IMG/VR virus record: IMGVR_UViG_3300031726_000030
Coordinates: 1 to 32,904 of that record
Origin: a virus
Lineage: Duplodnaviria; Caudoviricetes
Length of the DNA stretch: 32,904 nt
Direction: 5' to 3' (one strand)
The notes under the pieces are model-generated. The model saw nothing but the letters and a program-made list of their open reading frames with translations, had not been told where the DNA came from and made no database searches. Both the position numbers and the translations under genes were made by a program. Below, one piece after another: positions 1 to 32,904 of the stretch (within the stretch, counting starts at the first letter, position 1; each line of letters opens with the position of its first letter).

Positions 1-80
1 CGGAGCAGGACGAGCCAGGCGACTCCCAAGAGCAGGAGAATGGAGCGTTTGAAGAATTTGTCCCAGAAGGGTTCAGGCAT
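1..80 (-). CDS. small putative membrane protein, truncated at window edge
   Basis: Read manually from ATG at 80: MPEPFWDKFFKRSILLLLGVAWLVLL..., with a hydrophobic stretch. AGGA lies just upstream, directly after the stop of 91..297. Confidence 0.5.
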   Translation of the reverse strand, partial: MPEPFWDKFFKRSILLLLGVAWLVLL

Positions 81-90
81 ATCAATCCTA

Positions 91-297
91 TCAAGAGTGA
101 AAATTTCGGAAACAGGACGCGGAACAGAAAAGCCCCTTCAAGACATTCGACCGACCGTTGATCGAATCAGGCCCAATCTGGTATTGCCAGAGCTTTTCAG
201 TCTTTCGTCTCTGTCCGCACCAATCGCATACCCCGTTGGTGCGAACCAATGAGCGATGAATCTCTTCTCTTGCGAAAGGATCACGAGAAACTAGCAT
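91..297 (-). CDS. small hypothetical protein with probable Zn-binding CxxC...CxxxC motif
   Basis: 68-aa ORF with CDWCG and FCSASC. GGAGG RBS upstream. Abuts the stop of 298..558. Confidence 0.7.
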   Translation of the reverse strand: MLVSRDPFAREEIHRSLVRTNGVCDWCGQRRKTEKLWQYQIGPDSINGRSNVLKGLFCSASCFRNFHS

Positions 298-558
298 CTA
301 GACCTCCTTCAGACAGGGAGCTTTCGCCCCAGTGTAGGCCTGCCAGGACGCATCCTGGGCGATAGGCCGGACGTTGCAGAGGCCGATTGAGGCCTCGTGA
401 ACCTCGGCGATGGTCATCCGACAGGCTGGATTGAGGGTCAAAAGCTGATAAAACAGCACGGTTGCATCACTATAAGTTAGGGCGGTGAGGTCGTGACGGG
501 GGCCAAAGTGACTATATTGTGGGTCGGATTCGGGAAAGTGAGAGTTTGAAAAACGCAT
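298..558 (-). CDS. hypothetical protein
   Basis: 86-aa ORF with GGAG RBS, tightly packed with its neighbours. Confidence 0.6.
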   Translation of the reverse strand: MRFSNSHFPESDPQYSHFGPRHDLTALTYSDATVLFYQLLTLNPACRMTIAEVHEASIGLCNVRPIAQDASWQAYTGAKAPCLKEV

Positions 559-717
559 GGGTGGCTCCGGGGAAAAATGTTGTAGTTCACAAGCGCTTCG
601 AGGTTCTGGAAAAAAGTCGATAATTTACTGCGACCTTGGCCATAAAAAAGATGCTAGTTGAGATTTTCGGAAGCGTATTGAGACTGGAAAGGTGGACATA
701 GATTTTAAACGTTAACT

Positions 718-996
718 TTAATCCGCATACATACTAAGCATTTCCGCGACCGCTTCCTCTTCCGTCTCATACGGCCCGCTCCAATCAGTGCAATCCATAT
801 AGCCTGGTGCTGAGAGACGCGAGAAATAGCCCGCCTCGTTATCTTCATCATCTTCATTCTGGAATTCACCAGCCATGAAGCTTTGCACGTCTGGCAGCAT
901 GAATCCATCATTCAATTCAGCCAGACTATTTTCTACTTCTTCCACCGTCCAGCCAAGGATCTTGGCGATTGTTTCGAGCTGTTGATAGGTTAACAT
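718..996 (-). CDS. acidic hypothetical phage protein, first gene of leftward transcript
   Basis: 92-aa D/E-rich ORF with a strong AGGAGG RBS. C-terminal segment GYFSRLSAPGYMDCTDWSGPYETEEEA. Confidence 0.8.
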   Translation of the reverse strand: MLTYQQLETIAKILGWTVEEVENSLAELNDGFMLPDVQSFMAGEFQNEDDEDNEAGYFSRLSAPGYMDCTDWSGPYETEEEAVAEMLSMYAD

Positions 997-1020
997 GGGA
1001 TGCCTCCTGATTTAAAATCA

Positions 1021-1036
1021 TGCACCAAGTGTGCCA
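1021..1036 (-). promoter_or_regulatory. sigma54-type promoter for the leftward genes
   Basis: Minus strand reads TGGCACACTTGGTGCA (GG-N10-GC; consensus TGGCACG-N4-TTGCW). The predicted start site falls just before the AGGAGG RBS of 718..996. Confidence 0.65.
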
Positions 1037-1061
1037 TGTCGCAAGTCTAATGTAATCAATG

Positions 1062-1188
1062 GTGACGCAATGGGGCAGTGACGCAACGCGGCGTTGTGCA
1101 ACGCTGGAAATATGACAAATGAAAAAATAAGTTAAAAGGGCACTGAGACTTAATAACTCGTGACGCATTACGGCATGAAGTGACGGAG
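1062..1188. repeat. GTGACG(CA) direct repeats, candidate activator-binding sites
   Basis: GTGACGCAA at 1062 and 1078, GTGACGCAT at 1160, GTGACGGAG at 1180. Confidence 0.5.
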
Positions 1189-1237
1189 CGCGGCTTTTGA
1201 GGGTTTGGATGAAAAGTGATTTTAAGCTGAGAGTGTG

Positions 1238-1469
1238 TGAAAGGGGCTGAAAGACTAAGGATCAATGGGTGAAAGAAAGTTAAAAGCATACATCAAGCTG
1301 TGAGGTAGCCTTTCAGGCCTTTCACCCCTTTCACCCCTGAAAGGCCGACTTTCTAACTTTTCCTATATTTTATTTTTTCTCTCTATCTTGTATTATACAA
1401 CATTATTATTTTCCCTAATGTATCCGTAAAGAATAAGTATATGAAAGGGATGAAAGGTCTAAGCTTTCA
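1238..1469. repeat. TGAAAG iteron-like repeat cluster flanking an AT-rich tract, candidate replication origin or terminus signal
   Basis: TGAAAG at 1238, 1248, 1270, 1338, 1442, 1451. Reverse complement CTTTCA at 1310, 1319, 1328, 1464. Very AT-rich segment at about 1350-1441. Confidence 0.65.
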
Positions 1470-1596
1470 TGGGATTTACAAACCATAATGAGTGCATGAT
1501 ATGGTCTGCAAGCCCCTGAATGTTGATATACCGTGCTGTATAGCAGTATGCGGGGCGCTAGGCACGAGGCGAGGGACGAACGCTAATAAGCATGAA

Positions 1597-1741
1597 TGGC
1601 ATGACGATTGCATGGCAAGACTTGGCACGAGCATTGCATCAAGCAACTTGGCACGTTATTCGCTAGACAAGAGTTTTGGCATTATCGTTGCTTATCGCCA
1701 AGCTCGATTCGGCTGACGAATGAATTGGCGCGATCTATGCT
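1597..1741 (+). promoter_or_regulatory. tandem array of five sigma54 -24/-12 motifs
   Basis: TGGCATGACGATTGCA (1597), TGGCACGAGCATTGCA (1623), TGGCACGTTATTCGCT (1649), TGGCATTATCGTTGCT (1677), TGGCGCGATCTATGCT (1726). All keep GG-N10-GC. Confidence 0.8.
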
Positions 1742-1954
1742 TGACAAACGGGTCATGCACAAAATGAGCCAAGAGACCCTGGGGTGGTAGTTTTCGCCTG
1801 TGCCTGGTGGTGGGGTGAAGTGCTTGAATTTTACCGCCGTCGCGCATACCCCAGGCCCTACGCAATATACGAAGACTTTCGTAGCATTTCCTTTAAAATC
1901 CCCCTACCCCCCGCTGTAGTTTTGACTTACACTCCAGACATTCGTGGAGGCCCC

Positions 1955-2140
1955 ATGGCTGTGATCAAGAAGTCTGGAAGCTACAAGGGCAAGTCAAATG
2001 AGCTTGGACACGGTGGCCGCGCCGCTCAGATGCGTGATGCAGGCGTCCCAGGAGGCGTGATCGGCGCCATTGCTCGGCGTGAGGGCGCCGCTCCTGGAGG
2101 CCCGAATTACCACGGGAAGAAGGCCAAGAAGGGGAAATAA
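1955..2140 (+). CDS. small Lys/Gly-rich basic protein (61 aa)
   Basis: ATG at 1955 with a GGAGG RBS is a better start than the track's 1784. Sequence MAVIKKSGSYKGKS...GKKAKKGK. Stop overlaps the next start (TAATG). Confidence 0.8.
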   Translation: MAVIKKSGSYKGKSNELGHGGRAAQMRDAGVPGGVIGAIARREGAAPGGPNYHGKKAKKGK

Positions 2141-2679
2141 TGCCGCGAGAGAAGCCCCTCCCGGACTTTTCTCCGGACTTCGAAGCCTCGTATCGTGAGG
2201 TCTTCACCACCCGCGACGGTTATTCTCTGACGCCAGCGCAGCGAGCTAAAGCCAAGAAGGAAGCCTATACCGAGTGGCTTGAAGACTTAAAAGCAGACGA
2301 AATCCCCGAAGATCCCATCGCAGATCCAGCCGACTCACCTGCCGAGGCCCTGGAAAAAATCGTCTCGCATTCCCTAAAGTCCATGACCCCATCAGATGCC
2401 ATCAAGCATCGTTCCCAGCTTTTACGGTTCGCTGGGGATACTGTCCTTCAGGATCGTAAGGCCAAGATTGAGAAGCAGTCTCAAGCCTCAGGTCTGGCGA
2501 CGATCATGGAGCTTTTTCGGCAGGCGGCGTCCGGGGAAGGCAAGCGCGGGCCAGGATGGATCGACGCCGTGATGCTACCGGCCCTCAGCATGACGGAACA
2601 GGCCGAAGCGGCTGTAGATGTCATCGAAGGCCTTCAAATCGCTCCTGACCCCCTTTCCGCTCAACGGGAGGCCATGTGA
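2140..2679 (+). CDS. putative terminase small subunit
   Basis: 179-aa helical-looking ORF immediately upstream of TerL and coupled to it (GTGA overlap). Function assigned by position only. Confidence 0.5.
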   Translation: MPREKPLPDFSPDFEASYREVFTTRDGYSLTPAQRAKAKKEAYTEWLEDLKADEIPEDPIADPADSPAEALEKIVSHSLKSMTPSDAIKHRSQLLRFAGDTVLQDRKAKIEKQSQASGLATIMELFRQAASGEGKRGPGWIDAVMLPALSMTEQAEAAVDVIEGLQIAPDPLSAQREAM

Positions 2680-4202
2680 GTGCCTACGTCGATCAAGACG
2701 ACAAGGACTACTGGGAACGCTTTCAGAGCGCGACGGTGGTTCGGATGGCCCTTGACCCGGTGGAAACCGCCGCGAAACTCTTCGGAAGGCTCTCGGAGAA
2801 ACAGAAGGAAATCGTTGGTTTTGAAGAGGATGAAATTTTCCTCGGGGGTGGCGCCGGGTCGGGCAAGACCCGAGGCGTCATAATGGCGTGGGCGGCCCCG
2901 GCCTTTGAGTTCCAGGCCCGAGGGTTCAAATACGACGCCCTGGCCATCCGGCGCACGTTTCCGCAACTCAAGGAGATCATCGCACTGGGCAAGGAGATGC
3001 TCCTGCCCCTCGGAGCGACTTGGCACGAGGCCAGCAAGACATTTATTTTACCAGGCGGGTCGAGTCTGGAGTGTGGTTACTGTGAGCGTGATGATGATCG
3101 CTACCAGTATACGGGCCGTGCGTGGGCGCTGATCTTCGTGGATGAAATCCAGCGTTATGCTACGCCGGTTTTTTACGATTGGATCTTCAGTCGTCTCCGG
3201 GCGCCTATCAAGGAAATCGCGGGGAAGCTGTGGCGGCTCCCGCTGCGCGTCTTCTCGACGGCCAATCCCAAAGGGCCAGGCAACCACTGGCTCAGGAAGC
3301 GGTTTATTGACACGACAGGCGTCAATGGGGGCGTGACCACGCGCACGGTGGACACTGTGACGCCAGAAGGCGACCCTATCACCGTGACTCGCCGCGTCCG
3401 GTTCCAGCACAGCACCGTATTGGATAATCCGTGGCTTAGAAACACGGATTACGTCCGAAACCTGATGCTCCTGCCTGAAGCGGATCGCCGGGCGCTCCTG
3501 GAAGGTGACTTCTACATCGTGGAAGGCGCCTTTTTCAGTGAGTTTAACCGTAAAATCCATATCGTGAAGACGTTCAAACCGCCTGCGGACCTATCTTTGA
3601 TCAATGCGGGGGATTGGGGGACGGCGAAGCCCTCTCATTTTGGGTGGATGCAGGAGCTTTCCAACGGGGAATTCCACGTTTTCAGCGAGTATTCCACGCG
3701 GGACGCCGAAGACTGGAGCAAGGGAACCTGGCGAAATGCGACGGATGTCGCTGAAGACTTGATCCGCATCGAGCATCGGCAGGCCTACGACGTATCCGAG
3801 CGATGGTTGGACTCTGCCTGCTGGGCGGATGAGGGCACGGGAACCAACGTAGGCGAGATTTTCCAGATGAAAGGTTTGTTCTTCCAGAAGTCGGTGAAGG
3901 GCCGCAATCTCAAGGCCCGCAACCTGCGGGAACTGATGAAAGTGACCAACGGAAGTTCGCGGCTGAAGATTCATGACCAATGCAAATACCTGATTTGGGA
4001 GATTGAAAACCTTTTGACGGATGAACAGGACCCCAGCCGGTGGGACGAGCGCATGTCGGATCATGGCGTGGACATGCTCCAATACGGAACGGCGCGAAAC
4101 ATCATTGCCTTGGGCGGGGATGTTCTTCACCATCAGAAACAAGAGGCTTACCAGGCGAATCGTGCCAAGATGGCAGCTATGCGAAAGCGAGGAACGGCAT
4201 GA
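2676..4202 (+). CDS. terL: terminase large subunit
   Basis: Walker A GGGAGSGKT, Walker B LIFVDE, coupling motif STANP, RNase H-like nuclease acidic motifs AGDWG and DHGVD. Confidence 0.95.
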   Translation: MSAYVDQDDKDYWERFQSATVVRMALDPVETAAKLFGRLSEKQKEIVGFEEDEIFLGGGAGSGKTRGVIMAWAAPAFEFQARGFKYDALAIRRTFPQLKEIIALGKEMLLPLGATWHEASKTFILPGGSSLECGYCERDDDRYQYTGRAWALIFVDEIQRYATPVFYDWIFSRLRAPIKEIAGKLWRLPLRVFSTANPKGPGNHWLRKRFIDTTGVNGGVTTRTVDTVTPEGDPITVTRRVRFQHSTVLDNPWLRNTDYVRNLMLLPEADRRALLEGDFYIVEGAFFSEFNRKIHIVKTFKPPADLSLINAGDWGTAKPSHFGWMQELSNGEFHVFSEYSTRDAEDWSKGTWRNATDVAEDLIRIEHRQAYDVSERWLDSACWADEGTGTNVGEIFQMKGLFFQKSVKGRNLKARNLRELMKVTNGSSRLKIHDQCKYLIWEIENLLTDEQDPSRWDERMSDHGVDMLQYGTARNIIALGGDVLHHQKQEAYQANRAKMAAMRKRGTA

Positions 4203-6145
4203 TAATCCCTGGCCTCGATCTTCAATACACGGTTGCATGGCTGATGGACACTTGGAAGCGTGAGAAGCAGCGGCGCCGGCTCATGGAGACGACGGTCTGG
4301 CGAGACTGCTTCCTCTTCGCGAAGTCCAAATTTGGTGCGAATCCTGAAGAGGGCGTGAGCGGCGACGATCTCTCAACGCGCTTCGTTCCGGACTCGGAAA
4401 ATGGCGTGGATACGGTGTCGGCCCAGTTGATCCGGCTTACCATGCCAAACGCAGACTTCTTCATGGCCATTCCGATGCACCCTTCGGAGACGCAGAATGG
4501 CGCGGCGGCTATTACCTCTTTGTTAAAATACTATCATCGCCGAAGCAAGTTCAGACTCAATGCACTTCAGATCGTGAAACAGGCGGCGACATGCGGGTCA
4601 GGCGCGTGGGCGATGGACTGGACGACTCAGGCGGGCATGGTGCCCGATATCGTTCGCATGAAGATGATGTATCAGCAGCAGCAGGCTCAGGCCGCGCTCA
4701 CGGGCGAGAAACCCAAACGGCTTCCGGCGCTTCCGCCCATGAAGCGCGTGGTGAATTATCAAGGACCTACCATCGAGTCAGTGAATATTTTCGATATGGT
4801 GGTGCAGACCGACCGCTCCTATGAGAGCGCGGCTCGCCTCATGAAGTTCCGGCGTGATGATGCCTACCTGAAGGAACTGAGCAAGGAAGACGACTTCGGA
4901 TACGCCCGTTATACGATTCCGAAGAACACGGAACCTAGCCTCGATCCGGATACGAGCGACTCCATCCGGATCGAGTTGAATCAAGCGTCAGGCCTGGCGA
5001 TGCTTCCGATGGGGAGCGGCACGAATCAGATGAATGAATTGATCCAGGTCATGGGTGATGTGCCGGTGAAGTTCAAGGACGGAGCCGAAGTCACTATCCC
5101 GTGCTGCGTGGCGACGCTGCTGAATCAGAAAGACATCATCCGGTTGGAGGTAATGCCTACCAGCACGAGCCGGATTCCCATGGGTATCTACTCATGGAAC
5201 CCGAGGCCGAATGATCCGTATGCGGGAGGCGTCCTGGAGCGGAATATGGGACTTCAGGACGCGGTGAACACGCGCATGAACCAGTCGATCATGGCCAATG
5301 GCTTGGCAATCAATCCTATGTCATTCTACAAGCCTGACGGTCTCTTCGATCCGAGTGAATTTGTGTCATTCCCTGGCGCTTGCTATCCTTACATGACCAC
5401 GAAGCCTGAGCCCTATGTCATTCCTGACCAAGCGATGCTCGGTTTCAATGAAGTTAAAATGCTTCAAGGCATGTTCTCAGACGGGATCGGGGCGCTGATT
5501 AACAATAGTCAGGGCGATCAGAGTGCGACGGAAGCAACTATTGTAGCGAGCCTCGGTCAGTCTCGCTTTGGGCTGATCGCTGAGAATTTCGAGCAGAGTT
5601 TCCTGGAAGAAGTGATCACTCAGGAATTGCTCATGGCTCAGATGTTCATGACCAAGGAAGAGATGATTCGTGTGGTCGATCCGATGGACCCGCAGGCGCT
5701 TCCTTCGGTGATGCCGGTTGATCAGACTGTGATTCAAGGTGAGTATCAGGTCTTCATTGCCGGTATGCTCGACATGGCGCAGAACCAAGCGAAGATGGGC
5801 GAGTTGATTTCCTTAACCCAGGCGTTTGGAGCCATTCCCCCGTTGCAGCAAACCATGAACTGGCAAGCCTACGCTGCAATGATTCTCAGGATGAAGGGTT
5901 TCGGGGAATTCATTCCTTCCCTGTTCCCTCCCCAGCCCCAAGGAGGCATCAATGGAAACCCCGCAACTTCACCCCAAGTTTCCGCAGGGCCCGGAGGTCC
6001 GCCGTCTCCTGGCGGAACTCCAAACCCATCCGGGCTGGCCTCTGGTCCTGGCATGGTTGGAGGCGGCAGAAGCCCAGGCGAAGGTCCCGGTGCCGATAAC
6101 CCCGGCGGACGGCCACCAATGGCCGTTCAAGCGGGCCTGGGCTGA
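4199..6145 (+). CDS. portal protein (P22/podovirus-like), 648 aa
   Basis: ATGA overlap with the TerL stop gives start 4199 (MIIPGLDL...). Size and position fit. Segments LQDAVNTRMNQ...AINP and SATEA, plus a Q/P/G-rich C-terminal tail. Confidence 0.85.
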   Translation: MIIPGLDLQYTVAWLMDTWKREKQRRRLMETTVWRDCFLFAKSKFGANPEEGVSGDDLSTRFVPDSENGVDTVSAQLIRLTMPNADFFMAIPMHPSETQNGAAAITSLLKYYHRRSKFRLNALQIVKQAATCGSGAWAMDWTTQAGMVPDIVRMKMMYQQQQAQAALTGEKPKRLPALPPMKRVVNYQGPTIESVNIFDMVVQTDRSYESAARLMKFRRDDAYLKELSKEDDFGYARYTIPKNTEPSLDPDTSDSIRIELNQASGLAMLPMGSGTNQMNELIQVMGDVPVKFKDGAEVTIPCCVATLLNQKDIIRLEVMPTSTSRIPMGIYSWNPRPNDPYAGGVLERNMGLQDAVNTRMNQSIMANGLAINPMSFYKPDGLFDPSEFVSFPGACYPYMTTKPEPYVIPDQAMLGFNEVKMLQGMFSDGIGALINNSQGDQSATEATIVASLGQSRFGLIAENFEQSFLEEVITQELLMAQMFMTKEEMIRVVDPMDPQALPSVMPVDQTVIQGEYQVFIAGMLDMAQNQAKMGELISLTQAFGAIPPLQQTMNWQAYAAMILRMKGFGEFIPSLFPPQPQGGINGNPATSPQVSAGPGGPPSPGGTPNPSGLASGPGMVGGGRSPGEGPGADNPGGRPPMAVQAGLG

Positions 6146-6284
6146 TGGCGAGGCCTATGCCTATGGCGAAATCCGGAAGATGCTGGCGATTGCAGTGGCG
6201 ATCCCAGGGCGTATGGATGGTCACGGAAGGGTTAAACCGAGCGAATTTAACCCAGACGGGGAGGATGATGAAACACAGCTCTAA
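5952..6284 (+). CDS. small conserved-type head gene between portal and scaffold
   Basis: AGGAGG RBS at 5941-5946. 110 aa with LAELQTHPGWPLVLAWL, a pattern typical of post-portal podovirus genes. Overlaps the portal tail in another frame. Confidence 0.7.
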   Translation: METPQLHPKFPQGPEVRRLLAELQTHPGWPLVLAWLEAAEAQAKVPVPITPADGHQWPFKRAWADGEAYAYGEIRKMLAIAVAIPGRMDGHGRVKPSEFNPDGEDDETQL

Positions 6285-6336
6285 TTCCTTGCTCGAATTG
6301 AAATAACGATTACTCTTAACCCATAGGAGCCCTTCA

Positions 6337-7248
6337 ATGGCCCAGCTATTCACACCTACCCCGATGGATTTGGATCTCGGCTTCAATGGCGAAGAAGACG
6401 AGTCGGATTTGAACGGTGCCGCCAGTGGCACGGAAGACGACGCCCCTGAACCTATTTTGCCCCCTGCTCCTGAAGCCCCTGCCTCAACCCCTGCTCCTGA
6501 GCCCCAGACCCCTCCAGGAACGCCGGAAGCTCCTGCTCCGGTAGTCCAGACCCCCGCAACGCCTCAGACGCCTCCTGTGCCCCATGTCGAGCCATCCTTG
6601 GCCGACATTCTGCGGAACATGGAAGCGCAAGCCTCTCGCCAGACTCAGATCCTTGAACGCGCCATTCCCCATCCTGAAATCCCGGCACCCGGACCGAAGC
6701 CTCTTCCTCCCATTCCTGAAAAATACAAGGGCGTGTTGGACGAGGATACGCTGCGGGGTGCCCAAGTGGTCATGGATGCTTTGGGGATCACGGCTGATTT
6801 GGAGGAACTGAAGACCTTCCGCCAGGCTGCGACTCAGAAAGACAATGCCACTTCCGCTCGGGACATGATTCTCGGGCAGGTTCCAGAAATGAGAGATCAA
6901 GCCTTCCAGGATGAGGTCGCCGCCGAGATGACGCGCACCTTGGATGCCCTGGGAGTGCCTAACGAGATGCGGGGCCAGTTCCTGAACCCTGTTCTTGTCG
7001 TGCAAGCCGGGAATGCGGTCAAAGCCCGCCGAAGCCAGAATGCAACCGCTCCGCAAGGAGGCGCTGCACCCGTTCCTTCCATCACTCAGGCTCTTGCTTC
7101 CCGCGCAGGCGGAGAAACGCAGAGCGAGCCGGTGGCTGCGAGCGTAACTGATACTTCAGAGCAGCCAGTCGATTGGATGTCGATGTCCGAAGAGGACTAC
7201 GCCAAGCGGCAAGCTGCCATTCTCCGGAAGCAAAACGGTTCCTGGTAA
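6337..7248 (+). CDS. capsid scaffolding protein
   Basis: Acidic and P/A/E-rich N-terminus, helical middle, C-terminal DWMSMSEEDYAK capsid-binding-type motif. Lies directly before the MCP. Confidence 0.8.
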   Translation: MAQLFTPTPMDLDLGFNGEEDESDLNGAASGTEDDAPEPILPPAPEAPASTPAPEPQTPPGTPEAPAPVVQTPATPQTPPVPHVEPSLADILRNMEAQASRQTQILERAIPHPEIPAPGPKPLPPIPEKYKGVLDEDTLRGAQVVMDALGITADLEELKTFRQAATQKDNATSARDMILGQVPEMRDQAFQDEVAAEMTRTLDALGVPNEMRGQFLNPVLVVQAGNAVKARRSQNATAPQGGAAPVPSITQALASRAGGETQSEPVAASVTDTSEQPVDWMSMSEEDYAKRQAAILRKQNGSW

Positions 7249-7275
7249 GCCAGGCCGTTCCCCAAGAGGTTCATC

Positions 7276-8352
7276 ATGGCTCGCACCACTTCAGTCACCA
7301 CTGGCGCACTTCCTTCAATTGCCACCTACATCTGGCGCACGGGCCTCGCCGTCGCCATGCCTCTGCTTTGCTTCGAAAAGTATGGGCAGAGTATCAATAT
7401 GCCTGCGAATTCGGGCAAGACGATTACCTTCCGCCGTTTCGAGAAGCTGCCTCCCACGGGCGGCGCGGGCGATTACACGGCCACCACGCCGAGCCGTGTC
7501 CTGGTGGAAGGCACCACACCGGATAACGTGACGCCGACCGTCACGGATATCGTGTTCACCCTCACTCAGCTTGGCGCTTACTACCAGTATTCGGATATCT
7601 CCGGCTGGGTGAACGAGGTGAGCGTCGATCAGAACCTGATGGCTCGCACGGGTGAGAACATGGCGGAAGTCGTGGATTACTACTACCGCGACACCATTCT
7701 CGGCGGCTCGCGCTACTACCGCATCCTCGAATCCACCAACAACACGGCGACTCCCAGCCGCGTTTTGATCGCCGGGAAGATCGCCAAGGCCCTTCCCATC
7801 GCCGTCATTGGCCGCGATCTCTTTGCGGCTGATGCCAAGGTGGTGAAGGCTATGAAGGGATCGAGCGATGGCTTCGGGACGAGCGCCGTTCGTGCGTCCT
7901 TCGTGGCCGTGGCTCATCCGGATCTCTGCGCGGATCTGGACTCCATCGTTCCCACGGTGGTCAATGGCTCCGATGGCTTCACGCCGGTCGCCAAATACGG
8001 TTCTCTCACAGATCTGCTGCCGGGTGAGTATGGCACTTTGAAGAACGTCCGTTTCATTCAGTCCACCCACGGCAAGATTTGGGCTGGCGCCGGGGCGGCT
8101 GTGGCTTCCACGGGTGAGAAGTCCACGGGCGGTCAGATTGACGTTTACGGCGCCGTAGTCACGGGCCAGGATGCCTATTGCTGCGTGAAGTTCAGTAAGG
8201 ACTCCGGCAAGGTGATTTACGTCAGTGCCGACAGCAATTCGAAATACGATCCGCTGAATCAGTTCAGCGTCCTCGGGTGGAGGGCCACTGTAACGGGTGG
8301 CATCCTGAATGACGCTTGGCTGAAGCGCCTGGAGTGCGGCGTCACCGCCTAG
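7276..8352 (+). CDS. major capsid protein, N4-gp56 family
   Basis: MPANSGKTITFRRF, LVEGTTP, VAVAHPD, GEYGTLKNVRFI, DPLNQFSVLGWRA. Strong codon bias. Confidence 0.92.
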   Translation: MARTTSVTTGALPSIATYIWRTGLAVAMPLLCFEKYGQSINMPANSGKTITFRRFEKLPPTGGAGDYTATTPSRVLVEGTTPDNVTPTVTDIVFTLTQLGAYYQYSDISGWVNEVSVDQNLMARTGENMAEVVDYYYRDTILGGSRYYRILESTNNTATPSRVLIAGKIAKALPIAVIGRDLFAADAKVVKAMKGSSDGFGTSAVRASFVAVAHPDLCADLDSIVPTVVNGSDGFTPVAKYGSLTDLLPGEYGTLKNVRFIQSTHGKIWAGAGAAVASTGEKSTGGQIDVYGAVVTGQDAYCCVKFSKDSGKVIYVSADSNSKYDPLNQFSVLGWRATVTGGILNDAWLKRLECGVTA

Positions 8353-8369
8353 CTCTGGAGTCTCTTTAC

Positions 8370-8408
8370 CGGCCCCTGAGCAATCTCTGTTCAGGGGCCG
8401 CTTTCAAA
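8370..8408 (+). terminator. intrinsic terminator-like hairpin after MCP, probably leaky
   Basis: 13-bp stem CGGCCCCTGAGCA/TGTTCAGGGGCCG with one G-U pair and loop ATCTC, followed by only a short T run (CTTTC). Confidence 0.65.
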
Positions 8409-8452
8409 CCTGCCCGACTCACCCAGAGCGGGCTGCTCAGAAGAGGTCCGAC

Positions 8453-8815
8453 ATGGCCGACACCGCCGTTCAAGCTCCCCCCAAGATGCGCTATTTCCGA
8501 GGCATCATCCATCGCAATTCTCAGCATGGAGCCGCGTGGTTCTTTGCCGATGACTCCGTGAACAAGAAACTTCAGATTGCTTGTGAAGTCGAAGTCATCG
8601 TTCCTGATTATGTTGTGGATAACGTAAAAGAAACAATCGTGGATCGGAATATCGTGCGTCCGGTTCCCGGCAAGAAGCGCGGTTTTAAAAATATCCGCGA
8701 GCGTTTTAACCGTTACACCTGGGAACAGTTTGGCGAAGTTTCCGAAGCTGAGTGGAAGAAATTTGAAGCGACTCAGCGCGAGCTTCCCATCCCGGATGGC
8801 GATAGCGAAGAATAA
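8453..8815 (+). CDS. hypothetical protein of the type that follows N4-gp56-like capsid genes
   Basis: 120 aa with GAGG RBS. Segment QIACEVEVIVPDYVVDNV. Confidence 0.75.
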   Translation: MADTAVQAPPKMRYFRGIIHRNSQHGAAWFFADDSVNKKLQIACEVEVIVPDYVVDNVKETIVDRNIVRPVPGKKRGFKNIRERFNRYTWEQFGEVSEAEWKKFEATQRELPIPDGDSEE

Positions 8816-8830
8816 CCTTGGAGGTTTTCC

Positions 8831-11245
8831 GTGGCCCTTTATCAGCGTGATGAAATCGTTCGAGATTTTAACGGTGTGGTAGTTTCACGAGCCTTTGTGA
8901 AAGTGGTCACGGGGCAAACCTATTCAGACACAGCCCCGCTGGCAACGCTCTACGCGGATTCAGCGGGGCTCATTCCTTTGATCAATCCTTTTCAGGCTGA
9001 TGCTGCGGGCCGGTATGTCTACTGGGTAGATGCTGGTTACTATTCCGAACAGATCACGCGGCCTAACTATCTCTCCGAGACGAGCAGCGGATTCTTTGTA
9101 GGCGCTCAGCAAGGTGATCCTGGGCCTACAGGGCCTACAGGAGCAACGGGGCCGCAAGGAGCCACTGGAGCTACAGGTCCGGCTGGAACGCCGGGATTTG
9201 ACCCTATGCCGTTTCTTGCTGATACGACTAATCCGGCGAAAGGCGCGGCTCTCATCGGTTACAAATCATCGCTTGCTTATGCAGCCGGGACGGTAGGGAA
9301 TAGATTGAATCAAATGTTGGTGGTTTCCGGCATGGATGGGACTGGCGCAACTGATTCGACCTCGGTTCTCGCTGCTGCTATCGCAGCGCTTCCTGCTAGT
9401 GGCGGAACGCTTTATGTTCCTGAGCCTTCATCGTTCTATGCGATGAATCTTGTGATCACTAAATCCGGGGTTCATATTAAATTCGGTGGAATGTCTACGA
9501 CAGCCACGACGCCTACGGGCAATTTCCTACGCCCATTCGATACGGCGCTACCGGTTGTTCAGTTCGGCAACGACAGCGCACTGGTAACTGATTCGAGCGT
9601 GGACAACGTGACCCTAGACGGGAACACCACGGGTCAGTATGGGGTTCTCTTCGCTGGTGGCGCCTACCGCTGCCGGATGAACAATGCCGGATTTGCGCGG
9701 TTTGCCACTCGGTGCGTGGCCTTCGTCGCAGGGACGACCAACCCATGCTCTGAGAATTCGGTCAACGGATTCGCCGTCAACACGGCGGTAGCCGGGTGCA
9801 TCGGGGTCCTTTTCAAGGCCTCCGCCACCAGCTACTGCACCGACAACAAGATGATTGATGGGCCCATTACTTCCAACGCGGGTGACTCCGTCGTAGTGGA
9901 TGGTTGCACGACCAACAAGTTGATGAACACCTATATCACCCAACAATACTCTGGGCTCGGTATGAGATTCCTGAAGACTGTCGGGTCGATCTTACCGTCA
10001 CTTTGGGTTAATGGAGTTATCGTCGATGATGGTGGAAACGTCAATGATGTAGCTGTGATCATCGATCATGGGGTTGAATACGACAGCACGTCGCCTTTCA
10101 ATGCAAGTCCGTTTTATGGTCAGATCACCAACACCAGCAAGACGATGAATATTGCAGGACATACGACCGGTTCGGTTGGCGCGGGTTCTCCGACTCTTAC
10201 GGTGGCTTCGGCGACCGGGATTTATGGAGGCCGTGGGATCGTCGTGGCGGGTGCCGGAACCGCAGGCCGTCCTTTGGTGGCGAAGGCTATCAGCGTGAGT
10301 GGAACGACGGTTACGCTGGACACGAATGCGGTGACAGGAGTTTCGGGAGTCGATGTCGGCTACGGAACCATTTTCAACGACATGAACTTTATCGCACCCG
10401 GTCTTTCCAATTACCTGACAGGAATCGGGCTCTATATCGCGTCAATCTCCAAGCGAATTGGCATGATGCTCGGGTTCTCTGGCCAGATCTACGGCTCAGG
10501 TTCTGGTGGCACAACGTCTCCTTGGAGCACCTCAGACATCATCTGGGAGTTGAACCACAAGGGTCTCGACTTCCTGCTCGACGATGCCAGCGCGAACACG
10601 ATTACTGGCGCGTCTCAAGCGACGAACCAGCTTTCCATTACGCTAGGAAGTGCTTCAAATGCCGGGATCGGCGACCTGGCCTTCATCATGGGCGCGAACG
10701 AACCTGGCGTGAATGGAACGTGGCCTATCACGACCCGCACGGATTCCACGCACATCATCTGCACGACTCAAACGTCTCAAACTTTAGCGGGTCTTACCGG
10801 CTCCCCGGTCATCGGAATCATCAAGATCGCCAGCCTCAACCAGGGATTCCTCAATCTACCCAATCTTGGCCTGCGCCTGCGAAACCAGTTAGGTAGCTTA
10901 GCTCAAGTGCTTTCATGCAGCCCAGGCAACACCCAGACCACACTTCAGACTGCCGATCCAACGAACGGACTACTCAACCTTTTTGGTGGAAGCGCGGCGA
11001 CCACCGCGAACGTGGCACAGATGGGAGGTGGAGGCGTCACCGGTTTCGGCGTCAGCGGCTATGGGACCGGCAGAGCACTGAAAGGCGTGACAGGCGGCAG
11101 CTACACCACCACTCAGCGCAACGCTTTCACCAATCTGGCATCTACCGACGTTGGCGCCATGGTATGGGACTCCACCCTAGCGAAGCCGGTTTTCCTCAAA
11201 ACAACTGCTCCAACTTGGGTGGACGCCACAGGCGCCACCGTTTAG
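8831..11245 (+). CDS. tailspike/fibre with collagen-like linker and pectate-lyase-like beta-helix
   Basis: N-terminal LYADSAG...NPFQADAAGRY anchor. (GXY)9 repeat. DGTGATDSTSVLAAAIAALPASGGTLYVP is the typical start of a beta-helix. C-terminal GAMVWDSTLAKPV...WVDATG motif. Confidence 0.85.
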   Translation: MALYQRDEIVRDFNGVVVSRAFVKVVTGQTYSDTAPLATLYADSAGLIPLINPFQADAAGRYVYWVDAGYYSEQITRPNYLSETSSGFFVGAQQGDPGPTGPTGATGPQGATGATGPAGTPGFDPMPFLADTTNPAKGAALIGYKSSLAYAAGTVGNRLNQMLVVSGMDGTGATDSTSVLAAAIAALPASGGTLYVPEPSSFYAMNLVITKSGVHIKFGGMSTTATTPTGNFLRPFDTALPVVQFGNDSALVTDSSVDNVTLDGNTTGQYGVLFAGGAYRCRMNNAGFARFATRCVAFVAGTTNPCSENSVNGFAVNTAVAGCIGVLFKASATSYCTDNKMIDGPITSNAGDSVVVDGCTTNKLMNTYITQQYSGLGMRFLKTVGSILPSLWVNGVIVDDGGNVNDVAVIIDHGVEYDSTSPFNASPFYGQITNTSKTMNIAGHTTGSVGAGSPTLTVASATGIYGGRGIVVAGAGTAGRPLVAKAISVSGTTVTLDTNAVTGVSGVDVGYGTIFNDMNFIAPGLSNYLTGIGLYIASISKRIGMMLGFSGQIYGSGSGGTTSPWSTSDIIWELNHKGLDFLLDDASANTITGASQATNQLSITLGSASNAGIGDLAFIMGANEPGVNGTWPITTRTDSTHIICTTQTSQTLAGLTGSPVIGIIKIASLNQGFLNLPNLGLRLRNQLGSLAQVLSCSPGNTQTTLQTADPTNGLLNLFGGSAATTANVAQMGGGGVTGFGVSGYGTGRALKGVTGGSYTTTQRNAFTNLASTDVGAMVWDSTLAKPVFLKTTAPTWVDATGATV
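9113..9196 (+). repeat. collagen-like Gly-X-Y coding repeat
   Basis: Encodes GDPGPTGPTGATGPQGATGATGPAGTPG. Confidence 0.9.
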
Positions 11246-11253
11246 GAGTTAAA

Positions 11254-12003
11254 ATGCCTCTTCTCGCTCCGCCTGCTTTGATTCCCTCCAAACTCGCCTT
11301 GGTGAATGAGTCTCTGGCTCAGTTGAAGCAGCCTCAGATCACGACTTTGGCGAATGCGAAGCCGCTCGTCATCTTGCTCGGCAATTCAGTCGATGACTGC
11401 GTGAACGATATCTACAGCCGCGCAAATTGGCGCTTCCGACTGCGGACGTTTCCTTTTGACTTGGTGGCTGAGCAGCAGTTCTACTCGGTGCCTGCCGACT
11501 TTGGGAATCTCTATAGCAAGGGTATTACGGCAGCGAACCTGTTTATCCCCTATTTGAGTGCTGATGACTTTGATCAGGTCGCCTTGACCCCCTACGGCTC
11601 GCCTGTGGAGCAATCTGGAAGGCCTTTGGCTTTTACGCTCCACGATTTCATCAGTTTTAAATTTCACCCGAAGCCGAGCGCCGAATTCGTAGCGCTCTAT
11701 CCGACACTTGAGCTTCAGTATTTTTGCAGCGCCCAGCCGATCCTGGACGAAAACCAGGCGCCGTTTCTTCCCTACGCTTTCAAACTCTGTGTCGTGAACT
11801 TCCTTAAGTATCGGTGGATGGCCAGCAACGAATATGGCGTCACCGATATGCAGGAAGCCAAGGGCATGTATGAAGGTCAGCTTCAACTCCTGCTGGCTCG
11901 TAACGATCCGGCTCCGAACAGTCATCGGATGCAATCCGGTTTCCGGTTGGGCAAGCGCATGGACAATGCTTTCGATAAAACCAATCCTCTTGGCGGATTC
12001 TGA
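11254..12003 (+). CDS. head-tail adaptor (tail tubular protein A-like), 249 aa
   Basis: AGGAG RBS then ATG at 11254, better than the track's 10915. KLALVNESLAQL, WRF, YSVPADF, GRP, FHPKP motifs. Precedes the nozzle gene. Confidence 0.75.
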   Translation: MPLLAPPALIPSKLALVNESLAQLKQPQITTLANAKPLVILLGNSVDDCVNDIYSRANWRFRLRTFPFDLVAEQQFYSVPADFGNLYSKGITAANLFIPYLSADDFDQVALTPYGSPVEQSGRPLAFTLHDFISFKFHPKPSAEFVALYPTLELQYFCSAQPILDENQAPFLPYAFKLCVVNFLKYRWMASNEYGVTDMQEAKGMYEGQLQLLLARNDPAPNSHRMQSGFRLGKRMDNAFDKTNPLGGF

Positions 12004-14375
12004 TGACAAGGGACTATGTAGGCAGAGTGAACGGCCCCGCGAAGATGAAAAACTTCCGGGGCATGAACCCTGCCTCGTCCGAAATCAATCAAGATCCGAA
12101 TGGCGGCATTGATATTTTGAACTGTGATCTCAGCACGATCGGTTCCGTGAAGATGCGGAAGGGTTGGATTGCGGTTGATAGTGTGCCGTCGCTTCCTTTT
12201 TTCACTGTGGACGGTGTCATTGATCTGGCGACTTCAGCCGGTGAAGCACTCATCATTTTTTGCAATGCGAAAGTGTTTAGGCTCATTGGCAACGTATTGA
12301 CGGATATCACGGCGGCAAATTCCATCACGGCTGGTTTCCGCTGGCGGGGATGCCAGTCTCATGATCATGTTTTCATGGGCAACGGCAAGGACCAGCCATT
12401 GGTGATTGGGCTGACGGGTAATGCCGTTACCTATTCCGACTACTCGAAAGCCAACAGCTCGACGCCTGCGATTCCCGTGGGCGTGACAATTAACACGCCG
12501 CCTGATGTTCGATGGAACAAGACAGCGCACGGGCTTGTGAATGGTAATCAGATTAAACTCACGACGACTGGCACGATGCCTGCGCCTTTTGTGGCCGGGA
12601 CGATCTACTTTGTCGTGGGTTCAGCACCGAACGAGTTTCAGTTAGCTGCGACGCTTGGCGGCGGGGCGATCACCTACACGACAGCAGGTAGTGGGACGTT
12701 TGCCTATACACAGACGGGCGTCGATCAGACCCCCTCCTCCTGGGCCTCGGCGCCCCCGCTAGGCTTCGTGCTGCTCAATCAGCTTGGCGCCGATCGCATG
12801 TGGGCTTGGAACGCCGTCACGGTGTTCTATTCCGCGCTTTATGAGCCGTGGGATTATGTGGCCGCGAACAATGCGGGATTCATTGATATTCGCCCTGGTG
12901 ATGGTGAAACGGTGAGTCTCGTGACGGGTTCCTATGGCTTTGTGGCCGTGATGACGACGGGAAATTCAGCCGGTCGCACGTTGGTTTATCTTGGAACCGG
13001 TCCTGCGGATTTGACGCTCAATCACGTTCTGCCGATGGGCTGTGTATCGCCTGATTCCAGCGTGACGATTGGAGACGATATCGTTTTCCTTTCACCCTAT
13101 GGCCCGTCGAATTTAAAACGATTTATCAACGGAACGCAGTTGATCCAAAACATGATTGGCTTTTCGATTGCGCCTCTCATGCACGACACGGCTTCATTGG
13201 ACGGTTGGGGCGATTGCGTGGCATATCACGACATCGTGAATCGCCGTGCGATCTGGTGGCTTCCTCAAGGTGACGTTCCCAACCAAGGTTTCGTCTATCA
13301 GTATGACGTTCAATCATGGTCGCGCTTTAATGGTTGGTCGATCAACTGTGTGACGCGAACGAGTGGCAATCAGTTGATCGCCGGAACGACGAATGGCAAA
13401 CTCATGATCTTGAATCAAGGCGGTGATGATAATGGGGTCGGAATCGACGCCCATTACACGACTGCATGGTTTGACAAAGGCGAGCCGGAACGAAATATGA
13501 CCTGTCCTTTCATGGAACTTTGGGTCAGGGTATCTGGAGTTAAAATTTCCATCACTTCCTCCTGGGATTATGGCGATCTGGTGGATAGTCACGATCTCGA
13601 TTATGTGGCAACTGGAAGTGAATGGGGATTGAATGCCACGGATCAAAATCAGAATGTGAAATGGTGGGGACCTCTTCCCTCGATTTTAACAGAAGTGGTC
13701 AAGCCTTCTGCAAACGATATTTTGGTTTCGGCCTCCAATGGAACGGTGACTGATCCTACGCTCGCCTATGATTTTTTGACGCCTGACGATTTGACGACAT
13801 GGGCTCAGTTGAATGCCTATTCAACAAACCCCGCGAATCAGAATTTTGCGAATCTCACAGTTAAAACTTTCCCTGCGCTTCCTGCCCATACTTATGTTTC
13901 AAAGACTTTAAAATTTAATGTGGCGTCTCGTAATTTCGCGGGAGTCAATAGCACGGCTGAATGCAATGTTGATTATTCGTTGGATGGTGGAAGCACTTGG
14001 ACGACGGCGGTTTTGTTCACGTATGCTTCCAATGTTCTTCAAACCTATAGCGTTCCTCTTTCTTTGTCTCAAAATCTCGCTCTTGTAAGAGTGAGAGCTG
14101 TGGTAGGAGTCATGACCGCAATCATTCCTGGAATGGGCGTTTATGATTCAGAAATGGAATGCATTCTTTCGGATGTCTGGATCGAAGGCGATTACCATTC
14201 TGATTCGTCTTCTTTGATCACAGAGGGTGTTTGGCAGAACAGTAGCTTCGCGCATGTGCGAACGGACATCTACGGCATTGGACGATCCGTGCAATTTACT
14301 TTCCAAATGAACGGCAGCGGTAGCTGTGAAATTCTAGCCTACCGTCCTGACCTCAGATCCAAGGGGCTCCTATGA
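12003..14375 (+). CDS. tail nozzle (tubular protein B / P22 gp10-like) with inserted domains
   Basis: NFRGMN...N...GSVKMRKG N-terminus, beta-propeller-like repeats, GCVSPDS, YTTAWFD, GRSVQF C-terminus. Confidence 0.8.
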   Translation: MTRDYVGRVNGPAKMKNFRGMNPASSEINQDPNGGIDILNCDLSTIGSVKMRKGWIAVDSVPSLPFFTVDGVIDLATSAGEALIIFCNAKVFRLIGNVLTDITAANSITAGFRWRGCQSHDHVFMGNGKDQPLVIGLTGNAVTYSDYSKANSSTPAIPVGVTINTPPDVRWNKTAHGLVNGNQIKLTTTGTMPAPFVAGTIYFVVGSAPNEFQLAATLGGGAITYTTAGSGTFAYTQTGVDQTPSSWASAPPLGFVLLNQLGADRMWAWNAVTVFYSALYEPWDYVAANNAGFIDIRPGDGETVSLVTGSYGFVAVMTTGNSAGRTLVYLGTGPADLTLNHVLPMGCVSPDSSVTIGDDIVFLSPYGPSNLKRFINGTQLIQNMIGFSIAPLMHDTASLDGWGDCVAYHDIVNRRAIWWLPQGDVPNQGFVYQYDVQSWSRFNGWSINCVTRTSGNQLIAGTTNGKLMILNQGGDDNGVGIDAHYTTAWFDKGEPERNMTCPFMELWVRVSGVKISITSSWDYGDLVDSHDLDYVATGSEWGLNATDQNQNVKWWGPLPSILTEVVKPSANDILVSASNGTVTDPTLAYDFLTPDDLTTWAQLNAYSTNPANQNFANLTVKTFPALPAHTYVSKTLKFNVASRNFAGVNSTAECNVDYSLDGGSTWTTAVLFTYASNVLQTYSVPLSLSQNLALVRVRAVVGVMTAIIPGMGVYDSEMECILSDVWIEGDYHSDSSSLITEGVWQNSSFAHVRTDIYGIGRSVQFTFQMNGSGSCEILAYRPDLRSKGLL

Positions 14376-14929
14376 AACTCTGTGTCGAATCCATTAAACC
14401 TACGGCTCAGGAAGTTCTGGCCATTCACGAGCGGTTGGATATCGTGACTGGCTTCATGCGGGCGAACCCTGGCGTCTTCTTTGACCTCGCTGAGAAAGCC
14501 GTGTGGCTGGATTTCGTGGAATCAAAAACGAACGAGAGTCAGTTCAAAGTCTGTATGATCTTTGGCCCTGAACCGATGACCGCACAGCTTTATGCCTTCC
14601 CTTCGCTGGCTGCGGATCAGGAAATGGACACTCCCGCCATTTGTCGGGCAGCTCATTTCATGGGCAAGAATCTCATGGCTGATTTGAAAGCGAACGGTAT
14701 TCACCGGGTTCATGCGGTGGTGCCGATGAACTGCGTTCGCGGCCTTCGTTTTCTCAAGTCTCTTACTGGGATGGTAGAGACGAGTCCGATCAAGGGAATG
14801 CGGGATGTCTTTCACAACGGAACCCGGTGGCTGAACGCGGCGGCTTTGGAGTTGGTTTTGAAAGATCCTGCACAAATTGAGGAAACGCCTCACACTGAAG
14901 TCAAGGGGAATATTGCTGTAGGAGGGTGA
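14372..14929 (+). CDS. putative GNAT-fold protein of the podovirus tail/ejection module
   Basis: GIHRVHAVVPMNCVRGLRFLKSL resembles a GNAT motif B. Canonical position between nozzle and ejection genes. Confidence 0.55.
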   Translation: MKLCVESIKPTAQEVLAIHERLDIVTGFMRANPGVFFDLAEKAVWLDFVESKTNESQFKVCMIFGPEPMTAQLYAFPSLAADQEMDTPAICRAAHFMGKNLMADLKANGIHRVHAVVPMNCVRGLRFLKSLTGMVETSPIKGMRDVFHNGTRWLNAAALELVLKDPAQIEETPHTEVKGNIAVGG

Positions 14930-14930
14930 C

Positions 14931-16112
14931 ATGGGCTTTTCAGGGAGTGGAGCGGTATCAGGTGCGGCGGCTGGCGCTGCTCTTGGCCCTTGGGGCGCAT
15001 TGGGGGGCGGTCTTCTAGGCGGCTTCTTTGGCGGCGGCTCTCAGGCTCAAAATACACCTGCGCCTATGCCCACCAACTATTACGGCATGAATGGAAGCGG
15101 AATGTTTTATAACCCCTCCACAGGGGGGTATACCAGTCTCGACCCGAGGATGACGGGCGCTGATCAAGGCGCTTTGATGAAGTATCAGCAGATGATGTCT
15201 TCATTGACTGGCGGTGGAGGCACTGTTTCTTCTGAAGCAGCAAGTCAAGCTCAGACTCTAAAAGATCAAATCAACGATCCTAAGACGCCTCCGGCCATGA
15301 AGCAAGAGCTTCAGAATCGGCTGAATACGCTGAATTCTGCTGCTCGAACGACAGGAAATTTCACCAATCCATTGGGCCAGATTGGCGTGACGGACCCGAA
15401 TCGCCAGCTTGAATTTCAGAAGCAGACGGGAACGGTTCAGGATTACCTGAAGAACACGCTCGACAATTCCATGAACCAGCGAACGCTCGGAGAGAACACG
15501 GCGCTCGCGTCTCGTGGTCTGTCGTCCAGTTCCAACTCTCAGTATGGCGCTGATCAGCGTGGACTCGATTATGGCGTGGCGAGTGGCCAGAATGCCATCA
15601 CAGCCAATGACTATCTGCGCTCGCTTCAGAATGCTGATGAGCAAAAGAAATATCAGATGTTCAACCTCGCGCAAGGCGGCGCTCAACAGATCAATGGAAA
15701 CCAGCTTTCCCAGGAACAGCTTGCCTTGAATCAGATGATGATGGGGATGCAAGCGGGCCAGGGATACAACAATTCCATGGATGCGTGGAACCGCCAGGGA
15801 GCAGCCATTGACGCTGCGAACAAGGGTCAGACTGCTCAGGGATGGAACAGCGCTTTGAGTGGCATCATGGGTGGCGTGGCGAATGGCTCTCAGGGAAGCA
15901 CCTTCGACTGGAAGAAATTTGGCCAGGGCGCGGCAGGCACGATGTCAGGCACGAGCCCAAATCTTTGGAACCTTGCGGCCCAGCCTTCGAATTCGGGCGG
16001 TTTCAATTGGGGCGGCTCAAGTTCTTCGATACCTTATACGGGCGGCTGGAATTCAAATCAACCGGGTGCAACGCCTTCGACCAATTGGTCCTTCAGCACC
16101 AGTAATCATTAG
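14931..16112 (+). CDS. internal virion / DNA ejection protein
   Basis: Gly/Ala-rich hydrophobic N-terminus (GAAAGAALGPWGALGGGLLGG), Q/N-rich coiled region, LASRGLSSSS motif. Confidence 0.75.
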   Translation: MGFSGSGAVSGAAAGAALGPWGALGGGLLGGFFGGGSQAQNTPAPMPTNYYGMNGSGMFYNPSTGGYTSLDPRMTGADQGALMKYQQMMSSLTGGGGTVSSEAASQAQTLKDQINDPKTPPAMKQELQNRLNTLNSAARTTGNFTNPLGQIGVTDPNRQLEFQKQTGTVQDYLKNTLDNSMNQRTLGENTALASRGLSSSSNSQYGADQRGLDYGVASGQNAITANDYLRSLQNADEQKKYQMFNLAQGGAQQINGNQLSQEQLALNQMMMGMQAGQGYNNSMDAWNRQGAAIDAANKGQTAQGWNSALSGIMGGVANGSQGSTFDWKKFGQGAAGTMSGTSPNLWNLAAQPSNSGGFNWGGSSSSIPYTGGWNSNQPGATPSTNWSFSTSNH

Positions 16113-16121
16113 GAGGAAGTC

Positions 16122-17117
16122 ATGGATTCCCCGACCATCTATCCCATGCGCTTTCCCAGCATTCCTGCTGAGCAACGCCCGAGTAGCATCAGTGATCTCT
16201 TGCCATCTACCTACATGGGCCAGCCGAGTCCCTTCAACGCTTCCATGCAGCAAGTGGGACAGATGCTCCAGGCCAAGCGAGCGGACGCTGATCAAGCGAC
16301 TCAGGCGGCGTTGCATTTTGGCCCTTCAGTAGCACCCGGTCAGATCGCCGCCTTGAATGATTACTTATTCAAGCGCGGTGCCCAGCCTTATGGGGGCGTC
16401 ATGGATACTCAGAATCCAGGTTCGACGCTTCAGGTTCCTGGTGGCGATACGGCAACTCCATTCAATACTGGTGGTCAGGTAGCTGATCAGACGGCGGCTG
16501 AGACGGCGGCGGCTCTTGCTGCAAAGCAGGAAGCGGCCAAGGCAGCTCAGAGAATTCAGCTTCAGCGATTGAACCAGCAGGCCTCTCAATTCGAGCAACG
16601 GACCAAGGATCGAGCGGCGGCGTTGCTCCAGTCGAAAGTCATTCAGGACCGGAACGATCAGCGAATGCGAATGTTGGCGCACGAGAAGCTGACTTTCCAG
16701 GGTCAGAAACTCCAGACGTTCAACGCGGCTCAGGGCATTCATTCTGCGGCTGCAACGGCGTTCGGGAACGCCAACAAAACTCAGAGTCTTATCTCTCAAA
16801 AAGAAAAGGAAATGGCCACGAATTATTCGATGGGGCCTGATGAGAAACAGAAAGCGATGGATGAACTGGCGACGTTGCATTCGCAGGCGGAAGCTGAAAA
16901 TGAGCGAGGCAAGGCGCTTAGCGCTCAGGCTGAAGGGCTTTTGAACGGCCTCTCAGGCACTCAACCTGGGCCTCCTGCTCCAAAACCGATTCCTTCGACT
17001 TTGTTCACGGATGCTGGGAAGAATCCTCGCTTCCCGAATGCGGCCTATGGCACGATGAACGGCCAGCCTGGATGGTATGTGAAGGATGCTCAAGGGAATA
17101 AAACTAAGGTGGAATGA
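16122..17117 (+). CDS. internal virion / DNA ejection protein
   Basis: 331 aa, A/Q-rich and helical-looking. AGGAGG RBS. Position within the ejection cluster. Confidence 0.65.
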   Translation: MDSPTIYPMRFPSIPAEQRPSSISDLLPSTYMGQPSPFNASMQQVGQMLQAKRADADQATQAALHFGPSVAPGQIAALNDYLFKRGAQPYGGVMDTQNPGSTLQVPGGDTATPFNTGGQVADQTAAETAAALAAKQEAAKAAQRIQLQRLNQQASQFEQRTKDRAAALLQSKVIQDRNDQRMRMLAHEKLTFQGQKLQTFNAAQGIHSAAATAFGNANKTQSLISQKEKEMATNYSMGPDEKQKAMDELATLHSQAEAENERGKALSAQAEGLLNGLSGTQPGPPAPKPIPSTLFTDAGKNPRFPNAAYGTMNGQPGWYVKDAQGNKTKVE

Positions 17118-20100
17118 TGCCCCTCAAGCTGGATGCTGAAGGATTTCCTATCGCGGAAGCCCCAAAGGTGGACGCGGAAGGATTTCCTATTGCTGCTCCG
17201 GCCTCAGTTGTTCCTCCTGATTTCGCAGCCTACAAAGCCTCTCAACAGCCCGCGCCTTATGAAGAAGGCAATTCTGAATTCGCTCCCGTTGTCCCTGGTG
17301 AGCAGTCGAGTCCCTCCGTGGCTCCGAGTCTCCCATCTGCTGCTGGGCTTCTCACGAAGCTGAAGGCGATCCCTGGCCGCTTGGCTGCTTACGCCACCGA
17401 GAAGGGCCAGGAAACGGTGGCCGCTCAGCAAGCTCAGCTTCAGAAGATGGGGCCGCTGAACTATGCCTTTTTCCAGGGCGGTCCTGAATTGGCTCTGGAA
17501 GCCGGGAAGTCAGTGGTTGGGAAGGCTCACAAGCTTTTCACGGCGCTCTCCCCGAACCGCGCCAAGGAAAATGCCCAGTGGGCTGAGAGCGATATGCGGG
17601 ATTTGCTCAAGGAAGTCGGGGACAAGGTTCCGACTCCGGAGCAGATGGATCGTTTCCGCCAGCGCCACGCCTACGCCGAGCAGATGTGGGGGCTCTCCGA
17701 GAAGGAGCGCGGGGCTCGCCAGCAAGCCGTCCAGGGCTTCCAGGAGCGCATGGACAAGGCGACCCTACCGGGAACCCCAGCCGCGAGGCTTGTAGGTGGC
17801 ATGGCGCCTCTTGCGGCTCAGGCCGCACTGGCTCCTGGAACCATTCCGATAGAGGCAGGCATCAACGCTGTAGCGACCGGCGATTTGAACAATCCGACTT
17901 ACGAGCAGACGACCGGCCAGCAGATCAAGGAAGGGCTCTCAGGGTATGGCTTCGGCAAACTGATGATGGCGGGCGTCCCTGGCGTTCCGATTGCCCGAGC
18001 CTTGCAAGGGGCAGGCGTGAGCCCGGTTCCTGCGAACCTTGCCGGGTTGGGGGCGACTTCGGTTGTCATGACCCAGGGAGGCCATCAGCTTGAGCGCTAC
18101 CTGACTACGCCTCACGGAGATATCCCAGCGGCCCCAGGCGTGGAGGACTACGCCCGTGACTTTGCCACTCAGCTAGGACTCGGGGCTCATACCCTGGGCC
18201 AGCGCCTAGTGGCTCCTGCCGGGGCACCGGCTGTCGGTCAGCCTTCGGCGCCCGTGGATATGGGCGTGGTGCCTCGAGAAACGCCGCAAGCGCCCGGGAG
18301 CCTCAATGCCCCGCCTGTGGAGTCCAGGCCCCTTCCTGAGCCTCTGGCGGCTTCCCATGAGCCTGTCCGGAGTCTTGCCCAAGTAGGCGAGCGGCTGGGC
18401 TCCCTTAATCCCCTCGGTCCCGAGTCCCCACCCTTCATCCAGCCTCAGACCTACACCCGGCCCCTCACGGCTGAAGCCGAGCCTTCCAAGGGCCTCGTAA
18501 CGCGAGGCATTCGAGTTGAGCCTTCTCCCACTGAGGGCTTGCCAGATGCCTACGGCCTCGCGCCTGTGGAGACGATTCCCAAGTCACCTACGGCCTACAA
18601 GACCCTCCACGAACACGAAGCCGAAATGTCTCATGTGAAGCAGCAGCGTCAAGCTGACCGTGAGGCTTTCGACTCAGGGCCCTTGGCAGCTACCGCCGAT
18701 ATCAGCCCTGAGCATCATGCCGAAGCGGATCGGATCATTGAGGCTCGACACATCGTTTCAACATCTGAACAGCGGGCGCTTGAGGCTGAACGACAGATCA
18801 ACGAGATTCAATTTAAAAACGCAAAGACTCAAGCTGATCGCTTCAAGGAAGGCTTACCTCCACTTGAAGCCAAGGATCTGATTCAAACTCCTGATAAGTT
18901 GACCATTCAAGCCAAGAATCGCATGGCTCCAGACGATCCGCTTCGTGTCCTGGCGGCTTCAGAGCCCGAGCATCCCGATGCTCAGCGAGCGCTTCAGGTG
19001 GCTCAGGAGCAGCAGCAAGCTCTGGCGCCTGAGTATGCAGCCGGAACGCCCAAGGATGAAGGCGGCGACATCTTCCACGCGAGGCGCGTTGCCATCAAGA
19101 ACGCGCCGGATGAGCCTAGCCTGTGGGCGAAGACCAAAGAGTTCTTTGGCGGTGAGCCTACGATGCCTCCTGAGACGGGTATCCCTGGATCGAGCAAGCG
19201 GCCCCTTCAGAAAGATCCTTCAGCCAAGAAGCGTCTCTACGAGACGGTGGATGGCCCTGTAGGTCCGACTGTGATCTACAAGGGCGAACCGGGTGATACG
19301 TCTTTCAAGATCGTAGGCCGGAGCGGGAAGATCCAGGAAGCAGATATCACCAGCCGCAGGGAATCCACCAAGGATGAAATCACTCACGCCACTTCTCAGG
19401 TTGAAGTGCCCGGTGAGATTGATCCCGAGACTGGCGTCCAGGCATCGCCCCACGTTGAGATTCATCCTGAAGAAGGGATTCAATTCTCCCGCAACGCTGT
19501 GGCTTCAGCTACGCAGGCACGAGAAACAGCGCGGGATGCCATTCGTGGGCGCCAGGTTTTGGATAATCTCAAGTCAAATCCCAAGATGTTCCTGGAAGGT
19601 TCGCGCCCGACTGATCCCAAGAAAAGCGACTGGCGTTCTGTTTCCGAGCTTCCAATTAGCAATCAAGCGAAGATGCGGTTAGCTCCAGGCGGCAAGGAAG
19701 CCTACGTTCGCTCGGATGTAGCAAATACGCTTGTTGAATACTTCGGGACTTCTGGCGCGAAGGAAGCGCACTTCTTCTCTGGCCTGGATCGGATGAGCCG
19801 CCAGTGGATTGAGCGTGGGTTCATGACGAATCCCTTCATCCATTTCCCGAATCAGTTTGCCCATGGCCTTGGAGCGTTGGCTGGTGAAGGCCTGACGGGG
19901 AAGCAGGCTTCAGAGGCGCTGGCTCACGCTTACCGTGAGGGTTCGAATCCGAATTCAGAATATGTGAATCGAGCCAAGGCCGCAGGCGTGAAGCAGATGT
20001 CAGAAGGCCGCGTGTTTGGCCAGGATGAAAACATGACTGCTCACGAAGCGGCCACGCAGCGCCTTGAGAAAGCCTTGGGGCACGAGCCAGGAACGCTTGG

Positions 20101-21397
20101 AAAGGTGGAAGGGAATCAGATCAAGAATGGTTTCAAGGCAGTGAATCAGAAAGCAGTCTGGCAGGTTGACGATGCGATCCGGAACACCCTCTTCTACCAG
20201 AAGATCGCCAGCGGCATGACGCCTGCTGAGGCTGCGAAATATGCCAATGAAAACTATGTCGGATATCACACTGACACGAATCTCTTTGAATTGAACCCTG
20301 ACCGCAGTCCGCGCGACTTCCGGGAGTATGGCAAGAAGGCTGCGAATTACCTCTACAGTGGCTTCGTGACGGGCAAGGGGCAGAGCAAGAATGATTTCCA
20401 GGCCGCAGGCGGGACGCTCGCTCGCACTCTCATCGCGCCCCTCTTCCATACTTTCCGAACGAATTCAGCCATGCTCCTGGGTCACGAGATCAAAGGCGCG
20501 GGCGTAGATGCCGCTCAAGGAAGTCTGAAGGGCCTCGGCAAGCTGGCGAACACAGCGGCTGTGGGAACGGCTGTCGGGGGCATTGTCGGTCAGACCCTTT
20601 CGGATGCTCTGCTCTCCGAGAAGGAAAAGAAGCAAGGCAAGGAATACCAGATGCGAATGGGCGGTCCCTTCCATTGGTGGGATACCGCTCAGAAGGCCCT
20701 GGAAGGTCGTGCCAACAAGTTCCAGACCGCTGCTGCTATCGCCACGCCCAATCCTCTCTTCAAGCACTTGGTAGGCAAGGTAGGCTTTGGAACCGACGTT
20801 TCCACCGGGCGCCGCGCTCCGGCGACGAGCCTTTCCGAGCTAGGCGACACTGCCCTTTCCAGCGTTCTGCCTACCGGGGACATTGGCCGGAATGCCTTGC
20901 AAGGCCAGGGAAGCGCCAAGGACATGACGGCTTCGTTCCTGATGGGAAAGAATGTCCCCAATGCGGCTTTCCAGATGATGCTCGCTCATCCTGATACTCA
21001 GGCCGCAGGGACGCCAGACTATGAGCAGAGCAAAGCCAATTTTGCGCTGATCTCCAAGCTCCGCGAGTTGGAACCTGGAACCAAAGAGTATGCCGCCACG
21101 ATCCAGGATGCCGTGAAAGAAGGTGTTCTTACCAAGCGCCAGATTGAGAATGCCGCGAAGCGCTCAAATCAGTCTGAGCTTGAGCATGCCAGAGCGCTTG
21201 CCAAGTTTTCAACGCCTGAATGGGCTGTCAAGGCTGCTGATGAATATGCCGAGCGGAGTCCTGAGATTGCTCGGGCGCTCTATGCTGAGGCTGAAAAGAA
21301 ACTCGGAGCGCAGTCCAAAAAATTCACGGGAGAGCGTAGTCTGAAGTTGCTCGGGCAGATTCAAGGGATCGAAAACAAAAAGCTTTTGCTTCGCTAG
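17114..21397 (+). CDS. large internal virion / DNA ejection protein (1427 aa)
   Basis: Largest gene, Ala-rich, third in the ejection cluster. No catalytic motif recognised. Confidence 0.7.
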   Translation: MMPLKLDAEGFPIAEAPKVDAEGFPIAAPASVVPPDFAAYKASQQPAPYEEGNSEFAPVVPGEQSSPSVAPSLPSAAGLLTKLKAIPGRLAAYATEKGQETVAAQQAQLQKMGPLNYAFFQGGPELALEAGKSVVGKAHKLFTALSPNRAKENAQWAESDMRDLLKEVGDKVPTPEQMDRFRQRHAYAEQMWGLSEKERGARQQAVQGFQERMDKATLPGTPAARLVGGMAPLAAQAALAPGTIPIEAGINAVATGDLNNPTYEQTTGQQIKEGLSGYGFGKLMMAGVPGVPIARALQGAGVSPVPANLAGLGATSVVMTQGGHQLERYLTTPHGDIPAAPGVEDYARDFATQLGLGAHTLGQRLVAPAGAPAVGQPSAPVDMGVVPRETPQAPGSLNAPPVESRPLPEPLAASHEPVRSLAQVGERLGSLNPLGPESPPFIQPQTYTRPLTAEAEPSKGLVTRGIRVEPSPTEGLPDAYGLAPVETIPKSPTAYKTLHEHEAEMSHVKQQRQADREAFDSGPLAATADISPEHHAEADRIIEARHIVSTSEQRALEAERQINEIQFKNAKTQADRFKEGLPPLEAKDLIQTPDKLTIQAKNRMAPDDPLRVLAASEPEHPDAQRALQVAQEQQQALAPEYAAGTPKDEGGDIFHARRVAIKNAPDEPSLWAKTKEFFGGEPTMPPETGIPGSSKRPLQKDPSAKKRLYETVDGPVGPTVIYKGEPGDTSFKIVGRSGKIQEADITSRRESTKDEITHATSQVEVPGEIDPETGVQASPHVEIHPEEGIQFSRNAVASATQARETARDAIRGRQVLDNLKSNPKMFLEGSRPTDPKKSDWRSVSELPISNQAKMRLAPGGKEAYVRSDVANTLVEYFGTSGAKEAHFFSGLDRMSRQWIERGFMTNPFIHFPNQFAHGLGALAGEGLTGKQASEALAHAYREGSNPNSEYVNRAKAAGVKQMSEGRVFGQDENMTAHEAATQRLEKALGHEPGTLGKVEGNQIKNGFKAVNQKAVWQVDDAIRNTLFYQKIASGMTPAEAAKYANENYVGYHTDTNLFELNPDRSPRDFREYGKKAANYLYSGFVTGKGQSKNDFQAAGGTLARTLIAPLFHTFRTNSAMLLGHEIKGAGVDAAQGSLKGLGKLANTAAVGTAVGGIVGQTLSDALLSEKEKKQGKEYQMRMGGPFHWWDTAQKALEGRANKFQTAAAIATPNPLFKHLVGKVGFGTDVSTGRRAPATSLSELGDTALSSVLPTGDIGRNALQGQGSAKDMTASFLMGKNVPNAAFQMMLAHPDTQAAGTPDYEQSKANFALISKLRELEPGTKEYAATIQDAVKEGVLTKRQIENAAKRSNQSELEHARALAKFSTPEWAVKAADEYAERSPEIARALYAEAEKKLGAQSKKFTGERSLKLLGQIQGIENKKLLLR

Positions 21398-21405
21398 GGG
21401 GTGCC

Positions 21406-22074
21406 ATGTCCTACGCTCACATTGCCATCGTTCAAGTAGTTCCGGGCACCAAAACCCTGGCTCCGTTGATGAATTCAAACTACACGATCATCATTGATCG
21501 GATCAATGCGCTTTCCGATACGGCCAATTCTGACGATACGGCTATCGCGGCGAACACGGCGCTTAACGCGAATATCGCCGGTCGGCTTCAGCAAGTCACA
21601 GATCAGATGGGCGGCACCACGACAGGCACCGATCCGAACAAGGTGCTTGCCTTCACGCCAGGGAGCCCTTCTAATCAGGTCGTGGGCCGCACGAGCTACT
21701 GGTTCTATGAATTCGCCGTGGATCTGAATTACCCTCAGCCGATCTACAAGTGCGATGCTCCACGCTCCACGGTTCCGGCTGGCTGTGGATATATCAACAT
21801 GGGCGGCGTCCCGACGAATAGCGCGGGGCAGATCAAGCTTCAGCAGAAAATCAGCGGCGCGGGCGCCTGGGTCGATGTCGCTGGTTACGTTTGGAATTTC
21901 CTCAATAGCGACGCGACGGAAGTCTTGGTGCCTATTAGTCCGGTGCCTTCGGTTGCGACCTTCACGGCGGACACACTACTTCAGGCGGTGGTAGTCTCGG
22001 GCAGCACCGGGGCTGTGCTGCCGCACAACATCACGCTCGTCTTGGGCATGACGGAAGCTGCGAGGAACCAGTAA
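21406..22074 (+). CDS. putative short tail fibre / tail-associated protein
   Basis: N-terminal PGTKTLAPLMNSNY...INAL attachment-like motif, short coiled coil, beta-rich C-terminal domain. Confidence 0.55.
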   Translation: MSYAHIAIVQVVPGTKTLAPLMNSNYTIIIDRINALSDTANSDDTAIAANTALNANIAGRLQQVTDQMGGTTTGTDPNKVLAFTPGSPSNQVVGRTSYWFYEFAVDLNYPQPIYKCDAPRSTVPAGCGYINMGGVPTNSAGQIKLQQKISGAGAWVDVAGYVWNFLNSDATEVLVPISPVPSVATFTADTLLQAVVVSGSTGAVLPHNITLVLGMTEAARNQ

Positions 22075-22898
22075 TGGGTGCCTATTTCTACCCCGCTACG
22101 GCTGAGTGCCTTCCTGTCTATTCTCATTACCCAATTTATCTGACTTATTTTTCACCTATCTCGCCTAATAATACAATGGGCGGATTTGGAGGATTACTTG
22201 ATATCAGCGATTACAACGGTAGTCAGTCAGGTAGCGTAAATATTTTTATCGACCCCAGCAATGTCGGCAACACAGGGATCCAAGATTTAATGTCTGTGTT
22301 TTACTCACGCACTCAAATTCCGACGAATGAATCTTGGTATCTGGTCAGACAAACAGATTTTAAAGATTGGAGCGGAGTGGCCGGTGTATTCTGGAAAACG
22401 ACAGATTTCGTCATGGAAATAGATATAAAGACGACTGTTCCAACACATGGTGGTTATCGTGACGAAGCTCCTAATGGATCGGCTCCGATTCTTGATCTTG
22501 CAGGTAACCCAAATTTGCAAACGCCTTATCTTGGTGCGGCACAAGGCGCTGGTGTTTGCTTAAGAGCTATCATCGTTGACCCCATTACTCATCTTGAAGT
22601 TGTGAAAGATACCCAATTTCTTCAAGGCGCGGTTGGAAACGATTTAATATTGAATCCTTTATTGTTTCCGAGACAGATTGTGAAACTTAATCTTTCAAGT
22701 GTAACGCCTGATGAAATGTTAACAATGGTTTTAAGAATTACAACTCAGCAATATTCAGGCTCTATGTTTTCGACTGTTGTGCCAACACTCTATCCGCACA
22801 CGGATATGGATACGACGATCTTTCGCGTTGGTCTTACCGCCAATGTAACTTCGCTGCATTCGAGCGGCAAACAGAGTGCGGCGATGACGAGCAGATAA
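22074..22898 (+). CDS. hypothetical beta-rich protein, possibly receptor-binding
   Basis: 274 aa coupled to the previous gene by TAATG. Visibly more AT-rich than the flanks. Last gene of the + strand operon. Confidence 0.65.
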   Translation: MGAYFYPATAECLPVYSHYPIYLTYFSPISPNNTMGGFGGLLDISDYNGSQSGSVNIFIDPSNVGNTGIQDLMSVFYSRTQIPTNESWYLVRQTDFKDWSGVAGVFWKTTDFVMEIDIKTTVPTHGGYRDEAPNGSAPILDLAGNPNLQTPYLGAAQGAGVCLRAIIVDPITHLEVVKDTQFLQGAVGNDLILNPLLFPRQIVKLNLSSVTPDEMLTMVLRITTQQYSGSMFSTVVPTLYPHTDMDTTIFRVGLTANVTSLHSSGKQSAAMTSR

Positions 22899-22925
22899 GG
22901 AAAGAGCCCAGTCGAAACCGGGCTC
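22897..22925 (-). terminator. intrinsic terminator of the minus-strand operon
   Basis: Minus strand GAGCCCGGT-TTCG-ACTGGGCTC-TTTCCTT, at the point where the two operons converge. Confidence 0.75.
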
Positions 22926-22957
22926 CCAAGTAGAGCGCAGGCCCGAGCCTGGAGGGA

Positions 22958-23098
22958 CTACTTCTTCCTGGAATCCTTGCGACCGCCCTTGGGCTTCGCC
23001 GGATATCCCTTCTTCGCTTCCTTGATGTCAGCTTGCTCTTCCTTGATGAAGCCTTTCTTGCCCTTCTGGCTGAGTTCTTTCTTGTCGCTGCTGTCCAT
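22958..23098 (-). CDS. small Lys-rich protein (46 aa)
   Basis: AGGAGG RBS then ATG at 23098: MDSSDKKELSQKGKKGFIKEEQADIKEAKKGYPAKPKGGRKDSRKK. Confidence 0.7.
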   Translation of the reverse strand: MDSSDKKELSQKGKKGFIKEEQADIKEAKKGYPAKPKGGRKDSRKK

Positions 23099-23108
23099 GA
23101 CGGACCTC

Positions 23109-23504
23109 CTATGCGTGGGGATCGAGTGTAAGAAGGAACCGCATGGCGTCAATCCATTCAACGTCCGTGGGAGTGATCATCTGCTGAACGAACGTCCCGG
23201 CTGCATCCGTGCCGGTGAAAAGCTGAAGCTCGGTGGTGCTGATGACGTAGCGCAGACAACTGATGCCCATGCTCTCGAAGTTCTGAGCAATGGCCAGGAC
23301 GCCTGCCCCAGCAGAAGCGGTGGCCGCGCTGATGAACATGGCGATATGAACGGCGCCGCTCTTGTCGGTGGCGAGCATCAGACAAGAGGCGTCATTGGTG
23401 GCGCCTACGATTTGCCCGAGGTCGAAGCCTCGGGCCTTGATCTTGCCAGTGGTGGCGACAAGCAATGCAAGAGCAGCAGCGGCACTTGCGGGAGCAGCGG
23501 CCAT
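23109..23504 (-). CDS. hypothetical protein (131 aa), probable paralog of 23679..24074
   Basis: GGAGG RBS, biased codon usage, shared segments with 23679..24074. Confidence 0.75.
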   Translation of the reverse strand: MAAAPASAAAALALLVATTGKIKARGFDLGQIVGATNDASCLMLATDKSGAVHIAMFISAATASAGAGVLAIAQNFESMGISCLRYVISTTELQLFTGTDAAGTFVQQMITPTDVEWIDAMRFLLTLDPHA

Positions 23505-23678
23505 TTAATCCTCCGTCTTGGTGAGCGGTTCCATGGTTTCGGGGTTCACTTCGACCCCATCGACAATCAGTCTGCGTCCCCACGGCTTGCACTCGCGCTT
23601 CACTTCGGGGATAGCTTCGCCTTCTCCAGTCACCTTGAGGGGCGGCTGAAGGAAGGCGTCTTTGCTGTCCTTGGTCAC
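23505..23678 (-). CDS. small hypothetical protein (57 aa), absent from the ORF track
   Basis: GTG directly follows the upstream TAA. MTKDSKDAFLQPPLKVTGEGEAIPEVKRECKPWGRRLIVDGVEVNPETMEPLTKTED fills the gap exactly. Confidence 0.6.
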   Translation of the reverse strand: MTKDSKDAFLQPPLKVTGEGEAIPEVKRECKPWGRRLIVDGVEVNPETMEPLTKTED

Positions 23679-24074
23679 TTAACCGACCATGGGGGGCTGA
23701 ACGTAGTCGAGCAGGTTCAGGATCTCGGTGGCGAGGCCGATGTCATCCGTCGCCACGCGAACGCCGGGGGTGGCGACCACGAGAGGATAGACGCAATTCA
23801 CATCGCCCTTCGCCAGGCAGATTTCCGTGGCGGTGAAGTTGGCATTCACCATGTTCATCCCGCCGTTGCCCAGGGCGTCTACGCCCGCCTTGACGATGGG
23901 AAGGGCCACGGTGCCCCACGCAATGCCAAACTGACGGTTGCCGGGGTCCTTGCCCAGCACGAAGGGGCCTACGGTGCCACCAACGGTCGGAGCGATGTCC
24001 TGAGCCGTGCAGGTATAACCGCGAGCGTTCAGAAAGGTAGCGAGAGTAGTCGCTGTCGTGGGAGTGGCTGCCAA
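23679..24074 (-). CDS. hypothetical protein (131 aa), probable paralog of 23109..23504
   Basis: TTG start with AGGAGG RBS. Strong C/G bias at third codon positions. Confidence 0.75.
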   Translation of the reverse strand: MAATPTTATTLATFLNARGYTCTAQDIAPTVGGTVGPFVLGKDPGNRQFGIAWGTVALPIVKAGVDALGNGGMNMVNANFTATEICLAKGDVNCVYPLVVATPGVRVATDDIGLATEILNLLDYVQPPMVG

Positions 24075-24125
24075 AGGAGCCTCCTGGATGATGTGGCGCG
24101 ACGGCCAGATACCTAAAGGATGGGC

Positions 24126-24638
24126 CTAATTTCCCTTGGGTGCCAAGGAAATGTTGCCTTTGGACTGCTGAAATTCGACCCAAGCATCATTTTGAGCGGG
24201 CATCAGGTCAAAGAGGACAGGGTAGCGCTCTCGGAACATCCAGAGAACCCCCGTTTCGAAGCAGGCGTCCAGGATCAAAGTAGGTGCCGGGAGATCCCTG
24301 TAGTTCACCAGGACTGGGGAAGTCTTGGCCTCCGCGCTTTCTTCCTGGCCATAGCAGTAGCCTTGTGCCAGGAGGCTCTCGCAGTAGAGGTCATGGAATT
24401 CGGACATGGAAAGCCGTTCCTCAATGATCCGCTGGGCAAAGACCGTGAGGGGCATTTTGGCAGCCATCGGAAGCTCCATCCAGGAATCAGGCCCCGTGAC
24501 GCCTAGCTGCTCGCCCACAGCTACGGCGAGGTCATGACCGGCTGCGGCAAGGGCGTGGTAGTCGGGTCGTTCCACGATGAAGCCTGCGGCCTTCCAGGCG
24601 TTGACGGTGACTTTGGGAATGATGAAGAGATCGGTCAT
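24126..24638 (-). CDS. RyR (ryanodine receptor repeat) domain protein
   Basis: HDLYCESLLAQGYCYGQEESAEAKTSPVLVNYRDLP matches the RyR pattern H..W......GW.YG...D...K.HP.LVPY..LP, with substitutions. Confidence 0.7.
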   Translation of the reverse strand: MTDLFIIPKVTVNAWKAAGFIVERPDYHALAAAGHDLAVAVGEQLGVTGPDSWMELPMAAKMPLTVFAQRIIEERLSMSEFHDLYCESLLAQGYCYGQEESAEAKTSPVLVNYRDLPAPTLILDACFETGVLWMFRERYPVLFDLMPAQNDAWVEFQQSKGNISLAPKGN

Positions 24639-25015
24639 GCGAATGCCTCTTTGAGAAGAAGATCGTGGATCTGCTCGGCCAGTTCATAGATCGTAATGAC
24701 TGGCTTCACTCTCGGCCAGAGTAACCGATATTCGACGTTTCGATCCTGAGCATCTCGGACATCATGGGCGTTCAGCACCAGAACACCAAAGGATTTCATT
24801 TGCTCCTGGCGCTTGATCTGGATCGCGGTGAGCGGTTCTTTCCGCTGATGAGGGGCGACGATCTTCAGTTCCACCCAGCCGGTATTGCCGTGCTTGGCAA
24901 CGAAGAGGTCAGGGACGCCTCGGTTGGTTGGCCCCGTCTCGATGGCCAGCGCGAGACAGCTTCGTGCTTCCAGGGCCTTTCTCAAGTCTTTGCTGAAGCG
25001 ATGCTCGGGTTTCAT
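24635..25015 (-). CDS. VRR-NUC / PD-(D/E)XK nuclease, Holliday-junction-resolvase-like
   Basis: Start 25015 by ATGA overlap with the helicase stop. MKPEHRF, GVPDL, WVELK, LTAIQ motifs. Confidence 0.85.
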   Translation of the reverse strand: MKPEHRFSKDLRKALEARSCLALAIETGPTNRGVPDLFVAKHGNTGWVELKIVAPHQRKEPLTAIQIKRQEQMKSFGVLVLNAHDVRDAQDRNVEYRLLWPRVKPVITIYELAEQIHDLLLKEAFA

Positions 25016-26409
25016 TCTTCTTCTCCTGTATAGGCCAGGAACGCTCCCAGCGGGTCTTTGAGAAATTCGGCACTGACATCGTGCTTGGCTTTCAGATCCT
25101 TGATGATCTTGCGGTCCACCGGGCCGCATTCAAAATCAGTGTAGAAGCAAGTCTTGGCTTGACCGATTCGGTGGATCCGATCCTCTTCCTGAAGCCGATG
25201 CTCCAGATTAAAACCGTTGCTGAAAAAGAACATCCGGCTTGTGACGGTGAGCGTGATGCCCGTGCTTCCCGTCTGATTGGAAATCAGGTAACGTTTGCTT
25301 GGGTCTTCCATGAATTGTTTGATGACATCGGCCCGTGTGCGGGCATCCGTTTTGCCGTAGTAGGTGAGCGCCGCGTCTCCAAGCGCCTTGGCGCAAGCCT
25401 CGATCTCATTGACGAACGCACAGAAAATCACGACTTTCTCGTCTCCCAGTTCCTCAATCAGTTCCAGGATTCGATCTAGTTTGGGACTGCCTCCGGTCAT
25501 GGTCTTTTGCGTATAGGGGTCGAAGCCCCCGCTGATCTGTCGCAGGCGAATGAGCCGCGTCACAGCCGCTTCAGCCGCCGCCGCAAGGCCTCCATCCACG
25601 CCCATGAGCCGGGTGAGTTCGTCAATGCTCTCTTTCCGAACGGCGTGATAGAGCGCCTTCTGTTCGGGCGTCATCATGACGATTTCGTTGATATAGATTT
25701 TCTCAGGCAGATCCAAGCACTCTTCCTTGAGGTGCCGGATCATGTGAGGTGCCAGGAGTTCCTGGAGCCAGTCCTGGTTTTGATAGCCTACGATTTTTCT
25801 TCCCTCGAACCCTCCCATTTTGCAGAAGGTCGAGCGGAATCCATAGAACGATTTCCAGCGCGTGACGCCTACACCCAGGAAATTGAACTGAGAGTAGAGA
25901 TCCTCAATCCCCTTCGTGATTGGCGTCCCCGTGAGGATGCGGCGATACTCAGCCTTGCGGCCCTGGACGATCAGATACCGGGTGCGAAGCGCCTGGCCGT
26001 TCTTGATTCGTTGACTCTCGTCCACCACCATCATCACTCGGCGCGTGTCGAGAATTTCGGTCATCAAGGCACGGGCCTTGGGACTCGTGAAGCCGTCCAC
26101 GTTGAAGCAGAAGATTTGAAGTTTGGTAGCGTCATAAGCTGGAACCTTGAATGGTTTCTCAGCGTAGTAAATTCGAGCATCCACCTCATGCTTCGGAAAA
26201 ACATTTGGAACTTCGTTTCGCGCCCAGTTAGCGTGAACGCCATTGGGCGCGACCACGATCATCGCGTCTAGCTTGCCATCGTTGTAGAGTTTCTTGGCCT
26301 CAAAGAGCGTGGTGATTGTCTTACCTAGCCCTTGCTCGTCAAAATTACCGTAGGCTTCCTTGCCGTAGAAGCGCTTGATGATTTCCTTTTGGTGAGTCAG
26401 GAGTTTCAT
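25012..26409 (-). CDS. SNF2-family (SF2) helicase
   Basis: DEQGLGKT, VVDESQ, LTGTP, GITLT, QEEDRIHRIGQ. Confidence 0.92.
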   Translation of the reverse strand: MKLLTHQKEIIKRFYGKEAYGNFDEQGLGKTITTLFEAKKLYNDGKLDAMIVVAPNGVHANWARNEVPNVFPKHEVDARIYYAEKPFKVPAYDATKLQIFCFNVDGFTSPKARALMTEILDTRRVMMVVDESQRIKNGQALRTRYLIVQGRKAEYRRILTGTPITKGIEDLYSQFNFLGVGVTRWKSFYGFRSTFCKMGGFEGRKIVGYQNQDWLQELLAPHMIRHLKEECLDLPEKIYINEIVMMTPEQKALYHAVRKESIDELTRLMGVDGGLAAAAEAAVTRLIRLRQISGGFDPYTQKTMTGGSPKLDRILELIEELGDEKVVIFCAFVNEIEACAKALGDAALTYYGKTDARTRADVIKQFMEDPSKRYLISNQTGSTGITLTVTSRMFFFSNGFNLEHRLQEEDRIHRIGQAKTCFYTDFECGPVDRKIIKDLKAKHDVSAEFLKDPLGAFLAYTGEEE

Positions 26410-26648
26410 TCGACATCCGGATTCTGAAGCGGGAAATCAGTTCCGAGTAAATGCGTTCGACCTTTCACTTGTCCACAGAGATCGCATTTGCGGCCCACGA
26501 AATAGCGGTCTTCATGATCCCAAACCCAACGTCCATCAAAAGGTCTCCATTCAGCGCAACGTGGGCGAGTTTCAATCCACACAGAAAAGTGGCTTCGATT
26601 GATTCTGAACAGATGAGCGAAACGATGGCGAAGAGTAATTTTGTTCAT
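26406..26648 (-). CDS. hypothetical protein (80 aa)
   Basis: ATGA overlaps at both ends. Contains CDLCG. Confidence 0.65.
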   Translation of the reverse strand: MNKITLRHRFAHLFRINRSHFSVWIETRPRCAEWRPFDGRWVWDHEDRYFVGRKCDLCGQVKGRTHLLGTDFPLQNPDVE

Positions 26649-29098
26649 GAAATAACTCCGCGAAAATAGAACTTTCCGTTAGCAGCAAACAAACTAGCCT
26701 CGATGCAATACGCCTGCCCGACTTCCAACTTCTCAAGCTGAGCCCGATATTGCTCAACCGTCTTGCCTGAGCAGAAAATTTCCAGCGATCCAGTCTCGTC
26801 CCCGATTCGCATGATCCAGCGAGCGCCAGTCTTACCGGCAAACTCGTGGATGTAGTCCAGGACGCCCACAAAATGAACGGCTTGATTCTCCAGACCATGA
26901 TTGATGTCGGGAAGATTGTGCTTCTTGCGGAGGTCGTCTACTTTGTCCATCGTGTCGTAAACGGAAGGCAGAGCGATAGCTTTCTTGCAGCCTTCACTGA
27001 TGTTGTTCCCTGCGATTTGCTTCATGTAGGTTTCTGCACGGCTGGGTCCGATACCCGGCTTGTCGCACCAGCCCCCGTAGAGCTTTCCGTCCAAAACCCT
27101 CCAATCGGAATAAGAGAGAAACGTATCGAAGATGACAACTTCAAAACCTCGGTTGCGAGCCTCTCGGATCAATTCAATCCCCTGCTCCGTCCCGGTCGTG
27201 TGGTTCAGGCAAGTAGCATAGAACGCCAGCGGATCAACCCGCTTCGCTCGCAGACAGGCCCAGGAGAGCCACGCATAGGCTACAGCATGGCTCTTGTTGA
27301 ACAGATAGGCTCCACAGCCTAGGATGAAGTCCCAAGCCTCCAAAAGGGCCTTCTTGGGATGGGACGACAGGCCCTGCTTCAGATACTCGGCCTTATAGAC
27401 TTCCAATCCTGCGGCTCCCTGGGATTTGGCAATCGCCTTCCGGAGCTTCGTCACCGTGGTATCGGGCAGCCCGAGCCCTTTGAAGAAGGCCATGACCTGC
27501 TCCTGATAGATCATCAGGCCCTTGGTTTCTGTCAGATAGGGGGCGATCAAGGCTGGCGCGTGGGGCTTCTCGCCGTAGAGCATGAGCCGCTTGTAGGCTT
27601 CCGCCACGCCAGCCGCCAGCGGGCCGGGCCGGGCAATGGCACTGATGATCGCCAGATCATTGAATTCCTGGGGTGGAACTTGGTGGGCAATGGCTCGGAG
27701 TGCGCCGCCTTCAAACTGGAAGATCCCTTGCCAACGCCCCGCCTGGGCATCCACAAAGTCTTCCGGTTCGGCCTTCATGTCCACTTTCTCTGTCCAGGGG
27801 AAGTCCCGGAGAATGGTTAGGGTCCGGAGGCCCAGGCAATCCAGCTTCAGGAGCCCCAGGGCCTCAGCATCCCGCATGTCGATCTGAGCCACGCCGTTTT
27901 CCACCCGGCAGTATTTCGAAAGGGATTCTCCAGGGGCAATCAAGACGCCCGCTGCGTGTTGCCCCAGGGCCTTTGTGGTGCCTTCCAGGGGCAGGAGGCT
28001 AGGGATGGAGGGGTGAATGTCCTTGAGGCCATCTAGCGCCTTTTGAAGCGTATCAGGCGGACCTTCTTCCCCCGCGAGGCGTGTCTGAATCCGATCCCTA
28101 ACACAATCGCCCAATGACTGGGGCAACGCAAGCGCCCGTAGACCATCTTGGAGAGCGGCTTTACCCGCCCGTGTAAGAACGGTTCCAACTCTTGCCACGC
28201 TTGCTGAACCATAGATATCTTCAAGGTGAGTGAATATTTCATCGCGGCGCTCGTCTTCAAAGTCCAGATCAATGTCCGGCATGTCGGTTCGGGAAGGGTC
28301 AAGGAACCGTTCAAAGAGAAGGTCGTGCTTGATGGGGTCTACCTCGGTGATGCCCAGCAGGTAGGCTACCAGGGAGCCCGAAGACGATCCCCGGCCAGGG
28401 CCTTGAGCGATGCCGACTGAATTCGCCCATTGACAGACCTCCGTTACGATCCGGAAGTAGCCTTCGAATCCTTTGGAATGAATGACGGTCAATTCGTGGC
28501 AAAGGCGTTCTGAATAAGGACTTTTATTCAATCCGAGATTGATAAGAGTCCCGCTACACACTTGGGCGATATTGATGCCAGTAACTTGGGGAGGCTTGGC
28601 TTTTGGAATTCGCACCGATTCAAATTGATCCTCAAGCGGGCGTTCTCGATTTGGAAAAACGTAGTAATCACACAAGTGCCTCGGATAAATGGCGTAGGCG
28701 TCATTGGGCCAGCGAAGTCCATGAAGGATTTCTTGATTCTCAAAAATATAAGCCGGACTCTGAAGAGAAGGCTCAAGCAAAACGATGTTGTCTGAGACTT
28801 GATCCCCGGCCTTCATACTATAGAGTTCCTGGAGTCCGTCCTGAGTGCGAGCCAGCGCTACACGGGGCAAGGTGCCTTCCCGGAATGGCCAAGCGAATTC
28901 CATCCCAAAGATCGGTTCAATCTTGGCCTCAAGGCAGGCGTCTTGGAATTCCCGATGACCGAAGCAATTCGTATCCGTCAGGGCGATCGCTTCCATCTTG
29001 TTCTGAACGGCGAAGGACACGAGATCCTTCACGGTGCCGGTGCCTTTCGGCTTGCCATTCTCGCAGGAATACTCGGTTCGGGTTCGGAGATGAAGCAT
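26645..29098 (-). CDS. dnaE: family C DNA polymerase (DNA polymerase III alpha-like), compact
   Basis: HLRTRTEYS, ALTD, GPGRGSSSGSLVAYLLGITEVDP, FERFL, MPDIDLDF, HAAGV, KLDCLGL, RPGP, YQEQVM, FNKSHAVAY. Start 29098 has a GAGG RBS; the alternative start is 29116. Confidence 0.95.
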   Translation of the reverse strand: MLHLRTRTEYSCENGKPKGTGTVKDLVSFAVQNKMEAIALTDTNCFGHREFQDACLEAKIEPIFGMEFAWPFREGTLPRVALARTQDGLQELYSMKAGDQVSDNIVLLEPSLQSPAYIFENQEILHGLRWPNDAYAIYPRHLCDYYVFPNRERPLEDQFESVRIPKAKPPQVTGINIAQVCSGTLINLGLNKSPYSERLCHELTVIHSKGFEGYFRIVTEVCQWANSVGIAQGPGRGSSSGSLVAYLLGITEVDPIKHDLLFERFLDPSRTDMPDIDLDFEDERRDEIFTHLEDIYGSASVARVGTVLTRAGKAALQDGLRALALPQSLGDCVRDRIQTRLAGEEGPPDTLQKALDGLKDIHPSIPSLLPLEGTTKALGQHAAGVLIAPGESLSKYCRVENGVAQIDMRDAEALGLLKLDCLGLRTLTILRDFPWTEKVDMKAEPEDFVDAQAGRWQGIFQFEGGALRAIAHQVPPQEFNDLAIISAIARPGPLAAGVAEAYKRLMLYGEKPHAPALIAPYLTETKGLMIYQEQVMAFFKGLGLPDTTVTKLRKAIAKSQGAAGLEVYKAEYLKQGLSSHPKKALLEAWDFILGCGAYLFNKSHAVAYAWLSWACLRAKRVDPLAFYATCLNHTTGTEQGIELIREARNRGFEVVIFDTFLSYSDWRVLDGKLYGGWCDKPGIGPSRAETYMKQIAGNNISEGCKKAIALPSVYDTMDKVDDLRKKHNLPDINHGLENQAVHFVGVLDYIHEFAGKTGARWIMRIGDETGSLEIFCSGKTVEQYRAQLEKLEVGQAYCIEASLFAANGKFYFRGVIS

Positions 29099-29180
29099 CA
29101 CAAGCCTCTCAGGCATACATATTGCCGCAGAACTAAAGCGCCACAGCGATTTTCAAGTCTGGTGAAAACGCGAGTGATCA

Positions 29181-29618
29181 TCAGCGCACCTTGAATGATT
29201 CAACGCCCATGCCACAACTGGTGCAGAATCGAGAAGCAATCCTCACGGCTTCAATGGCATCGGCGCCTTTGGCGAGAGCCCCAAGCGCATAGTCGCGCCC
29301 GCTTCCCCACGCGGCGAATTTCTCTTCCACGATTTGCCGAAAAGGAAGCTGCTTGAAACAGAACGGCTTTCCTTTGGGCGGAACGACAATAAGGCGGACC
29401 CAGTTTTCCTTGTCAGCCTGAGACGCAGGCCACAAAGAAGGAGTGGCGCCATTCTTATACCACTCGACAAGAGCCAGACCGCGCTCATATTCCCCTGTGA
29501 AAGCAAGCACCGTGCTGTCTTCCAGCATGAAGATTTTCTTGGACTTCATTCGGAGATCGCCCTGCTGACCTTGGAGATCCGACGCAACTCTCTTGCCGTC
29601 CCAAACGACTACGCTCAT
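29181..29618 (-). CDS. HslV/proteasome-beta-like Ntn-hydrolase
   Basis: N-terminal MSVVVWDGKRVASD, KIF, AAWGSGRDYALGAL, AIEAVRIA...C..CG. Confidence 0.75.
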   Translation of the reverse strand: MSVVVWDGKRVASDLQGQQGDLRMKSKKIFMLEDSTVLAFTGEYERGLALVEWYKNGATPSLWPASQADKENWVRLIVVPPKGKPFCFKQLPFRQIVEEKFAAWGSGRDYALGALAKGADAIEAVRIASRFCTSCGMGVESFKVR

Positions 29619-29621
29619 GAG

Positions 29622-29930
29622 TCATCCTTTCTTGAGAGATTCAGCCACGATATTGGCAATCTGGAGATTGGCGTCAGCCCGCTTGCCGTGATAAGCGGCA
29701 CTCCGCTTCATCACGAGCAGAATGGCCTGAGCCTCTGGCAACTTGGCACATTCCGAGAGCCACGCCAGCATCCCAATTATTTCGGAGTCCTTCGCACAGA
29801 GATAGGCGTGGAGCGAAGGCCGATCGGTGTTGAGTTGCATGCTTAGGTGTTTGACGAGTGCCGCCAGGTGATCGGCGGGAGCGTCGTCTTCACGGAGCTT
29901 GATGGGTTTGGGAGGAAAGAAGGCCATCAC
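29622..29930 (-). CDS. hypothetical protein
   Basis: 102-aa ORF coupled to the upstream gene by a GTGA overlap, with GAGG RBS. Confidence 0.65.
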   Translation of the reverse strand: MMAFFPPKPIKLREDDAPADHLAALVKHLSMQLNTDRPSLHAYLCAKDSEIIGMLAWLSECAKLPEAQAILLVMKRSAAYHGKRADANLQIANIVAESLKKG

Positions 29931-30286
29931 TTCACCTCAAATGTAAAATATTCTCCAAATTTTTCAGGCTCAAATCCAGGTTGCAAAGCTTTATGAAGTG
30001 CAGATCGAGCGATGTTGAGCCTGCTTTCAAGATGACTGATGTGATGTCTCTTGCGCTGAACAAATGAAGCGACGGCTTCTTCTTTTGTAGGATAGGCCCA
30101 CCGCTTTCTTGATGGAACGCCGCCCCAATGACTGCAAAGCACAAATTTCTTTTTGCCGTTATACATGATCCAGTCACCATGCGAAGTTTCTTTGATAACA
30201 CGATGAGCCTCAATGAGAACATCTGCTCTTGGTTCATCTTCCGAAGCCCACGCTCTCACTTCAAAAACACGATAAAGAACTTTCAT
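29927..30286 (-). CDS. hypothetical phage protein
   Basis: 119 aa, VIKETSHGDWI...KRWAYPTKEEAVASF, overlap-coupled at both ends. Confidence 0.75.
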   Translation of the reverse strand: MKVLYRVFEVRAWASEDEPRADVLIEAHRVIKETSHGDWIMYNGKKKFVLCSHWGGVPSRKRWAYPTKEEAVASFVQRKRHHISHLESRLNIARSALHKALQPGFEPEKFGEYFTFEVK

Positions 30287-30795
30287 CGCTTCTCCCTTCG
30301 CGCTTCCAGCGCCTCGCAGATCACCTTGAGAGCCCGGCAGTCAGCCAGAGCCGAGTGAGCGTTTACCATCTTGGCACCAGTCAGAGCGGCATATAAATCC
30401 GCCTGCTTCCACCTCTTTCCGCTGTCCATCTGAGCGTCGTGCATGGGGTCGTGCCAATGCGCGGGCGGAAGCACACGCCCCAGGCGCATGAATTCGTAGC
30501 GAAGCACGTTCTGATCAAACGAGCAGTTGTAGGCTGAGACTTTCTTGCTGATCAGATACGAGGCTACAGCATCGGCAATTTCGGCAAAGGTCGGGGCGTT
30601 CGCCACCATGGCATCCGTGATTCCATGAATGCGCGTGACCTCTGGCGGAATGGGGACGGGAGGCTTGACGTAGGAGTGATATTCGAATTCATCGGAGAGG
30701 ATACAAATCTCAACAATGTAGGGTTGAGCTTCCAGTGGAGCGGCCTGGGGCAGAAGTAGGCCGGTCGTCTCGGTGTCAAGGAAGAGGGGGAGCAT
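30283..30795 (-). CDS. DEDDh 3'-5' exonuclease (DnaQ/epsilon-like)
   Basis: ExoI LDTETTGL, IHGIT, ExoII AYNCSFD, ExoIII HSALADC. Start 30795 by TGATG overlap. Confidence 0.92.
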   Translation of the reverse strand: MLPLFLDTETTGLLLPQAAPLEAQPYIVEICILSDEFEYHSYVKPPVPIPPEVTRIHGITDAMVANAPTFAEIADAVASYLISKKVSAYNCSFDQNVLRYEFMRLGRVLPPAHWHDPMHDAQMDSGKRWKQADLYAALTGAKMVNAHSALADCRALKVICEALEARREKR

Positions 30796-30923
30796 CAGCA
30801 GTTCCTTATCAAAATGAGCAGCAACACGGCGGCCAAAAGCCCAAGGAAAAAGCCCCACGCCTGATTCCAAAAATCTCGCTTCGCAAGTTTCACGGCGTCA
30901 GGATCGCGGGGCCATTTGGGCAT
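30795..30923 (-). CDS. small single-pass membrane protein (42 aa)
   Basis: AGGAG RBS then ATG at 30923: MPKWPRDPDAVKLAKRDFWNQAWGFFLGLLAAVLLLILIRNC. Confidence 0.65.
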   Translation of the reverse strand: MPKWPRDPDAVKLAKRDFWNQAWGFFLGLLAAVLLLILIRNC

Positions 30924-30942
30924 TGTCGGGTTCTCCTGAAAA

Positions 30943-31078
30943 GAATAGCGGCCCCTTGGTAGCCGTCCAGATTGGGATATTGATTTACTGGACCTGCGAC
31001 CGTCCACGCGCCCCAAGGGTTCCCGGCCTCAGAGAAGATTCAGCTTATCTTGCCCAGCCTATTCTCTCGCCGCTATTC
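30943..31078 (-). ncRNA. candidate structured intergenic RNA, family not recognised
   Basis: Nested complementary stems: GAATAGCGGC/GCCGCTATTC (10 bp), CCCTTGG/CCAAGGG (7 bp), GTCCAG/CTGGAC (6 bp), plus an imperfect hairpin. A U-run follows the 3' end. Confidence 0.55.
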
Positions 31079-31090
31079 AAAGATCAAATC

Positions 31091-31957
31091 CTATTCGTCA
31101 ATGTCCTTCTCAGGCGCCGCATGAACCGCGCCACCGACCACGCTCTCACGGAACGCGGAGCATTCATCCAGGAGCTTCTCGCCGCCCAGGTCAAGCGCCC
31201 GCGCTTCGGACGCAAAGGCCCACAGGAGCCACGCGCCAAGCTCACCGCTGGTTTCCTCGCTGGTGAACCTGAAGGCCCGCCAGAACATCGGGAAGGCCCG
31301 CAGGCGACCGCTGGCATCCGTCTCGCGGAACATCTGGATATTGCTCGCCAGTTTCTTGGAGACTTTGAATTGGCTCTTGTTCAGGCCGAAGACGGCAGGC
31401 ATCCAGGACTTGCCTTCATCCTGGGAGGCCATGCCATACCAGGCGCCAGACATCACGACTTCATTGCCGCTGGGGAGAAGCTGATTCCCTTTGTCGTTCG
31501 GGGTGCATTTCAGGAGGATCGAGTCATCCGTCCCGTGGAACGCCGCCGGGGTGCGCTTGGGGGTCCACTCCACGTATTCGCGCCGATAGGCGCAAGGGAT
31601 AAAGAGGAAACCCTTCTCGCGGTTGACGACGGAATTATCCATCGTGAAGATAAAGTCGCCGGGATGAGCGCCCTTGATGTATTCCGGGCGGCTCTTGATG
31701 ACACACGGGCTCGTTCCCTGCGCGAGCTTAATGCGCGGGATGGCCATGTCCTGCTGATCGAAGTCGCTTCCCGCCTCTTCCTTGTAGGAGGCCCACTTGC
31801 TCACGGCGCCGGGAGCAGGCGTGGCGACGGATGCTTTGGGCACCGTGGCGACAGCCGTAGAGACTTCCGGGTGAGGCAGAAGCGGCACTTCGGCTTCCGG
31901 CTCCTTCTTGGGACGAGGCGTCTTCTTGACCGCCGCTTTGGTATTCGTAGCTCTCAT
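31091..31957 (-). CDS. putative single-stranded DNA-binding / annealing protein
   Basis: DMAIPRIKLAQGTSP, REYVEWTP, acidic C-terminus. Typical position in phage replication modules. Strong codon bias. Confidence 0.6.
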   Translation of the reverse strand: MRATNTKAAVKKTPRPKKEPEAEVPLLPHPEVSTAVATVPKASVATPAPGAVSKWASYKEEAGSDFDQQDMAIPRIKLAQGTSPCVIKSRPEYIKGAHPGDFIFTMDNSVVNREKGFLFIPCAYRREYVEWTPKRTPAAFHGTDDSILLKCTPNDKGNQLLPSGNEVVMSGAWYGMASQDEGKSWMPAVFGLNKSQFKVSKKLASNIQMFRETDASGRLRAFPMFWRAFRFTSEETSGELGAWLLWAFASEARALDLGGEKLLDECSAFRESVVGGAVHAAPEKDIDE

Positions 31958-32001
31958 GGTGCAGTCCTCAATAGGGCGGGCACGGCCCGCGTGGTGAATG
32001 A

Positions 32002-32196
32002 TTATTCGTTAAGATTGCGAATCACAAGATCCATGATTTTATAGGCCGTCTGGTAATCATCCCAAGCTTTCAAGACTTCAGGAAATTCAGCTTTGACTTT
32101 TTCTCGATCAAAACTGCACCAGCGAGTGATGTCGCCTTTTTCTTGCCAAAAATAAGCAAGCATCGCGGCCATATCCAATCGATCTTCCAGAGTCAT
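32002..32196 (-). CDS. hypothetical protein (64 aa)
   Basis: ATGA overlap with the upstream gene. AT-richer than neighbours. Confidence 0.65.
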   Translation of the reverse strand: MTLEDRLDMAAMLAYFWQEKGDITRWCSFDREKVKAEFPEVLKAWDDYQTAYKIMDLVIRNLNE

Positions 32197-32744
32197 GAAA
32201 TCACCGCCTTCCGAATGAGTGTCGCGCTGAGCAAATCGAAATCGAGATCTACGCCTTGCGAAGCCAGTTCCCGAAGCGCAGCACTGAGCGTTCCGGCATG
32301 GACCTCTTGGGTCATGACAGGTTCCAGATCATTCTGCTCCAGGAGATCCATGGCCTTCTTCGCCAGGTCTTCCTGGCCTCGGCCAAGATGCACCTCAACA
32401 TCCGTCTTGAGCAGCCCATCCAAGCCGTTCTCTCGGAGCCATTCAATGGCCCGCTGGCGCTTCGCCAGGGCCGCGCTACGCTCGGCGGCGTCCTTGATCT
32501 TCTGGATGGTCGCCAGGGTGCGAATGGAGGCCCGAAGGTCGTCTTTGATCACCAGCGTCATGCCGTTGATCAACTTGACCTCGGAAAGCTGGGCTCCAAA
32601 CATGAGGTCGGGAAGAATGCTTCCTACTAAGAGATCCCGGCGCTTATTCAGCGCCTTCAGAAGATTCTCTTCTGTCTCGATGCGAGCGTCGAGATCCAGA
32701 ACCTCAGCCGCAGTGATGGTGATGTCTTGCAGGTCGCTACTCAT
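32193..32744 (-). CDS. conserved-type phage replication-module protein
   Basis: AIEWLRENG...LKTDVEVHLGRGQE...VHAGTLSA. This pattern usually precedes the SSB-like gene. GGAGG RBS. Confidence 0.75.
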   Translation of the reverse strand: MSSDLQDITITAAEVLDLDARIETEENLLKALNKRRDLLVGSILPDLMFGAQLSEVKLINGMTLVIKDDLRASIRTLATIQKIKDAAERSAALAKRQRAIEWLRENGLDGLLKTDVEVHLGRGQEDLAKKAMDLLEQNDLEPVMTQEVHAGTLSAALRELASQGVDLDFDLLSATLIRKAVIS

Positions 32745-32904
32745 TCTGGGATTCCTCCTTCAATAAAACCGTTGGCAGAAGCCCAAGCATTGAGTCTGTC
32801 AAAGCCAAACACATCTTCGGGCTCTAAATTACTTTTAATCCATTCGATTGCTTCATCAAGCGGATATTGCGGAAGCAACATCTCCGAAAACTTTTTATTC
32901 TGAG
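32741..32904 (-). CDS. hypothetical protein, 5'-truncated by window edge
   Basis: Open frame ...YPLDEAIEWIKSNLEPEDVFGFDRLNAWASANGFIEGGIPE*, stop overlapping the next ATG. Confidence 0.6.
   Translation of the reverse strand, partial: QNKKFSEMLLPQYPLDEAIEWIKSNLEPEDVFGFDRLNAWASANGFIEGGIPE

Follow-up and report, generated by a model that had tools for sequence, protein, structure and literature searches.

The 32,904-nucleotide stretch analysed here (IMG/VR record IMGVR_UViG_3300031726_000030, hereafter the window) makes up most of a podovirus-like phage genome, with genes for a large terminase (TerL), an SU10-type portal and adaptor and a major head protein, and, on the opposite strand after these head genes, DnaE polymerase, SNF2 helicase and Pam3 gp33/gp34-like genes. 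Comparison with a 42.5-kb IMG/VR record (G001) revealed 0 differences across the 2,931 bases compared, and beyond the window that record also encodes a VapE-like primase-helicase, an endolysin and a holin, together with small leftward genes. Among the matches listed, 24 metagenomes contained the phage (23 from peat and 1 from permafrost) and no RNA data set did, and its TerL and capsid queries against INPHARED returned only matches below 60%, such that no close cultured relative was found there.

From left to right, the region around the array holds leftward genes, origin-like repeats, a variable slot, a conserved block and a small ORF, followed by terL with the likely terS in front of it. The features are as follows, with site scores given as the count of matches to 12 consensus positions rather than by a published weight matrix.

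718..996, minus strand: first leftward gene, 92 aa, from a viral family of unknown function
1021..1036, minus strand: lone sigma54-type site (10/12), missed by the original prediction
1062..1188, plus strand: four GTGACG(C/G)A repeats, located some 50-180 bp upstream of where the lone minus site is predicted to start transcription
1238..1469, no strand: ten TGAAAG/CTTTCA repeats, direct and inverted, with an AT-rich core, kept in relatives
1480..1785, no strand: variable repeat slot of about 300 bp that contains the array, drawn from comparison with relatives
1597..1612, plus strand: sigma54-type site 1 (11/12)
1623..1638, plus strand: sigma54-type site 2 (12/12)
1649..1664, plus strand: sigma54-type site 3 (11/12, with a TTCGC -12 box)
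1677..1692, plus strand: sigma54-type site 4 (10/12)
1726..1741, plus strand: sigma54-type site 5 (10/12)
1756..1771, minus strand: weaker site facing site 5 across 14 bp (9/12), likewise missed before
1786..1835, plus strand: conserved GGTAGTTT ... GAATTTTACC block in G-rich DNA, drawn from comparison with relatives
1955..2140, plus strand: small basic ORF without family match, first gene of the late operon
2140..2679, plus strand: likely small terminase gene (terS), assigned by position, without family match
2676..4202, plus strand: large terminase gene, terL (phrog_979, PF03237)

Atlas searches gave no name for the 92-aa gene or for the putative TerS, the latter being 61-64% identical to its counterparts in three relatives. 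Judged from its sequence, the TGAAAG/CTTTCA block is likely the replication origin, and the block at 1786..1835 is a candidate packaging-start region. The array itself was also considered as a set of replication iterons and rejected, as the iteron description fits the adjoining TGAAAG block at 1238-1469 and not the array. The origin-like block would likely serve the VapE-like primase-helicase, and its version in relative L004 is a GGAAAC variant. Elsewhere in the window, an HslV-family peptidase gene (29181-29618, minus strand) adjoins the DnaE polymerase gene, and the gene before the capsid gene, in scaffold position (6337-7248), has a weak Filo_VP35 Pfam match under the curated cut-off that is most likely chance. 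In the early region of G001 (about 16650-17210, equal to L128 9650-10210), frames that overlap one another encode tandem repeats rich in Pro/Gly and in Ala.

Five sigma54-type sites in tandem

The original prediction described a tandem array of five motifs, and our scoring recovers all of them as plus-strand 16-mers starting at 1597, 1623, 1649, 1677 and 1726 (spacings 26, 26, 28 and 49 bp). GG-N10-GC is kept in 5/5 sites and TGGCAYG-N4-TTGCW is exact in the first two; taken as sigma54-type sites, the five have the required spacing and match the TGGCAC...TTGCW consensus at 10-12 of 12 positions. According to the available text of PMC4591121, ChIP-verified E. coli sites include the deviations found in these five, e.g., the glnA-type TTCGC box. 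At a cut-off of 9/12 the best 150-bp cluster in the window held 5 sites, compared with 1 (169 cases), 2 (130) or 3 (1) in 300 dinucleotide shuffles, and 3 sites scored at least 11 where the shuffle mean was 0.26, confirming that the five-site array is real and far above chance.

The finer description of the array largely held. Pairwise identity is 0.77 in the boxes, 0.35 in the N4 and 0.33 and 0.40 in the flanks, in keeping with the claim that boxes are conserved and N4 and linkers variable; CAAG does recur in each linker (4/4, at 1616, 1640, 1668 and 1699, plus strand, 1616..1702), and the late operon, which had been placed about 210 bp downstream, has its first ATG after the array at 1955, 214 bp away. 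A degenerate sixth copy near 1560 had also been proposed, and this part fell away: the 1560..1575 segment (plus strand) reads GG-N10-GG, is missing the -12 GC, was rejected as a sigma54 site (it scores below 6/12 or lacks the GC) and resembles the AGGC(G)-type lineage repeats in the slot of relatives. Sites scoring 9/12, the score of the minus site at 1756..1771, are expected about 16 times by chance in the window. We also considered and rejected the array as a structured RNA or ssDNA hairpin, with an Rfam scan giving no match up to E = 1 and an ssDNA fold (z -1.45, equally good in 17/200 shuffles) that is unremarkable against shuffles.

Arrays and their period across collections

Strict tandem N4 pairs occur in an estimated ~320 IMG/VR stretches (120 stretches in 24 of the 64 parts of that collection) and in about 1000 metagenome stretches, compared with 1 IMG/VR stretch for a control with an N5 spacer and 2 for a reversed motif, which bears out the idea that the motif is under selection with sigma54 spacing. 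Head-to-head pairs contribute ~160 additional IMG/VR stretches, and 596 Gb of GTDB bacterial genomes yielded 33 stretches with strict tandem pairs, many of which are exact duplications of one site. One N4 was common to all copies in only 6 of 91 arrays. At 79 loci picked by homology to the 92-aa gene and not by motif, strong sites numbered 14 with N4, 4 with N3 and 3 with N5, and two pairs stood at 25-26 bp; across 26 whole records (a set without L057) the sites were mostly in one cluster and the reversed control gave zero.

Turning to cultured and described phages, 0 of 18 annotated phage records carried an array. For the other array-bearing TerLs, three of four matched cultured phages below 60% and that of L077 matched three pelagiphages at 64-65%, one of which (HTVC115P) has no site. 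Blastn with three natural arrays returned chance matches only, and a literature search, with most subscription literature outside its scope, found no paper on sigma54 arrays in phages.

Among the matches listed, distinct strict pairs by period numbered 1 at 24 bp, 20 at 25, 46 at 26, 42 at 27, 27 at 28, 24 at 29 and 4 at 30 (159 at 25-29 bp), and the head-to-head set, which had not been chosen for its same-strand spacing, gave 59 at 25-29 bp and 2 below 25. In the cryo-EM structure of the sigma54 closed complex, the modelled DNA begins near -33 and ends at -5/-9, a length of 25-29 bp (available text of PMC5505868), and because the period matches this span it suggests tiling with one complex per unit. 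Contrary to tiling by the holoenzyme are a 16-19 bp class of 22 distinct pairs and head-to-head pairs 2-5 bp apart. Over the whole collection the short periods comprise 1 pair at 16 bp, 7 at 17, 9 at 18, 5 at 19, none at 20-23 and 3 at 24. The suggestion that neighbouring sites lie on opposite helix faces fits the empty 20-23 bp class, for which helical phase could account equally well as a footprint limit, and so the part of it that goes beyond a plain footprint limit is inseparable from that limit.

Several arrays depart from the common layout. Those of L148, L149, L165 and L152 have short periods of 17-19 bp head to tail, on which the holoenzyme could not tile, and in G038 (L008), positions 23176-28201 hold twelve sites, eleven of them on one strand, spread across 5 kb with no single cluster. 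A Gemmatimonadota MAG contig holds three sites (L191 2497-2589) with no terminase seen and an adjoining PolB gene of the organellar/viral, protein-primed type.

Position relative to terL and exchange within the slot

A PHROG scan covered 136 proteins at 78 of 80 flanked loci, leaving out L042 and L066 as duplicates and one flank of L062, and placed terL no more than 3 kb away at 50 loci. With the window counted this gives 51 TerL proteins, which form 15 clusters at 35% identity with 31 of the 51 in one cluster. The array lies upstream of terL at 51/51 loci, at a distance of 198-2462 bp, and the tandem pair is co-directional with terL in 10 of them and opposed to it in 41. Many arrays alternate in direction, with sites facing each other. 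By tblastn, terL was found for 55 of 78 tandem arrays and for 39 of 73 head-to-head arrays (the two sets may overlap), and the array was upstream in every case (55/55 and 39/39), which is where terminase-recognition repeats would sit, at a packaging start upstream of terS-terL; the motif does not follow the terminase lineage as such repeats would, adjoining 15 TerL clusters and missing in kin with TerL 84-86% identical. No terL match was found within 3 kb at 11 of 34 full-flank tandem loci, the 1.5-kb flanks of the metagenome stretches were too short for terL (2/73 reached it), and 0 of 33 GTDB pairs were near terL, with several multi-site ones adjoining phage or integrase genes.

The G-rich DNA is one-sided as well. 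In the large clade G-runs occur on the terL side in 42/46 cases and on the far side in 1/38, and in the remaining clades in 14/40 and 3/35, respectively. We take G-rich DNA ahead of terS to be a marker of the packaging start, and the original placement of the array near a genome end is upheld to the extent that the array sits where an end is likely. Scanning the flanks with what we take to be DnaA-box and Fur-box motifs gave 0.33 versus 0.01 DnaA boxes per kb (9/77 loci) and 0.38 versus 0.03 Fur-like boxes per kb (11/77 loci) near arrays versus background, a comparison of non-coding DNA near the array with a far background of mostly coding DNA.

Within the phage's own lineage, we compared three distinct relatives that have upstream DNA (L004/L005, L006 and L007, with a duplicate row of L007 left out; L002 and L003 come without upstream DNA). 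Their TerLs are 84-86% identical to that of this phage and both blocks flanking the slot are kept, and the slot is filled with GTATTT at a 20-bp period (L006), GTATTT/AGGC (L004) or CCAGGC (L007). TGGC-N9-GC is absent from the plus strand of the slot in all three; the minus strand of L007 has two, one at 9/12. CAAG recurs in the slot repeats of the relatives as well as in the array linkers. Because these three relatives do without it, the array is dispensable in the lineage. Among the 20 loose-end rows listed, out of 45, five rows from peat strain variants, coming from 3 of 4 runs, keep GG-N10-GC with inner and linker bases changed. From these alignments the array appears to be maintained inside the species group and swapped outside it, and the contribution of this locus is a lineage comparison showing the slot retained while its motif changes. 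The original prediction took homologous regions without the GG-N10-GC spacing to point to a phage protein such as TerS; the three relatives go part of the way towards such a refutation, but the recurrence of the motif beside 15 TerL clusters speaks against a TerS site.

The slot repeats lie at L006 840-960, L004 3085-3290 and L007 3850-4040, with units of GTATTT, TAAATAGGC and CCAGGC. L004 also has a 10-bp perfect tandem repeat at 1-92, and the first early gene of this array-less relative (about 900-2310, minus strand) encodes an AAA-type ATPase with a weak PF00158 match below cut-off.

Binder and possible functions of the array

Seeing one 16-mer beside 15 terminase clusters yet missing in close kin, we find a conserved host factor indicated, and host sigma54 is proposed because it is a known protein with a matching consensus and spacing rule; we regard it as highly probable, on sequence grounds, that sigma54 of the host is the binder. 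The base preceding the motif was left unconstrained; 87% of array sites have C/T there, as do 30 of 42 intergenic-sense E. coli ChIP sites (available text of PMC4591121). A phage-coded RpoN or activator was considered and rejected: the RpoN DNA-binding domain was found in 0 of 48 phage records (46 with arrays and 2 relatives without), and an AAA activator domain gave one weak partial match over cut-off in the 48 and none in G001. The original prediction had seen no activator gene in the window, and this extends to the full 42.5-kb genome, which has neither such a gene nor a GAFTGA-like motif. Among GTDB genomes with a pair, rpoN was present in 26/32 (32 genomes for 33 loci, with L197 on the contig of L177); the base rate of 81% in the available text of PMC12316311 is no lower than this.

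Binding without transcription has precedent, in that the sigma54 holoenzyme binds silent E. coli sites without transcribing from them (available text of PMC4591121) and sigma54 without core enzyme can occupy some promoters (available text of PMC2715252). Tentatively, and short of an even chance, we read the array as silent docking sites for host sigma54 that act in cis at the packaging end. Host sigma54 would occupy the packed sites upstream of the terminase genes without starting transcription, and once bound would form a host-protein patch on the phage's own DNA at the probable packaging end, with the cut site placed, as we infer, in the G-rich block between the array and terS. By lambda-like polarity the array would be packaged last and enter first, and the bound protein would hold or shield that end as an entry ratchet or exonuclease block; alternatively, it would shape the origin/packaging region in the way that IHF acts at lambda cos. 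Any tight-binding protein would suit the slot, and this openness would explain the other repeats of the relatives and the DnaA-like and Fur-like boxes elsewhere. A broader form of the proposal, which we hold to be rather doubtful, is that unrelated phages share, at the end of their DNA that enters first, an interchangeable slot for loading host proteins, where sigma54 tiled at the footprint of one closed complex would be a non-transcribing clamp ratcheting in or capping the incoming genome; that DnaA, Fur and other boxes are alternative fillings of such a slot is a conjecture we would not lean on more heavily.

The same binder could serve a different purpose, as a decoy in trans in which 5-7 silent sites per replicating genome titrate host sigma54, damping the Psp, Rtc, flagellar and nitrogen regulons or freeing core polymerase, and this we judge unlikely though well worth weighing. 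Arrays are orientation-free and maximally dense as a decoy would be, the Fur-like and DnaA boxes enriched beside arrays in 77 loci are also titratable, the 17-19 bp class gives extra sites without co-occupancy, and decoy arrays are reported to function in a synthetic yeast system (PMC3322331). A decoy would not need a position upstream of terL with a one-sided G-run, however, nor would it lead one to expect unrelated repeats in the slot of relatives; next to the 135 chromosomal E. coli sites (available text of PMC4591121), another five would count for little before late infection, and the box enrichment contrasts non-coding with mostly coding DNA. We favour the action in cis over the decoy because the side relative to terL and to the G-run is fixed, because motifs are swapped within one slot, and because the array of the PolB-bearing L191 has, at a distance of about 20 bp, a contig end that terminates in a G-run (one case). 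Counting against the cis role, most of the non-coding DNA may simply lie ahead of terS, and one clade supplies 31/51 TerL rows; scattered sites (G038) and the three lone early-region sites of this phage that lie outside the window suit promoters or decoys equally.

If the likeness to sigma54 sites were accidental, the array could instead bind a phage protein (TerS, or an origin- or end-binding protein), an improbable reading to which the location at a packaging start, a slot motif that differs between relatives as a TerS site might, the CAAG shared by linkers here and in relatives, and close head-to-head pairs resembling dimer sites all lend something. It has to contend with an identical 16-mer beside 15 TerL clusters (<35% identity), with the loss of the motif in relatives whose putative TerS is 61-64% identical, with a fit to verified E. 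coli sites that extends to their deviations, and with an RpoN-like domain in 0/48 records. Quite improbable, too, are working activator-dependent promoters, with site 5 driving the late operon, the lone minus site the early genes and the upstream copies forming a loading queue. All five sites here do aim at the late operon 214 bp away, for which no sigma70-like site was found on the plus strand after 1018, phage YuA has a sigma54-like promoter (available text of bioRxiv 10.1101/2023.10.13.562163), and the lone site has a fitting ribosome site and ATG and GTGACG repeats at an enhancer-like place. Uniform orientation and free DNA to +1, as a promoter needs, are found only at site 5, the sole plus-strand array site with its downstream DNA free (if ever activated, its predicted +1 by -24/-12 geometry would be near 1752), and at the lone site; the predicted starts of sites 1-3 are overlapped by the next site. 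Adding to this, pairs run against terL in 41/51 loci, alternating arrays face one another, the phage encodes no activator, the lone site is missing ahead of three homologs, and the relatives, which have no such site, express this late operon too. It is very improbable that the array is a neutral remnant of repeats expanding in a changeable non-coding slot: rapid slot turnover, perfect-repeat arrays elsewhere (L125, L148) and the exact duplications among many bacterial pairs would suit that view, but boxes conserved against near-random N4 and linkers, controls about 100-fold lower and a narrow period band do not, and the controls largely refute this reading.

The original view that such packing is unlike ordinary independent promoters is borne out by the start-site overlap and by the mixed orientation across phages, and its proposal of a switch for the late operon is weakened by the pairs opposing terL and the many alternating arrays. 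A roadblock is weakened as well, since silent E. coli sigma54 sites left overlapping transcription unblocked (available text of PMC4591121). For the lone minus site at 1021-1036, which precedes AGGAGG (1008-1003) and the ATG at 996 of the 92-aa gene, sequence context allows that it may be a true activator-dependent early promoter, and the GTGACG repeats are a possible candidate enhancer for a host activator at this site only; the site is not conserved ahead of the three homologs of the 92-aa gene.

Among known systems, lambda cosB, upstream of terS-terL, has R1-R3 repeats that bind the phage's TerS and a single IHF site. Like it, the array would bring a host DNA-bending factor and a series of protein sites together next to the packaging start; unlike it, the repeats here match the host factor themselves and are free in orientation. 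By analogy, the array would act as a set of silent sigma54 sites in a position comparable to that of IHF at lambda cos; it qualifies neither as a group of ordinary promoters nor as repeats for TerS. Host proteins also act on first-entering DNA at the first-step-transfer/injection-stop repeats of T5 and in the polymerase-driven entry of T7, which requires active sigma70 transcription; T7 entry is an active pull, whereas a closed sigma54 complex only holds. Bacterial sigma54 sites share the consensus, the GG-N10-GC spacing and the tolerated deviations of the array (available text of PMC4591121); they are single, with tandem pairs near-absent (33 stretches), unlike a phage array tiled at 26-28 bp beside the terminase genes and without an activator gene. 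Pseudomonas phage YuA (P015) likewise uses host sigma54-type sequence, and the available text of bioRxiv 10.1101/2023.10.13.562163 describes one promoter with a mapped start and no array like the five sites here. In ICP1 the pac site lies in an ORF-less space near a predicted replication origin and the terminus has been mapped (available text of PMC7145576), so that, like the array, a gene-free stretch joins a virion terminus and a predicted origin; that text describes no sigma54 array, and the ICP1 terminus is mapped whereas that of the present phage is predicted.

How DNA entry ends and how incoming linear ends are protected are open questions for most phages. If the cis role is true, a sigma factor would be a structural DNA-end protein, and if the decoy is true, the array would be a naturally occurring DNA decoy for an alternative sigma factor. 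In either case the motif could serve, across hundreds of uncultured phages, as a pointer to genome ends and to hosts that carry rpoN.

Other elements recur beside arrays. Perfect DnaA boxes (19 boxes) lie less than 400 bp from arrays in L058 (~85-105), L018, L021, L027, L036, L052, L061, L076 and L082, and Fur-box-like palindromes adjoin the arrays of L033, L036, L039, L040, L043, L053, L054, L057, L067, L069 and L075, with further cases in L138, L143, L147 and L149. ParS-like sites occur in L046 and L069, and tandem AGTAAGTGCTCACTAAC-type repeats in L138, L145 and L153. In two rpoN-bearing deltaproteobacterial MAGs (L186, L193), possible cases of integrated elements for which the host is known, multi-site arrays stand beside large serine recombinase genes.
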